In this document: piece by piece, positions 1 through 64,000 of the stretch
Position numbering within the stretch: the stretch's first letter is position 1
Layout of the letters: every line of letters begins with the position of its first letter
From: Longimicrobiales bacterium
GTDB taxonomy: Bacteria > Gemmatimonadota > Gemmatimonadetes > Longimicrobiales > Gaopeijiaceae
Length of the DNA stretch: 64,000 nucleotides
Reading direction: 5' to 3'
Assembly (NCBI GenBank): GCA_965202985.1
Contig: CBDBCF010000002.1
Location: 448,001 to 512,000 of the forward strand
The notes under the pieces: model-generated
Told to the model about the DNA's origin: nothing
The model's database searches: none
Seen by the model: the letters and a program-made list of their open reading frames with translations, nothing else
Translations under genes and position numbers: made by a program

Positions 1-16
1 CGGCGACCGGTCCGCG

Positions 17-1045
17 TCACACGGCCCCCGACCGCAGCAGGTCGTGAAGGTGCACGACGCCGACCAGCCCGGCGCTCCCGTCCACCACCGGCATCGCCAT
101 GATCCCGTGCCTCTCCATGCGCCGCACGGCTGCGGCTCCCAGCTCTCCGGGCGTGGAGGTCTTGGGCGAGCGGGTCATGAACCGCGACACCGGCGCGTCC
201 AAAAAGTCCTCCGCGCGCTCCATGAGCCGAGTCAGGTCGCCGGCCGTCACGACGCCCTCGACCTGCCGGTCCGACCCGACGACGGGCACGGTCCCGCGCA
301 TCCGGGCCAGCGGCACGATCACGTCCCGGGCAGGCGTCGCGGGCGGCACGGCGGGATAGTCCTGCGACTCCATGACGTCTGCCACGCGCAAGGTGAGGCG
401 CCGTCCAAGCGAGCCGCCCGGATGGAGGCGGGCAAAGTCCTCCGCGCCGAAGCCGCGTCGGTCCAGGACGGCCACGGCAAGGGCGTCGCCCATGGCCAGC
501 GCCGCCGTGGACGAGGTGGTCGGCGCCAAGCCCATCGGACACGCCTCCGGCCCCGCGCCGCAGTCCAGCACCGCGTCCGCCCGCCGGGCCAGGGGAGAGG
601 CCGGGTCGCCCGCGAGCACCACCACCGGCACCCCCTTCGCCTTTGCGAAGGTCGCCAGGGCGTCCAGTTCCGCCGTGGCGCCGCTCTTCGTGACCAGGAT
701 CATCACGTCCAAAGGGTCCACGATCCCCAGGTCGCCGTGGAGTCCCTCCACCGGATGCAGGAACACCGCCGGCGTGCCGGTAGAGGTCAGCGTGGCCGCA
801 ACCTTCCGAGCGACCAGTCCCGACTTGCCGATCCCCGACGCCACCGCCCTGCCCCGGCACGAAGCCACCAGCTCCACCGAACGCAGGAACTGGTCGTCCA
901 GTCGGTCGGCCAGCGCCGCCACGGCCTCCGCCTCCATCCGCAGCACGCGACGCCCTTCCTCCAGGGCCCGGGACGGCGCAGGCCTGGGCGGGGGCGCGCC
1001 CGGATCAGCCGCCGCGTTCGCGACAGTACTGGCCGACCAGCTCAT
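17..1045 (-). CDS. kdsD: Arabinose-5-phosphate isomerase (KpsF/GutQ; SIS + CBS domains)
   Basis: GIGKSG, HGDLG and APTTSSTA motifs; HPGGSLG followed by a CBS pair; clustered with kdsA/C. Confidence 0.93.
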   Translation of the reverse strand: MSWSASTVANAAADPGAPPPRPAPSRALEEGRRVLRMEAEAVAALADRLDDQFLRSVELVASCRGRAVASGIGKSGLVARKVAATLTSTGTPAVFLHPVEGLHGDLGIVDPLDVMILVTKSGATAELDALATFAKAKGVPVVVLAGDPASPLARRADAVLDCGAGPEACPMGLAPTTSSTAALAMGDALAVAVLDRRGFGAEDFARLHPGGSLGRRLTLRVADVMESQDYPAVPPATPARDVIVPLARMRGTVPVVGSDRQVEGVVTAGDLTRLMERAEDFLDAPVSRFMTRSPKTSTPGELGAAAVRRMERHGIMAMPVVDGSAGLVGVVHLHDLLRSGAV

Positions 1046-1556
1046 CCCACTGCCCCCGCGCTTTCAGCAAGGCTTCCGCGAACTCGCGAACGGCCCCGTC
1101 GCCGCCCTTGCGGCCGCTCTGCCAGACCGCTGCGGCCCGCACCTCGGGCACGCCGTTGGCCACGGTCGCCGGCAGACCCACCTTCCGCAGCACGGGAAGG
1201 TCGGCCAGATCGTCGCCCAGAAGCGCCGTTTCCGGCCAGTCCATGCCGAGGTCGGTCAAGATCTTCTCCACCCAGGGCATCTTGTGCGTGTTCCTGTCCT
1301 GATAGACGTCCGAGATTCCCAGCTCGGCAGCCCGGATGTCGGTGGCGGCCGACACTCTTCCGGACACGATGGCCACGTGCAGTCCGGCTCGCTTCATCAT
1401 GCGCACCGCGATGCCGTCCTCCACGTGAAACTTCTTGAGTTCGACGGAGCTGCCGTCGTCCGCGGCCCCGATGTAGAGACCGCCGTCGGTCATGACGCCG
1501 TCCACGTCCAGTATGACGAGGCGCACTCGCTGCGCCGTTGCTTGAGGCATCTCCAT
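1005..1556 (-). CDS. kdsC: Kdo-8-phosphate phosphatase (HAD family)
   Basis: LDVDGVMTDG, GDDLAD and GGDGAVRE motifs. Confidence 0.93.
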   Translation of the reverse strand: MEMPQATAQRVRLVILDVDGVMTDGGLYIGAADDGSSVELKKFHVEDGIAVRMMKRAGLHVAIVSGRVSAATDIRAAELGISDVYQDRNTHKMPWVEKILTDLGMDWPETALLGDDLADLPVLRKVGLPATVANGVPEVRAAAVWQSGRKGGDGAVREFAEALLKARGQWDELVGQYCRERGG

Positions 1557-1558
1557 CG

Positions 1559-4914
<3,356 letters not shown>

Positions 4915-5009
4915 CTACCGCTGCGCGGGACGGACGGCAACGGCATGGGGTAGTTTGGTTCGTCAAAGGCAAGCCGTTGAAGCAGGACAACTCGAAGGAG
5001 CCAAGCGTC

Positions 5010-6029
5010 ACGTATCGACGATGCCTCGTGTGCGCCGCCGCGTTTCCCCGGAACGAGGACTTGACGCACTTGAGCCTGGGGCGGCGGGTCGCCTTCGATC
5101 CAGAGCGGGGCCGCCTTTGGGTCGTGTGCGGGGCGTGCCAACGATGGTCCTTGGCGCCCCTGGAGTCGCGGTGGGAGGCGCTGGACGAACTGGAACGGCT
5201 GGTCCGGGACCACGGGCGGCTCCTGTCCCAGACCGCCAACGTGGGGCTGTTGCGGGCGCGGAGCCTGGAGGTCGTTCGCGTGGGCCGGGCGCAGCTCCAG
5301 GAAGAAGCTTGGTGGCGCTACGGCCAGGAGCTGCGGCTTCGTCGGAAGCGCTATCGGAAGATGGCGGCGGTCGGAACCGTCACTGCAGCCGGCGTCGTTG
5401 CGGGCTCGTGGGCCACCGGCGGCATGAGCTTCTTCGGCGCATGGCTGGCGTGGAACTACGCCCCCAAACTGGCAACCCGAAGCGCTCGCTGGGTCCGGTT
5501 CGGTTCCGCGGCGTGGCGAGGCCGGGGCCAATGCGCGCGTTGCGGGCGTTCCCTGTCCGAGGTCCGGTTCGCTTGGCTGAACCGCTTGCTGGTAAGTCCG
5601 GGTGGGTGCGCGCCCGAGGTGACCGTGACCTGTCCGGCGTGTCGAGGGCGTCCCGGCGCCGGGATGCTGTTGTCCCGGCCGGAAGGCGCTCGCGTCTTGC
5701 GCCAAGCTCTGGCCTACCATCACTTCGCCGGCGCCCCGGCCCGGCGCGTCGAGAGTGCGGCCCGGCTGGTCGAAGTGGCCGGCGGCCCCGCCAAGCTGCC
5801 GGCGCGCATCTTGGGCGACGGGAAGACGATCCCCGACATGGGACGGACGGGTGCCGTGGCCATGGAGATCGCCGTCCACGAGGAACACGAGCGTCGCTTG
5901 CTCGAGATGGAGCTGGCGGAACTGGAGGCCCACTGGCGACGCGAAGAGGAGCTGGCCGGGATCATCGACGGCGAACTCTCCTCCGCCTCGCTCTCGGCCG
6001 ACCTGCTGCGTCGGCTCCGCTCCGGCTGA
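5010..6029 (+). CDS. Hypothetical protein with four CxxC pairs and a central hydrophobic segment
   Basis: YRRCLVC...VAFDPERGRLWVVCGACQRW...CARC...CPAC; start uncertain (AAGGAG followed by an in-frame ACG at 5010). Confidence 0.7.
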   Translation, partial: TYRRCLVCAAAFPRNEDLTHLSLGRRVAFDPERGRLWVVCGACQRWSLAPLESRWEALDELERLVRDHGRLLSQTANVGLLRARSLEVVRVGRAQLQEEAWWRYGQELRLRRKRYRKMAAVGTVTAAGVVAGSWATGGMSFFGAWLAWNYAPKLATRSARWVRFGSAAWRGRGQCARCGRSLSEVRFAWLNRLLVSPGGCAPEVTVTCPACRGRPGAGMLLSRPEGARVLRQALAYHHFAGAPARRVESAARLVEVAGGPAKLPARILGDGKTIPDMGRTGAVAMEIAVHEEHERRLLEMELAELEAHWRREEELAGIIDGELSSASLSADLLRRLRSG

Positions 6030-6096
6030 GAATGGCTGGCCGGGGCGTCAATCGGCGTTGGGCATGCGCCGCGCCTCCCCGCGGTCTCCGATGCGT

Positions 6097-8049
6097 TCAG
6101 CGCGGACGCAGATGCGCTTCGGCTTCCCAGATGGCGTGCCCGTCCGCTGCGATCTGGCCCGTCCTGATCCGGACGATGTCGTAGCTCGGCAACTGCACAG
6201 GGATCACGCATCCGCCGCCTTCCTTGTAGTGGTGCCGCCACGTGATCAGGCGGAAGGCATGTCGTTCGTGGCCGGCGCCGGCCGAACCGGCGGGAAGCGC
6301 TTGCGGGTCCGCCGGGTGGAAATCGACGTAGAAGCGCGTCGCGGCTTGCCCGTCGCCGCGGCGGCAGCGGCGCTTTACGTAAACGAGCTGGTTGTCGCGC
6401 AAATGCACGTCCCAGGCCGAACGGATCAGCAGTGCGCCCTTATTGTCCTCGTTCTCGCCGGGATCACGGTGACGCAGCAGTGTGCGCAGATGCGGGCCAA
6501 CCGCGTAGGCGCTCTTCTGGCGCTCAACGACGGGTCCAGTGTCCAATAGGAGAGAGTGCCCGAGGGTTTCGTAGGGCAGGAAGCCTGGCCTGGACGTCGG
6601 TCTGTACATCTGGAGTCCCATTTCCCACACGACCGTGACCGCGCCGACGGCCAGCACCGCCAACAGGGCGCGGTAGGCTGGCCGCGAACGCTCGTGCCTG
6701 TCGGGCGGCCGAGCCGCAACGGCGCGCGCCGCGTAGTGGGCGAGCACCACCAGCGCCGGGATCGTGAATCTGATGCTCCATTCGCTGAGGTCCGGTTGTC
6801 CGTACCAGTACCAGGGCGCGACCAGCAATGCGCCGACGGCGGCAACGAACGGCGGGTCCCGGACGACGCGGGGGTCGAGCCGCAGCAGCAGCGCGGCGAG
6901 CACCGCGAACTCGGCCGCGTAGAGCAGCAGGACATCGGCCGCCAGCCGAATCCGGTCGTCGTACAGCTCCCAGAGCCAGCCGCGCTCGAAGTCGACGGCG
7001 CCGCTGGTCATGTACAAAGCGATCAGCGCGGCCAGCGGCACGGCGACGAAGAAGTTCTGCCGGCTCGCTGCGCGACGAGCGTTCGGGTTCTTCGCCAGCA
7101 TCGCCGCGGCCAGCGGCAGCAGGCCCGTGGCGAGCAGCGGCGACCAGAAGAGGCAGCAGGCGAGGACCACGCCGCTCGCCTCCAAGAAGCGGCGGCGCTC
7201 GCGAAGCCGGAGCATGAGCAGCGTGGCCAAGCCCGCCGGAAGGAAGTGCTGCGGCGTAAGCGTGAGAGTCCGGTTGTACGTCTGGTACTCGAGCAGCATC
7301 GGGCTGGCCGACGTTTGCACGAAATCGAGCAGTCGGTTTCGGTTCTGTCCTTGTGGCCAGACCCAGTCCGGGTCGATCTTGTCGCGGAGCATGTGCGCGA
7401 AGTCGGGAACGCCCTGGCGCAGCATCATCTCCACTATGTCCATGCCGCTGAAGAACACCAGGACGGCGACGGCCAGCAGCGCCGCCCGCAGCGTGGGCAG
7501 GCCGCGTGCGAAGAGCAGCACGACCAGGGCCGTGCCGCACCACGTCCACAAGGGCACCGCCCAGTTGAGTGCCGCGGGTCCCAGCCACCGCCCCAGCAGA
7601 ACCGGGACCATGTGCCAGCCCAGGTAGTAGCGCAGCAACGGCGGCGGGTCGTGCAGGTAGTCGACCGGGTACGTGGGCCATCCGCCCCGGGTCAGGTCCA
7701 GAAGGGTGGCCCGGTGCGTGGACCAGTCGTCGGCAACGGTGAAGACCCCGCCTGCCGGCGTCGTGAGAACCCACGCGCCGGCCGCAAGCACCAGCACGAC
7801 CGTGGCGCGGGAAGGCCGGCGCGGGCGCCAAGAGCCCGACAGCGCCTTCCACGCGCCGGCCGCAAGCAGCGCCGTGGCGGGCACGCCCGTCCACCAGTGG
7901 AACCACCCCAGCAGCCACACCGCCACCGGCGCCAGCAGGTAGGCCATCGCCAGCCGGTGCACCAAAGGCAGCTCGCGGGACTCCGTCACCACACCGCCCG
8001 AAGCGCCGCTGAACAACTGCCGACCGTCGCCGGCGTCGCGACGAGTCAT
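6097..8049 (-). CDS. Multi-pass membrane protein, GT-C-like, with C-terminal soluble domain (paralog 3 of 3)
   Basis: Many hydrophobic helices; DWSTH...DL..GWP...LRYY.GW loop after the first helices; ATG overlaps the paralog 2 stop. Confidence 0.75.
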   Translation of the reverse strand: MTRRDAGDGRQLFSGASGGVVTESRELPLVHRLAMAYLLAPVAVWLLGWFHWWTGVPATALLAAGAWKALSGSWRPRRPSRATVVLVLAAGAWVLTTPAGGVFTVADDWSTHRATLLDLTRGGWPTYPVDYLHDPPPLLRYYLGWHMVPVLLGRWLGPAALNWAVPLWTWCGTALVVLLFARGLPTLRAALLAVAVLVFFSGMDIVEMMLRQGVPDFAHMLRDKIDPDWVWPQGQNRNRLLDFVQTSASPMLLEYQTYNRTLTLTPQHFLPAGLATLLMLRLRERRRFLEASGVVLACCLFWSPLLATGLLPLAAAMLAKNPNARRAASRQNFFVAVPLAALIALYMTSGAVDFERGWLWELYDDRIRLAADVLLLYAAEFAVLAALLLRLDPRVVRDPPFVAAVGALLVAPWYWYGQPDLSEWSIRFTIPALVVLAHYAARAVAARPPDRHERSRPAYRALLAVLAVGAVTVVWEMGLQMYRPTSRPGFLPYETLGHSLLLDTGPVVERQKSAYAVGPHLRTLLRHRDPGENEDNKGALLIRSAWDVHLRDNQLVYVKRRCRRGDGQAATRFYVDFHPADPQALPAGSAGAGHERHAFRLITWRHHYKEGGGCVIPVQLPSYDIVRIRTGQIAADGHAIWEAEAHLRPR

Positions 8050-9977
8050 CGCCTCGGTTGCGACGGCGGAGTCGACGTCAGGTGTGCCTCGGCTTCCCAG
8101 ATGGCGTGCCCGTCCGCGGCGATCTGGCCCGTCCTGATCCGGGCGATATCGTAGCTCGGCAGCTGGACCGGGATCACGCATCCGCCACCCTCCTTGCGAT
8201 GCCGCCAGGGAACCAAGCCAACGGCGACTCGTTCGCGGCCGGCGTCGGCCGGACCGGCGGGAAGCGCTTGCGGGTCCGCGGGGTGGAGATCGACGTAGAA
8301 GCGCGTCGCGGCTTGCCCGTCGCCGCTACGGCACCCTTGCTTCTTCACGTAGACGAGATGGTTGTTGCGCAAGTACACGTCCCAGGCCGAGCGGATCAGC
8401 AGCGCGCCCTTCTTGTCTTCGTTCTCGCCCGGATCGCGGTCGCGCAGCAGTGTGCGCAGCTCCGGGCGAACCGCATAGGTGCTCTTCTGGCGCGTCGTCA
8501 GAGAGGTCGTGTGGGTCAGAAGAGAATGGCCGAGAGTCTCGTACGGCTGGAGCGTGGGGTTGTGCATCACGGTGCCCATTTCCCACACGGTTGTGACGGC
8601 GCCGACGGCCAGCACCGCCAAGAGCGCGCGGTAGGCCGGCCGGGCACATGCAAGGTTGCCCGGCGGCCGAGCGGCGACGGCGCACGCCGCGTAGTGGGCG
8701 AGCATCACCAGCGCCGGGATCGTGAACCTGATGCTCCACTCGCTGAGCCGCGAGGCTCCGTACCAGTACCAAGGCGCAACCAGCAACATGGCAATTGTGG
8801 TCGAGAACGTCGGGTCACGGACGACTCGGGGGTCCAGGCGCCATAGCAGTATCGCGAGCACCATGAATTCGGTTGTGTAGAGCAGGAGGACGTCGATCGC
8901 CATGCGGATCCGGTCGTCGTACAGCTCCCAGAGCCAGCCGCGCTCGAAGTCAATGTGGCCGCTGGTCATGTAAAGGGCGATCAGCGCGGCCAGCGGCACG
9001 GCCACGAAGACGTTCCGCCAACTTGCCGCGTGCCGCGCACTCGGGTTCTTGACCAGCATGGCCGCGGCCAGCGGCAGCAGGCCCGTGGCAAGGAGCGGAG
9101 ACCAGAGGAGACAGCAGGCGAGGACGATGCCGCTCGCGCCCAGGAAGCGGCGGCGCTCGCGAAGCCGAAGCATGAGCAGCGTGCCCAAACACGCCGGAAG
9201 GAAGTGATGCGGCGTACTCGAGAGCGTCAGGTGGTGCGACTGGTACTCCAGCGCCATGGGGCTGGCCGACGTTCGCACGAACTCGAGCCGTCTTTCCTGC
9301 CCGGCAGGCGGGACCCACTCCGGGTCGATCCTGTCGAGAAGCATGTGCGCGGCGTCGGGCATGCCTTCGCGCAGTACCAGTTCAACCACGTCCATGCCGC
9401 TGAAGAGCGCCAGGACGGCGACGGCGGCCAGCGCCGCCCGCAACGCGGACAGTCCGCGAGCGAACAGCAGCACGACCAAGGTCGCGCCGCACCATGTCCA
9501 CAACGGCACCGCCCAGTTGAGCGTCGCGGGTCCCAACCACCGCCCCAGCAGAACCGGGACCAGGTGCCAGCCCGGGTAGTAGCGGAGCAGCGGCGGCGAG
9601 TCGTTCAGGTAGTCGACCGGGTACGTGGGCCAGCCGTCGCGAGTCAGGTCCAGAAGGATGGCCCGGTGTGTGGACCAGTCGTCGGCAACGGTGAAGACCC
9701 CGCCTGCCGCCGTCGTGAGAACCCATCCGGCAGCGACAAGTGCGAGTACGACCGTGGTGCGGGAAGGCCGGCGACAACGCCACGAGCCGGACAGCGCCTG
9801 CCATGCGCCGACCGCGAGCAGCGCCGTCGCCGGCACGCCCACCCACCAGTGGAACCACCCCAGCAACCAAACTGCGACCGGTGCCAGCAGATAGGCCACG
9901 GCTAGCCGGTGCACCAACGGCAGCGCACGGGACTTGCTTGACAGTTGCAGACCGTCGCTGGCGTCGCAACGGGTCAT
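8046..9977 (-). CDS. Multi-pass membrane protein, GT-C-like (paralog 2 of 3, most divergent)
   Basis: Colinear with both neighbours over the full length; ATGA overlap with paralog 1. Confidence 0.75.
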   Translation of the reverse strand: MTRCDASDGLQLSSKSRALPLVHRLAVAYLLAPVAVWLLGWFHWWVGVPATALLAVGAWQALSGSWRCRRPSRTTVVLALVAAGWVLTTAAGGVFTVADDWSTHRAILLDLTRDGWPTYPVDYLNDSPPLLRYYPGWHLVPVLLGRWLGPATLNWAVPLWTWCGATLVVLLFARGLSALRAALAAVAVLALFSGMDVVELVLREGMPDAAHMLLDRIDPEWVPPAGQERRLEFVRTSASPMALEYQSHHLTLSSTPHHFLPACLGTLLMLRLRERRRFLGASGIVLACCLLWSPLLATGLLPLAAAMLVKNPSARHAASWRNVFVAVPLAALIALYMTSGHIDFERGWLWELYDDRIRMAIDVLLLYTTEFMVLAILLWRLDPRVVRDPTFSTTIAMLLVAPWYWYGASRLSEWSIRFTIPALVMLAHYAACAVAARPPGNLACARPAYRALLAVLAVGAVTTVWEMGTVMHNPTLQPYETLGHSLLTHTTSLTTRQKSTYAVRPELRTLLRDRDPGENEDKKGALLIRSAWDVYLRNNHLVYVKKQGCRSGDGQAATRFYVDLHPADPQALPAGPADAGRERVAVGLVPWRHRKEGGGCVIPVQLPSYDIARIRTGQIAADGHAIWEAEAHLTSTPPSQPRR

Positions 9978-11905
9978 CGCCCCGGGCGCGACGGCGGATT
10001 CGGCGTCAAGTGCGCCTCGGCCTCCCAGATGGCGTCTCCCTCGGGTCCAGCCTGGCCCGTCCTGATCCGGTCGATGTCGTAGTCGGGAAGCGGGACCGGG
10101 ATCACGCATCCGCCGCCTTCCTTGTAGTGCCGCCACGCCATCAGGCCGAAGGCATGCCGTTCGTGGCCGGCGCCGGCCGAACCGGCGGGAAGCGCATGCC
10201 GGTCCGCCGGGTGGAGATCGACGTAGAAGCGCGTCGCGGCTTGCCCGTCGCCGCGGCGGCAGCGGCGCTTTACGTAAACGAGCCGGTTGTCGCGCAAATG
10301 CACGTCCCAGGCCGAACGGATCAGCAGTGCGCCCTTATTGTCCTCGTTCTCGCCGGGATCACGGTGACGCAGCAGCGCGGCGAGCGGGTCGGGAATCGCG
10401 TAGGTGCTCTTCTGGCGCGTCGTCAGAGGGGTCGTGTGGGTCAGGAGAGAGTGCCCGAGGGTTTCGTAGGGCAGGAAGCCTGGCCTGGACGTCGGTCTGT
10501 ACATCTGGAGTCCCATTTCCCACACGACCGTGACCGCGCCGACGGCCAGCACCGCCAACAGGGCGCGGTAGGCTGGCCGCGAACGCGCGTGCCCGTCGGG
10601 CGGCCGAGCCGCAACGGCGCGCGCCGCGTAGTGGGCGAGCACCACCAGCGCCGGGATCGTGAATCTGATGCTCCATTCGCTGAATTCCGGTCGTCCGTAC
10701 CAGTACCAGGGCGCGACCAGCAATGCGCCGACAGCGGCAACGAACGGCGGGTCCCGGACGACGCGGGGGTCGAGCCGCAGCAGCAGCGCAGCGAGCACCG
10801 CGAACTCGGCCGCGTAGAGCAGCAGGACATCGGCCGCCAGCCGAATCCGGTCGTCGTACAGCTCCCAGAGCCAGCCGCGCTCGAAGTCGACGGCGCCGCT
10901 GGTCATGTACAAAGCGATCAGCGCGGCCAGCGGCACGGCGACGAAGAAGTTCTGCCGGCTCGCTGCGCGACGAGCGTTCGGGTTCTTCGCCAGCATCGCC
11001 GCGGCCAGCGGCAGCAGGCCCGTGGCGAGCAGCGGCGACCAGAAGAGGCAGCAGGCGAGGACCACGCCGCTCGCCTCCAAGAAGCGGCGGCGCTCGCGAA
11101 GCCGGAGCATGAGCAGCGTGGCCAAGCCGGCCGGGACGAAGTGCTGCGGCGTGAGCGCTAGAGTCCGGTTGTACGTCTGGTATTCGAGCAGCATGGGGCT
11201 GGCCGACGTTTGCACGAAATCGAACTGTCGGTTCTGTCCTTGTGGCCAGACCCAGTCCGGGTCGATCTTGTCGCGGAGCATGTGCGCGAAGTCGGGAACG
11301 CCCTGGCGCAGCATCATCTCCACTATGTCCATGCCGCTGAAGAACACCAGGACGGCGACGGCCAGCAGCGCCGCCCGCAGCGTGGGCAGGCCGCGTGCGA
11401 AGAGCAGCACGACCAGGGCCGCGCCGCACCACGTCCACAATGGCACCGCCCAGTTGAGTGCCGCGGGTCCCAGCCACCGCCCCAGCAGAACCGGGACCAT
11501 GTGCCAGCCCAGGTAGTAGCGCAGCAACGGCGGCGGGTCGTGCAGGTAGTCGACCGGGTACGTGGGCCATCCGCCCCGGGTCAGGTCCAGAAGGATGGCC
11601 CGGTGCGTGGACCAATCTTCGGAGATCGCGAACACCCCGCCTGCCGGCGTCGTGAGGACCCACGCGCCGGCCGCAAGCACCAGCACGACCGTGGCGCGGG
11701 AAGGCCGGCGCGGGCGCCAAGAGCCCGACAGCGCCTTCCACGCGCCGGCCGCAAGCAGCGCCGTGGCGGGCACGCCCGCCCACCAGTGGAACCATCCCAG
11801 CAGCCACACCGCCACCGGCGCCAGCAAGTAGGCCATCGCCAGCCGGTGCACCAAAGGCAGCTCGCGGGACTCCGTCACCGCACCGCCCGAAGCGCCGCTG
11901 AACAA
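9974..11905 (-). CDS. Multi-pass membrane protein, GT-C-like (paralog 1 of 3)
   Basis: Near-identical to paralog 3 over long tracts; start is TTG 11905 or GTG 11878. Confidence 0.75.
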   Translation of the reverse strand: MFSGASGGAVTESRELPLVHRLAMAYLLAPVAVWLLGWFHWWAGVPATALLAAGAWKALSGSWRPRRPSRATVVLVLAAGAWVLTTPAGGVFAISEDWSTHRAILLDLTRGGWPTYPVDYLHDPPPLLRYYLGWHMVPVLLGRWLGPAALNWAVPLWTWCGAALVVLLFARGLPTLRAALLAVAVLVFFSGMDIVEMMLRQGVPDFAHMLRDKIDPDWVWPQGQNRQFDFVQTSASPMLLEYQTYNRTLALTPQHFVPAGLATLLMLRLRERRRFLEASGVVLACCLFWSPLLATGLLPLAAAMLAKNPNARRAASRQNFFVAVPLAALIALYMTSGAVDFERGWLWELYDDRIRLAADVLLLYAAEFAVLAALLLRLDPRVVRDPPFVAAVGALLVAPWYWYGRPEFSEWSIRFTIPALVVLAHYAARAVAARPPDGHARSRPAYRALLAVLAVGAVTVVWEMGLQMYRPTSRPGFLPYETLGHSLLTHTTPLTTRQKSTYAIPDPLAALLRHRDPGENEDNKGALLIRSAWDVHLRDNRLVYVKRRCRRGDGQAATRFYVDLHPADRHALPAGSAGAGHERHAFGLMAWRHYKEGGGCVIPVPLPDYDIDRIRTGQAGPEGDAIWEAEAHLTPNPPSRPGR

Positions 11906-11957
11906 CTGCCGACCGTCGCGTTGTCACCGGCCACGAGAGAGAACATCGATCCGACCA

Positions 11958-13772
11958 TCAGTAGTCCGGCGGCCGCAAGTAGGACTCCGCCGAACTGTCC
12001 GACAGCACCGCCGAAGCGGGCGGCCGTCGCTTCCAGTGGGTGCCCGCCAGCCGCCGTCGCACGACCTCCACGTCTTGGGCCGAGAAGCCTCCCGCCACCA
12101 GGACGCCCGGCGCATGGCCCCGAACCAAGCCCAGCAGGATCGGATCCGCCCGGTGGTACGAAATGCCCAGCTCGTCTTCGTCGTGCACGCCCGGCACCAG
12201 GTCGGCGCTCGGAGGGCTGGCGACGATCTCGTCCGGCACGCCCAAGTGGCGCGCCAGCGCCGTCACCTGGGTCTTGAACAGGTCTCCCAACGGGTTGACC
12301 GGCAGGGCGTCGTCGGCGTGCCAAGTGAAGTAGCCCAGCAAGCGCTCGCTCTTGTTGCCGGTCCCCAAGGGCAGGGCCGCCAGCTTGGCCGACTGGTCGA
12401 ACAGCACGGCCGCCCGAACGCGCGCCGCGAAGTTGCCTCGGCGCAACCCCGACGCGCCCGCCTCGTGAGACGCCAGGTACCCGTCCACCGCACCGGCAAC
12501 ATCCAGCGTCCGCGCTTCGACGCTGGAAGCGTCCAACGCGAGCGCCGCACGGGCGCGGCCGGCGGCGCTGGAAGCTGCGTCGGGCAAGCGAAACCCAAAG
12601 ACGTTCTCGGGCCCGAGCGCCCTGCAGGCCAGAAAGAGGGACACGGCCGAATCCACGCCGCCCGAGACGCCCACGACGACTCGCGAGAAGCCCCGGCGAC
12701 CGGCGACCTCGTCTTGAATGAAGGCCAGCAGCGCAGTCTCGACCAGGGCGGGATCGACGACCAGCGCCGCCTCCAACTGGCGCAACAACGAACCGTCGCT
12801 GTCGGAAGACGGCTTGGAAGGCGCTTCCGCTTCGGTGCCGGGCGACCCGGGCTCGCGCCCCACGCTCCTGGCCGGGGGCGCACCGCCGGCCTCCGGCCCG
12901 GCCCCCGCTTCGGCCGCCAGGTCCAGCGAGCGGCGAAGGTGCGGCAGCGCAGAGCGCAGATCGGCCAGGAACGGTTGGCGAGCGCGCACTCGGCCGATCT
13001 CGCCCGAGCGCACCAGAGCCCGCGCGGCCCCTCCGCCGAACAAAGGTCCCCGCGCAAGCAGCTCGCCGCCGGGACCCCACGCGGTCGACCCGCCGGAGAA
13101 CAACTTCCCCCCTTCCGATCCGACCAACTGGGACACCATCACGAAGACGCCGTGCTCGCGGGCTGTCCTCCCCGCCGTCCGGTCCCATTCGTCCAAATTG
13201 CCCGGGCGGGGCGCGGTCGAGGCGTTCGGACGGGGCGCGAACCCGCGAGCCGGAGACGCCGCGACGCACAGGATCAGACCTGCCCCGTCCAGGGCCAGAA
13301 CCGTGGCGGGCAGCGAGTGCCACAGATCCTCGCACACCAGCAGGCCCATCCGCCCGAAGCGCGTGTCGAAGGCGCGCACTTCCCTTCCCGGCTCCACGAA
13401 CCGCCCTTCGTCGAAGAGACCATACGTGGGCAAGAACATCTTCCGATGCACGTGGACGAGATGGTACCGTCCGCCCCGTGGCGTCAGATACGCAGCGCTG
13501 TTGTACACGCCCTCGTCGTCCTTCTCGTAGAAGCCCAGGACCACGTCGCAGTCGCAGCCCGGGGGCGGTTCGCCCAGGGCGCGCGCCAGCCCTTCGCGCG
13601 TCAGGGCGACTTCCCTGGTGCCGCCCTCCACGAAATACCCCGAAAGCACCGTCTCCGGGAACACCACGACGTCCGCTTCGGGGTCGAGCGTCTTCCTTGC
13701 CGCGCCGGCGTTCCATGCAACGTCGCCCTTGCAGGGCTTGATCTGGGCCAGCACGACCCGGATGGAGCGCAT
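11958..13772 (-). CDS. nadE: Glutamine-dependent NAD+ synthetase (nitrilase-like glutaminase + synthetase)
   Basis: E-K-C triad (FPE, HRK, VCED); SGGVDS, GTGNKSE, PLGDLFKTQV and PPSADL motifs; start MRSIRVVLAQ. Confidence 0.92.
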   Translation of the reverse strand: MRSIRVVLAQIKPCKGDVAWNAGAARKTLDPEADVVVFPETVLSGYFVEGGTREVALTREGLARALGEPPPGCDCDVVLGFYEKDDEGVYNSAAYLTPRGGRYHLVHVHRKMFLPTYGLFDEGRFVEPGREVRAFDTRFGRMGLLVCEDLWHSLPATVLALDGAGLILCVAASPARGFAPRPNASTAPRPGNLDEWDRTAGRTAREHGVFVMVSQLVGSEGGKLFSGGSTAWGPGGELLARGPLFGGGAARALVRSGEIGRVRARQPFLADLRSALPHLRRSLDLAAEAGAGPEAGGAPPARSVGREPGSPGTEAEAPSKPSSDSDGSLLRQLEAALVVDPALVETALLAFIQDEVAGRRGFSRVVVGVSGGVDSAVSLFLACRALGPENVFGFRLPDAASSAAGRARAALALDASSVEARTLDVAGAVDGYLASHEAGASGLRRGNFAARVRAAVLFDQSAKLAALPLGTGNKSERLLGYFTWHADDALPVNPLGDLFKTQVTALARHLGVPDEIVASPPSADLVPGVHDEDELGISYHRADPILLGLVRGHAPGVLVAGGFSAQDVEVVRRRLAGTHWKRRPPASAVLSDSSAESYLRPPDY

Positions 13773-13861
13773 CGGCGGCAGCTCCTCTTCGGCAGTAGGC
13801 GCAAAATCGGTCAACCTTCTAAAATAAGGGAGACTCCCCCGCAACCCGGAACGACATTCCC

Positions 13862-15544
13862 ATGCCCACGTCATCGCGCGCCAGCTTGGCGTCTCTTGCA
13901 ACTCTCGTCGCCGGGCTGCTTCCGGTGCCCGCGCAGCCCGCGACCGCCCAGAGCGGCCAGAGCGCGGAGACGCCGCCCGTAGTCGCTTCCGGGAACGGGG
14001 TGGTCGGCCGATCCCAGGCCCCGCCGGAAGCGGCCCGAGTCTTTCTGGAAGTCTTCCGGGCGATCTCCCGGAACCACGAGTCGGCCCCCAGCGATTCGGC
14101 CCTGTGGGAAGACGCGATCGAGGGCTTGGTCGAGCAGCTGGACGACCCCTACGCCGTCGTCCTCAGCACCGACGACTTCGCTCGGTTCACCGAGGACAAC
14201 ACGGGCAACTACGCGGGCATCGGCGTCCAGATTTCCCTCTTGGGCGGGCGTGTCACAGTTACGGCCGTCTTCGACCAGACGCCTGCCCAGCGAGCCGGCG
14301 TGACTCTGGGCGATCAGATTGTGGAGGTGGAGGACGAAGACGCTCGCGAATGGTCCCTGGACCAAGCCCGAGACGCGATCCGGGGCCAGCCCGGGTCGGT
14401 CGTGCGAATACGGGTAGCCCGCGAAGGGTTTGCGAACTTGGTTCCCTTCGCCATCACGCGCGACAACGTTCACGTCCCGTCGGTGGAGGCGACTCGGCTC
14501 GCGGAAGACGTGGTCTACGTCCGTGTTCACCGGTTCGCCCGCAATGCGGCGCTGGAGCTGGCTTCGTCGCTGGACTCGGAGCCGGACGCCGCGGCGTTCG
14601 TCCTGGACTTTCGCGGGAACCCGGGGGGGTACCTGGACGAATCCCTGCACGTCGCCGACTTGTTCCTGACGCCAGGCCAGGTCGTGGCCAGCGTGGACCA
14701 GCGGGACGCTGCCGGCAACGTGCGCCAACAGTCCTTGCGAGCGGCGCGGCCGGCGCGGATCCCGGGCAAGCCTGTCGTGGTCCTGGTCGACGAGTTCACG
14801 GCGTCGGCGCCGGAGATCGTGGCGGGCGCCCTGCAGGACCACGATAGGGCGCTGGTCGTGGGCGAGCGCACCTTCGGCAAGGGGCTGGTTCAGACCGTGT
14901 ATCCGCTCAGCGACGGTCGGCGCATTCGGCTGACCACCGGGTCGTGGTACACCCCGCTGGGCCGCTCCCTGCACCGCGCGCGCCACCGGAATGGGGTTCC
15001 GATCCGTCCCGAAGTGCTCCGGGCGGCGATTGCCGGCGCCGCCGACAGTGACGAGGCGGTGGTGGCGACCCCGGCCGGCCGGCTCATGAAGGCGGGGGGC
15101 GGCGTGTACCCGGACGTGGAAGTCGTGGCCGACACCTTCGGAATCGAAGTGCGGCGGCTGGTGGACCACGCGAACGAGCAGCAGGTCCTGCTGTACGCTC
15201 GAATGGAGGAGTACGCCTTCGGCCAAGCCAAGGCGGCCCGCGCCTCGGGCGACGTGCGCCCGCTGCCGTCCTCTGCGTTCGACGAGCTGGCCCAGGACTT
15301 GATCGACGCCGGGTTGGGCGCAGCGCTGGTCGACGACCCGGTGGCCCGGGACTGGCTGGAGTGGCGCACGCAAATTCGGTACCTCAGCCGGGCCGGCGCC
15401 ATGGACCTGGCCTTGTCGGTGCAGGCACGGCACGACCGCGTGCTGGCCGAGGCGGTCCGGCTGGCGCGCTCCGCCAACACGACCGACGAGCTCTTTGCGC
15501 TGGTGGGCTCGACCGAAGAAGAGGTCCCTTCCCAGTCGCGCTGA
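13862..15544 (+). CDS. S41 family C-terminal processing peptidase (PDZ domain)
   Basis: Signal-like N-terminus; LDDPY, YAGIG, LDFRGNPGG, TASAPEIVAGALQD and TFGKG motifs. Confidence 0.9.
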   Translation: MPTSSRASLASLATLVAGLLPVPAQPATAQSGQSAETPPVVASGNGVVGRSQAPPEAARVFLEVFRAISRNHESAPSDSALWEDAIEGLVEQLDDPYAVVLSTDDFARFTEDNTGNYAGIGVQISLLGGRVTVTAVFDQTPAQRAGVTLGDQIVEVEDEDAREWSLDQARDAIRGQPGSVVRIRVAREGFANLVPFAITRDNVHVPSVEATRLAEDVVYVRVHRFARNAALELASSLDSEPDAAAFVLDFRGNPGGYLDESLHVADLFLTPGQVVASVDQRDAAGNVRQQSLRAARPARIPGKPVVVLVDEFTASAPEIVAGALQDHDRALVVGERTFGKGLVQTVYPLSDGRRIRLTTGSWYTPLGRSLHRARHRNGVPIRPEVLRAAIAGAADSDEAVVATPAGRLMKAGGGVYPDVEVVADTFGIEVRRLVDHANEQQVLLYARMEEYAFGQAKAARASGDVRPLPSSAFDELAQDLIDAGLGAALVDDPVARDWLEWRTQIRYLSRAGAMDLALSVQARHDRVLAEAVRLARSANTTDELFALVGSTEEEVPSQSR

Positions 15545-15604
15545 CGCCGGCTTGGGGCGCGTGGCCGGCGCCGATCGGCCGATCGGGGAGCGAGGGCCAG
15601 CGCG

Positions 15605-16528
15605 TCAGCTTCGCGGGTGATGGGTCCGGTGGACGCGGCGCAGGTGCTCGCGGTCCAGGTGCGTATAGACCTGGGTCGTGCCGACGTCGGCGTGTCCCAG
15701 CAGCTCTTGGACGGCCACCAGGTCCGCCCCGCCCTCCAAGAGGTGCGTGGCGCACGTGTGGCGAAGCGTGTGGGGCGAGATCTTGCGCTCGATGCCCGCC
15801 CGCTTGGCCGCGCGGGACACGATCGTCCAAACGGACATGCGGCTCAGCCGGGCACCGCGGTGATTCAGGAACAGGGCGCTCCCGCTTCCGCCCCGGTCCA
15901 GCTCCGGGCGCGTGCCGGTCAAGTAGCGCTCCACCGCCCGGCGGGCCGGCCCTCCCACGGGCACGAGCCGCTCCTTCCCCCCCTTGCCGAATACCACCGC
16001 GCTCTCGTCTTCCAAATCCAGGTCCTGCACCGACATGCCCGTGAGTTCGCTGACCCGCATTCCCGTGGCGTAGAGCAGCTCCAGGACCGCTCGGTCCCTC
16101 CAGTGAGCCGGCGAGTCCGGGTCCACGGCCTCCATGAGTCGCGCGGCCTCCGCCTGCGAAAGGAACTCGGGCAGCTTCTTGGCCTTGACGGGACTGTCCA
16201 TGCGGTCGGCCGGGTTCTCGGACAGCAGCTCCTCGGCGACCAGGAACCCGAAGTACGCCCGCAGCGCCGACTGGGCCCGGCGAATCGACGACGCGGCAGC
16301 GCCCCGCTGGCGAAGGTGGGCCACGTAGCCGTCCAGGATGCGGTGGTCGATCCGGGTCAGCGCCGGTGGCTCTCCGCCGTCCGCCCAGTAGACCAGGAAG
16401 TGCTTCAGGTCGCTGCGGTAGTTCTCCAGGGTGCGGGGCCGAAGCCCTCGCTCCAGCGCAAGGAAGTCGAGAAACGGTTCTGCATGGCACCCGCGCATGA
16501 GGGCGTCCGTTCGCGACTCACCGCGCAT
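15605..16528 (-). CDS. xerD: Tyrosine recombinase XerD
   Basis: LLYATGMRVSEL, GKGGKER, SPHTLRH, LLGHAD and TTQVY motifs; ends HHPRS; start 16528 or 16498. Confidence 0.88.
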   Translation of the reverse strand: MRGESRTDALMRGCHAEPFLDFLALERGLRPRTLENYRSDLKHFLVYWADGGEPPALTRIDHRILDGYVAHLRQRGAAASSIRRAQSALRAYFGFLVAEELLSENPADRMDSPVKAKKLPEFLSQAEAARLMEAVDPDSPAHWRDRAVLELLYATGMRVSELTGMSVQDLDLEDESAVVFGKGGKERLVPVGGPARRAVERYLTGTRPELDRGGSGSALFLNHRGARLSRMSVWTIVSRAAKRAGIERKISPHTLRHTCATHLLEGGADLVAVQELLGHADVGTTQVYTHLDREHLRRVHRTHHPRS

Positions 16529-17150
16529 GGTTCGGGTCTCCGTCCTCGTCGGTCCGGCGAGCGCGACGCCACCACGTCGCCAGCGCGACGCCGACCACGG
16601 CCGCAACGACCAGCAGCCCCCGGTTGGTGCGCCGAAGAGCCTCGGCAACGGCATCCAAGTTGTCGCCGGCCAAGTAGCCTGCCCGCACCAGCGCCCCGTA
16701 CCACGCGGCCGACGCCAGCAGCAGCGGCGCCGCCACCTTGAACGGCGCTTGGCGCGTCACGCCGGCGAAGACGGGCACCAGGGCGCGGAAGCCCGGCAGG
16801 AATCGAGCCAGGAAGATCGCCGCGACGCCCCATCGCTCGTAGAACGCCGCCAAGCGCGTCATCTGCCGCTCCGAGACCCAGCGCCTTCCCCGTCCCGAGC
16901 GGAAGAAATCGGGCCCGTAGCGCCGACCCGCCAGGTAGACCGCCCACGCCCCGCCCACGTTCAGGCCCCAGACGGCCAGAAAGACGACCACGGGGTCCAG
17001 CATGCCGACGCCTGCCAGAAAGCCGCCGGCCACGATGAACGTGTCGGCCGGCACAACGGGCAGCAGGTTTTCGACGAAGGCGCCCGCCGCCAGAAGCGCG
17101 TACACCGGCGCCGGAGGAAGGTCGTTCAGGCAGGCAAGAACCTCTTCCAC
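16518..17150 (-). CDS. DedA family membrane protein
   Basis: ENLLPVVPAD, GRRYG and ARFLPGFR motifs. Confidence 0.9.
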   Translation of the reverse strand: MEEVLACLNDLPPAPVYALLAAGAFVENLLPVVPADTFIVAGGFLAGVGMLDPVVVFLAVWGLNVGGAWAVYLAGRRYGPDFFRSGRGRRWVSERQMTRLAAFYERWGVAAIFLARFLPGFRALVPVFAGVTRQAPFKVAAPLLLASAAWYGALVRAGYLAGDNLDAVAEALRRTNRGLLVVAAVVGVALATWWRRARRTDEDGDPNHAR

Positions 17151-17211
17151 GGCTAACCGGCCCGCACCGCCGTTCCGCTGCGGCGACCCGCTCGGCGCAT
17201 GCCGCCGAGCC

Positions 17212-17784
17212 CTAGCGCTGCCGCCCGGCGCCCGCCGACAGCGGCGCCAACGCGGCCACGGCGTGCACGGCGACCCCCTCGCCGTGCCCGATCCAGCCCA
17301 TCCCCTCGTTGGTCTTGCCCTTCACCGACACGTCGCCCGCGTCCACGCCCAGACGCCCGGCAAGCACGGCGCGCATCTCGGCCGCCCGCGGGCCGATCTT
17401 GGGACGCTCGCACACCACCACGACATCCACGTTCGCCACCCGCCAGGAGGCCCGGCGCAACAGAGCCGCGACCCGGCCGAGCAGCGCCATGGAGTCGGCC
17501 CCTCGCCAGCGCGGGTCGCCCGGAGGGAAGTGGCTGCCCACATCCCCCAGGCACGCCGCGCCCAACACGGCGTCGATCACGGCATGGGCGACGGCGTCGC
17601 CGTCGGAGTGACCCTCCAGGCCTGGGCTCTCGGGGAAGCGGACGCCGCCAAGCACCAAGGGCGGCGAGGCGTCGAAGCGGTGCGAATCGTAGCCGATGCC
17701 GACGCGGAAGCCGTGCCGCCGCGGGGGCTTGCTGTTCCCGGCGTCGTCGCGAGGCCCGCCGTCTTCGGCCCCGTCGCCGCCCAC
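17212..17784 (-). CDS. ispF: 2-C-methyl-D-erythritol 2,4-cyclodiphosphate synthase
   Basis: RVGIGYDSH, GHSDGD and VKGKTNEGMG motifs; start approximate. Confidence 0.93.
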   Translation of the reverse strand: MGGDGAEDGGPRDDAGNSKPPRRHGFRVGIGYDSHRFDASPPLVLGGVRFPESPGLEGHSDGDAVAHAVIDAVLGAACLGDVGSHFPPGDPRWRGADSMALLGRVAALLRRASWRVANVDVVVVCERPKIGPRAAEMRAVLAGRLGVDAGDVSVKGKTNEGMGWIGHGEGVAVHAVAALAPLSAGAGRQR

Positions 17785-17785
17785 G

Positions 17786-19123
17786 CTAGTCGTCGTAGCG
17801 CCGGATCGCCAAGCAGGCATTGTGCCCGCCGAACCCGAACGAGTTGGTGAGCGCCAGCGTGACCGGCCGCTCCATCATGCCGCCGTGGGCGTACTCCAGG
17901 TCGCAGGCCTCGTCCTTCTCGGCGAAGTTGATCGTGGGCGGAACCTTGCCCGTTCGGCAGACCTGCACGCAGAAGGCGGCCTCCAGCGCCCCGGCGGCCC
18001 CCAGCAGATGGCCCGTCATGGACTTGGTGGAGCCCACCACGACATCGTAGGCCCGGGACCCCAGCACGGCCTTTACGGCTGCAGTTTCTGCGGCGTCGTT
18101 CTGCGGCGTGGAGGTTCCGTGGGCGTTCACGTAGTCCACGTCTTCGGGGCGTGCGCCGGCATCGGCCACCGCCATGCGCATGGCGTGCTGGGCGCCCTTG
18201 GCTTCGGGCGGGGGCGCCGTGATGTGATGGGCGTCTCCCGATAGACCGTACCCCATCACCTCCGCCAGCACCTCCACACCCCGGGCGCGCGCGTGCTCCA
18301 TCTCCTCCAGGACCAGGCACGCGGCCCCTTCGCCGATCACGAACCCGTCCCGTCCGGCGTCGAACGGCCGACTGGCCCCCTCGGGGTCGTCGTTCCTCGT
18401 GGACAGCGCCTTCATCGACGAGAAGCCCGCGACCGTCAACGGCGTCACCGCGGCTTCCGTGCCCCCGGCCAGCATAAGTTCGGCGTCGCCCCGCTCGATG
18501 AGCCGAACCGCGTCGCCGATGGCGTGAGCGCTCGATGCGCACGCCGACACGGTGGCGTAGTTGGGGCCGCGCAGCCCGTAGCGGATCGACACCACGCCCG
18601 CCGCGATGTCGGGAATGAACATCGGGACGAAGAAGGGGCTGACCCGCCCCGGCCCGCGATCGATGAGCGCCCGGCAGTTGGTCTCGAACGTCTGCATGCC
18701 GCCGACGCCGCTGCCGATGATCACGCCGAACGCCGACGACGGCGTGCCCGGAGGCGAACCCGAGAGTCCGGCGGACTCCATGGCCTCGGCCGCGGACGCC
18801 ACCGCCAGCTGCGCAAAGCGGTCGTAGCGCCTGGCCTCGCGCTTGCTCAGGTGGTCCAAGGGGTCGAAGCCCTTGACCTCGCAGGCGATCCGCGTGGAGA
18901 AGCCTTCGCTTGCGTCGAACCGGGTGACGGGACCGCCTCCCGGGGTGCCCGCCAGGAGCGCATCCCACGTGGACGGCAAGTCCAGACCCAGCGGGCTGAC
19001 GACCCCCATGCCCGTGATGGCCACTCGCCGCCTAGGCGGTTGCCCGTTCGGGTTCCGGTCCCCGCGCGGCGCTTCGTCCGGCTGCCTGCCGGGTTGCGGC
19101 ACCGCCCCGGCGCGCGTCCTCAC
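17786..19123 (-). CDS. fabF: Beta-ketoacyl-ACP synthase II
   Basis: SACASS, NAHGTST, GHLLGAAG and NSFGFGGHN motifs; GGAGG-GTG start. Confidence 0.95.
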   Translation of the reverse strand: MRTRAGAVPQPGRQPDEAPRGDRNPNGQPPRRRVAITGMGVVSPLGLDLPSTWDALLAGTPGGGPVTRFDASEGFSTRIACEVKGFDPLDHLSKREARRYDRFAQLAVASAAEAMESAGLSGSPPGTPSSAFGVIIGSGVGGMQTFETNCRALIDRGPGRVSPFFVPMFIPDIAAGVVSIRYGLRGPNYATVSACASSAHAIGDAVRLIERGDAELMLAGGTEAAVTPLTVAGFSSMKALSTRNDDPEGASRPFDAGRDGFVIGEGAACLVLEEMEHARARGVEVLAEVMGYGLSGDAHHITAPPPEAKGAQHAMRMAVADAGARPEDVDYVNAHGTSTPQNDAAETAAVKAVLGSRAYDVVVGSTKSMTGHLLGAAGALEAAFCVQVCRTGKVPPTINFAEKDEACDLEYAHGGMMERPVTLALTNSFGFGGHNACLAIRRYDD

Positions 19124-19133
19124 GCCCTCCGGC

Positions 19134-19379
19134 TTACGAAGAAGATGCGTGCTTCTTGACGTAGGCAACGGCATCGCCGACGGTGCGCATCTCTTCCGCG
19201 TCTTCGTCGGGGATGTCGATGTCGAACTCCTCCTCGAACGCCATGACCAGCTCGACCGTATCGAGGGAATCGGCGCCCAGGTCTTCGATGAACGAGGCTT
19301 CCGGGACGACCTTGTCGGCCTCGACCCCAAGCTCGTTGATGATGATCTCCTTGACCTTGGCTTCCGCGCTGTCGGACAT
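19134..19379 (-). CDS. acpP: Acyl carrier protein
   Basis: [20 protein letters not shown] motif. Confidence 0.97.
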
Positions 19380-19431
19380 GTCGGTGTTGCTCCCGTGGGT
19401 GAAGTGGCGCGCCTGACGTTCGAGCGGGCGC

Positions 19432-20172
19432 CTACATGGCCATGCCGCCGTCGACGGCGATGACTTGGCCCGTAATGTAACGCGCTTCCGGCCCGGCCAA
19501 AAAGCGGACCAAGCCGGCTACGTCTTCGGGTTCTCCAAGCGAGCCCAAGGGAATGCCGGTCCGGAGGGACTCGACCTGGGCTTCTCCCAGGCCGGCGGTC
19601 ATGTCGGTGCGCACGAAGCCCGGCGCGACCGCGTTGCATCGAACGCCCCGCGGCGCCAGCTCCTTGGCGGCGGACTTGGTCAGCCCGTGGAGCCCAGCCT
19701 TGGACGACGCGTAGTTCGCCTGCCCGGCGTTCCCCGACAGGCCGATTACGGAGCTGACGTTCACGATCGACCCTTCGCGACGCTTCATCATGCCCCGGGC
19801 GACGGTCCGGATCATGTTGAAGGCGCCCTTCAAGTTGGTGTCCAGCACGCGCGACCAGTCTTCGTCCCGAAGCCGGAGGAGGAGTCCGTCGCGGGTGATC
19901 CCGGCGTTGTTGACCAGGATCGAAACGGGTCCCTGCTCGGCTTCGGCCCGGATCACCACGTCCCGGCACGCCGCCGCGTCCACCACGTCGCAGGGACGAC
20001 CCGCGTGTCCGTCGCCGGGCAACGCCGCGGCGGCGGCGCTCGCGCGCTCCCCGTCTCGTGCGGCCACCATCACCCGCGCGCCGGCCTCCGCCAGGGCCCG
20101 GGACACGGCCAGCCCGATCCCGCGGGAGCCTCCGGTCACCACCGCCGTCTTGCCCGCCAGGTCGCCGGTCAC
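19432..20172 (-). CDS. fabG: 3-oxoacyl-ACP reductase
   Basis: [16 protein letters not shown] and YASSK motifs; GTGA overlap with fabD. Confidence 0.95.
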
Positions 20173-21116
20173 GCCGCACCCTCCTCTCGTTCGAACGGCG
20201 TCATGGCCTCGGCGGCTTGCCGAGTTCCCAGGGGAAGCGTGGGAACCCCCTTCGCGTTTCGGCGGTTGAGTCCCGTCAAGACCTTGTCCGGCCCCAGCTC
20301 CGCGAATCGTGTCGCGCCCAACCGCAACATTGCGGCCACGCACTCCGTCCAGCGCACCGGCGACGTCAGCTGCCGCGCAAGCAGCTCCCGGGCCTGTCCA
20401 GCCTCGCGCACGGCCTCCGCCGTCACGTTCGAGACCACCGGAAAGGCCGATCGCGCCATGGGCACGGCTTCGATCTGCTCCCGAAACCGACCCGCCGCCG
20501 GAGCCATCAGAGGCGAGTGAAACGCCGCGGACACGTTGAGCCGCACGACCCGCTTTGCGCCCCTCCGCTTGGCGGCTTCCCCCGCCTGCCGTACGCCTTC
20601 CGTAGAGCCGCTTACCACGACTTGGCCCGCCGCGTTCAGGTTGGCGGGCGTCACGACGGTTCCCTGCGCGCTCAGCTCGCTGCACAGACCCGCCACCACA
20701 TCGTGGTCGAGCCCCATGACGGCCGCCATGGCGCCGGGCGCGGCGTCCGCCGCCTGCGCCATCAGTTCGCCCCGCCGCCGCACCACCCGCAGCCCGTCGG
20801 CGAAGGAAAACGTGCCCGCCGCGGCGTGGGCCGACAGTTCGCCCAGCGAATGGCCCGCCGCGGCCGCCACGGTCCCCAGCTTGCTCCGCACGACGCGGAA
20901 GGCGGCGACGGCGTGCACGTACAACGCGGGCTGGGCGTTTTCGGTGGCGGTGAGGGTCTCGGCGGGGCCTTCCCACATGAGGCGCGACAGGGACACCCCC
21001 AGCAGATCGTCGGCCTCCTTGAACGTGTCGGCGGCGACCGGAAAGGCGTCGGCCAAGTCGCGGCCCATGCCCACGTGTTGCGAGCCCTGTCCGGGAAAAA
21101 GCAGCCCGGTGCTCAC
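20169..21116 (-). CDS. fabD: Malonyl-CoA:ACP transacylase
   Basis: FPGQGSQ, GHSLGE and AFHS motifs. Confidence 0.95.
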   Translation of the reverse strand: MSTGLLFPGQGSQHVGMGRDLADAFPVAADTFKEADDLLGVSLSRLMWEGPAETLTATENAQPALYVHAVAAFRVVRSKLGTVAAAAGHSLGELSAHAAAGTFSFADGLRVVRRRGELMAQAADAAPGAMAAVMGLDHDVVAGLCSELSAQGTVVTPANLNAAGQVVVSGSTEGVRQAGEAAKRRGAKRVVRLNVSAAFHSPLMAPAAGRFREQIEAVPMARSAFPVVSNVTAEAVREAGQARELLARQLTSPVRWTECVAAMLRLGATRFAELGPDKVLTGLNRRNAKGVPTLPLGTRQAAEAMTPFEREEGAA

Positions 21117-21135
21117 GGTTCGGGAAGGCCTCCGC

Positions 21136-22146
21136 CTACCACCGCATGGCCGTGGCGCCCCACGTCAAGCCGGCGCCGAAGGCCGTCATGAGCACCAGCG
21201 CGCCGGGCGAAAGGCGGCCTTCCTCCGCGGCCTCGTCCAAGGCGACGGGGATCGTGGCGGACGAGATGTTGCCGTATCGGCCAAGGTTGACGAACACCTT
21301 CTCCATCGGAATCCCGGCGTAGCGCGCCGTGGACTCGATGATCCTCACGTTGGCTTGGTGGGGCACCAGAAGGTCCACGTCGTCCGCCTTCAGTCCAGCG
21401 TCCCGAAGCACCCGCGTGCCGGCCTGGGCCATCGACTTGACGGCGGACTTGAACACTTCGCGGCCCGACATGCGCAGCAGGTGCTCCTTGTTCCGCACGC
21501 GTTCCTCGTCCAAGGGCCGAGCGCTGCCCCCGGCCTTCCGTTGCAGGAGCGGGGCCATGTCGCCGTCGGACCGATGGAAGCTGGTCAAGATGCCGCGTCC
21601 GTCGGTGGCCCGCGTCACGACCGCGGCGCCGGCGCCGTCGCCGAAGAGGATGCACGTGGCGCGGTCGTCCCAGTCGACGATCGAAGACATCTTCTCCGTC
21701 GAGACGACCAAGACCGCCTCGGCCTGGCCCGCCGCAATGCACCCCTCGGCCACGGACAGCGCGTAGAGGAAGCCCGTGCATGCGGCGTGAAGGTCGAACG
21801 CCATCGACGTGCGGGCGGCGCCGATCCGGGATTGGATCTCGCACGACGTGGCCGGCAACCAATGGTTGGGCGTCGCCGTCGTGACCAGAAGCACGTCCAG
21901 GTCGCTCGCCGCCAGCCCCGCCTTCCGCAACGCCTCCAACGCCGCCCGCTCTCCCATGTCCACCGGAGACGTGTCGTCGTCCGCGATCCGCCGCTCGCGG
22001 ATGCCGGTGCGCTCGGTGATCCACGCGTCGGTGGTGTCAACCATGCCTTCCAAGTCGGCGTTGCTCAGAACGCGGTCGGGCAAGCACCGGCCCGTGGCCG
22101 CGACTTTGGCCGTCGGTGCTCCGACCGCCGTGCGACCCGTGCTCAC
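21136..22146 (-). CDS. fabH: Beta-ketoacyl-ACP synthase III
   Basis: C-H-N triad (AACTGF, HQAN, YGN); FGDGAGA; GTGA overlap with plsX. Confidence 0.95.
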   Translation of the reverse strand: MSTGRTAVGAPTAKVAATGRCLPDRVLSNADLEGMVDTTDAWITERTGIRERRIADDDTSPVDMGERAALEALRKAGLAASDLDVLLVTTATPNHWLPATSCEIQSRIGAARTSMAFDLHAACTGFLYALSVAEGCIAAGQAEAVLVVSTEKMSSIVDWDDRATCILFGDGAGAAVVTRATDGRGILTSFHRSDGDMAPLLQRKAGGSARPLDEERVRNKEHLLRMSGREVFKSAVKSMAQAGTRVLRDAGLKADDVDLLVPHQANVRIIESTARYAGIPMEKVFVNLGRYGNISSATIPVALDEAAEEGRLSPGALVLMTAFGAGLTWGATAMRW

Positions 22147-23126
22147 GAAACCACCGCCCGCGGCTCGGACGCCAAGTCCCGCGCCATGTGCGCCACCATG
22201 CCGTTGCGCACGGCGCGCGCCGCTACCGCGATCGCCGCGCCGATTGCCTTGGGGGGCGACTCTCCGTGGCAGATGATGCTGACGCCGTTCACCCCCAGGA
22301 GGGGCGCGCCGCCGTACTCGGTGTAGTCGAACACGCGAAAGACCTCTTCCAGGTCGGGGTCCAGCCCCGCCGGGTCCATGCGCGACCGAAGGTGGTGAAC
22401 CAGAAATCCGGCCACGGACTCGTAGAACTTGAGCAGCACGTTGCCCACGAAGCCGTCGCACACCAGCACGTCACACGAATGGTCGATGATGTCGCGTCCC
22501 TCCATGTTGCCGACGAACCGCAGGTCGCTCCGGGACAGCAGGTGGTGCGCCTCCTGGACCATCTCGGAGCCCTTGCCCGGCTCGGCGCCGACGTTGAGGA
22601 GTCCGACGCGGGGAGCCGCGACGCCCTGCACGTCGTGCATGTAGATCGTCCCCAGGCGAGCGAACTGCAACAGATGCCGCGGCTTGCACTCGATGTTGGC
22701 ACCGGCGTCGACCAGCAACGTCGGTCCCCTCGACGTGGGAAGGAGCGCGCCGACCGTGGGACGCGCCACGCCGGCCAGGGACCGGAGCATGAACAGCGAG
22801 CCGGCCATGACCGCGCCCGTCGCGCCCGCCGACACGAAGGCGTCGGCCTCGCCGCGCTGCTGCAGGCCGAGACCCACGCTGATCGACGACCGCGGCCGAC
22901 GACGGAACGCCGAGGCCGGGGCGTCGGCGGAGGTGATGCGGTCGGGCGCGTGTACCACGTCGATGCGGCTGGAAGCGGCGTGACCGCTCAGCGACTGGTC
23001 CAGCACATCCTCGTCGCCGACCAGAAGGACGGCCAGATCGGGGTCCGCGCCGACGGCCCGAACGGCACCCGCGACCTCGTTGGCCGGAGCGCCGTCCGTT
23101 CCCATGGCGTCCAAGGCAATCCGCAT
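22143..23126 (-). CDS. plsX: Phosphate acyltransferase
   Basis: MRIALDAMG, DAGAN, CDGFVGNVLLK and GGAPLLG motifs. Confidence 0.95.
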   Translation of the reverse strand: MRIALDAMGTDGAPANEVAGAVRAVGADPDLAVLLVGDEDVLDQSLSGHAASSRIDVVHAPDRITSADAPASAFRRRPRSSISVGLGLQQRGEADAFVSAGATGAVMAGSLFMLRSLAGVARPTVGALLPTSRGPTLLVDAGANIECKPRHLLQFARLGTIYMHDVQGVAAPRVGLLNVGAEPGKGSEMVQEAHHLLSRSDLRFVGNMEGRDIIDHSCDVLVCDGFVGNVLLKFYESVAGFLVHHLRSRMDPAGLDPDLEEVFRVFDYTEYGGAPLLGVNGVSIICHGESPPKAIGAAIAVAARAVRNGMVAHMARDLASEPRAVVS

Positions 23127-23157
23127 CGGCACGCGGCGCGCGACGGGACGGCGCCGG

Positions 23158-23340
23158 CTACTCTTCGTGCGAGTCGAAGACGTGCTTGCCCCGATACATC
23201 CCGGACGTGGGGCACACGCGGTGCCGGAGCGCCGGATCTCCCGTCTTGGCGCACGTGCCCAAGGTGGCTTCCTGGGCCTTGTAGTGGGTGCGGCGCTTGC
23301 GCTTCCTCTGCTTCGACACCCGCTTCTTCGGGACGGCCAT
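23158..23340 (-). CDS. rpmF: 50S ribosomal protein bL32
   Basis: MAVPKKRVSKQRKRKRRTH; AGGAG RBS; lies between yceD and plsX. Confidence 0.95.
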   Translation of the reverse strand: MAVPKKRVSKQRKRKRRTHYKAQEATLGTCAKTGDPALRHRVCPTSGMYRGKHVFDSHEE

Positions 23341-23353
23341 GGCGTGCTTTCTC

Positions 23354-23902
23354 CTACTCGGATTGCAATGCCCGCAACGCCTCCCACCTGGGATCGGCGG
23401 CGGCGGGCTCGGGCGGTTTCGGGGGCTGGCGAAAGCGGGCGACGGGAACGCCGCAACGTGTGCAGCGACCGTCGCCGTCTTCGCCTGGAACAAGATAACG
23501 CGGCACGGCCAGCAGCACTTCCTCGCGCACCGCGTCGTCCAGGCTCAACGCACCGGAACGACCGTCCAGCACGCGTTCGTCGGCGTCGGTCCAGGCGGTC
23601 GCGCCGCCGGGGCGACCTTGGTCCGGCACGTAGGCCAGCGTGAAGGCGCGTCGCACCGGCATGCGCACGCCTTCCAGGCAGCGTCCGCATTCGTGCACGA
23701 CCACGGTCTCCCAAGAGCCCCGCACCACGATGCTCCCCTCCGCGGTGGCCAAAGCGGCGCCTTCGACGGCGACCGGAACTTCCAGCGTCAGCTCGGACTC
23801 GTCCCAGAGCGCGGCGTCCGGCGCCAACGTCCCGCTGACCGGAAGCTCCCTCTCCCTCCACAAGCGAGCCAGGTCGACCCGGAGGGCGGCCGCGGGAGAC
23901 AG
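23354..23902 (-). CDS. YceD/DUF177 family protein
   Basis: ECGRCL, REEVLLAVP and DPRWEAL motifs; start TTG 23863 or CTG 23902. Confidence 0.85.
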   Translation of the reverse strand: MSPAAALRVDLARLWRERELPVSGTLAPDAALWDESELTLEVPVAVEGAALATAEGSIVVRGSWETVVVHECGRCLEGVRMPVRRAFTLAYVPDQGRPGGATAWTDADERVLDGRSGALSLDDAVREEVLLAVPRYLVPGEDGDGRCTRCGVPVARFRQPPKPPEPAAADPRWEALRALQSE

Positions 23903-23906
23903 GGCG

Positions 23907-24344
23907 CTACCCCGCCAGGTCCGCGTCCGGCCTCGCCAACTCCGCCTCCGGAAAGAAGAACCCGATCTCGCGGCGCGCGTTGTCGGCCGAATCGGAGGCG
24001 TGGATGGCGTTCCGCTCCTTGGACTGGGCGTGCAGCCGGCGAACGGTTCCCGGTGCGGCTTCGGCGGGATCGGTGGCGCCGATCGCCCGTCGAAGGCGGG
24101 CCACCGCGTCGGGAGCCTCGAGGACCATGGGGATGCAAGGCCCCGAGGTCATGAACGACACCAGGGACGGAAAGAAGGGACGCTCCCTGTGGACATTGTA
24201 GAACGCGCGGGCCTGGGGCGGCGTCAACGTGACCATGCGCACGGCGCGCAAGGCGAAGCCGGCCTCTTCCAGCATGGCCAGGATCGCGCCGGCCTTGCCG
24301 GAGCCCGTCGCGTCGGGCTTGACGATCGCCAAGGTTCGGTTCAT
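23907..24344 (-). CDS. ndk: Nucleoside diphosphate kinase
   Basis: RTLAIVKPDA, GATDP and NAIHASDS motifs. Confidence 0.96.
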   Translation of the reverse strand: MNRTLAIVKPDATGSGKAGAILAMLEEAGFALRAVRMVTLTPPQARAFYNVHRERPFFPSLVSFMTSGPCIPMVLEAPDAVARLRRAIGATDPAEAAPGTVRRLHAQSKERNAIHASDSADNARREIGFFFPEAELARPDADLAG

Positions 24345-24376
24345 GGCAACAACGGAACCCGAAGGCGGGCCGGGGG

Positions 24377-25267
24377 TCAAGCCCTGCCCTGCGCCGGCTT
24401 GTCGGCCGCGACCGCGCCGCCGAACGCACGCAACACGGTAGCGCGCTCGAGAAAGCCGATCAGCTCGCCTTCGCGCACGACCGGAAGCTGGCCGACGCCG
24501 CGCGCCACCATGGAGCGGGAGGCATCCAGCAACGGCTCGTCGGCGCCCACGCACAGGACGGAACGCGTCATCACGTCGCGGGCAGCCAGGGCGGACTCGC
24601 CGGCCAAGCCGTCCTCGCCCTCCTGCCGGGGCAGCACGTGAGGGACCACGTCTCCGTCCGTGATGACGCCCAGGACCTCGCGGTTCTTGCCCACGACGGG
24701 CACCGCGGCCAGCCCGCGACGGGCCATCAGTTGCTGGACTTCGGCGACGGGCGTGTCGGGGTAGATGCGGTAGGACAGGGGCGTCAAGGCGTCTTCGACG
24801 GCCACGCGGGAGGCGACTCGGGCGGTCGCGAACTCCCGCGACTGCATGATCTCGTCGACTTCGCTCCGGACCGGTTCCTTGCCGAACCCCGAACAGGCCC
24901 GCCGAAGCGCAGGCGCCAGGAACAGGTTGACCGAGGGCACGGACAGTCCCCATGCGACCCATGTCACGTCCGAGATGCGTTCGGCGTCGGCTCGGTCCGC
25001 CGGCATCCCCAGCAGCAGCCCCGGCCCCGCCTGGGCGGACCGGCTTTCGTCGTCGCCTCCGTTTCCGCCGCCCAAGTCCAACAGCCGGACTCCCCGCACC
25101 AGGGCCAGGTCGCGGGGCGCCGCCCCGGAACGGGCCGCCCGGCGAACCGCTTGGTGCAGCGGGTGGCCACGGTCGAGTTGCGCGGCAGCGGCGGGCAGCG
25201 ACGCCCAGGCGTCCTTCTTGACGCCGACGAGAACTTTGGGCTGGACCAGCAGTTGCGCGAGCGTCAC
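24377..25267 (-). CDS. CBS domain protein with uncharacterised N-terminal domain
   Basis: C-terminal CBS pair (VPVV...GVITDGD; DVMT...LPVV). Confidence 0.75.
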   Translation of the reverse strand: MTLAQLLVQPKVLVGVKKDAWASLPAAAAQLDRGHPLHQAVRRAARSGAAPRDLALVRGVRLLDLGGGNGGDDESRSAQAGPGLLLGMPADRADAERISDVTWVAWGLSVPSVNLFLAPALRRACSGFGKEPVRSEVDEIMQSREFATARVASRVAVEDALTPLSYRIYPDTPVAEVQQLMARRGLAAVPVVGKNREVLGVITDGDVVPHVLPRQEGEDGLAGESALAARDVMTRSVLCVGADEPLLDASRSMVARGVGQLPVVREGELIGFLERATVLRAFGGAVAADKPAQGRA

Positions 25268-25273
25268 ACCGAT

Positions 25274-26170
25274 TCAGCCCGCTCGACGCCCCAAGGCCTT
25301 GCCCGTCAAGCGGCTGATCTCCACTGGTCTGCGGGCGACGTGAACGCCGTTGTCCTCGAAGGCCTGGACCTTCTCGGCGGCCGTGCCCCCCGCGCCGCTG
25401 ACGATGGCGCCGGCGTGGCCCATGCGCTTGCCCGGCGGCGCCGTCCGCCCCGCGACGAACCCCACGACGGGGATGTCCAGGTGTGCGCCCGCCCAAGCGG
25501 CCGCCTCCTGTTCGGCAACGCCCCCGATCTCGCCGATCAGCACCACGGCCTCGGTCTCCTCGTCGTCGGCGAAGGCCTTCAGGCAGTCCACGAAGCTGAT
25601 CCCGATCAGGGGGTCGCCGCCGATGCCGACGCAGGTCGTCTGGCCCAGGCCGTCCCGTGTCAGGTGGTGCACGGCCTCGTAGGTCAGGGTCCCGGACCGC
25701 GAGACCAGGCCCACGGGCCCGGGGGCCACGATGTCGCCCGGGATGATCCCCAGCTTGGCCTTGCCGGGCGAGATGAGGCCGGGACAGTTGGGGCCGAGGA
25801 CGCGGCAACCCCGGTCCTGGGCCAGGGCGTGCGCCCGGGTCATGTCCAGCACGGGGATCCCCTCGGTGACGCACGCGACGAAGCGGATGCCGGCGTCGGC
25901 GGCTTCCATGATCGCCCCGGCCGCGAAACCCGGCGGCACGTACACTACCGACGCGTCCGCGTTCGTCTCGGCCACCGCGTCGGCCACCGTGTCGAAGACG
26001 GGCACGGTCCGCCCGTCCGGCCCTTCGAAGCGGCGTCCCCCCTTCCCCGGGGTCACCCCGGCCACGACCCGCGTGCCGTACGCCATCATCTGGCGCGTGT
26101 GAAACGAGCCGTCGCGGCCGGTGACGCCCTGCACGACGACCCGCGTGCTCTCGTCGACGAATATCGCCAT
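25274..26170 (-). CDS. sucD: Succinyl-CoA synthetase alpha subunit
   Basis: GVTPGKGG, GPNCPG, SRSGTLTYE and RMGHAGA motifs. Confidence 0.97.
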   Translation of the reverse strand: MAIFVDESTRVVVQGVTGRDGSFHTRQMMAYGTRVVAGVTPGKGGRRFEGPDGRTVPVFDTVADAVAETNADASVVYVPPGFAAGAIMEAADAGIRFVACVTEGIPVLDMTRAHALAQDRGCRVLGPNCPGLISPGKAKLGIIPGDIVAPGPVGLVSRSGTLTYEAVHHLTRDGLGQTTCVGIGGDPLIGISFVDCLKAFADDEETEAVVLIGEIGGVAEQEAAAWAGAHLDIPVVGFVAGRTAPPGKRMGHAGAIVSGAGGTAAEKVQAFEDNGVHVARRPVEISRLTGKALGRRAG

Positions 26171-26186
26171 GGGGTTCTCTTTCCGG

Positions 26187-27317
26187 TCAGGCGGCCAGCC
26201 GCACTGCCTTCTCCACCACTTCGTCCATGGACGCCGCCGTCTCGAAGCCCGCGTCCGCCAAGATCTCCCGCGCCTGCGCCTCGTTGGTCCCCGTGAGGCG
26301 GATCACCAACGGCACCCCGATCTCCGAGGTGCGCGCCGCCTCCACGATCCCGCGCGCCACGTCGTCGCAGCGCGTGATGCCCCCGAATATGTTGAACAAG
26401 ATCGCACGCACGCCCGGGTCCGCGGTGATGATCTCCAGCGCCGCGACCACCTTGCCGGGGTTGGACGAGCCGCCGATGTCCAGGAAGTTGGCGGGTTCGC
26501 CGCCGTAGTACTTGACCAAGTCCATCGTCGCCATGGCCAACCCGGCGCCGTTGACGCAGCAACCTACGGCGCCGTCCAGCTTGACGAAGCTCAGGCCGGC
26601 GTCCCGGGCGCGCGCGGCGGCCGCATCCTCCGCGTCTTCGTCCCGAAGCGCCTCGATCTCGGGCCGCCGGAAGAGTTCGTTGTCGTCGATGCTGACTTTG
26701 GCGTCGATGGCTTTGACCTGCCCGCCGGACGTGGAGATCAAGGGGTTGATCTCCGCCATCGACGCACCGCTGTCCTTGAAGGCGTCCCAGAGGCGCGCGA
26801 TCGCGCGTGCGCCCTGCCGCACCAGGTCCGGCGCGTCGTAGAGCTTGGCAGCCAAGCCGTATGCTTGGTGGGACAGCAGGCCGTAGCGCGGGTCCACGCG
26901 GACCTTGTGGATCGCCTCGGGGTTGGCGGCAGCCACCTCTTCGATGTCCACGCCCCCCTCGGCCGACGCCATCAAGACCGGGCACTGGCCCTTCCGATCC
27001 ACCAGAACGCCCACGTAGGCCTCGGACGCGATCGATTCCGCAGGCGACACCAGGAGCTTCTCGACGACCAGCCCGTTGATCTCCATGCCCAAGATGGCGC
27101 GGGCGCACTCGGCGGCTTGGTCCGGACCCTCGGCCAGCTTGACGCCGCCGGCCTTTCCCCGGCCGCCGGAGTGGACCTGCGCCTTGACGACGACCGTGCC
27201 GCCGTACTCCTCCGCCGACGCCCGGACTTCCTCGGGCGAAACGGCCACGCGACCGTCGTTGACCGGCACGCCGGCGGCGCGGAACAGGTCCTTGGCTTGA
27301 TATTCGTGAAGGTCCAT
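26187..27317 (-). CDS. sucC: Succinyl-CoA synthetase beta subunit
   Basis: MDLHEYQAK, GGRGKAGG, NGAGLAMATMD and NIFGGI motifs. Confidence 0.97.
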   Translation of the reverse strand: MDLHEYQAKDLFRAAGVPVNDGRVAVSPEEVRASAEEYGGTVVVKAQVHSGGRGKAGGVKLAEGPDQAAECARAILGMEINGLVVEKLLVSPAESIASEAYVGVLVDRKGQCPVLMASAEGGVDIEEVAAANPEAIHKVRVDPRYGLLSHQAYGLAAKLYDAPDLVRQGARAIARLWDAFKDSGASMAEINPLISTSGGQVKAIDAKVSIDDNELFRRPEIEALRDEDAEDAAAARARDAGLSFVKLDGAVGCCVNGAGLAMATMDLVKYYGGEPANFLDIGGSSNPGKVVAALEIITADPGVRAILFNIFGGITRCDDVARGIVEAARTSEIGVPLVIRLTGTNEAQAREILADAGFETAASMDEVVEKAVRLAA

Positions 27318-27438
27318 GAGACGAGTCCGAAGGGAGGACGGCCACGTTGCGCGCCCGACGACGGGCTTGCCGTCGGCGACCGTCCATTATGGCGGAAGAA
27401 CAGGGCGTAGAAAACCCGCCGCCGCCGTATATTAGTGA

Positions 27439-28605
27439 ATGTCGGCCCAATCGGAGGCGTTCTACCTGGACCACGCCGCGACCACGCCCATGCGGTCCGA
27501 AGTTCGCGCCGCGGTCGCCCGTTGCGCGGACGAGCGGCTGGGCAACCCGTCGAGCGCGCACGCATGGGGCCGGCGAGCCAGACGGCGACTGGAGGAAGCC
27601 CGGGTCACGGTGGCCGAAGCGCTGGGGGCCCCGGCGGACCACGTCTTCTTCGTGCGCGGAGGCACCGAGGCCAACAACTTGGCGGTGCTGGGCCGCGTCA
27701 GACGGCAAATGGCGAACGGCGGCGGCGGCGCGCCCCTGGTCGTCACGTCGCCCGTCGAGCACCCGGCGGTCTTGGAGGCGGCCCGGCAGGCCCGTGCGGA
27801 GGGCGCCGTCCACGGAACCCTGAAGATGGACGCGCGTGTCCTGGACATGGACGCGCTGGACGAGCTGCTGGACGCGCGCCCCGCCGTGGTCTCCTGCATG
27901 TGGGTCAACAACGAGACGGGGCTGCGGCTGCCGGTGGAGGAAGTCGCCGTGCGTTGCCGAAGCCGCGCCGTGCCGTTTCACTGCGACGCGGTCCAGGCCC
28001 TGGGAAAGGTTCCGTTGCGGCTGGCGGAGGTTCCGGTCTCCTCGCTCGCGATCTCGGGCCACAAGGTCTACGGACCTCCGGGGACGGGCGCACTCGTGAC
28101 GGGCGACCCGGACGCGCTGCTGCCCATGCACCAGGGCGGCGGGCAGGAAGGGGGACTCCGGCCGGGCACCGAAGACGTGGTCGGCGCCGTGGGGCTGGCG
28201 GAGGCCGTACGCCTGGCTGTGGCCGAGCAGTCGGCAGAGGCGACCCGGCTGGCGACGATGAGGGACGAGGTCGAGGCGAGGCTGCTGGCGTCGGACGACG
28301 GGCTCCGGGTATACGGACGGGAGCTTCCTCGGGCGCCGCACATCCTGTCGTTGGGCGTGCCCGGTGCCGACTCCGACACGCTGCTGGCGGCGCTGGACGC
28401 GAACGGCGTGGCCGCGTCGGGGGGGGCGGCCTGCGCCAGCGGTTCCCGGGCTCCCAGCCCCACATTGGCGGCGCTCTACCCGGAGGAAGACGCGGCTGTG
28501 GTGCGACTCAGCTTTGGGCGGCTGATCCGGTTGCGCCAGGCAAAGACGGCCGCCGAGGTCGTGGCCGATGTGATCCGACGCGCCCGCGAACTGCTGATCG
28601 GATGA
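27439..28605 (+). CDS. Cysteine desulfurase (IscS/NifS group I), likely MnmA-associated
   Basis: YLDHAATTP, SGHK (PLP Lys), GGGQE and ACASG motifs; ATGA-coupled to mnmA. Confidence 0.9.
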   Translation: MSAQSEAFYLDHAATTPMRSEVRAAVARCADERLGNPSSAHAWGRRARRRLEEARVTVAEALGAPADHVFFVRGGTEANNLAVLGRVRRQMANGGGGAPLVVTSPVEHPAVLEAARQARAEGAVHGTLKMDARVLDMDALDELLDARPAVVSCMWVNNETGLRLPVEEVAVRCRSRAVPFHCDAVQALGKVPLRLAEVPVSSLAISGHKVYGPPGTGALVTGDPDALLPMHQGGGQEGGLRPGTEDVVGAVGLAEAVRLAVAEQSAEATRLATMRDEVEARLLASDDGLRVYGRELPRAPHILSLGVPGADSDTLLAALDANGVAASGGAACASGSRAPSPTLAALYPEEDAAVVRLSFGRLIRLRQAKTAAEVVADVIRRARELLIG

Positions 28606-29735
28606 AGGTCCTCGTCGCCATGTCGGGCGGTGTGGATTCGTCCGTCGCCGCCGCCCTGCTCGTGGAGGCCGGCCACGAGGTGGTGGGCGCCACCATGAAG
28701 ACGTTCTGCTACAGCGGTCCGGCGGGCGGCTCCAAGACGTGCTGCGGTCTGGACGGCATACGCGACGCCAAGCGGGTGGCGGACGCCCTGGACATCCCCC
28801 ACTACGTGTTCGACGTGGAGGAGGAGTTCGCTCGCGACGTGATCAACGACTTCGTGGCGGAGTACGCGCAGGGCCGCACGCCCAACCCGTGCGTTCGCTG
28901 CAACTCCAACACCAAGTTCCGCGACCTGTTCAAGCGCGGCCGCGTGCTGGGCTGCGACGCCGTGGCGTCCGGCCACTACGCACGCATCGACCGTTCAGGG
29001 AGCCGGCCCCGCCTTTTCCGCGGAGCGGACCCGACCAAGGACCAGTCCTACTTCCTTTGGGGGTTGCCGTCCGACCTGCTGGGAACCCTCCGCTTTCCGA
29101 TCGGCGACCTGGAGAAGCCCGCGGTGCGGGAGCGTGCCCGAGCGCTGGGCCTGGCGACGGCGGACAAGCCGGAATCGCAGGAGATCTGCTTCGTCCCCAC
29201 CGGCAACTACCGGGACCTGCTCCGGAAGAGGCTGCTTCCGACGCACCGGGCGCTCGTGCCCGGTCCGATCGTGGACTGGCGGGGCCGCGTGCTGGGACGC
29301 CACGAGGGCTACGCGGCGTTCACGGTGGGTCAGCGCAAGGGACTGGGCGGCGGGATGCACGAGGCCTGCTACGTGCTGGAGATCCGCCCCGAGACGCGCG
29401 AAGTGGTGGTGGGTCCCCGCGAGATGCTCGACGCGCGACGCCTGCTGGTGAGCGACTTGAACTGGCTTGGTCCGCCCCCGGCGCCCGGCGACGGGCTGCG
29501 CGTCCAGATCCGCTACCGCTCGCCCCCGTTGCGCTGTCGCGTGGCGTCGATTCGAGACGGGACCGTCGAGTTGCGGCTGCACGAGCAGGGACGGGCGGCG
29601 ACGCCGGGCCAGTCCAGCGTGCTCTTCGACGGGGACGAGGTGCTGGGGGGCGGTCGCATCTTGTCCGTGGGCGAACGCGCGCCCTCCGCGAACGGCGCTA
29701 CCACTTCATCCCCGCGGCCTTCGCAAAGGCGCTGA
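28602..29735 (+). CDS. mnmA: tRNA 2-thiouridylase
   Basis: [32 protein letters not shown] and TPGQ motifs. Confidence 0.96.
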
Positions 29736-30819
29736 AACGCGCTTCCTGCTCGCCGGCGGCGGCTTCCGGGACGCGCACGCCGATCCGCACGTACTGTGCG
29801 CCCGTCCGGTTTCCGGAGCGCACTCCCTGTCCTCGGATTCTAAAGAGCGTTCCGGGCTGCGTGCCCGGCGGCACGCGGAGCACCACGTCGCGTCCCGAGA
29901 TCGTGGGCACCGAGACCTTCGACCCGAGCACGGCCTGGGCCAAGTTCACGCGCTTGGAGACGTGAACGTCCAGCCCGTCACGCCTAAAGACCGGATGAGG
30001 CTTCACCTTGAAAGCGATGACCAGGTCGCCGGGAGCCCCCCCCCTCTCGCCCCGCTCCCCCTGCCCTGTGAGCCGCACCTTGGAGCCGTTCTGCACGCCG
30101 GCGGGCACCGACACCTGGATCTTGCGCTTCTGGTGCACCTTGCCGTCTCCCCCGCACGGGTCGCAGGGCCGCTCCGCCCTTCGCCCCCGGCCCACGCACG
30201 CCGGGCACGGGCGCTTGACGGCGAAGCCTCCCTGCCCGAAGGAGACGTTGCCCGAGCCCCGGCATTCGGCGCACGTCTTCCACCCGGCGCCCGGCGCACC
30301 CCCCGAGCCGCCGCACACCGTGCACTCTTCCGTGATCGGCACCGACAGCGCGATCTTGCCGCCTCGGGCCGCCTTCAAGAAGTCCACCTCCACGCTGTAG
30401 TCCACGTTGCGGCCGCGACTGGGCCCTTTCGGACGGGACTCGGGGTCCTTCTTGGTGCGGTCGAACCAGGACGAAAAGATCTCCGACAAGCCGCCCAGGC
30501 CGCCCATCTCCTCGAACGAGAAGCCGCCGGCCATCCCCGGTCGGGGGGTCGCGCCGGGTCGCGCTCCCGTCCTGGCGCCGCCGACTCCGAACGCCCGCAG
30601 CTTGCGCATCTGGTCGTACTTCTTGCGCTTGGCCGGGTCGGACAACACGGCATGAGCCTCTCCGACCTCCTTGAAGCGCTCGGCGGCCTTGGGGTTGCTC
30701 GGATTGGCGTCGGGGTGGTGTCGCTTGGCCAGCCTCCGGTAGGCCTTCTTGATCTCTTCGGCGCCGGCCTTCTCGCCGACTCCGAGGATCTCGTAGTAGT
30801 TCTTGTCCGTCGCGGTCAT
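29698..30819 (-). CDS. dnaJ: Chaperone DnaJ
   Basis: HPD J-domain, G/F region, four CxxCxGxG repeats. Confidence 0.93.
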
Positions 30820-30835
30820 GATCAGCCGAAGCCGG

Positions 30836-31528
30836 CTATTCGGCCTTGTAGACGCTCACGCGCGCGGGGCGGAGCAACTGGCCCTTGAAAACGTAGCCCT
30901 TCTGGAAGACGCGCTCGACCTTCTCGTCGTCTTCGGCCGCTTCGGCGGGCACCCGCATCATGGCTTCCATGGTGTTCGGGTCGAAGCGCTCTCCTGCCGG
31001 GTCGACCACAGAGACGCCCGCGTCCTCCAGGATGCGCGAGAACTTGCGTCCCACCAGCGCCGCCCCCTCTACGACCGGCACGACGGGTTCGGGGACCTCC
31101 CCTTCCCATCCGGCCAACCGCTCCAAGTCGTCCAGGGGCTCGAGCAGGCGCGCAGCCAAGTCGGCCTGTGCCCGGTCCCAGCGCGACCGCATCCGGTCCT
31201 CGGAGCGCTTCCGGTAGTTGTCGAAGTCCGCCGCCAGACGCAGGTGGCGGTCCTTCCACTGGTCGCGCTCCGCCGCCAGCGGGTCGGGCTCGGGCAGCGT
31301 CTCGGGCGTGGCCGCTTCTTCGGGCGTGGCCGTCGGCGCAGGGGCTTCCGAAGTCTCCGGCGTCTCGGCGGGGTCCCGCTCCTCGTGAGCCCCCGTCTCC
31401 GTGGCGGCCGACTCTTTCGGCGCCTTCTCCGGTTCCGGGCCGCGGGCGACGGATTCGTCGCCGGGCTCGTCGCCAGCCCGAGCGTCCGTGGCCATCTCTT
31501 CGTTCGTCGTCTGTTCGTCCATGTCCAC
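30836..31528 (-). CDS. grpE: Nucleotide exchange factor GrpE
   Basis: [13 protein letters not shown] and LLRPARV motifs. Confidence 0.94.
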
Positions 31529-31540
31529 CGTCGTCTGGGG

Positions 31541-32077
31541 TTAGGGGGCGGAAGTCGTGCCCTGGTGAGCCCGCCAAGCCAGGGCGTCGGCCGCCATGCG
31601 CAGCACCGCCGTCACGCTCTTGTCGCGGACGGCGTTGCGCCCGCCTTCGAACCGCTCGACGCGGGCCTCGCCGGTTCCGTCGGCCTGCGCCACGGCGAAC
31701 CATACCGTGCCGACGGGCTTCTCGGCACTTCCCCCCGACGGGCCTGCGATTCCGGTGACGGCCATGGCCACGTCGGCGGAGAAGCGCTGGCAAGCGCCGA
31801 AGGCCATCTGGAGGGCCACCACCTTGGAGACGGCGCCGTAGGCCTCCAGGTTGCGCGGATCGACGCCCAGGTGGGTTGCCTTCGCCTCGTTGCAGTAGGC
31901 CACCACGCCGCCGGCGTAGTAGGCGGACGCTCCGGGGGCGTCGGTGATCGTCTTGGCGAGCAGGCCGCCGGTGCAGCTCTCGGCGGTCGCCACCCGAACC
32001 TTCAGGGCCGCGGCCGACTGGGCCAAGTGCTCCACCAACGCCTTGGCCGATCGGTACCGGACCACACCGCCGTCCAA
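31541..32077 (-). CDS. CinA C-terminal / NMN deamidase (PncC-like)
   Basis: TAESCTGG, GAVS, TGIAGP and KPVGTV motifs. Confidence 0.9.
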   Translation of the reverse strand: MDGGVVRYRSAKALVEHLAQSAAALKVRVATAESCTGGLLAKTITDAPGASAYYAGGVVAYCNEAKATHLGVDPRNLEAYGAVSKVVALQMAFGACQRFSADVAMAVTGIAGPSGGSAEKPVGTVWFAVAQADGTGEARVERFEGGRNAVRDKSVTAVLRMAADALAWRAHQGTTSAP

Positions 32078-32081
32078 GGAG

Positions 32082-32711
32082 TCAGCCTCCTCCGGCGACG
32101 ACGACGGAACGATGCCGCCAGAAGTAGTCGAGCATGGAGTAGACGGTCAGGAGCACCGCGACGGGCAAGGTCATGGCGATCCAGCCGGCGTGAATCGCGC
32201 GCCACGCGTCCCAGGGAACGCCGGACCACTGGGATGCGGCGGCCGACCCGGCTAAGGGATACCACAGGAGCAGCCCGCCGATGAAGAGGTTCTGGGTCAG
32301 CGCCTTGTACTTCCCCGGCTTGCCCGCCGAGATCACCACGCCCCGGCGCGCGGCCCAGCCCCTGAAGAGCGTCACCAGCGCTTCGCGCCCGAACACCACT
32401 GCCAGCACCCACAGCGGAAGCGCGCCCCAAACGGGCACTTCGATCGAGTCGGCGCGCGCCCCGACGATGTAGAAGGGCACGAAGGTGCTGGCCAGAAGAA
32501 GCTTGTCCGCGACGGGGTCCAGGAGCTTGCCCACGTTGGTGACCAAGCCGTGCTTGCGCGCCAAGTGCCCGTCCCAGAGGTCGGAGAACGCCGCTGCCAG
32601 GAAGAGCACGAAGGCCGCGTAGCCAGAGCCGGGAGTTCGCGAGAGCGCCAAGTAGAAGATCAGTGGGCACGCCGCGATGCGCGCCGCCGTGATGGCGTTG
32701 GGCAGGTTCAA
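32082..32711 (-). CDS. pgsA: CDP-diacylglycerol--glycerol-3-phosphate phosphatidyltransferase
   Basis: NLPNAIT and DLWDGHLAR...GKLLDPVADK motifs; TTGA overlap. Confidence 0.85.
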   Translation of the reverse strand: MNLPNAITAARIAACPLIFYLALSRTPGSGYAAFVLFLAAAFSDLWDGHLARKHGLVTNVGKLLDPVADKLLLASTFVPFYIVGARADSIEVPVWGALPLWVLAVVFGREALVTLFRGWAARRGVVISAGKPGKYKALTQNLFIGGLLLWYPLAGSAAASQWSGVPWDAWRAIHAGWIAMTLPVAVLLTVYSMLDYFWRHRSVVVAGGG

Positions 32712-33004
32712 CCGCCCTCCGCCTTCCGCCGCAGCTCGGCCTCCATGCGCTCCAGGATCCCCGTCGCCTGGTTGCGAAGGACCGGGCGCGGCTCCCATGC
32801 GGCGAAGTCCCGCAGCAAAGTGACGGCGTCGACGGTGGCTTGCTCGCCGGTCAGGTGACGGAGGGCTGCGAGCCTGCGGAAGGCGTTGGCGCTAAACAGG
32901 TCCCGACGGTGGCGAACGACCTGGTCGCGGAAGACGAGCGTGGCCACGGCCCCTACGGCGCCTGCGCCCAGGAGAAACAGCCCGGCCTTTCGCAGGCGGC
33001 TCAC
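32708..33004 (-). CDS. Small membrane-anchored hypothetical protein
   Basis: GTG overlaps the recR stop and TGA overlaps the pgsA start; N-terminal hydrophobic helix. Confidence 0.7.
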   Translation of the reverse strand: MSRLRKAGLFLLGAGAVGAVATLVFRDQVVRHRRDLFSANAFRRLAALRHLTGEQATVDAVTLLRDFAAWEPRPVLRNQATGILERMEAELRRKAEGG

Positions 33005-33618
33005 GGGTGCATCTCGCGCCGGCCGTCCAGCGCTTCGGCGATCGTGGTGCCGTCCACGTACTCGAGGTCGCTGCCCACGGGAATGCCCCGAGCCAATCGC
33101 GTGACGCGGACGGGATAGCGGCGCAGCAGGCCCTCCAGGTACACCGCCGTGGCTTCGCCCTCCACGCTGGCGTTGGTGGCCAGGATGACCTCCAGCGGCT
33201 GGTGCGGCTCGGCTTCGTCGTCGGACCGACCGTCCAGCCGGTTCGTCAGCGCGTCGATGTTCAGCTTCTCGGGACCCACGCCGTCCAGCGGCGACAGCCG
33301 TCCTCCCAGCACGTGGTACAGCCCGCGGTAGCGGCCGCTTCGGTCGATGGCGCCCACCTCGTAGGCCTCCTCGACCACGCAGATCGACTTGCGGTCCCGG
33401 GACGGGTCCGCGCACACGCCGCAGAGTTCGTCGTCGCAGTAGTTCCCGCAGTCCGGACAGGGATGAACCCGGTCGGCCACATCCTCGAGCGCCTGAGCCA
33501 GCCGTCGCGCGTCCGCCTTGGCGCCCTTGACCACATGGTACGCCAAGCGCAAGGCCGTCTTGTTCCCCACGCCCGGCAGCTTCTGCAGCTCGGCGGCTAG
33601 AGCGTCGATCGACGACAC
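33001..33618 (-). CDS. recR: Recombination mediator RecR
   Basis: KLPGVGNKTA, C4 zinc finger, YHVLGG and EGEATA motifs. Confidence 0.96.
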   Translation of the reverse strand: MSSIDALAAELQKLPGVGNKTALRLAYHVVKGAKADARRLAQALEDVADRVHPCPDCGNYCDDELCGVCADPSRDRKSICVVEEAYEVGAIDRSGRYRGLYHVLGGRLSPLDGVGPEKLNIDALTNRLDGRSDDEAEPHQPLEVILATNASVEGEATAVYLEGLLRRYPVRVTRLARGIPVGSDLEYVDGTTIAEALDGRREMHP

Positions 33619-33640
33619 GGCCCCCAAGGCCTCCTCCGCC

Positions 33641-33955
33641 CTAGAAGAGGTCGGAAAGGTGCAACGGCAACCCTCCGGCGGCTTGGCGCACATGTTCCTC
33701 CGAGAACTTGCGGGCGCCCTTCTGGGCCGCCGCCACCGCCGCCACCACGAGGTCCTCCAGCATCTCGGGGTCGTCCGGGTCGATCACGGCCGGGTCGATC
33801 GCCAGCCCCTTCAGGTCGCCCTTGCCGGTGACGCGGGCGGTGACCATCCCTCCGCCCGCCGACGCCTCCAGCTCCTTGGCCTCCAGGCTGTCCTGGAACT
33901 CCTGCATTCTGGCCTGAACCTGCTTGACGACTTGCTGAAAGTTCCCCGAGTTCAT
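33641..33955 (-). CDS. YbaB/EbfC nucleoid-associated protein
   Basis: AGGGMV and EMLEDLV motifs; dnaX-ybaB-recR order. Confidence 0.93.
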   Translation of the reverse strand: MNSGNFQQVVKQVQARMQEFQDSLEAKELEASAGGGMVTARVTGKGDLKGLAIDPAVIDPDDPEMLEDLVVAAVAAAQKGARKFSEEHVRQAAGGLPLHLSDLF

Positions 33956-33977
33956 CCGTTGCGCGCTCCTGTTGCGT

Positions 33978-35588
33978 TCACCCTACGAGAGTCAGGTCGA
34001 GTTCGTCGACGGCCCGCGCCAGGAACGGCGCCCGGTCGACGATCTCCTTCATGCGTTCTTCTCGGACCGAATCTTCGGTGATCCTGGCGGCCCTCTTGCC
34101 CCGAGGCCCGGCAGCGTCTCCGTTCCCCGTAATTTCTACGGAACCCCGCCCCGCACCAAGGGCCGCGCCGGTTGCCCGGCCGGCGGGCGCGGACGGGCCT
34201 GTCCGAGCGGGCGAAGTTGCCGACGGCACGGCTGTCCGTGTCCGAGCGGGCAGAGTTGCCGGCACGTCTGGGACCGTCCGACGGGCCGGGGCTGGCGACG
34301 AGGCTGGGGTGGACGACGCGGCCGGACGTGCCCCGGCGGCTGGATTCCCCCCGGTGGCCGCCTCGGCCGGGGCGGAGGACGTCCGGGGTCCGTCGGCTTC
34401 GCCCCCGCCCGGTCGCGGCGCCCTGTCTCCCGCCGGCGCGCCGCCCAGCGCCCGCACGATGTCTTCCAGCTCGACGGTGCGGTCCAGGTAGCTCATCCGC
34501 AGCAGCAGCATCTCCACCAGGACGCGGGGCCTCCCCGTGCGCCGCAGGCTGCCGGCGGCCTCCAAGTCGGCGGCCATGGCCAGCATCCTGACCAGGTCGC
34601 CGGGCGCGAACGCCTGGGCCCGCTCGGCGTAGGCGGCCCGCAGTTCGGCGCCCATGTCGCCCGCGCCGGTCTCCGGGTCCAGCGCGACCCGGAGCAGAAG
34701 CCGAAGCCGTTCGGCCAAGCCGTGGTAGAACTCGACCAGGTCGTAACCGGCGTCCAGCAGCGACTCCACGAAGTCGAACACGGCCCCGTGGCGGCGTTGG
34801 GCCACCAAGTCGAACAGCTCCAGGTAGCGCTCCTCCGCCACGACCCCCAGCACGCGCACCACGGCGTCGATCCCCAACTCGCGGCCGGAAAGAGCCAGCA
34901 CCTGATCCAGCAACGACAGGCCGTCGCGCATGCCGCCGTTGGCCTTGCGGGCAATGGCGACCAGGGCCTCGGCCTCGAAGCCGATCCCTTCGCGTTCGAG
35001 CACCTCCGACAGGCGCGCCACGATGTCCGACGCGCCGACGCGCCGGAAGTCGAAGCGCTGGCAGCGGGAAAGAATCGGCGACGCCGCCTGGCGGATCTTC
35101 TGGGCTTCCGTGGTGGCGAACACGAAGATCACTCGGGGGGGCGGCTCCTCCAGGATCTTCAGCAGGGCGTTCCACGCCTCCCGGGTGAGCATGTGGGCCT
35201 CGTCCAGGATGTAGACCTTGTGACGGCCTTCCTCGGACGGGGCGTACATGGCGCGCTCGCGCAGCTCGCGGGCGTCGTCCACGCCCCGGTTGGAGGCGGC
35301 GTCGATCTCCACCACGTCCAGCGACGTGTGGCCGCCCCAGATCAGCCCGCAGTTCTCGCACTCCCCGCAGGGCTCGCCCTCGGTCGTCCGCTCCGGGCAG
35401 TTCAAGGCCATGGCCAGGATGCGCGCCAGCGTGGTCTTCCCCACCCCCCGGGGCCCGCAGAACAGGTAGGCGTGGCCGACCCTTCCGCGGGACACGGCGT
35501 GCCGGAGCGTCTCCGACACGTGCTCCTGCGTCGCTACTTCGCCGAACCGTCGAGGGCGGTACTTCCGGGCTAGGGCGAGGTAGGACAA
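33978..35588 (-). CDS. dnaX: DNA polymerase III gamma/tau
   Basis: LARKYRP, GPRGVGKTT, DEAHML and SRCQ motifs; Ala/Pro-rich linker. Confidence 0.96.
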   Translation of the reverse strand: MSYLALARKYRPRRFGEVATQEHVSETLRHAVSRGRVGHAYLFCGPRGVGKTTLARILAMALNCPERTTEGEPCGECENCGLIWGGHTSLDVVEIDAASNRGVDDARELRERAMYAPSEEGRHKVYILDEAHMLTREAWNALLKILEEPPPRVIFVFATTEAQKIRQAASPILSRCQRFDFRRVGASDIVARLSEVLEREGIGFEAEALVAIARKANGGMRDGLSLLDQVLALSGRELGIDAVVRVLGVVAEERYLELFDLVAQRRHGAVFDFVESLLDAGYDLVEFYHGLAERLRLLLRVALDPETGAGDMGAELRAAYAERAQAFAPGDLVRMLAMAADLEAAGSLRRTGRPRVLVEMLLLRMSYLDRTVELEDIVRALGGAPAGDRAPRPGGGEADGPRTSSAPAEAATGGNPAAGARPAASSTPASSPAPARRTVPDVPATLPARTRTAVPSATSPARTGPSAPAGRATGAALGAGRGSVEITGNGDAAGPRGKRAARITEDSVREERMKEIVDRAPFLARAVDELDLTLVG

Positions 35589-35614
35589 GGGCTCCGCCGG
35601 CGGGGGGAAGGAAG

Positions 35615-35716
35615 GGTGCCCCAGGCACTCCGCGACAACGTTCGCCGCACTTACCGCTGCTGCCTGCGGGGCCCTGACGGAGTTCGTGAGCTCCCGTTCC
35701 GCGGACCTGGGGCACC
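35615..35716 (-). ncRNA. ffs: Signal recognition particle 4.5S RNA
   Basis: Perfect 11-bp terminal stem GGUGCCCCAGG/CCUGGGGCACC; domain IV AACUCCGUCAGG-GCC-loop-GGC-AGCAGCGGUAAG; lies upstream of dnaX. Confidence 0.88.
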
Positions 35717-35722
35717 ATCGGA

Positions 35723-35752
35723 AAGATAGCCCGCTTCAAGGCACCCGGTCAA
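35723..35752 (-). promoter_or_regulatory. Sigma70-type promoter of ffs
   Basis: TTGACC-N18-TATCTT, ending ~7 nt before the SRP 5' stem. Confidence 0.65.
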
Positions 35753-35844
35753 CCCGCCACACCCCGGATCGGCGGAGGGGGCGCGACTCATCGGATATCG
35801 CCCGCCCTGATCAACGCGTCGTTTGGGGCGTCCAGCCCACTTGC

Positions 35845-36339
35845 CTACCAGCCCGAGTCGATAACCGCGCAGTCAACCCCGTCGTAGAGCGCCTTAGTGT
35901 GGTCCTGTCCCGTAACGTGGTGAAGCGCCTCGTGAATCAGCGTCTCGATCACATCCGCGTCCGTCCGGCTGCCGCGTGCGGGCTGGATAATGATCCAATG
36001 GTCGTCATCGAACGGCCAGTTAGTGAAGTGCTTTCCGGTTGTCGATACGCCGGACCATCCATGCCTGTGTTTCGGCCCAGCCAGGTTATCACCCCCGCGA
36101 TAAACGCCACGAACGGCCAACTTGATTCCAGTACACTTCTCCGCATCGGACCACTGAAGATTGGCGATCCGGTCCATCCAAGCCTCTACTTCGACATCGG
36201 AAGCGGCACGCCCCGTTGTGCGCCATAGCCACCCTCGGCGCTCTATTTCGTAGATTTGCTCGTTGTCCTGGCCGACCATGCCGGGACTGCTCGCGACCAA
36301 GATCAGAACAGACGCCAGCAGTCGAGTCGGAATGATCAC
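35845..36339 (-). CDS. Small secreted protein with HEXXH zincin-like motif
   Basis: Hydrophobic signal LLASVLILVASS; IETLIHEALHH..GQDH; two Cys; GTGA-coupled to the upstream lipoprotein. Confidence 0.65.
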   Translation of the reverse strand: MIIPTRLLASVLILVASSPGMVGQDNEQIYEIERRGWLWRTTGRAASDVEVEAWMDRIANLQWSDAEKCTGIKLAVRGVYRGGDNLAGPKHRHGWSGVSTTGKHFTNWPFDDDHWIIIQPARGSRTDADVIETLIHEALHHVTGQDHTKALYDGVDCAVIDSGW

Positions 36340-36803
36340 TTGACGTGACCTCGATAAACCAAGGCGGGCCGGTAGCGGGCGTTATGGTCGCAGGGGAGGC
36401 CCGGTGGCCAGCTCCATGGTTCGACGATGATGGCTCCGTCCGTGGTCTCGAAGTGGTCTTCGGGCTCCATCACAACCCACGGGGGCGGACAAGCGAGCTT
36501 CGGTGGCCACTTCTTGTCGTCCTGAACCTTGACGAGCGTGGCGTCGAACACCGCAAGCCCGTGGTCGCTGGCGCGTACTTCGGGACCGTGAAGCTCCAGT
36601 ATCGTTTCGGGCGACTCCAACCCCCACTTGCGGACGCTCTCGAACTGTGCGGCGAGTTCGCTTCGCGTCTCGAGGTCTATCGTGTCGCCCTTCTCGAGAG
36701 GCCATCCGGCAGGCTCCTCAACTTGCTCGACGCCTGTCGAACTTGGCGTCTCGTGGGAGCAGGCGCACGCCAGGACCAAAGCGGCGATGGTGCAGTGTCG
36801 CAT
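36336..36803 (-). CDS. Hypothetical lipoprotein (copy A)
   Basis: LAC(AC) lipobox-like motif; AAGGAG RBS; paralog of 37122..37589. Confidence 0.75.
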   Translation of the reverse strand: MRHCTIAALVLACACSHETPSSTGVEQVEEPAGWPLEKGDTIDLETRSELAAQFESVRKWGLESPETILELHGPEVRASDHGLAVFDATLVKVQDDKKWPPKLACPPPWVVMEPEDHFETTDGAIIVEPWSWPPGLPCDHNARYRPALVYRGHVK

Positions 36804-36931
36804 GGTTGGGCTCCTTGACCTGCCCCCATACGGATGGCCACCGATTTATCTCCATCGGCCGTGGTGTCGGTCAGGATTGAAGGTTACACAGCGTGGCCGG
36901 ATGGTCAAGGTTACGAGTCAGCACAGGAAGA

Positions 36932-37075
36932 TCAGGCGAGGAACTTTGCCGCCAACAGCCAGACCGATTTTGCGTCCTAAGGAGCTACGCTGGCGTAACA
37001 GCGTTGGCCGGCAACCGCAACTGGGGCGAGTTCCAGCGTGCCCCCGGTGTCGGCCCGAAAGAGACAATTGCAATC
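36932..37075 (-). pseudogene. Decayed remnant of the 3' end of the beta-propeller gene
   Basis: Matches 37711-37780 joined to 37953-38025, with two 1-bp insertions and a 172-bp deletion. Confidence 0.8.
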
Positions 37076-37121
37076 AGTACCGATGGGGGCCGCAAGCGGC
37101 AAGGTCCGGGTCACTCGTCGC

Positions 37122-37589
37122 TCACTTGACGTGACCTCGATAAACCAAGGCGGGCCGGTAGCGGGCGTTATGGTCGCAGGGGAGGCCGGGCGGCCAGGCC
37201 TCCGGTTCGAGGATGAGGGCTCCGTCCGTCGTGAAGAAGTCGTCACCGGGCTCGACCACAAGTCCCGGGGGAGGACAAGCGAGCTTCAGGGGCCGCCTCT
37301 TGTCGTCCTGAACCTTGACGAACGTGAAGTCGAACGCCGCAAGCCCGTGGTCGCTGGCGCGTACTTCGGGGCCGCGAAGCTCCAGTATCGTTTCGGGCGA
37401 CTCCAACCCCCACTTGCGGACGCTCTCGAACTGTGCGGAGAGTTCTCGGCGCGTTTGGAAATCGATCGTGTCGCCCTTCTCGAGAGGCCATCCGGCAGGC
37501 TCCTCAACTTGCTCGATGCCTGCCGAACTGGGCGTCTCGTGGGAGCAGGCGCACGCCAGGATCAAAGCGGCGATGGTGCAGTGTCGCAT
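37122..37589 (-). CDS. Hypothetical lipoprotein (copy B)
   Basis: 131/155 aa identical to copy A by manual alignment. Confidence 0.75.
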   Translation of the reverse strand: MRHCTIAALILACACSHETPSSAGIEQVEEPAGWPLEKGDTIDFQTRRELSAQFESVRKWGLESPETILELRGPEVRASDHGLAAFDFTFVKVQDDKRRPLKLACPPPGLVVEPGDDFFTTDGALILEPEAWPPGLPCDHNARYRPALVYRGHVK

Positions 37590-37710
37590 GGTTGGGCTCC
37601 TTGACCTGCCCCGATAGGGATGGCCACCGACTGATCTCCGTCGGCCGTGGTGTCGGTCAGGATTGAAGGTTTACACGGGATGGTCAAGGTTACGGGTCAC
37701 CACAGGAAGG

Positions 37711-38814
37711 TCAGGCGGGGAACTTTGCCGACAACAACCAGACCGATTCTGCATCCAAGGAGCTGCGCTGGCGCACCAGCAGCAGATCGCCACGAGCATC
37801 GAGCATCCGCGTTCCCGCAGGGACGGAAATCGAACCGACCGCTCCGGACCGGTCGATGCGGAGCAGCCTCGTGGGCTCTTCTTCCTGAGCGGCTTCGCCG
37901 ACCCACAGGGCGCCGTCGGCGCCGAGCAGGAGCTGGTCGAGGCTTCGGGAGCGCTGGCCGGCGACCGCGACCGGGGCGAGTTCCAGCGTGCCCACGGTGT
38001 CGCCCGAAAGAGACAGGGTTGCGATCGACGTCGAGTGCGTGTTCCCCGTCAGGACCCATTGGCCGTCCGAAGCGACCAAAGCATGCCAAGCGTCTTCGAC
38101 GGCCGCGATGTTGACCGAAGCGGGATCCGGCAAGCGGCGCCACATGCGATTGTCCAACCTGACGATCGAGTCCGTCAGCCGACCTGCGTCGTCGATCACG
38201 ATCACCGACAGGGTGTCGCGCGCACGAGCTCCCGGCGCGGATTCCGGTTCCATGAGCACAGCCGGAAGACCTGACGACACTGCGAGAACGAATCTGCGGT
38301 CGCTCGTCCCGACGAGCATCGCGGGCTGCCGGCCACGAAGGCCGATTCCCGGCGTTTGGAATGTCCGGCGATGCTCGCCGGGGGTCGAATGGACCGAGAA
38401 CCGGGCTTGGTCGCGGTCGTACACTACGAGAGAATCCGCCCCGAGCCGGGCAAGCCACAGCGGTCGCAGGAAGTCGCCGGGGCCCTGGCCCCTGCGCCCG
38501 AAGGAATCCAGCTCGCCGGACTTCCAGTCGTATCGCAGTACCTGATGCCATCCGCCGTTCACGACGAACAAGCTGGTTCGTCGTTCGTCCACTAGGCCGC
38601 TCGACACGCGAAACAGCGTCTCCGAGCGGTCGAGCAACGTTGCGTCGGTGATCGTCGCCACCGTGTCGACCGCAAGGGGTTGGACGGGCGGGCGAATCTG
38701 TGCAAACGACCATCCGGCAGGCTCGTCAACTGGTTCAATGTCTGCCGAGCTGGGCGCCTCGTGTGAGCAGGCGCACGCCAGGAACAGAGCAAGTGCGGCG
38801 ATGCCGTGTCGCAT
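37711..38814 (-). CDS. 6-bladed beta-propeller (NHL-like) lipoprotein
   Basis: LACAC; FGRRGQGPGDF..P; DSLVVYD; DGALWV; AGGAG RBS. Confidence 0.75.
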   Translation of the reverse strand: MRHGIAALALFLACACSHEAPSSADIEPVDEPAGWSFAQIRPPVQPLAVDTVATITDATLLDRSETLFRVSSGLVDERRTSLFVVNGGWHQVLRYDWKSGELDSFGRRGQGPGDFLRPLWLARLGADSLVVYDRDQARFSVHSTPGEHRRTFQTPGIGLRGRQPAMLVGTSDRRFVLAVSSGLPAVLMEPESAPGARARDTLSVIVIDDAGRLTDSIVRLDNRMWRRLPDPASVNIAAVEDAWHALVASDGQWVLTGNTHSTSIATLSLSGDTVGTLELAPVAVAGQRSRSLDQLLLGADGALWVGEAAQEEEPTRLLRIDRSGAVGSISVPAGTRMLDARGDLLLVRQRSSLDAESVWLLSAKFPA

Positions 38815-38877
38815 GGGGTCCGTCTCCTGATACACGGGCGGGCGATCTTGGGAAGCAACGTCGCGCTGCGCTCGCCC

Positions 38878-39279
38878 TTACGCCATGCCCGGCCTCCAAG
38901 CGTCGGCGACGTGCTCGATCCGGGCGTTTTCGCTGGTCAGGTCCACGGAGACGACGTCGAAGCGGTACGCGGTTCCGGGGCGGCCGTGCTCCAGTATCCA
39001 GCGCCGGGCGGCGGTCTGCACCGCTCTCCGCTTGCGCAGGCCCACCGGTTCCAGGGGCGTGCCGCCGGACCGGGTGGAGCGCGTCTTGACCTCGACGAAC
39101 GCCACGACCTCGCGTCGGCGAACCACCAGGTCGATCTCCTTGGGGCCCGCCCGGTAGTTCCGCGCCAGAACCGTCCAGCCCTGCGACTCCAGGTGGGCCG
39201 CCGCCAGCTGCTCGCCATGACGCCCGACTTCGCGTCTCGGGTTCGGCGGCCTGCTCGCGGGGCCGCGGCTCCGGTGCAA
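38878..39279 (-). CDS. YraN family protein
   Basis: GEQLAA, RNYR, EIDL, FVEVKTR and YRFDV motifs; start uncertain. Confidence 0.9.
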   Translation of the reverse strand: MHRSRGPASRPPNPRREVGRHGEQLAAAHLESQGWTVLARNYRAGPKEIDLVVRRREVVAFVEVKTRSTRSGGTPLEPVGLRKRRAVQTAARRWILEHGRPGTAYRFDVVSVDLTSENARIEHVADAWRPGMA

Positions 39280-39298
39280 GGGGTCGACCTGTTGCCGG

Positions 39299-40348
39299 TT
39301 ACGCGTCCGGCTCGGGCCGGCTCGGGGGCGGCGCCAGCGTCCGCCCGATGGCGCCGGCGATGGGGACGCACTGGGCCACCAGCTCGCGGAACTGGTCGGG
39401 GTACAGGCTCTGGGCGCCGTCGGACAAGGCGGAGGGCGGGTCGGGGTGGACCTCCACGATCACGCCGTCGGCGCCTGCGGCCACGGCGGCCCGCGCCATC
39501 GGGGTGACCTTGGAGCGCACGCCGGTGCCGTGGCTGGGATCGGCCACCACGGGCAGGTGGGTCAGGGACTTGACCAGCGGGATGGCGGTCAGGTCCAGCA
39601 GGTTGCGCGTCTGCTGGTCGAAGCTGCGCACTCCGCGCTCGCAGAGGACGACGTTGGGGTTGCCGGCGCTCAGCAGGTACTCGGCGGCCAAGAGAAGCTC
39701 GTTGATCGTGGCCGACATGCCGCGCTTCAAGAGCACGGGCTTGCCGGCCCTGCCCGCCCGCTTGAGGAGCGGGTAGTTCTGCATGTTGCGCGCGCCGATC
39801 TGGATCACGTCGGCGTGCTCCGCCACCAGGGCGACGCTCTCCGCGTCCACCGCCTCGGTCACCACTGCCAAGCCGGTGGCCTCGCGGGCTTCCGCCAGCA
39901 GCTCCAGCCCCTCGAGTCCCAGCCCTTGGAACGAATACGGCGACGTGCGGGGCTTGAACGCGCCCCCTCGAAGCGCACCGGCGCCGGCCTCCCGAACCAT
40001 GGCGGCGCTCTCCAGAATCTGCTCGCGGCTCTCCACGGCGCAGGGACCCGCCACGAGCACCACGCCGGGGCTGCCGACGACCACGCCGTTCCCAAGGTCC
40101 ACCAAGGTGTCCTCGTCCCTCCACTCGCGGGACACCTGCTTGTAGGGCTTGCTGACCTTGATGACCTCGCGCACGCCGGGCAGCCCTTCCAGCCGCGCCG
40201 AGTCCACGCGCCCGTCGTTCCCCACCAGGCCGACGGCGGTCCGCTGGCGCCCGGGGATCGGCTGTGCGCCGTAGCCCATGGCGTCGATCGCGTCCACGAC
40301 GCGCTGGATGTCGTCGGACGTGGCCCGGTGGTCCATGACGATCAGCAT
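39299..40348 (-). CDS. aroF: DAHP synthase type I-beta with N-terminal regulatory domain
   Basis: [31 protein letters not shown] and DPSH motifs. Confidence 0.93.
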
Positions 40349-41139
40349 GGCGGCACGGTCTCCCGACGCAGAACGAACGCCTGGCCGTCTTCCGCGCAAA
40401 CGACGGGTCCGTCGTAGCCGGCGGCCCGGACCAGCGCCGGCGTCGAACCGGCGTCGAGCGGCGGGTAGAGGTGGGTGAGGACGAGCGTGCCCGGGTCGGC
40501 GTTCCCGGCCAAGCCGGCCACCGACTTGGGCGACAGGTGGTTGTCGGCCGGGGGCGGGTCCGGGTAGGCGCATTCGCTGACCAGCACGTCCACGCCGGCC
40601 AGGAACCGACCCACCGCCGGCGCAGGTCCGGTGTCTCCCGTGTAGCCGGCCGTCGCGCTTCCCAGGCGAACGCGGACCGCCACCGAGTGGTCGGTATGGC
40701 GGGTCGGGGCGAAGCGCACGTCCAGGGACGCCCGGTCGTCGGTCCAGCGCGCGTCTCTGGACAGCTCGTGATAGGTGGTCTCGAAGCCCGGGTCCGCGAT
40801 GAAGTCGCCGTAGGCCGAGCGCAGGGCCTCCGCCCGGGTGCGCAGCCCGGGCGGTCCCAGTATCCGCAGGGGTCGTTCGCGAGCGGCCGCCTGCCTGCCC
40901 CACTTGAGGGCGAACAGAAGGTGCGGGAGGCCGGCGAAGTGGTCCGGGTGGTAGTGACTGAAGACGACGTGCGTGATCTCCCACCAGGGCTTGTCCAGCC
41001 GAGCCAGCGCGTGGGCGGCGCCAGGGCCGGCGTCCAGCAGCACGCAAGCGTCGTCGGCCTCGAGCAGGTGGCAGGGCGACGAGCGGTTCGCGGACGGCGC
41101 CAGCGTGCCCGACCCGACGACCGTGAGCACGGGGTTCAC
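40342..41139 (-). CDS. Metallo-beta-lactamase fold hydrolase (RNase Z-like)
   Basis: SHYHPDH, YTGDT and LTHLYP motifs; GTGA overlap with smc. Confidence 0.85.
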
Positions 41140-44100
41140 GCCGCCGTCTCCTGTCCGTCCAGCCGCACGCCCACGACCGAGGACACGCCCGGCTCCTGCA
41201 TCGTGACGCCGTAGATCCAGTCGGCGGCCTCGATCGTCCGCGGGTTGTGCGTGACGACCACGAACTGGGTGTCCGACTTGAATCCCTGCAGGAGGCGAAT
41301 GAAGCGCCCGATGTTGGACTCGTCCAGCGGTGCGTCCACTTCGTCCAGCACGCAGAACGGGCTGGGCTTGACCAGGTAGATGCCGAAGAGCAGCGACAGC
41401 GCGGTCAAGGCCCGCTCGCCGCCGGACAGCAGGTCGATCCGCTGGGTGCGCTTGCCGCCCGGGGCCGCGTGGATCTCGACGGGCGATTCCAGGGGGTTCT
41501 CGGGGTCGGCCAGCCACAGGTCCGCTTCGCCGCCGCTGAAGAGGTGCTGGAAGGTGCGGCGGAAGTTCTCCTTGATCGCTTCGAAGCTGGTCATGAACAG
41601 CTCGGTGGCGGTCGCGTTGATCTGCCGGATCGCGGCGCGAAGGTCGTCGCGGGCAGCCACCAGGTCCTCCCGCTGCTTCGCCAGGAAGTCCAGGCGCGCC
41701 CGCTCTTCGGCGTGCTCTTCGACCGCGAGCATGTTCACGGGCCCGATCCGCTCCAGCCCGGACGCGATCTCCGCCAGCTCGGCCCGAAGCTCCTCTGGAT
41801 CGCCCTTCGCCGGCCCCGCCTCGGCAAGGAGCGCCTCCAGGGGCCGGCCCCATTCGCTCTCGAGCCTGTCCCGCACCCGCTCCGCTTGGTTCGCCACGTC
41901 CTGCCGCGCCAGCTCCAACCGGTGGCGATGGTCCGCGGCCTCCCGCTCGGCGCTCCTGATCTTCCTGACCCGATGCTCGGCCTCCAAGGCAGCTTCGGCC
42001 GCCGACTGAAGCGTCTCGTCGCGTTGCGAGAGCAGCTCTCGCGCCTGGTCCCGCTCGGTCGCCAAGCGGTTCAGCGCCTCGCTCCCGTCCCCGGCGGACT
42101 TGCGCAGGGTGGTCAGCTCCTCGTCCAGCCCGGCGGCTTCCTGTCGCAGGTCCGCAAGCCCGGCCTCTGCCCGTTCCACGGCTTGCGTCACGTCGGAGAG
42201 CCGCGCCCGAACGCGCTCCGCCTCGCTCTCGGTGCGGGCCGCCCGAATCGCGGCCTCCGCCTCGGCGTCCCGAGCCTGCTCCCACTCGGCCTCGACCGCC
42301 GCCAGCGCCGTTCGGCGGTCGTTCAGCCGCGCCGACAGCGCCCCCTCTTCCTCCACGCGCCGTGCCCGCTCCTCCACGGCGTTCCGTTCCCGCTCCACCG
42401 CCCGGTCCCGAGCCGCCCGCCCTGCTTCCAGCTGGCGCGCCACCTCTTCCTGATGCCGCGCCAGCCGTTGCCGCCGGTCGTCGTGGGCCAGCGCCTCCGA
42501 TTCGGCCGCGCGGGCCTCGTCCCGGGCCTCGAGCAGCCGCTCGGAGGCTGCGTCCGCCTGGGACTCGCTCCGGGCGACCTCGCCTTCCAGCCGCTCGCGC
42601 GCCTCCTTGGCGCCCGCCAAGCCGTGGCGCGCCTCGTCCGCCGCCCGCTCCAGCTCGGCCAGCCGCTCCCGGCGCTCCAGCCGACCCCCGCCGGTGCGAT
42701 CCGCCACCAAGTGCACAGCGCCTCGCGGATCGGTCCAGCGCGCAGCCTGCGCGGCGCCTTGCCCCTCTCTCCGACCCGCTGCGATCCCGCCCAGAAGGGC
42801 GCGCACCCAAGGCGCCCCGGCCCCGGTTGCCGAGACCCCGTCGGGGAACGCCCCAGGGCTGCCGTCGGGCACTCGATCCAGCGGCAACAGGACCAGCGTG
42901 GGCCTGGCGTCGTCGGTGCGGGCGTCGTACCAGTCGCACACGCGCTCTACGGCGTCGGCGTTCGGCACCACCAACGCGCATCCGAAGCGGCCCAGCAGCG
43001 CGTCCACGGCCTGCGCCGAGGCTTTTCCGGGGCCGCCGGTCACCTTCACGAAGTCGGACAGCAGGCCGTCCACGTCGTCCGGGAGGGCGTCCAGCGCTTC
43101 CGCCGCCAGCGCTTCGGAGCCCTCGCCCGAGCGGAGGGCCGCGCGCAGCGCTTGCGCTTCGGCCTCCAGCGCGGCCGCTTGCGGTTCGGCGTCCGTTTCC
43201 GCCGACCTTGCCGCCCGCATGCGTTCCCGCAGTCCTTCCATCTGTCGGCGGGCCTCGTCGAAGGCGCGAGCGGCCTCCGACGCCTTGGCGGCCAACTCGG
43301 TCTGCCGGTTGGCAAACAGATCGCCCTGGGCCTGCAGCTCCTCCAGCGTGCCGTCGCCTTCCTTGGAGCTCCGGGACAGCCGTTCCAGCCGCCGGCCCAG
43401 CTCGTCGGCCTGGACCCGCGCGCTCTCCCGGTCGCCTTCGGCCTGGGCGATCCGACGAGCCACTGCACGAGCGCTCTCCTCGAGCTCGCGAACGCTCTCC
43501 CGCGCCGCTTCCAGGCGTTCGCGGACTTGGGTCACGTTGTTCGAGCGTTCCGTAAAGTTGGAGCGTGCAACTTCAATGTTGGATTCACGTTGGCTCAGGT
43601 CTTCGCGCAGTTCCGTCAGCTCGTCCGCCGAGCGCGTGCGAAGGCGTTCCAGCCCCTTTGCGTCCCCGCCGATCTGGTCGAAGCGACGCTCCGCAGCGGC
43701 CATCCGCTCCCCGGCCACCGCGACCTCGGTCTCCACCCGCGCCAGCTCGCTCCGCACCGAGTCGAAGCGGGTCGCCGCCTCGCCCCGCCCCTTCTCCGCC
43801 CCGACCTGCGCCAAGCGCGCCGCTTCCAGACCCGCCTCCGCTGCGCCCAGCTGGGCCGCGGCGCCTGCGCCCTCTTCCGTGCCTTGGGCCAGTTCGGCGT
43901 CCACGCGAGCCAGCTCGGCCTCCAGCGCCTCCAGGTCGAAGCGCACGACCGCCACCTCCACGGCCAGCCGTCGCGCCCGCAGCTCCTGGTAGCGCTGGGC
44001 CTTTCCCTTCTGACGGGCCAGCGACCGGACCTTGGTGCGGACCTCGGCGATCACGTCCTCCACCCGTTGCAGGTCCACCTCCGAGGTCTCCAGCCTGCGA

Positions 44101-44633
44101 AGCGCGGCTCGGCGCCGGTCCTTGTACTTGCCGATCCCGGCGGCCTCCTCGAACAGCGACCGTCGCTCGTCGGTGCGCTCGGAGAGGATGGCGTCGATCA
44201 TGCGGATCTCGATCACCGAGTAGGCGTTCGCCCCCAGGCCCGTGTCCCTGCACAGGTCCACGATGTCGCGCAACCGGCAGGCCGTGCGGTTCAGCCGGTA
44301 GTCGCTGCCGCCGTCGCGGTAGACGGTACGGCTGATCTCCACCTCTTCGAACGGCGTGGGCAAGACGCCGTCCTCGTTCGACACGACCATCGACACCGAA
44401 CCGCGGTTCACGGGCTTGCGGGCGACCGTGCCCTGGAAGATCGCCTCTTCCATCTTGGCGCCGCGGATCGCCGTCGGGCGCTGCTCGCCCAGGACCCAGC
44501 GGATCGCGTCGCCGACGTTGGACTTGCCGCAGCCGTTGGGGCCCACCACCGCCGTGATGCCGTCGTGGAACTCGATTCGCGTGGGGTCGGGGAATGACTT
44601 GAAGCCGTGCAGCCGCAGGGAGCGGAGCTTCAT
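41136..44633 (-). CDS. smc: Chromosome segregation protein SMC
   Basis: [19 protein letters not shown] and LDEVDAPLD motifs; long coiled coils. Confidence 0.96.
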
Positions 44634-44637
44634 GAGG

Positions 44638-45000
44638 TCACGCTTCCTCCAGCACCATCGACTGGGCGTCTCCCCACAGCTCCTCGAGCCGGTAGAAGTC
44701 CCGGACGGCGGGGTGGAAGACGTGGACCACGTAGTCGATGTAGTCCAGCAGCACCCAGCGGGCGTGGTCCAGTCCCTCCACGTGGCTGGGCCGACTCCCG
44801 GCGGCCTTGGCCGAATCCAGGACGTGATCGGCGATGGCGCGGACCTGGACGTCCGAACGGCCCGTGGCGACGACGAAGAAGTCGGTGGCGGGCGACAGGT
44901 TCCGCAGGTCGAGCACGGTTACGGCGGAAGCCTTGCGGTCCAAGGCGCAGCGGGCGGCCTGCCGCACGTCGGGCGGCATGTCGAAGGGCTCCCGCGTCAA
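44638..45000 (-). CDS. rsfS: Ribosome silencing factor
   Basis: DFFVVATG, WVLLDY and FYRLEELW motifs. Confidence 0.94.
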   Translation of the reverse strand: MTREPFDMPPDVRQAARCALDRKASAVTVLDLRNLSPATDFFVVATGRSDVQVRAIADHVLDSAKAAGSRPSHVEGLDHARWVLLDYIDYVVHVFHPAVRDFYRLEELWGDAQSMVLEEA

Positions 45001-45452
45001 GCCGGCTCGGCCTCCACGACCACCTTGACCTCGACCTCCACGTCGGGTCCCAGCCGGACCGGCACCCGGTACTCGCCGACGGCCTTGATCGGCTCGTCCA
45101 GCACCACGTCCCGACGGTCCACCTCGAAGCCGACGCCGGAGGCCGACGCCTGCTCGGCGATGTCGCGGGTGGTGACGGAGCCGAACAGCTTGCCCTCGTC
45201 GCCGGCCTTGGCGGCGAAGGCCAGCGTCTTGCCTTCCAGCAGGGACGCGCGGCGGTTGGCCTCCAGGTAGTCCCGGCGGGCCTGCTCGGTTCGGCGACGG
45301 CGCTCTTCCTCGATCCGCTTGACGTTGGCCTCGGTCGCCCGGTAGGCGAGGCCCTTGGGGATCAGGTAGTTGCGGGCGTAGCCGGGCTTCACGTTCACCA
45401 CTTGGCCCGGCGACCCCAGGTGCTCGACGGCCTCGCGCAGAATCAGCTTCAT
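44997..45452 (-). CDS. rplI: 50S ribosomal protein bL9
   Basis: [12 protein letters not shown] and GKLFGSV motifs; ATGA-coupled to the upstream ORF. Confidence 0.96.
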
Positions 45453-46243
45453 GCCACGTGGTCCTTGGTGTAGGGAAGGAGCGCCAGGAACCGGGCCCGC
45501 TTCACGGCCGCGCCCAATCGCCTCTGGAACGCCGCCGTCACCCTCGTGGTGCGCTTGGGCAGGATCTTCCCCTGCTCGGTCAAGAACCGCGACAGCGTGG
45601 CCACGTCCTTGTAGTTGAGGAGCACCACGGGCGGTCCCTCGTGGCGCCGGCGCCGGCCGCGGGTGCCCGAGAACTCGGGCGGGCCGGAACGGGGCGGCGG
45701 CGCGGGGCCGGCGGACTCGTCCGCCGATTCGTCTGGGGCCGCTTCGCCTTCCGTGGCGGCGGCTTCTCCCTCGATCGCGGCTGCTTCCGGCGTCTCGGGT
45801 TCGCCGGGCGCGGACGCCGCGTCGCTTTCGTCGGCTGCATGGGCGGCCCCGTCGTCGGTTTCCAGCGGATCGGCTTCGAGCTGGTCGGCGTCGTCCTCCG
45901 AGGCTTCGTCCGCCAGGTGGGCGGCGTGCGGTCGGCTCGCCAGCAGCGACGCGCCCGACGTGGACTGTCCCTTGTTCAGGACGATGAGGTGCCGCAGCAC
46001 TTCCTCGTCCAGCTTCACCAGCCGCTCGAACTCGGGCAGCGCCGTGGGGTCGGCGGAGAACTGGGCGACCGCGTAGTAGGCGGTTTGCGCCTTGGCGATG
46101 GGATACGCCAGCTGGCGGACGCCCCAGTGGTCCAGCGCGGTGACTTCGCCGTCCAGGACCGAGTGGAAGGCGTCCAGCTTGGCGTCCACGGCCTCCCGCT
46201 CCAGGGAGGCGTCCATGACGTAGACGATCTCGTAGGCTTTCAT
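45449..46243 (-). CDS. rpsF: Fused 30S ribosomal proteins bS6-bS18 (rpsF-rpsR)
   Basis: N-terminal YEIVY...[10 protein letters not shown]...EVLRHL (S6); C-terminal [21 protein letters not shown]...[11 protein letters not shown] (S18); no stop between them. Confidence 0.92.
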
Positions 46244-46249
46244 GTTCGT

Positions 46250-46320
46250 TCTCGGGAACTCCCCTGGACCGCAGGTCGAAAAGACGGGCCCCGCCTTCCC
46301 TTGGGCGGAGCGGGCTCGGT
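46250..46320 (-). promoter_or_regulatory. Putative S6:S18 autoregulatory mRNA leader
   Basis: Hairpin GCUCCGCC-CAAGGGAA-GGCGGGGC immediately followed by CCG, upstream of GGGGAG; extended -10 TGcTATCTT at 46331-46339. Confidence 0.55.
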
Positions 46321-46455
46321 GCGAGCACGAAAGATAGCACGCCTTGATTCTGGCGCCGAATCCCGGCCTATTGTACCGTTCGCGTTGGCCAAAACGCCGA
46401 AACAGCTTCGGCCAACGTCAGACCATTCACGGCAACAGAGGGTCGCCCTCCCAAC

Positions 46456-47538
46456 ATGGACTTCACATTCGCCGGCGCTCGGGCCAGCGACACCTTCGGC
46501 TGGTTTGCGCGCGGGCTGCGGAACGTCATGGAGTCGGAAGGCCATCGCTACACCGACGAGGCCAACGACGCCAAGCTCGTGGTGAACTTCTTCCCGAGGG
46601 ACGAACCGCGCCCGGTGCGCCGCAACGCGCAGGCGGTGTTCGTTTGCGCCGTCACCGAGTTCCCGGCGCCGTTCACGGACCCGATCCCCCAGGGCTACCC
46701 GACGCTGATCCGAGCGCTGGCCAACTTGGCCGTGGGGCTGGTTCCCGGCGACCACGAAGACCCGGACGTGCACTTCGTGACGCCCGAGCAGGGACACTAC
46801 ACCGTCTCGGGCAACTCGAACCGAAGCCGCTACTTCGAGCAGGTGTACCAGCGCATTCATCCCTTGGCGTCGTCCACGCTGGTGATCGAGAACTTCTTCG
46901 AGCCCGACTTGCCCGAAGCGCTGTGGGGGGGCAACGAGACCACGCAGTCGATCTATCGGGCCGGGCGCAACCTGGACGGACTGGACCTGCTGCCGGCCCC
47001 CTTCCCCATCGACAAGCTCCTCCCCGAGCGGGACTTCCACCACGTCAAGCGGCTGTTCGGCATCGGCGGCCTGTCGTACGGCAACGTGTCGGCCCGCCAC
47101 GACGACAAGTGGTTCTGGATGAGCGCCAGCGGCGTGGACAAGTCCAACCTGCGCGAGATCGGGCGAGACATCCTGATGGTCAAGGACTACGACCCCGAGC
47201 GGAACGGGATGCGGGTCGGCCATCCGCCCGGCGTCGAGCCCCGGCGCGTGTCCGTGGACGCCATCGAGCACTGGATGATCTACCGGGAGCACCCCCGGGT
47301 CGGCGCGATCCTTCACGTCCACGGCTGGATGGAGGGCATCCCGTCCACCGAGTTCAACTTCCCCTGCGGCACCCGCGAGCTGGGCAAGGCGGTCGCGGAC
47401 CTGGTGCGCGAGGCCGACGACCCGGCCCGCTGCGTGGTCGGCCTCAAGAACCACGGCCTGACGATCACCGGCGCGGACCTGGACGAGATCTTCGAGCGCA
47501 TCGACGGCCGCATCCTCCCGACGGTGCCGATGGACTGA
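46456..47538 (+). CDS. Class II aldolase/adducin-fold protein with long N-terminal extension
   Basis: GNVSAR, SASG, EHWMIY, LHVH and KNHG motifs; GAGGG RBS. Confidence 0.8.
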   Translation: MDFTFAGARASDTFGWFARGLRNVMESEGHRYTDEANDAKLVVNFFPRDEPRPVRRNAQAVFVCAVTEFPAPFTDPIPQGYPTLIRALANLAVGLVPGDHEDPDVHFVTPEQGHYTVSGNSNRSRYFEQVYQRIHPLASSTLVIENFFEPDLPEALWGGNETTQSIYRAGRNLDGLDLLPAPFPIDKLLPERDFHHVKRLFGIGGLSYGNVSARHDDKWFWMSASGVDKSNLREIGRDILMVKDYDPERNGMRVGHPPGVEPRRVSVDAIEHWMIYREHPRVGAILHVHGWMEGIPSTEFNFPCGTRELGKAVADLVREADDPARCVVGLKNHGLTITGADLDEIFERIDGRILPTVPMD

Positions 47539-47642
47539 ACCGGGCTGGGCTTGCGAGCCCCGTCTCGCGGATCCGATCTGGGGACCTGCAAACGCTGGTC
47601 GAACCCTGCAGAATCCCTTTGGCTATCTTGGCCAATGCGGTC

Positions 47643-47659
47643 TTGGCACGCTTCTTGCT
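47643..47659 (+). promoter_or_regulatory. Sigma54 (-24/-12) promoter
   Basis: TTGGCACGCTTCTTGCT, exact GG-N10-GC spacing, ~55 nt before the ATG. Confidence 0.75.
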
Positions 47660-47713
47660 GGTATCGAACGCGATCGACACGCGCGTTTGTCCGGCAGAAA
47701 AAGGAGCAGCCAA

Positions 47714-50044
47714 ATGAATCCGCGCACCTTCAAGGCCACTCGGATGACCGGCCCTGCGGCGAGCCTCGGATGCTGCTTGGCTCTGTGCCTCGCTCTCGCG
47801 GGCGATGCGGGGGGTCAGTCGAGTCGCGCCGCGCCCTGGTCGCTTCGCACCGTGGACGGTGTCTCTGGCACGCCGGTCGACGGGGTGCGGGTCGTCTTTC
47901 CCGACTACTCGGCCACCAGCTTCTCGGGCGAGGGCGGGATCGTTCCTGGGCACGGCGCGCGCGGGTCCGTCCGCGTCTTGGCCACTCGGCTGGGGTACGC
48001 CGACGTGGACACCGTGCTGGCGGTTCCGCTTGACGGAGACGTAAGGGAACTCGGGCTGCAGCGTGCCGCGGTCGCGCTGCCGTCGCTGACCGTGGCGGCC
48101 GAGCGCGGCATGACCTCGAGGGAACTCCAGCGGATCATGTTCGAGCGCGAGGTGGCCGTCGGGGCGATCGGCGTGACCAAGGCCGAGGTGGAGGCGGTGC
48201 CGCCCATGGGCGAGGCGGACGTGTTCCGCAGCCTGCAGTCGTTCGCGGGCGTTTCCAGCGTGAACGACTTGACGGGCCAACTCTTCGTGCGCGGGGGCGG
48301 CAGCGACCAGGTCGCCGTGTACATGGACGGCGCGCCCGTGTTCGGTCCGTTTCACATGCTTGGCCTGTTCGGCGCCTTCAACCCGGACGTGGTCGAGTCC
48401 ACCGAGTTCTACCGGGGCTCGATTCCGGCGCGTCACGGCGGCGCCCTCTCGGGCGTGTTGTCCTCCACCCAACGGGCCGGAGGCGCGTCGAAGACGAGCG
48501 TGCGGGGCGGTCTCAGCCTGCTCGGGCTCCGCGCCACGGCCGACGGCTCGCTGTCCTCGGGCGACATCCGCTGGATCGCGGGCGCCCGGCGGGCCTCGGT
48601 CGACGTGGCGCCGCTCGGGATGCCGTACTCGTTTCAGGAGGTGAACCTGGGCCTGCAGGCGCACGCTTGGGAGAACCACCGGGTCCGGGGGTCCTTCTTT
48701 GCCTCCACCGACCGATTCGAGTGGGATTCCTGGGGACCCGAGGCCTACGGCTCGGCGGGCTCGGACTGGTCGAACTTGGCGGCGTCCGTTTCCTGGTCCT
48801 GGGTTCGCGGCAACCGAGTCAACAGCGAGGCGACGGCGTACTACAGCCGCTACAGGGGGACTCGGTTCGAAGGCGGCGTGGATGCGTCCGTCGCGGCGCC
48901 GGCTACCACCAGCGGGGTCCAGGTGGCCGGCGTCCGAGCAGGAGTCACGCTGCGCGGAGACCGCTCGGGGATCCGGGCCGGAGTCGCGGTCGAGGGCGGA
49001 CCCGTCGAGGTGCGAGGCGCAGCGGACGGCGGATACGTGAGCGGGGACGTCGTGGGGTCGTACCTGCACGGCTCGGTCTTCGCCGAGGCCGAGCGCTGGA
49101 TCGGTCCGGTGCGCTTGGCCCCGGGCGTTCGGGCGGGCATGGAGCGCCGAAGTTCGCGAACGTTCGTGGAGCCGCGCTTCTCAGTGCGTTGGCAGGCCGG
49201 CAGCTTCGCGGTCAGCGCCAGCTTGGATCGGTCGTATCAGTTCATGTCGGTGCTTCGCGACGCCTACTCGCTGGTTCCCGGCGCTCGCATATGGTTCCTT
49301 CACCAAGCAGAGCAGCCGGAGTCGGCGGCCGACGGCGCGAGCTTGGCGCTGGACACCTGGAAGGGCGAGGATTGGACGGCCACCGTAACGGGCTGGGCGA
49401 GGCGGTTCCACGACGTTCCCCACTGGCGTCCGGCGCGGGTCCGCGACTTCTCGGAGATGCAGTTCCACGACGGAAGCGCCCGCGGCGTGGACGTGACGGT
49501 TCAGAAGCACGCGGGACAGGTTCGAGGCTGGCTGTCCTACCAGTGGGCGGAAGTCCGCTTCACCGACGACGCCGGCACGACGTACTTCCCCCAATGGGAC
49601 CGGCGTCACGAGGGCGAAGGCGTGTTGACGGCCGACGTGAGCGACCGGCTGACCTTGTCGCTTCGCGGCACGGTCGGCTCGGGAGCGCCCTTTTGGTTCC
49701 CGGCTGGACATATCGCTGCCCTTCGCTACGACCCGTCTCAGCCGTCGGGGCTGGGACCCGTCGGCTACCTTGCACAGTCCGACCACGTGACGCTCTGGTC
49801 GGACATGCAGGGCCGGGTCCCGCTGTACTCGCGGTACGACGTGTCGGCCCGCTACGCGATTCGGTGGGGTTCGTGGGAGCTCGTCCCCTTCGCGTCCGTC
49901 GTCAACGCAACGAGTCGCGAGAACATCCTGTACTACATCGATGTCGGCTACATCGACCGGCGCGACGGGGGCTTCGAGCCTCACATCTCGTACCAGACGC
50001 ACATGCCTCTGGTCCCGTTCATCGGGATCGACTTCAGCTTCTGA
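47714..50044 (+). CDS. TonB-dependent outer membrane receptor
   Basis: Signal peptide; plug motifs GEADVFRSLQ, VRGGGSDQ and GAFNPD; C-terminal Phe; AAGGAG RBS. Confidence 0.88.
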   Translation: MNPRTFKATRMTGPAASLGCCLALCLALAGDAGGQSSRAAPWSLRTVDGVSGTPVDGVRVVFPDYSATSFSGEGGIVPGHGARGSVRVLATRLGYADVDTVLAVPLDGDVRELGLQRAAVALPSLTVAAERGMTSRELQRIMFEREVAVGAIGVTKAEVEAVPPMGEADVFRSLQSFAGVSSVNDLTGQLFVRGGGSDQVAVYMDGAPVFGPFHMLGLFGAFNPDVVESTEFYRGSIPARHGGALSGVLSSTQRAGGASKTSVRGGLSLLGLRATADGSLSSGDIRWIAGARRASVDVAPLGMPYSFQEVNLGLQAHAWENHRVRGSFFASTDRFEWDSWGPEAYGSAGSDWSNLAASVSWSWVRGNRVNSEATAYYSRYRGTRFEGGVDASVAAPATTSGVQVAGVRAGVTLRGDRSGIRAGVAVEGGPVEVRGAADGGYVSGDVVGSYLHGSVFAEAERWIGPVRLAPGVRAGMERRSSRTFVEPRFSVRWQAGSFAVSASLDRSYQFMSVLRDAYSLVPGARIWFLHQAEQPESAADGASLALDTWKGEDWTATVTGWARRFHDVPHWRPARVRDFSEMQFHDGSARGVDVTVQKHAGQVRGWLSYQWAEVRFTDDAGTTYFPQWDRRHEGEGVLTADVSDRLTLSLRGTVGSGAPFWFPAGHIAALRYDPSQPSGLGPVGYLAQSDHVTLWSDMQGRVPLYSRYDVSARYAIRWGSWELVPFASVVNATSRENILYYIDVGYIDRRDGGFEPHISYQTHMPLVPFIGIDFSF

Positions 50045-50060
50045 GCAAAGGGAGGCGGCC

Positions 50061-50867
50061 ATGTTCAACTTCAAGAGACTCGTCGCCGTTGTCGCACTTT
50101 CTGCGGTTCTGGGTGCCTGCGGCGACCTCGTGCACCCGGATCCGCCCTCGGACTTGGACGACCGGCTGATCCTGTTCGCGTTCCTGAACCCCGATTCCAC
50201 GCACCAACAGGTGGAGGTCAAGACGGCCGACAACATGTCTCGGGTCGAACTCCGGGAGCTCGCCGTTGCGATCTACAAGGGGACGCCCGGCGAAGGCGTC
50301 GACTGGACGCCGGTAGCGGCCTGGAAAGGCGCTCGCGGGACGGACTTGTGCAGGACCGGCTTCCCCAGGAACGACGTGGCCTGCGTACGTCTGGAGGTGA
50401 CGCTGGAACCGGGCGCCGTCTACAAGGTCGAGGCACGGGCGGAGGGGCGCGCCACGGCCAGCGGCACGACGACGGTGGTCGGCGGCTTCGATGTCGGGGA
50501 AGCCGAGATGACGGGCGGCCACGGGTCGCGGGCGATCCGGGCTTCCTGGACGGAGAGCACGGCGGCGCACCGCTACCTGATGGCCCTTCGGCGCCAGGAC
50601 GACTTCTGCGGCAACTGCATCAGGGCGTGGTACCGGGACCTGCGGAGCACGAGCTACGACGGTCCCGTGCCCGAGTCGGCGGTGGACAGCGCCGGCGTGG
50701 AGCCCATGCTGGACGTGATGGCGTTGGACGAGCACTTCCACTCCTACCTGCACAGCGGCCACGAGGGCAACTTCAGCACGGTGCAGCCGGCGCAGAACGT
50801 GGAGGGCGGGTTCGGCGTCGTGGGGTCGGCCACGTACCGAAGCCGAAAGATCGACTGGAAGCGGTAG
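50061..50867 (+). CDS. Lipoprotein, DUF4249-like receptor partner
   Basis: LGAC lipobox; NVEGGFGVVGS near the C-terminus; GGAGG RBS. Confidence 0.7.
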   Translation: MFNFKRLVAVVALSAVLGACGDLVHPDPPSDLDDRLILFAFLNPDSTHQQVEVKTADNMSRVELRELAVAIYKGTPGEGVDWTPVAAWKGARGTDLCRTGFPRNDVACVRLEVTLEPGAVYKVEARAEGRATASGTTTVVGGFDVGEAEMTGGHGSRAIRASWTESTAAHRYLMALRRQDDFCGNCIRAWYRDLRSTSYDGPVPESAVDSAGVEPMLDVMALDEHFHSYLHSGHEGNFSTVQPAQNVEGGFGVVGSATYRSRKIDWKR

Positions 50868-50917
50868 GGGCGATTTTGGGGGCCGGCGCTGGTCCCTTGC
50901 CCGGAGGGGCCTTCGGC

Positions 50918-52182
50918 CTACGCTTGGCGCAGCGCGTCGGCCACGGCGGGGACCAGCGCCAGGTAGCGGTCGTAGGCCCAGCGGGCGTCGGCCAACTCCA
51001 AGCGTTCGCGGTTGGTGTGCGCGTGGCGTTCCAGGCCAGGGGCGAAGCCGATCGTCGGGATGCCGCGGACGCCGCGCGTCCAGCCGCCGTCGGTGGCGAA
51101 CGTCCAGGGGCGGACGCGGGCGGGTTCTTCCGGGGCGTTCCTGGCGCCCACCGCGCGGGCCGCCGCGACGACGACCGGGTGGTCCCGGTCCATGAGGAAG
51201 CCGGGGCTCAAGATGCGCCGATCCTCTTCCACGCCGGTCCAGGTCCGCTGACGTTCGGTGGCCAGGCGGAACTCGAACTGCCAGTCCCAGTCGCTGGAAG
51301 GTGCGACCGCGGCCTCGACCTTGTTTCGCGCGCGGTCCAGCAGGTCTTCTTCCGTGTCGGTGGGCAGTATCCGCCAGTCCAGGGTCACGACGACGCGATC
51401 GGGAACGACGTTCAGGCTGGCGGGCGTGGCGTGGATCCCCGTGGCCACGACCGACGCCGGTCCCAGCACCGGGTCGCGTTCCTGGTCTCGGGCCAGGGCG
51501 TCCACGCCGGCCAGGATCGCGGGCACGGCGTCGAGCGCGTTGACGGCCCCGCTCGGCGCCGAGGCGTGGCCCGCCTTGCCGTGGGCGACGATTTCGATCT
51601 CCGCCCTGCCCCGGTGGCCGATCGCGATGTCGCCGTTGGTGGACTCGCCGATGATCACGGCGCCGGGCAGCGCGTCGCCGGGGAGACCTTCGCCGCGGTT
51701 GGGGCGCGTCAGTTCGTCCATGCCCCAGCCGCCGCGCTCCTCGAAGACGGGGTGGGCGACGATCAGATCGCACTCCAGCCGGCCCCGAAGCGCCGCGGCC
51801 ACATGGGTCTGGATCGCCAGCGGACCCTTGATGTCCATGGCGCCCCGGCCGTGCAGCCATCCGTCGGCCACGACGCCCCCGAACGGCGGATGCTCCCACT
51901 CGTCCCAGTCGCCCTCCGCCACCATGTCGGCGTGCGCGCTGAGCATGACGGGCGGCGCGTCGCCGCCCCGGCCGCGGATCAGACCGACGGGGCTGCCCAG
52001 CGCGTCGACCCTGGCCTCGTCGTAGCCCAGCGCCTCCATCTCCCTCACGACGCGGTGGGCCAGCAGCTCCTCCTCTCCGGACAGCGACGGGAGCTGGATC
52101 AGCTCCTGGGCGAAGGCGACGGCCCCTTCGAACGACGGAGACAGGCCCTCCGGGGCGCGCGTTGCCGCCGGGCTCGGGGGCA

Positions 52183-52183
<1 letters not shown>
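50918..52183 (-). CDS. M20 family metallohydrolase (ArgE/DapE/YgeY-like)
   Basis: AHADMV, GRGAMDIKG, FEE, GHAS, ATDG and HAH motifs; TGATG-coupled to hppA. Confidence 0.85.
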
Positions 52184-54240
<2,057 letters not shown>

Positions 54241-54292
54241 GTTGGGTGCGATCCGGTGTTGAAGGTAATCTGCATGATCTGCATTGCGAGTC

Positions 54293-54859
54293 TCATCGGT
54301 TGAAGCGGCTCATCGCCGCGTCCACGCCTTCTTCGGCCCATGCCGACACGGCGCGGCTCAGTTCCGGCAGCAGCGCGGTCAGGGCGTCTTCGTCCTCTTC
54401 CGGCATCGGCGACAAGACCCAGTCCGCCAAGTCCGTTCCGCTGGCCGCCTGGCCCACGCCGATCCGAAGGCGGGCGTACGCCTGGGTGCCCAGCACCTGC
54501 GACACGGACTTGAGGCCGTTGTGCCCCCCTGCCCCGCCGCCCGGGCGAAGGCGCACGCGGCCCACGTCCAGGTTGGCGTCGTCGGTCACCACCAGCAGGT
54601 CCCGCTCCACCTCGAATCCGTCGGTCTGCCGGAGCGAGGCCAGAGCCAGGCCGCTGCGGTTCATGTAGGTGCGGGGCTTGAGCAGGCGCACCGACGCGCG
54701 CCCGGCCTGTCCGGCCGTCTCCCACGCCTTCCTGCCGCGTTCGAAGGGGCCGAAGTCGTGGTCGAAGGCGAATCGATCCAAAACCCACCAGCCCACGTTG
54801 TGGCGGGTGTTCTCGTATTCGGGGCCCGGGTTGCCCAGACCGGCCACGACCTTGGTCAG
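54293..54859 (-). CDS. pth: Peptidyl-tRNA hydrolase
   Basis: GLGNPG, TRHNVG, TYMNRSG and GGHNGLKS motifs; start GTG 54847 or CTG 54859. Confidence 0.95.
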
Positions 54860-55473
54860 TCTTCGTCAGGAGGAGCTTCCGCCCCTTCTTCGTCTTCTTC
54901 GACTTCTTCCTCGGCGACCCTGGGCGCGGCCACGCCGCAGATCGTGCGGCCCGGGTCCGCCAGGTTCTCCACGTCGTCGGGCATCGCGATCTCGCCGGCG
55001 CGGATCACGTCGCCCACGGTCAGCTCCGTCACGTCCACCTCGATCACCTCGGGGATCTTCGAGGGCATGCACTTGACCGGCAGGTCGTGGACGACCTGGT
55101 CCAGCAAGCCGCCCTCGTTGCGCACGCCCGCGGGGACGCCGGTCAAGCGGATCGGCACCTGCACCTCGAGCGCCACGCCCCGCTGGACGCGCATGAAGTC
55201 GACGTGAAGCAGGTCCGGGCGGCAGGGCGCCGTCTGAATCTCCCGAACCAGCGCGCGCTCGGGTTCGCCGCCGTCCACGGACAGGTTCAAGATCGTGTTC
55301 TCGACCGAGATCGAGTGAAAGAGGTGCAGGGCCGCCTGCGCCTCCATGTGCACGAGGACCGGAAGTTGGCCGCCGCCGTAGACCACGCCCGGCACGCGGC
55401 CTTGCCGGCGCAGCTTGCGGGCCACGCCTTTGCCGGCGTCGCGGCGCGATTCGAGGTTCAGCGTCGTTTGCAT
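54856..55473 (-). CDS. rplY: 50S ribosomal protein bL25/Ctc
   Basis: GKGVARKLR, VPGVVYG and HVDF motifs; prs-rplY-pth order. Confidence 0.95.
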   Translation of the reverse strand: MQTTLNLESRRDAGKGVARKLRRQGRVPGVVYGGGQLPVLVHMEAQAALHLFHSISVENTILNLSVDGGEPERALVREIQTAPCRPDLLHVDFMRVQRGVALEVQVPIRLTGVPAGVRNEGGLLDQVVHDLPVKCMPSKIPEVIEVDVTELTVGDVIRAGEIAMPDDVENLADPGRTICGVAAPRVAEEEVEEDEEGAEAPPDED

Positions 55474-55512
55474 GACTTGGAGTTCGGCATCGGATTCGCG
55501 CTGGAGTTCCGT

Positions 55513-56502
55513 TTAGGCCAGGGCCACCATGGCGGGGGCGTTTCGGTCCTGGAACTCGAACAGCTCGCTCACCGACTCGTTGGAGTGAATGGAACGGATG
55601 GCGCTGGCCAGGAGAGGGGCCATGGACAGCACGTTCAGGCGGGAGAAGTGCTTCTCCGGCGGGACGGCGATCGTGTCGGTGACGACCACTTCGCGAAGGG
55701 GTGCTCCCGAGAGCTTGGCCACGGCGTCGCCCGACAGGAGGGCGTGCGTGGCCGCGACGTAGACGGACCGGGCGTTTCGCTCCATGAGGGCGTGCACGGC
55801 CTGCACGATCGTGCCGCCGGTGTCGATCATGTCGTCCGTGATGAGACAGGTCTTGCCCTCGACGTCGCCCACCACGTTGACGATCTCGGAGACGTTGGCG
55901 GCGGGCCGTCGCTTGTCGATGATGGCGAACGTCCCGCCCAGGCGCCGGGCGAACCCCCGAGCCATCTTGGCCGAGCCCACGTCGGGCGCCACCACCACGG
56001 GGTCCGGCAGGTTCTTGGCCAGGAAGTAGCCGGTAAAGACGGGCGCCGCGTAGAGGTGGTCGACGGGGATGTCGAAGAAGGCCTGGATCTGGTGCTGGTG
56101 AAAGTCGATGCTCAGCACGCGGTCCGCGCCCGCCGCCACGATGAGGTTGGCCGCCAGCTTGGCGCCGATGGCCACGCGCGACTGGTCCTTGCGGTCCTGC
56201 CGGCAGTAGCCGAAGTAGGGCACGACGGCCGTGACGCGCGCCGCGGAAGCGCGCTGGGCGGCGTCGATCAGGAGCAGCAGCTCCATGATGTTGTCGGCGT
56301 TGGCCACCGTGGGCTGAACGATGAACACGTCCCTGCCCCGCGCGTTGTCGTCGATCCGCACGAAGATTTCGCCGTCGGCGAAGTTGTGGATCTTGGCCGC
56401 TTCCGCGGACGTGCCCAGTCGGGCCGCGATGTCGCGGGCCAGGGGTCGGTTGGCGCGCCCCGACATGAGCAGCAGGGGACCGCGCTTGTAGGTGTCGTCC
56501 AT
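55513..56502 (-). CDS. prs: Ribose-phosphate pyrophosphokinase
   Basis: FADGE, PYFGYCRQDRK and DDMIDTGGT motifs. Confidence 0.97.
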   Translation of the reverse strand: MDDTYKRGPLLLMSGRANRPLARDIAARLGTSAEAAKIHNFADGEIFVRIDDNARGRDVFIVQPTVANADNIMELLLLIDAAQRASAARVTAVVPYFGYCRQDRKDQSRVAIGAKLAANLIVAAGADRVLSIDFHQHQIQAFFDIPVDHLYAAPVFTGYFLAKNLPDPVVVAPDVGSAKMARGFARRLGGTFAIIDKRRPAANVSEIVNVVGDVEGKTCLITDDMIDTGGTIVQAVHALMERNARSVYVAATHALLSGDAVAKLSGAPLREVVVTDTIAVPPEKHFSRLNVLSMAPLLASAIRSIHSNESVSELFEFQDRNAPAMVALA

Positions 56503-56555
56503 GGCTGTTCGGCCGGGAGGTAGGGGGCCGGGACCGGGGTCGTGGCTAGCTGTGA

Positions 56556-56584
56556 AATATGAAGCGCGCGGCGAGTCCGTTCAA
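56556..56584 (-). promoter_or_regulatory. Sigma70-type promoter of the prs operon
   Basis: TTGAAC-N17-CATATT in an AT-richer patch ~55 nt upstream of prs. Confidence 0.5.
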
Positions 56585-56620
56585 GCCGGGGCGACGACTT
56601 GGTGCGACACGGGGCGACGC

Positions 56621-58552
56621 TCAAGGGCACCGAGCTGTGCTTCCGCTTGGGGGACGCGGGCGATCGGGAACGACGAAGTCGCGCCGACGCTGCAAGGGCG
56701 ATCGGCCCGGGGCGGCTGCCCGGACCACCACCTCGTAGCGCCCCGGCGCCAAGTTCGGCAGGCGCATTCGGAACGCGCGGAAGAAGGGACGAGGCTGGTC
56801 CGGGCCCGCTTCGCTCCACTGGACGGCCACCTTCTCCGGGGGTCCCGCCAGCCCGAGGCGCCGAGCCAAACGGCGGAGCGCTCCCGGGTCCCCGTCTTCG
56901 ACCCATGCCTGGAACTCCACCGACTCGGCTCGGTAGCCCACGCCGTAGAGTTCGAACGCCACGCCCAGAGTCTCATCTCGCCCTACCTCCGTGGACGCCC
57001 GAAGCGACGGCAGCAGTTGGTCGAAGTCGGTGGGCAAGGCTTCCGGCTCCAGAAGGACCAGGTCGGACAGGGCGAACAGGTCCGGCGGAAGGGGACGCAA
57101 GGCCATCCCCGCTCGCAAGCGGTAGGCCCGGCGACCCTTGGGCCACCACGCCTCCAGACTGGCTACGCCCCAGCCGACGGCGCGCGTCCTGCCGCGAAAG
57201 CGAACGGCGGTGCCGGCGACGGCGGAGGCGCGAACGTCGAGGGCCAGGTCGGCGGACGGGATGGCGGACGGCGCGGTGCCGGCGACAGCCGCGGGCGGGG
57301 CTTGGCCGGGCGCGACGGCGTCGGATGTGGTTGAGTCGGGCGTCGCGACGAGGAACAGCCCGGCTTGGACGGTCGGGGCGTCCGGCGGCATGCGCGCGGC
57401 GGCGACCAGGACGACTTGGCCGCCGCGCCAGAAGCGCCCGATCTGGCCGTCCAGACCGCCCAGCGAATCCAGGTACGGGGGCAGGTAGCCGGTGCGGGCG
57501 TGACCTTCGGGCACGGTCCACGGCACGTGCTCGTCGTCGTCGGGGCGGTCGGGCTTGCCCGCAGGACCGAGCACATCCGGGTGCGGGAACGTCCTCGTCG
57601 CAGCCGGCGCGTCTCGGCCGGTCACCGGGTGCTGTCGCTGACCGGCGCGAGGCCAGTGCCTTGCCCAACCCACCGGCCATCCGTAGCGCACGAGGACCTC
57701 CGCCATGTCGTCGCCCCAGGGCATGCCGTGCGGGTTGCGGGCGCGTTCCGACGCCATGGCGTGGGTCCACCGGCTGAAGTGCGCGGATCGGCGGTCGTTG
57801 CCCGGAGCCAGGAAGAGCGGGTCCGCCAACAGCCAAGCGACCGCCAGCGCACGGGCCGAGTCCCGTTGCGCCTCCAGCCAGTCCGCGAGTTCGCGGCCCA
57901 GAACCGGTTCCGGGTCGGTCCAGGTCTGCCGAAGTGCGGTGGGCATGTCGTCCAGCGCCCGGGCAAAGGCGCGTTCGGCCTCCACGGTCATCCCCCGCCG
58001 GTGCAGCACGAACCCCAGGTAGGCGTCGCACCGCCACGGTTCTGGAAGCCCGCACGACCGCGCCAGAAGCTCGGCCTCGTTCATGCGGTCGTGCGCCGCC
58101 GAGCTCGTCAGGACCGACGGCGGTTCGCGCTCCGTCCCTGCGCGGAGCCCCGCCTCTACACCGTATCGGATGCGTTGGCCGAAGATCCAGTGGTCGCCGG
58201 GGACTGCGCGGGCCAGTGAAGTCAGCGTGTCCAGCAGCTCGCGTCGGACGCGGGAGGTCTCGGCGTGTTCGGGCTTCGGCGTCCAGTTGTCGGCCCCGTC
58301 GTCCCAGATGCAGAGACGGCCGATGATCTCGTCGCACCTGGGCGCGCCGCCGCCGATCGCCAGCGAAAGTCGGCGGACGCGAAGGCGCTCGAAGCGGGCT
58401 TGGAGGTCGCGAGCTCGGTCGTGGACGGAGGCGGAGTCGGGACCGGCGGGCGGGCGTTGGATCGCGGGGGATGCTTGGCCGGCGCAAGGCTGCTGGCCGG
58501 CCGGCCCAAGGGCGGCCAACGCAAGGACGACGGGCACGACGCGCCGGAACAT
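56621..58552 (-). CDS. Secreted hypothetical protein (TPR-like segment, RYGWP motif)
   Basis: Signal peptide; Cys pairs; long ORF in a coding-like frame; function not recognised. Confidence 0.65.
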   Translation of the reverse strand: MFRRVVPVVLALAALGPAGQQPCAGQASPAIQRPPAGPDSASVHDRARDLQARFERLRVRRLSLAIGGGAPRCDEIIGRLCIWDDGADNWTPKPEHAETSRVRRELLDTLTSLARAVPGDHWIFGQRIRYGVEAGLRAGTEREPPSVLTSSAAHDRMNEAELLARSCGLPEPWRCDAYLGFVLHRRGMTVEAERAFARALDDMPTALRQTWTDPEPVLGRELADWLEAQRDSARALAVAWLLADPLFLAPGNDRRSAHFSRWTHAMASERARNPHGMPWGDDMAEVLVRYGWPVGWARHWPRAGQRQHPVTGRDAPAATRTFPHPDVLGPAGKPDRPDDDEHVPWTVPEGHARTGYLPPYLDSLGGLDGQIGRFWRGGQVVLVAAARMPPDAPTVQAGLFLVATPDSTTSDAVAPGQAPPAAVAGTAPSAIPSADLALDVRASAVAGTAVRFRGRTRAVGWGVASLEAWWPKGRRAYRLRAGMALRPLPPDLFALSDLVLLEPEALPTDFDQLLPSLRASTEVGRDETLGVAFELYGVGYRAESVEFQAWVEDGDPGALRRLARRLGLAGPPEKVAVQWSEAGPDQPRPFFRAFRMRLPNLAPGRYEVVVRAAAPGRSPLQRRRDFVVPDRPRPPSGSTARCP

Positions 58553-58618
58553 CGTTGTTCGACAATCCGTAGGCGGACGGGTTAGGATAGAGTACGGTCA
58601 ACTCCAGGATTGCCGCCG

Positions 58619-59041
58619 ATGAGTCGCTCCCGCAAGAAAAAAGTGGTCGTCGCTACCCAGGGCGTCGCGCTTCGCGACTTCCTGGTCTTCCAGGTCAAGC
58701 TCGCGCTGGACGGCGTGAAGGACTTCGTGGCCATCAACCTGTCGGTGGTGGCCATCGTCGTGGACCTGATCGCCGGAAGGGGGCGGCGTCCCAGACGGTT
58801 CTACGCCATCGTCCGCATGAGCCGCCGCTTCGACCGATGGCTCAACCTGCACGGCATGAAAGCGGTCTCCGAGGCGGAGTCGTCGGAGATGGACACGCCG
58901 TTCGAGACCGATGCCGACGCGCTGATCGACCAGTTCGAGGAACTGGTGAAGGAGTCGGGAGCCCAGGTCCTGGGAGCGGCGGGGCGTGGTCGCGGAGAGC
59001 TTGTCGGGCCTGCTGGCGGAGCGAATTCGCCGCCCTCCTGA
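58619..59041 (+). CDS. Hypothetical protein
   Basis: RDFLVFQVKLALDGVKD...FDRWLNL; strong GC3 bias. Confidence 0.7.
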   Translation: MSRSRKKKVVVATQGVALRDFLVFQVKLALDGVKDFVAINLSVVAIVVDLIAGRGRRPRRFYAIVRMSRRFDRWLNLHGMKAVSEAESSEMDTPFETDADALIDQFEELVKESGAQVLGAAGRGRGELVGPAGGANSPPS

Positions 59042-59057
59042 CCCACGCCGCTTCGCG

Positions 59058-60017
59058 TCAAGACTGGTGTCGGGCCGGCGCTCCCGAAGGCCGGGGCCAG
59101 CGGTCCAGCGTGGAGGCGACCTGCACGTCGATCTCCGGGCCGTCCAGGGCCGCCAGGGTGCACGCTGCAACCTCGGCTCGCCGTTCGCCGGCACCGTCGC
59201 GGGGGAACACGCCGAAGATCGCGGAACCGCTTCCAGTGAGCCCGGCCAGGACGGCGCCGGACTGCAGGAGCGCTGCCCGTACCCTTGCCAAGCCCGGCAC
59301 TCGTCGGACGGCGCCGGCCTCGAAGTCGTTGTGCGCCAGGGCCGCCAGCTGACTCCAGGTGCTCGGCGCTGGCCCAGGCAGTACCGTGGCGGCAGGGGGC
59401 AACGACAGGGTTGCCGACAATTCCCGATAGGCCTCGGAAGTGCGCAATCGTTGTCGGGGAAACGCGAAGACGACCGAGGCGGGCGGCGGTGGCGGGCACG
59501 GCAGTATCCGGTCTCCCCTGCCCCAGGCCAGCGCGGCCGGTGATCCCGCACAGAAGAACGGCACGTCGGCCCCGATACTGCCGCCCAGCTCGAGGATCTC
59601 TGTAGGGGCGAGAGGCATGCCGTGAGCCGCATTCAGAGCCACCAGGGTGCCGGCGGCGTCCGACGAACCGCCCCCTAGGCCGCTTCCCGATGGTATCGCC
59701 TTGTCCAGCCGAATCGTTGCGGCCGGGCTCCGGCAGCCGATCGCAGCGAAGAACGAGCGGGCGGCGCGAACGACCGTGTTGTCTTCTGCCGGCCCCAAGT
59801 CGTCAAGGCTTGCGTCCTCCGCGCCGGTGCGCGCGTCCAGGACGACCCCGCGGCCGCCCGGTTCCACGGTCACGCGATCGAATATTCCCACGGCAAGGAA
59901 GAAGGTCTCGATCTGGTGATAGCCCGAGTCCTCGCGAGCCAAGATGCGCAGGAAAACATTCAGCTTGGCGGGGCACGCCACCGACACCGGGCGTGCCGGG
60001 AGGGCGTCGGCGCTCAC
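59058..60017 (-). CDS. ispE: 4-diphosphocytidyl-2-C-methyl-D-erythritol kinase
   Basis: PAKLN, GLGGGSSDAA, GADVPFF and TGSGS motifs. Confidence 0.95.
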   Translation of the reverse strand: MSADALPARPVSVACPAKLNVFLRILAREDSGYHQIETFFLAVGIFDRVTVEPGGRGVVLDARTGAEDASLDDLGPAEDNTVVRAARSFFAAIGCRSPAATIRLDKAIPSGSGLGGGSSDAAGTLVALNAAHGMPLAPTEILELGGSIGADVPFFCAGSPAALAWGRGDRILPCPPPPPASVVFAFPRQRLRTSEAYRELSATLSLPPAATVLPGPAPSTWSQLAALAHNDFEAGAVRRVPGLARVRAALLQSGAVLAGLTGSGSAIFGVFPRDGAGERRAEVAACTLAALDGPEIDVQVASTLDRWPRPSGAPARHQS

Positions 60018-61126
60018 CTACGAGGGGGGGTGCGCATGGACAAGCCCAGGCGGCGAGCGTACCACAGGCCCAACCATATGATCGGAACGCTGGTGGTCAG
60101 CTGCCACGCCAGGGCGTAGGCCAGCACGGGCTCCTCCGCGACGCCGTAGACCGAGACCAGCGCCACCTTGGCGCCGCCCTGCCACAGCCCCCCGTACCCG
60201 GGCGCCGGAGCCGGGACTGCCACCGCGAAGGCCGTGGTCGCGTTGATGAACAGCCCAGCCGCAAACGGCAGGCGGATGTCGAAGGCGAAGAGACCGATCC
60301 AGAGCGACAGGGACTGAATGGTCCACAGTGCGAAGCTCCATGTCCATGCCGGCAGGAGCAGTCTCCAGTCGCGCAGCGAGGCAAACCCCGTCGTGAACGC
60401 GGCGACGGCGGCCGAAGCCCGGCTGGCCCATCGAGAGGGAAGCGTTCGAACGGCCATAGACTCGAAAGCGGTTGCGGTGCGCTCCGGGAACGCCGCGAAC
60501 AAGATCGAACCGGCCAGCACCGCCGCCAGCACGCCGACGATCGCCCGGATGCCGGCAGCCAGCGGGGACGGCAACATGTCCGCGGGAAAGCTGGGACTTG
60601 CCACCGCCACGAAGAGCAGCGCCACGATTGCCACGCCGTCCATGAACCTTTCCACCACGAGCGTGGCGAAGGCGGCGGTGGTCGGGACGGGCTCCATGCG
60701 TCCGTAAGCGTATGCGCGCAGGAACTCGCCGACCCGGCCCGACGGGAACAGGACGTTGGCTGCCAAGCCCGTGCAAACGGCGGCAAAGCGGGAGCGGAAC
60801 GGCCCGCCCCGCCGACGGCTTCCAGCGGGGTTGGAGCCGCCATGGTCTTGGCTAGGGGCGGGGTGAACGGGCGACAGGAAGTACCGCCATCGCACCGCCC
60901 GCGCGACCGTGACGACCATGGAGACGGCTACCGCCAGTCCCAGGACCACGAAGTCTGCGTCCCGGATGCGGGTCCATATCTCGGTCAGGTCCGTGTCCCG
61001 GAACAGCCACCAAACCAGGACGGCCATCAACCCCAGCGCCAGCGCCAGCTTCAGAAGTCGGAATGCCGCCGCGCGAAGCCCGGCAGGTCGAGAAAGCAGC
61101 GTCAGAACCCCACGGGCGGCACCCAT
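60014..61126 (-). CDS. Lysylphosphatidylglycerol synthase TM / flippase-like (UPF0104) membrane protein
   Basis: RAVRW, NVLFPSGRVGEFLR, VERFMD and APGYGG motifs. Confidence 0.85.
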   Translation of the reverse strand: MGAARGVLTLLSRPAGLRAAAFRLLKLALALGLMAVLVWWLFRDTDLTEIWTRIRDADFVVLGLAVAVSMVVTVARAVRWRYFLSPVHPAPSQDHGGSNPAGSRRRGGPFRSRFAAVCTGLAANVLFPSGRVGEFLRAYAYGRMEPVPTTAAFATLVVERFMDGVAIVALLFVAVASPSFPADMLPSPLAAGIRAIVGVLAAVLAGSILFAAFPERTATAFESMAVRTLPSRWASRASAAVAAFTTGFASLRDWRLLLPAWTWSFALWTIQSLSLWIGLFAFDIRLPFAAGLFINATTAFAVAVPAPAPGYGGLWQGGAKVALVSVYGVAEEPVLAYALAWQLTTSVPIIWLGLWYARRLGLSMRTPPRR

Positions 61127-61872
61127 TCGCCCGGCGAACGCACTCGCTCGCCCGCCCAGTCCACGATCTCCTTCATCTCGCGCACCGCGCGCTCCATCCC
61201 GACGAAGACCGCTCGCGCGACCACGCTGTGGCCGATGTTGAGCTCTTCTACGTGGGGCAGCGCCGCCACCGGCACCACGTTCTCGTAGGTCAGGCCGTGG
61301 CCGGCGTGGACGGCCAGTCCCGCGGCCTGGGCGTGGACGGCCGCGTCGGCTAAGCGGGCAAGCTCCGCCGCCTTCTGGTGGTCGCCGACGGCGTTGGCGT
61401 ACTCGCCCGTGTGGAGTTCCACGGCGGGCACGTCCAGCGCAGCGCAGCGGTCCAGGGTTTCGCGGTCCGGGTCCACGAAGAGCGACGTGCGCGCACCGGC
61501 CGCCTCCAGCCGGTCGGCGGCTTCGGCGACGCTCTGCCGGACCGACTGCGACCCCAAGTCCAAGCCGCCCTCCGTCGTGACCTCTTCCCGCTTCTCGGGG
61601 ACCAGCGTGGCCTGCATGGGCGCGAGCTCCACGGCGAAGTCCACGACGGGACCCGACGCCGCCAGCTCGAAGTTGACGCCCGTGCGCGCGATCTCGATCA
61701 AGAGGCGCAGGTCTCGATCCTGGACGTGGCGGCGATCCTCGCGCAGGTGGGCCGTGATGCCGTCCGCACCTCCCAGCTCGGCCAAGACGGCTGCGCGCAC
61801 GGGGTCGGGTTCGTCGGTGCGCCTGGCCTGCCGCACCGTGGCCACGTGGTCGATGTTGATGTAGAGCCTCAT
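61102..61872 (-). CDS. pdxJ: Pyridoxine 5'-phosphate synthase
   Basis: NIDHVATVR, HLREDRRH, TTEGG and NIGHS motifs. Confidence 0.96.
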   Translation of the reverse strand: MRLYINIDHVATVRQARRTDEPDPVRAAVLAELGGADGITAHLREDRRHVQDRDLRLLIEIARTGVNFELAASGPVVDFAVELAPMQATLVPEKREEVTTEGGLDLGSQSVRQSVAEAADRLEAAGARTSLFVDPDRETLDRCAALDVPAVELHTGEYANAVGDHQKAAELARLADAAVHAQAAGLAVHAGHGLTYENVVPVAALPHVEELNIGHSVVARAVFVGMERAVREMKEIVDWAGERVRSPGEWVPPVGF

Positions 61873-63158
61873 GGTCCCTCCGTCGTCACCCGCACCTCCG
61901 TCGTCACCCGTACGCCGTCGCGAGACGCAAGCCGGCCGGCCAAGGCGCGGGGCGCCCGGGCCACCACGGTCACGGTGGCGCCGCTGTCGGTCCTGGAAAG
62001 AACTTCGCCGCATCGGTGAAGGGCGGCCAGGGTTTGGCCGTCTTGCACGGGAAACTCGACCCGGACGACGGGCATGTCGGACCGCATCCGGTCCGCCAGC
62101 ATCCGACGCAGCGGCGCCAGCGTGGCGGGCGCGCGCACCGACGTCAGCACTGCCGGATCGGTGCCGGGGGCGGCGGCCAGCCTCTCGAGCGCAAGCAGCT
62201 GGGCATCGTCCAGAAGGTCGGTCTTGTTGAAGACCCGGATGCGGGGCCGGCGTTCCAGGCCCATCTCCGCCAAGACCGACCGGACCACGTGTCGCTGGTT
62301 CTCCGCGCCGGGGTGTGACGCGTCCACCACGTGGAGGAGCACGTCGGCTTCGCGGACCTCGTCCAAGGTGGAGCGAAACGACGCCACCAGGTGGTGGGGC
62401 AGCTTGCGGATGAAGCCGACCGTGTCGGTAACCAGGGCCTCGCGTCCGTCGCCCAGATCCACCAGGCGGGTCGAGGAATCGAGCGTGGCGAAGAGCCGGT
62501 CCTCCACGAACTGCTTCGATCCCGACAGCGCCTGGAGCAGCGACGACTTGCCGGCGTTGGTGTACCCGACGAGCGCCGCCCGAAAGCGGCGTTCCCTGGC
62601 CTTGCGCTGGGTCGCCCGCGACCGAGCCACCGCTTGCAGCTTGCGACGGAGTTCGGCGATGCGAACGCCCACGAGCCGCCGGTCCGTCTCCAGCTGGGTT
62701 TCGCCCGGCCCCCGAAACCCGATCCCGCCCCGAATCCGCGACAGATGGCTCCACATGCGCCGCAGGCGAGGCAGCAGGTATTGGAGCTGAGCGAGTTCGA
62801 CCTGCACGCGAGCCTCGTACGTTCTGGCGCGGGTGGCGAAGATCGCCAGGATCAGCTCCGTCCGATCCATGACCCGCACCCCCAGGAGCGTCTCCAGGTT
62901 CTTGCCCTGGGCCGGGGTAAGGTCGTCGTCGAAGATCACCAGGTCGGCGTCTTCCGCTTTAGCGCGGTCCGCAAGCTCGCGGGCCTTGCCTTGGCCCAAG
63001 TAGTAGCGGGGGGTGGGCCGCTGGACGCGCTGGACCAACGTGCCCGTCACGACGCCGCCTGCGGTCTCCGCCAAGCGGCCCAGTTCGGACAGGTGTTCGT
63101 CCGCCTCCGCCGAACGCAGCTGGGGCGCAGGGGTTCCCACCAGCAGAACGCGCTCCAC
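61869..63158 (-). CDS. hflX: GTPase HflX
   Basis: GPGETQLETDRR, GYTNAGKS, FATLD and DTVGFI motifs. Confidence 0.96.
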   Translation of the reverse strand: MERVLLVGTPAPQLRSAEADEHLSELGRLAETAGGVVTGTLVQRVQRPTPRYYLGQGKARELADRAKAEDADLVIFDDDLTPAQGKNLETLLGVRVMDRTELILAIFATRARTYEARVQVELAQLQYLLPRLRRMWSHLSRIRGGIGFRGPGETQLETDRRLVGVRIAELRRKLQAVARSRATQRKARERRFRAALVGYTNAGKSSLLQALSGSKQFVEDRLFATLDSSTRLVDLGDGREALVTDTVGFIRKLPHHLVASFRSTLDEVREADVLLHVVDASHPGAENQRHVVRSVLAEMGLERRPRIRVFNKTDLLDDAQLLALERLAAAPGTDPAVLTSVRAPATLAPLRRMLADRMRSDMPVVRVEFPVQDGQTLAALHRCGEVLSRTDSGATVTVVARAPRALAGRLASRDGVRVTTEVRVTTEGP

Positions 63159-63167
63159 GGTGGCCCG

Positions 63168-64000
63168 CTACGCCCCTCTCTTGGGTTGGGCGCCGACCGG
63201 GTCGCTGCTGCCCCCGCCGCCGTCGCTGCCCTGCTCCGGCGAGCCGCCCTGCCGGAGGGTGCGCCAGCGGGCCAAGCGCTCGGCCGCCGCGGCCTCCCAT
63301 CCCGCTTCGCCCGGACGGTAGAAGACTTCCCCCGCCGCCTCTGCGGGAAGGTAGGACTGGCGCGCCACGCCCCCAGGCTGGTCCGGGTCGTACAGGTATC
63401 CTTCCGCCGCGCTCCGAATGTGGGCGGGCACGGGAGCCGCCGGGGTCGTTCGGGCTGCCTTCACGGCGGCGGACCATCCCTTGTACAGCCGGTTCGACTT
63501 GGGGCTGGCCGCCAAGTAGACCGCCGCTTCGGCCAAGCCCAGCTCCCCCTCGGGAGACCCCAGGAAGCGGTAGGCGTCCCGGCCTGCCAGCGCCACGGCC
63601 AGCGCGCCCGGAGCGGCCAAGCCAACGTCCTCGGCGGCCATGCGCACCAGTCGTCGCGCCACGTACATCGGATCTTCCCCGGCCTCCAGCATGCGGGCCA
63701 ACCAGTACAGGGCCCCGTCGGGGTCGCCGCCGCGGATCGCCTTGTGGAGCGCTGAGATGTGGTCGTAGTGCTGGTCGCCCGCCTTGTCGTAGGCGGCGAA
63801 CCGGTGCTGCACGGCGCTCTCGACGACGGTCGGCGTCAGGGTACGTCGTCCGTCCAGGAGCTGCACGGCGCGCTCCAAGATGCCCAAAGCCCGCCGGGCG
63901 TCCCCGTCGGCCGCTTCGGCGATCCGGCGCACCACGTCTTCGGAGGCCTCCACGCCCAGCGCGCCCAGGCCGCGCTCCTCGTCGGACAACGCCGTGTTCA
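63168..64000 (-). CDS. rarA: Replication-associated recombination protein A (5' end outside the window)
   Basis: GDARRAL, YDKAGDQHYD, SALHK, EDVGLA and PKSN motifs. Confidence 0.92.
   Translation of the reverse strand, partial: NTALSDEERGLGALGVEASEDVVRRIAEAADGDARRALGILERAVQLLDGRRTLTPTVVESAVQHRFAAYDKAGDQHYDHISALHKAIRGGDPDGALYWLARMLEAGEDPMYVARRLVRMAAEDVGLAAPGALAVALAGRDAYRFLGSPEGELGLAEAAVYLAASPKSNRLYKGWSAAVKAARTTPAAPVPAHIRSAAEGYLYDPDQPGGVARQSYLPAEAAGEVFYRPGEAGWEAAAAERLARWRTLRQGGSPEQGSDGGGGSSDPVGAQPKRGA

Follow-up and report, generated by a model that had tools for sequence, protein, structure and literature searches.

Organization of the rpsF-rpsR locus

The window, i.e., the whole 64,000-nucleotide stretch of Longimicrobiales DNA analysed here, carries on its minus strand a gene in which the coding sequences of the ribosomal proteins bS6 and bS18 are joined. 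The features of the locus are as follows:

46259..46315, minus strand: putative rpsF leader resembling those bound by S6:S18 (conserved in fused relatives; no match in Rfam)
45449..46243, minus strand: rpsF-rpsR fusion ORF encoding bS6, linker and bS18 (264 aa; sole genomic copy of either protein)
45968..46243, minus strand: bS6 domain, aa 1-92 (Pfam PF01250 at aa 4-88, E 5e-23; solved bS6 chains overlay well on the structure predicted for the relative L015)
45932..45967, minus strand: C-terminal extension of S6, aa 93-104 (conserved in alignment A1; sister families, in which S6 is a separate protein, have it too)
45683..45931, minus strand: variable acidic linker rich in Ala, Glu, Asp and Pro, aa 105-187 (predicted to be disordered, with pLDDT <50 in the corresponding part of the L015 model)
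45629..45682, minus strand: family-conserved segment, aa 188-205, with Pro-Pro, Gly, an Arg run and Gly-Pro (invariant columns in alignment A1)
45449..45628, minus strand: bS18 core, aa 206-264, which has no Cys and thus lacks zinc ligands (Pfam PF01084 at aa 209-256, E 1.6e-19)
44997..45452, minus strand: rplI, encoding bL9 (Pfam L9_N and L9_C; the start overlaps the fusion stop as ATGA)
44638..45000, minus strand: rsfS, encoding the ribosome silencing factor, directly downstream of rplI (Pfam RsfS, E 1e-30)

The original prediction had assigned S6 and S18 to one ORF with no Met past residue 10, and both statements are borne out. Translation from 46243 to 45449 gives 264 codons and no stop, Met is found only at residues 1 and 10, and both Pfam domains lie in this single frame. 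The bS6 domain scores 81.4 bits (curated cut-off 27) and covers positions 2-89 of the 90 in the profile; the bS18 domain scores 70.2 bits (cut-off 21) and covers positions 5-52 of 52. Stand-alone rpsF or rpsR genes, for which a check had been proposed, are absent: tblastn revealed no second S6 or S18 across the genome (3.86 Mb, 2 contigs, 92% complete).

Downstream of the fusion, the gene order is rplI, rsfS and then smc. The coupling to rplI that had been pointed out is real in the window, as evidenced by the ATGA overlap, but it is not a general rule. Among 18 loci checked, the two genes are directly coupled in 4, all of the host genus, and are separated by approximately 1 kb in the other 14. 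In one locus (L004, 2391-3203), the gap between rpsF-rpsR and rplI contains a 270-aa hydrophobic ORF, for which searches returned no identification. This intergenic ORF seems to have been lost in the host genus. Elsewhere in the window (47687-50867), a TonB-dependent receptor-like gene is followed by a DUF4249 lipoprotein-like gene, an ordinary pair according to Pfam.

Distribution of the fusion in Gemmatimonadota

A profile built from 24 fused proteins and run on 314 genomes of the host family found matches in 301 of them. In 272 of the 301, there is one full-length match at E <= 2e-79; the 150 of these listed in full are all stop-free and full-length, and the remaining 122 were judged by score. 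Inspection of the other 29 genomes revealed 13 fused genes, 9 genes truncated at a contig end or interrupted by an N gap, 4 frameshifted genes of the fused type (L114, L119, L121 and L122), 2 truly split pairs (G177 and G178) and a single unrelated-looking locus (G318). The four frameshifts are probably assembly errors, or possibly the result of a secondary split. The last locus (L137, G318:C9:462-3755) comes from a 1-Mb genome that is 60% complete; its S6 and S18 are unlike those of Gemmatimonadota and lie approximately 550 bases apart, and the genome may have been misbinned into the host family. In a survey of reading frames, all 44 host-family genomes included featured a single S18 in a frame of at least 225 aa.

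Outside the family, the picture is different. In two sister families, S18 was matched in 85 of 87 genomes, and the open frame around it does not exceed 120 aa in 78 of these. Frames of 153 or 163 aa, found in two genomes, are too short to hold S6, its tail and S18, and in the 5 genomes with longer frames S18 is out of frame with S6. Leaving out the four unpublished genomes among the 85 does not alter this result. In the rest of the phylum, 227 of 252 Gemmatimonadota genomes (four unpublished ones included) gave two or three matches, and the 24 strong single-span matches, among the matches listed (150 of 536), all contain stops. Named records with the same fusion all belong to Gemmatimonadota (6 fused among 80 loci). 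Close relatives are therefore not all split, one of the outcomes that had been set against the original prediction, as the gene is fused across nearly the whole host family. Nor is the fusion unique, being shared by the family and found again in other lineages (see below).

Origin within the host family

The two split genomes are informative about how the genes were joined. In both G177 and G178, the acidic tail of S6 is followed by TAG, one codon and the ATG of S18, which lies in the same frame and features both Pro-Pro and CxxC. In an RpoB tree of 23 genomes, a quick tree with long branches, G178 and 8 outgroup genomes are separated from 14 fused genomes (SH-aLRT 96); G177 and the source genome had no usable RpoB and are not in it. 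In a tree of S6 plus S18, six fused family sequences form a clade of their own (98), to which the split pair does not belong. In-frame genes one stop apart in two early-branching genomes, together with the split genes of the sister families, suggest that the fusion probably arose once, in the ancestor of the family crown, by loss of the stop between adjacent genes.

Two observations on RpoB were made in passing. The source genome, which is 92% complete, gave no rpoB match, the gene probably falling in an unassembled region. In family f2 (L161-L164), RpoB frames measure approximately 1790-1860 aa, compared with 1400-1540 aa in most genomes of f1, the host family, and of f3, and the profile matches them in four pieces, which suggests large insertions.

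Linker, conserved segment and zinc ligands

The anatomy of the fused protein was examined in 67 distinct copies and compared with 18 split Gemmatimonadota S18 proteins. The inter-domain stretch ranges from 34 to 198 residues (median 68), and its net charge is negative in all 67 copies (-5 to -41). The linker of the source genome is among the longer ones, its length thus being a local trait. The ends are conserved (alignment A1): the S6 extension lies on one side, and on the other a Pro-Pro/Gly/Arg segment of 18 residues, which is nearly invariant across the family, precedes S18. An acidic C-terminal tail is already present in the S6 of split relatives, and sequence comparison indicates that the linker is an expansion of this ancestral tail.

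The position of the conserved segment is taken, in split relatives, by the start of S18 and its CxxC zinc knuckle. Zinc-binding and zinc-free types of bS18 are named C+ and C-, respectively. CxxC is found in 16 of the 18 split proteins, whereas none of the 67 fused copies has a Cys in either the linker or the S18 core, so that the N-terminal CxxC and the core Cys and His of the C+ type are not found together in any of them. As 2 of the 18 split proteins also lack CxxC, zinc can be lost without fusion.

The fusion might represent a recurrent evolutionary route to a zinc-free S18, in which the tether to S6 permits metal-free folding and binding, the Pro-Pro/Gly/Arg segment replaces the knuckle, and rpsF-rpsR is a fusion hotspot. 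We regard this as a tentative reading, more doubtful than probable. A Cys pair within 25 residues before the S18 core is absent from all 42 two-domain proteins identified outside the host family (see below), a count weakened by the fact that many of these proteins come from groups whose free S18 also lacks the Cys pair.

A family-wide switch to zinc-free ribosomal proteins was considered and rejected, as Cys-bearing S14, L31 and L33 are retained in the fused family member G012; the same is true of outgroup genomes. The source genome and its congener G001 possess only Cys-poor, zinc-free-type S14, L31 and L33, and the L31, L33 and L28 genes are clustered. The corresponding loci (G000:C1:387411-387572 and C1:497230-498029; L207, L214, L218 and L225) lie outside the window. 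This looks like a genus-level replacement.

Predicted structure of the fused protein

The protein of the relative L015 was modelled with AlphaFold2. With an alignment of 24 sequences, the pTM was 0.48 and the S18 part was poor; with 101 fused sequences, the pTM rose to 0.74 and both domains mostly showed pLDDT >90. The middle of the linker falls below 50 in the latter model, and short strands are predicted at residues 103-104 and 149-151. The beta-alpha-beta-beta-alpha-beta fold of S6 is present, and the best Foldseek match of the S6 part is to solved S6 (probability 1.00, rmsd 1.2 A over 94 columns). The model suggests that S6 and S18 adopt a fixed arrangement, although it probably leans on solved S6:S18 structures. 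None of the best 60 of 135 sequence matches in the PDB is a chain with two matched stretches, i.e., with both domains.

One chain or two

A continuous ORF may still yield separate S6 and S18, either by cleavage in the exposed linker or close to the Arg run, or by internal initiation. The linker is indeed long and predicted to be disordered, and the strongly conserved segment before S18 could serve as a recognition site; the Arg run, on the other hand, resembles the basic N-terminus of the free S18 of relatives. As for a second start, the original prediction had pointed to a GAGGG-N7-GTG motif. The motif is present, with the GTG at 45628-45626 coding for residue 206, the first codon of the bS18 core, and several relatives feature ATG or GTG nine codons before the core. 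The case for an internal start is nevertheless weak. GAGGG is the codon pair of a conserved Glu-Gly, and the candidate start nine codons upstream varies between genomes, encoding Met, Val, His, Ile or Thr. No start is conserved among relatives: ATG, GTG and TTG are all missing from the 30 codons around the S18 core in 35 of the 67 fused copies, and from the entire linker in 13, which makes a required second start unlikely. Taken together, production of two separate chains from this gene seems unlikely.

The putative rpsF leader and translation initiation

The region upstream of the fusion resembles known rpsF leaders. It is organized as a CCC arm at the 5' end, a hairpin, a further short hairpin, CCR and an SD-like GGGGAG. 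A permissive pattern matches all 67 fused copies, and the five base pairs of the hairpin are intact in 51 of the 67 parses; a strict pattern parsed 25 of the 67. RNAalifold, run on a gappy alignment, recovered the leader only in part. In the S6:S18-binding motif described in PMC3854524, a bulged CCR separates the stem that carries the SD from a hairpin, directly before rpsF. That paper and PMC4647458 describe the E. coli S6:S18 pair as binding the rpsF leader and repressing translation, and the latter adds that S6 and S18 heterodimerise before rRNA binding and that it is the pair that represses rpsF. The fused protein probably represses its own mRNA through the leader.

A more active role for the linker had also been proposed, in which the acidic tether could alter initiation or contacts with S1 and S21. 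In this scenario, the linker or the conserved segment would act on the 30S platform, competing with mRNA or holding the anti-SD tail. The site can evolve such roles, since in Bacteroidetes the 16S tail is sequestered by bS6, through an extension at its C-terminus, together with residues of bS18 and bS21 (PMC7797042). The near invariance of the 18-residue segment and the negative charge of every linker speak for this idea. In the source genome, however, SD-like words occur before 32% of 336 putative start ATGs, compared with 10% of 7020 internal ATGs (an approximately threefold enrichment in a crude gene set, with a peak 9-13 nt upstream), the anti-SD is canonical and bS21 is present. Enrichment and a canonical anti-SD speak against SD blindness of the Bacteroidetes kind. 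Moreover, linker length is not conserved and varies almost six-fold, the acidic tail predates the fusion, being present in split relatives, and an independent contig (X7, described below) varies in the linker as a weakly constrained spacer would. The proposed effect on initiation thus finds no support, and we consider it very unlikely. ATP-grasp matches were detected in 4 of 5 genomes and are not assignable to true RimK.

Continuity of the frame in independent assemblies

Contigs obtained from three of four public runs, each from a separate study, span the whole fusion unbroken and without a frameshift or stop in the linker; the fourth run (X8) covers it only in part. The X1 contig is identical in this region and may be the source of the assembly. 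X2 and X7 are sponge metagenomes. The X2 contig differs by 3 substitutions. The X7 contig carries 22, and its linker is longer by one in-frame insertion of 3 nt. Of the X7 substitutions, 19 fall within the ORF, 11 of which are synonymous, and none creates a stop. They comprise 5 non-synonymous and 4 synonymous changes in the linker, to which the one-codon insertion is added, and 3 non-synonymous and 7 synonymous changes in the domains, a pattern that fits a weakly constrained spacer.

Some two-domain proteins in a 50%-identity library do resemble chimeric assemblies, with the linker absent or the domains cut, but the chance that a stop lost or an indel gained in assembly or sequencing joined two genes here is practically nil, and is ruled out for the host family, given the concordant contigs of three studies, the fusion in at least 285 genomes of the family and the presence of both Pfam domains in 120 of 120 homologues among the matches listed from the protein collection.

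Fusions in other bacterial lineages

A search of 1.84 billion proteins revealed that 58 of the 150 best representatives carry S6 and S18. Sixteen of these were left out of a Pfam check (7 from the host family and 9 partial or chimeric-looking); the remaining 42, all from outside the family, passed both Pfam cut-offs. In a tree of 54 sequences (25 of the 42 outside fusions, 6 family fusions and 23 split pairs), fused proteins turn up within Gamma- and Alphaproteobacteria, within other Gemmatimonadota and in additional groups, and at least 8 state changes are required. A single origin of all fusions was rejected (p-AU 1e-157). The organisms behind the outside fusions were placed, from proteins only, by means of the tree, the taxa given in the ESM Atlas and one source name. 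For one outside fusion, 11 further two-domain proteins were found among 81 matches, one of them named as a gammaproteobacterial S18; fusions known from single representatives may be assembly errors. Some of the outside linkers measure only 9-12 residues, and the segment conserved in the host family is absent. In the ESM Atlas, three S6 plus S18 clusters are mostly from Gemmatimonadota (55-162 members) and three are mostly from Pseudomonadota (55-88 members, scores 0.85-0.89), the latter being leads only. Since fusions arose separately in other bacterial groups, the gene is not a new kind of system.

The original prediction knew of no described S6-S18 fusion. In this respect, a search of the main texts of full-text papers found no description of a natural fusion; a mention in a table or a genome report is possible. 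Term searches within PMC7782861, PMC3353972, PMC3578206, PMC11316326 and the opening part of PMC7203096 showed none either. The architecture has, in contrast, been recorded automatically, in cluster names such as [quoted passage not shown] and "Multifunctional fusion protein family protein".

Interpretation

It is likely that the gene encodes a single-chain version of the ordinary S6:S18 heterodimer with normal function. The product would be one uncut polypeptide whose bS6 and bS18 domains fold and associate with each other intramolecularly, the acidic linker being looped out. This intramolecular unit would bind the 16S platform in the usual way, and the same chain would repress its own mRNA via the conserved leader. 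The fusion may have been tolerated since the start of S18 is within reach of the S6 tail, and reversal would have been hard after decay of both the start codon and the zinc knuckle of S18. The original reading of a covalently linked heterodimer is thus supported, at the level of sequence, as the most likely product of the single-ORF gene. The benefit is likely to be modest, consisting of a fixed 1:1 ratio and of zinc-free folding of S18 against its partner. The fusion may be close to neutral.

On present evidence, these data do not change the understanding of translation. They reveal that two core 30S proteins can be one chain across approximately 300 species-level genomes, and that such joining happened repeatedly in bacteria. 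Studies of platform assembly and autoregulation could use the fused proteins as natural single-chain S6-S18 constructs, and the fusion marks the crown of the host family cleanly at the molecular level. There is a consequence for annotation as well: sources label the fused protein as S6 only or as S18 only, and the other gene may then be counted as absent. The main point of interest is whether zinc in S18 was replaced by tethering; it must be set against this idea that two split relatives have also lost the cysteines.

Comparison with known systems

The S6 plus S18 clusters of the ESM Atlas share the architecture, as given in their machine-made names; the fusions from outside the host family differ in lacking the conserved segment and in having separate origins. 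The Bacteroidetes pocket formed by bS6, bS18 and bS21, which sequesters the anti-SD (PMC7797042), has two features in common with the fused protein, namely a lineage-specific C-terminal extension of bS6 and the same site on the 30S platform. In that group, the proteins are separate and most genes are SD-less, whereas SD-like words are enriched here and the extension is predicted to be mostly disordered.

The putative leader shares with the rpsF leader motif (S6S18CBM), as described in PMC3854524 and PMC4647458, a CCR next to the SD stem, a hairpin upstream and a position directly before rpsF. It differs in having an extra short hairpin before CCR, and the repressor would be a single chain.

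The closest counterpart is the canonical bS6:bS18 heterodimer encoded by separate rpsF and rpsR genes (E. coli, T. thermophilus; PDB 1G1X), which joins the central domain of 16S rRNA once S15 has bound and is part of mature 30S subunits. Complete domains, the rpsF-rpsR-rplI order, single copy and the S6 fold are common to both. In contrast to the two separate chains of the canonical pair, there is here a single ORF and no second copy of either gene, S18 has neither a start of its own nor the zinc Cys residues, and the C-terminus of S6 has become internal to the chain.
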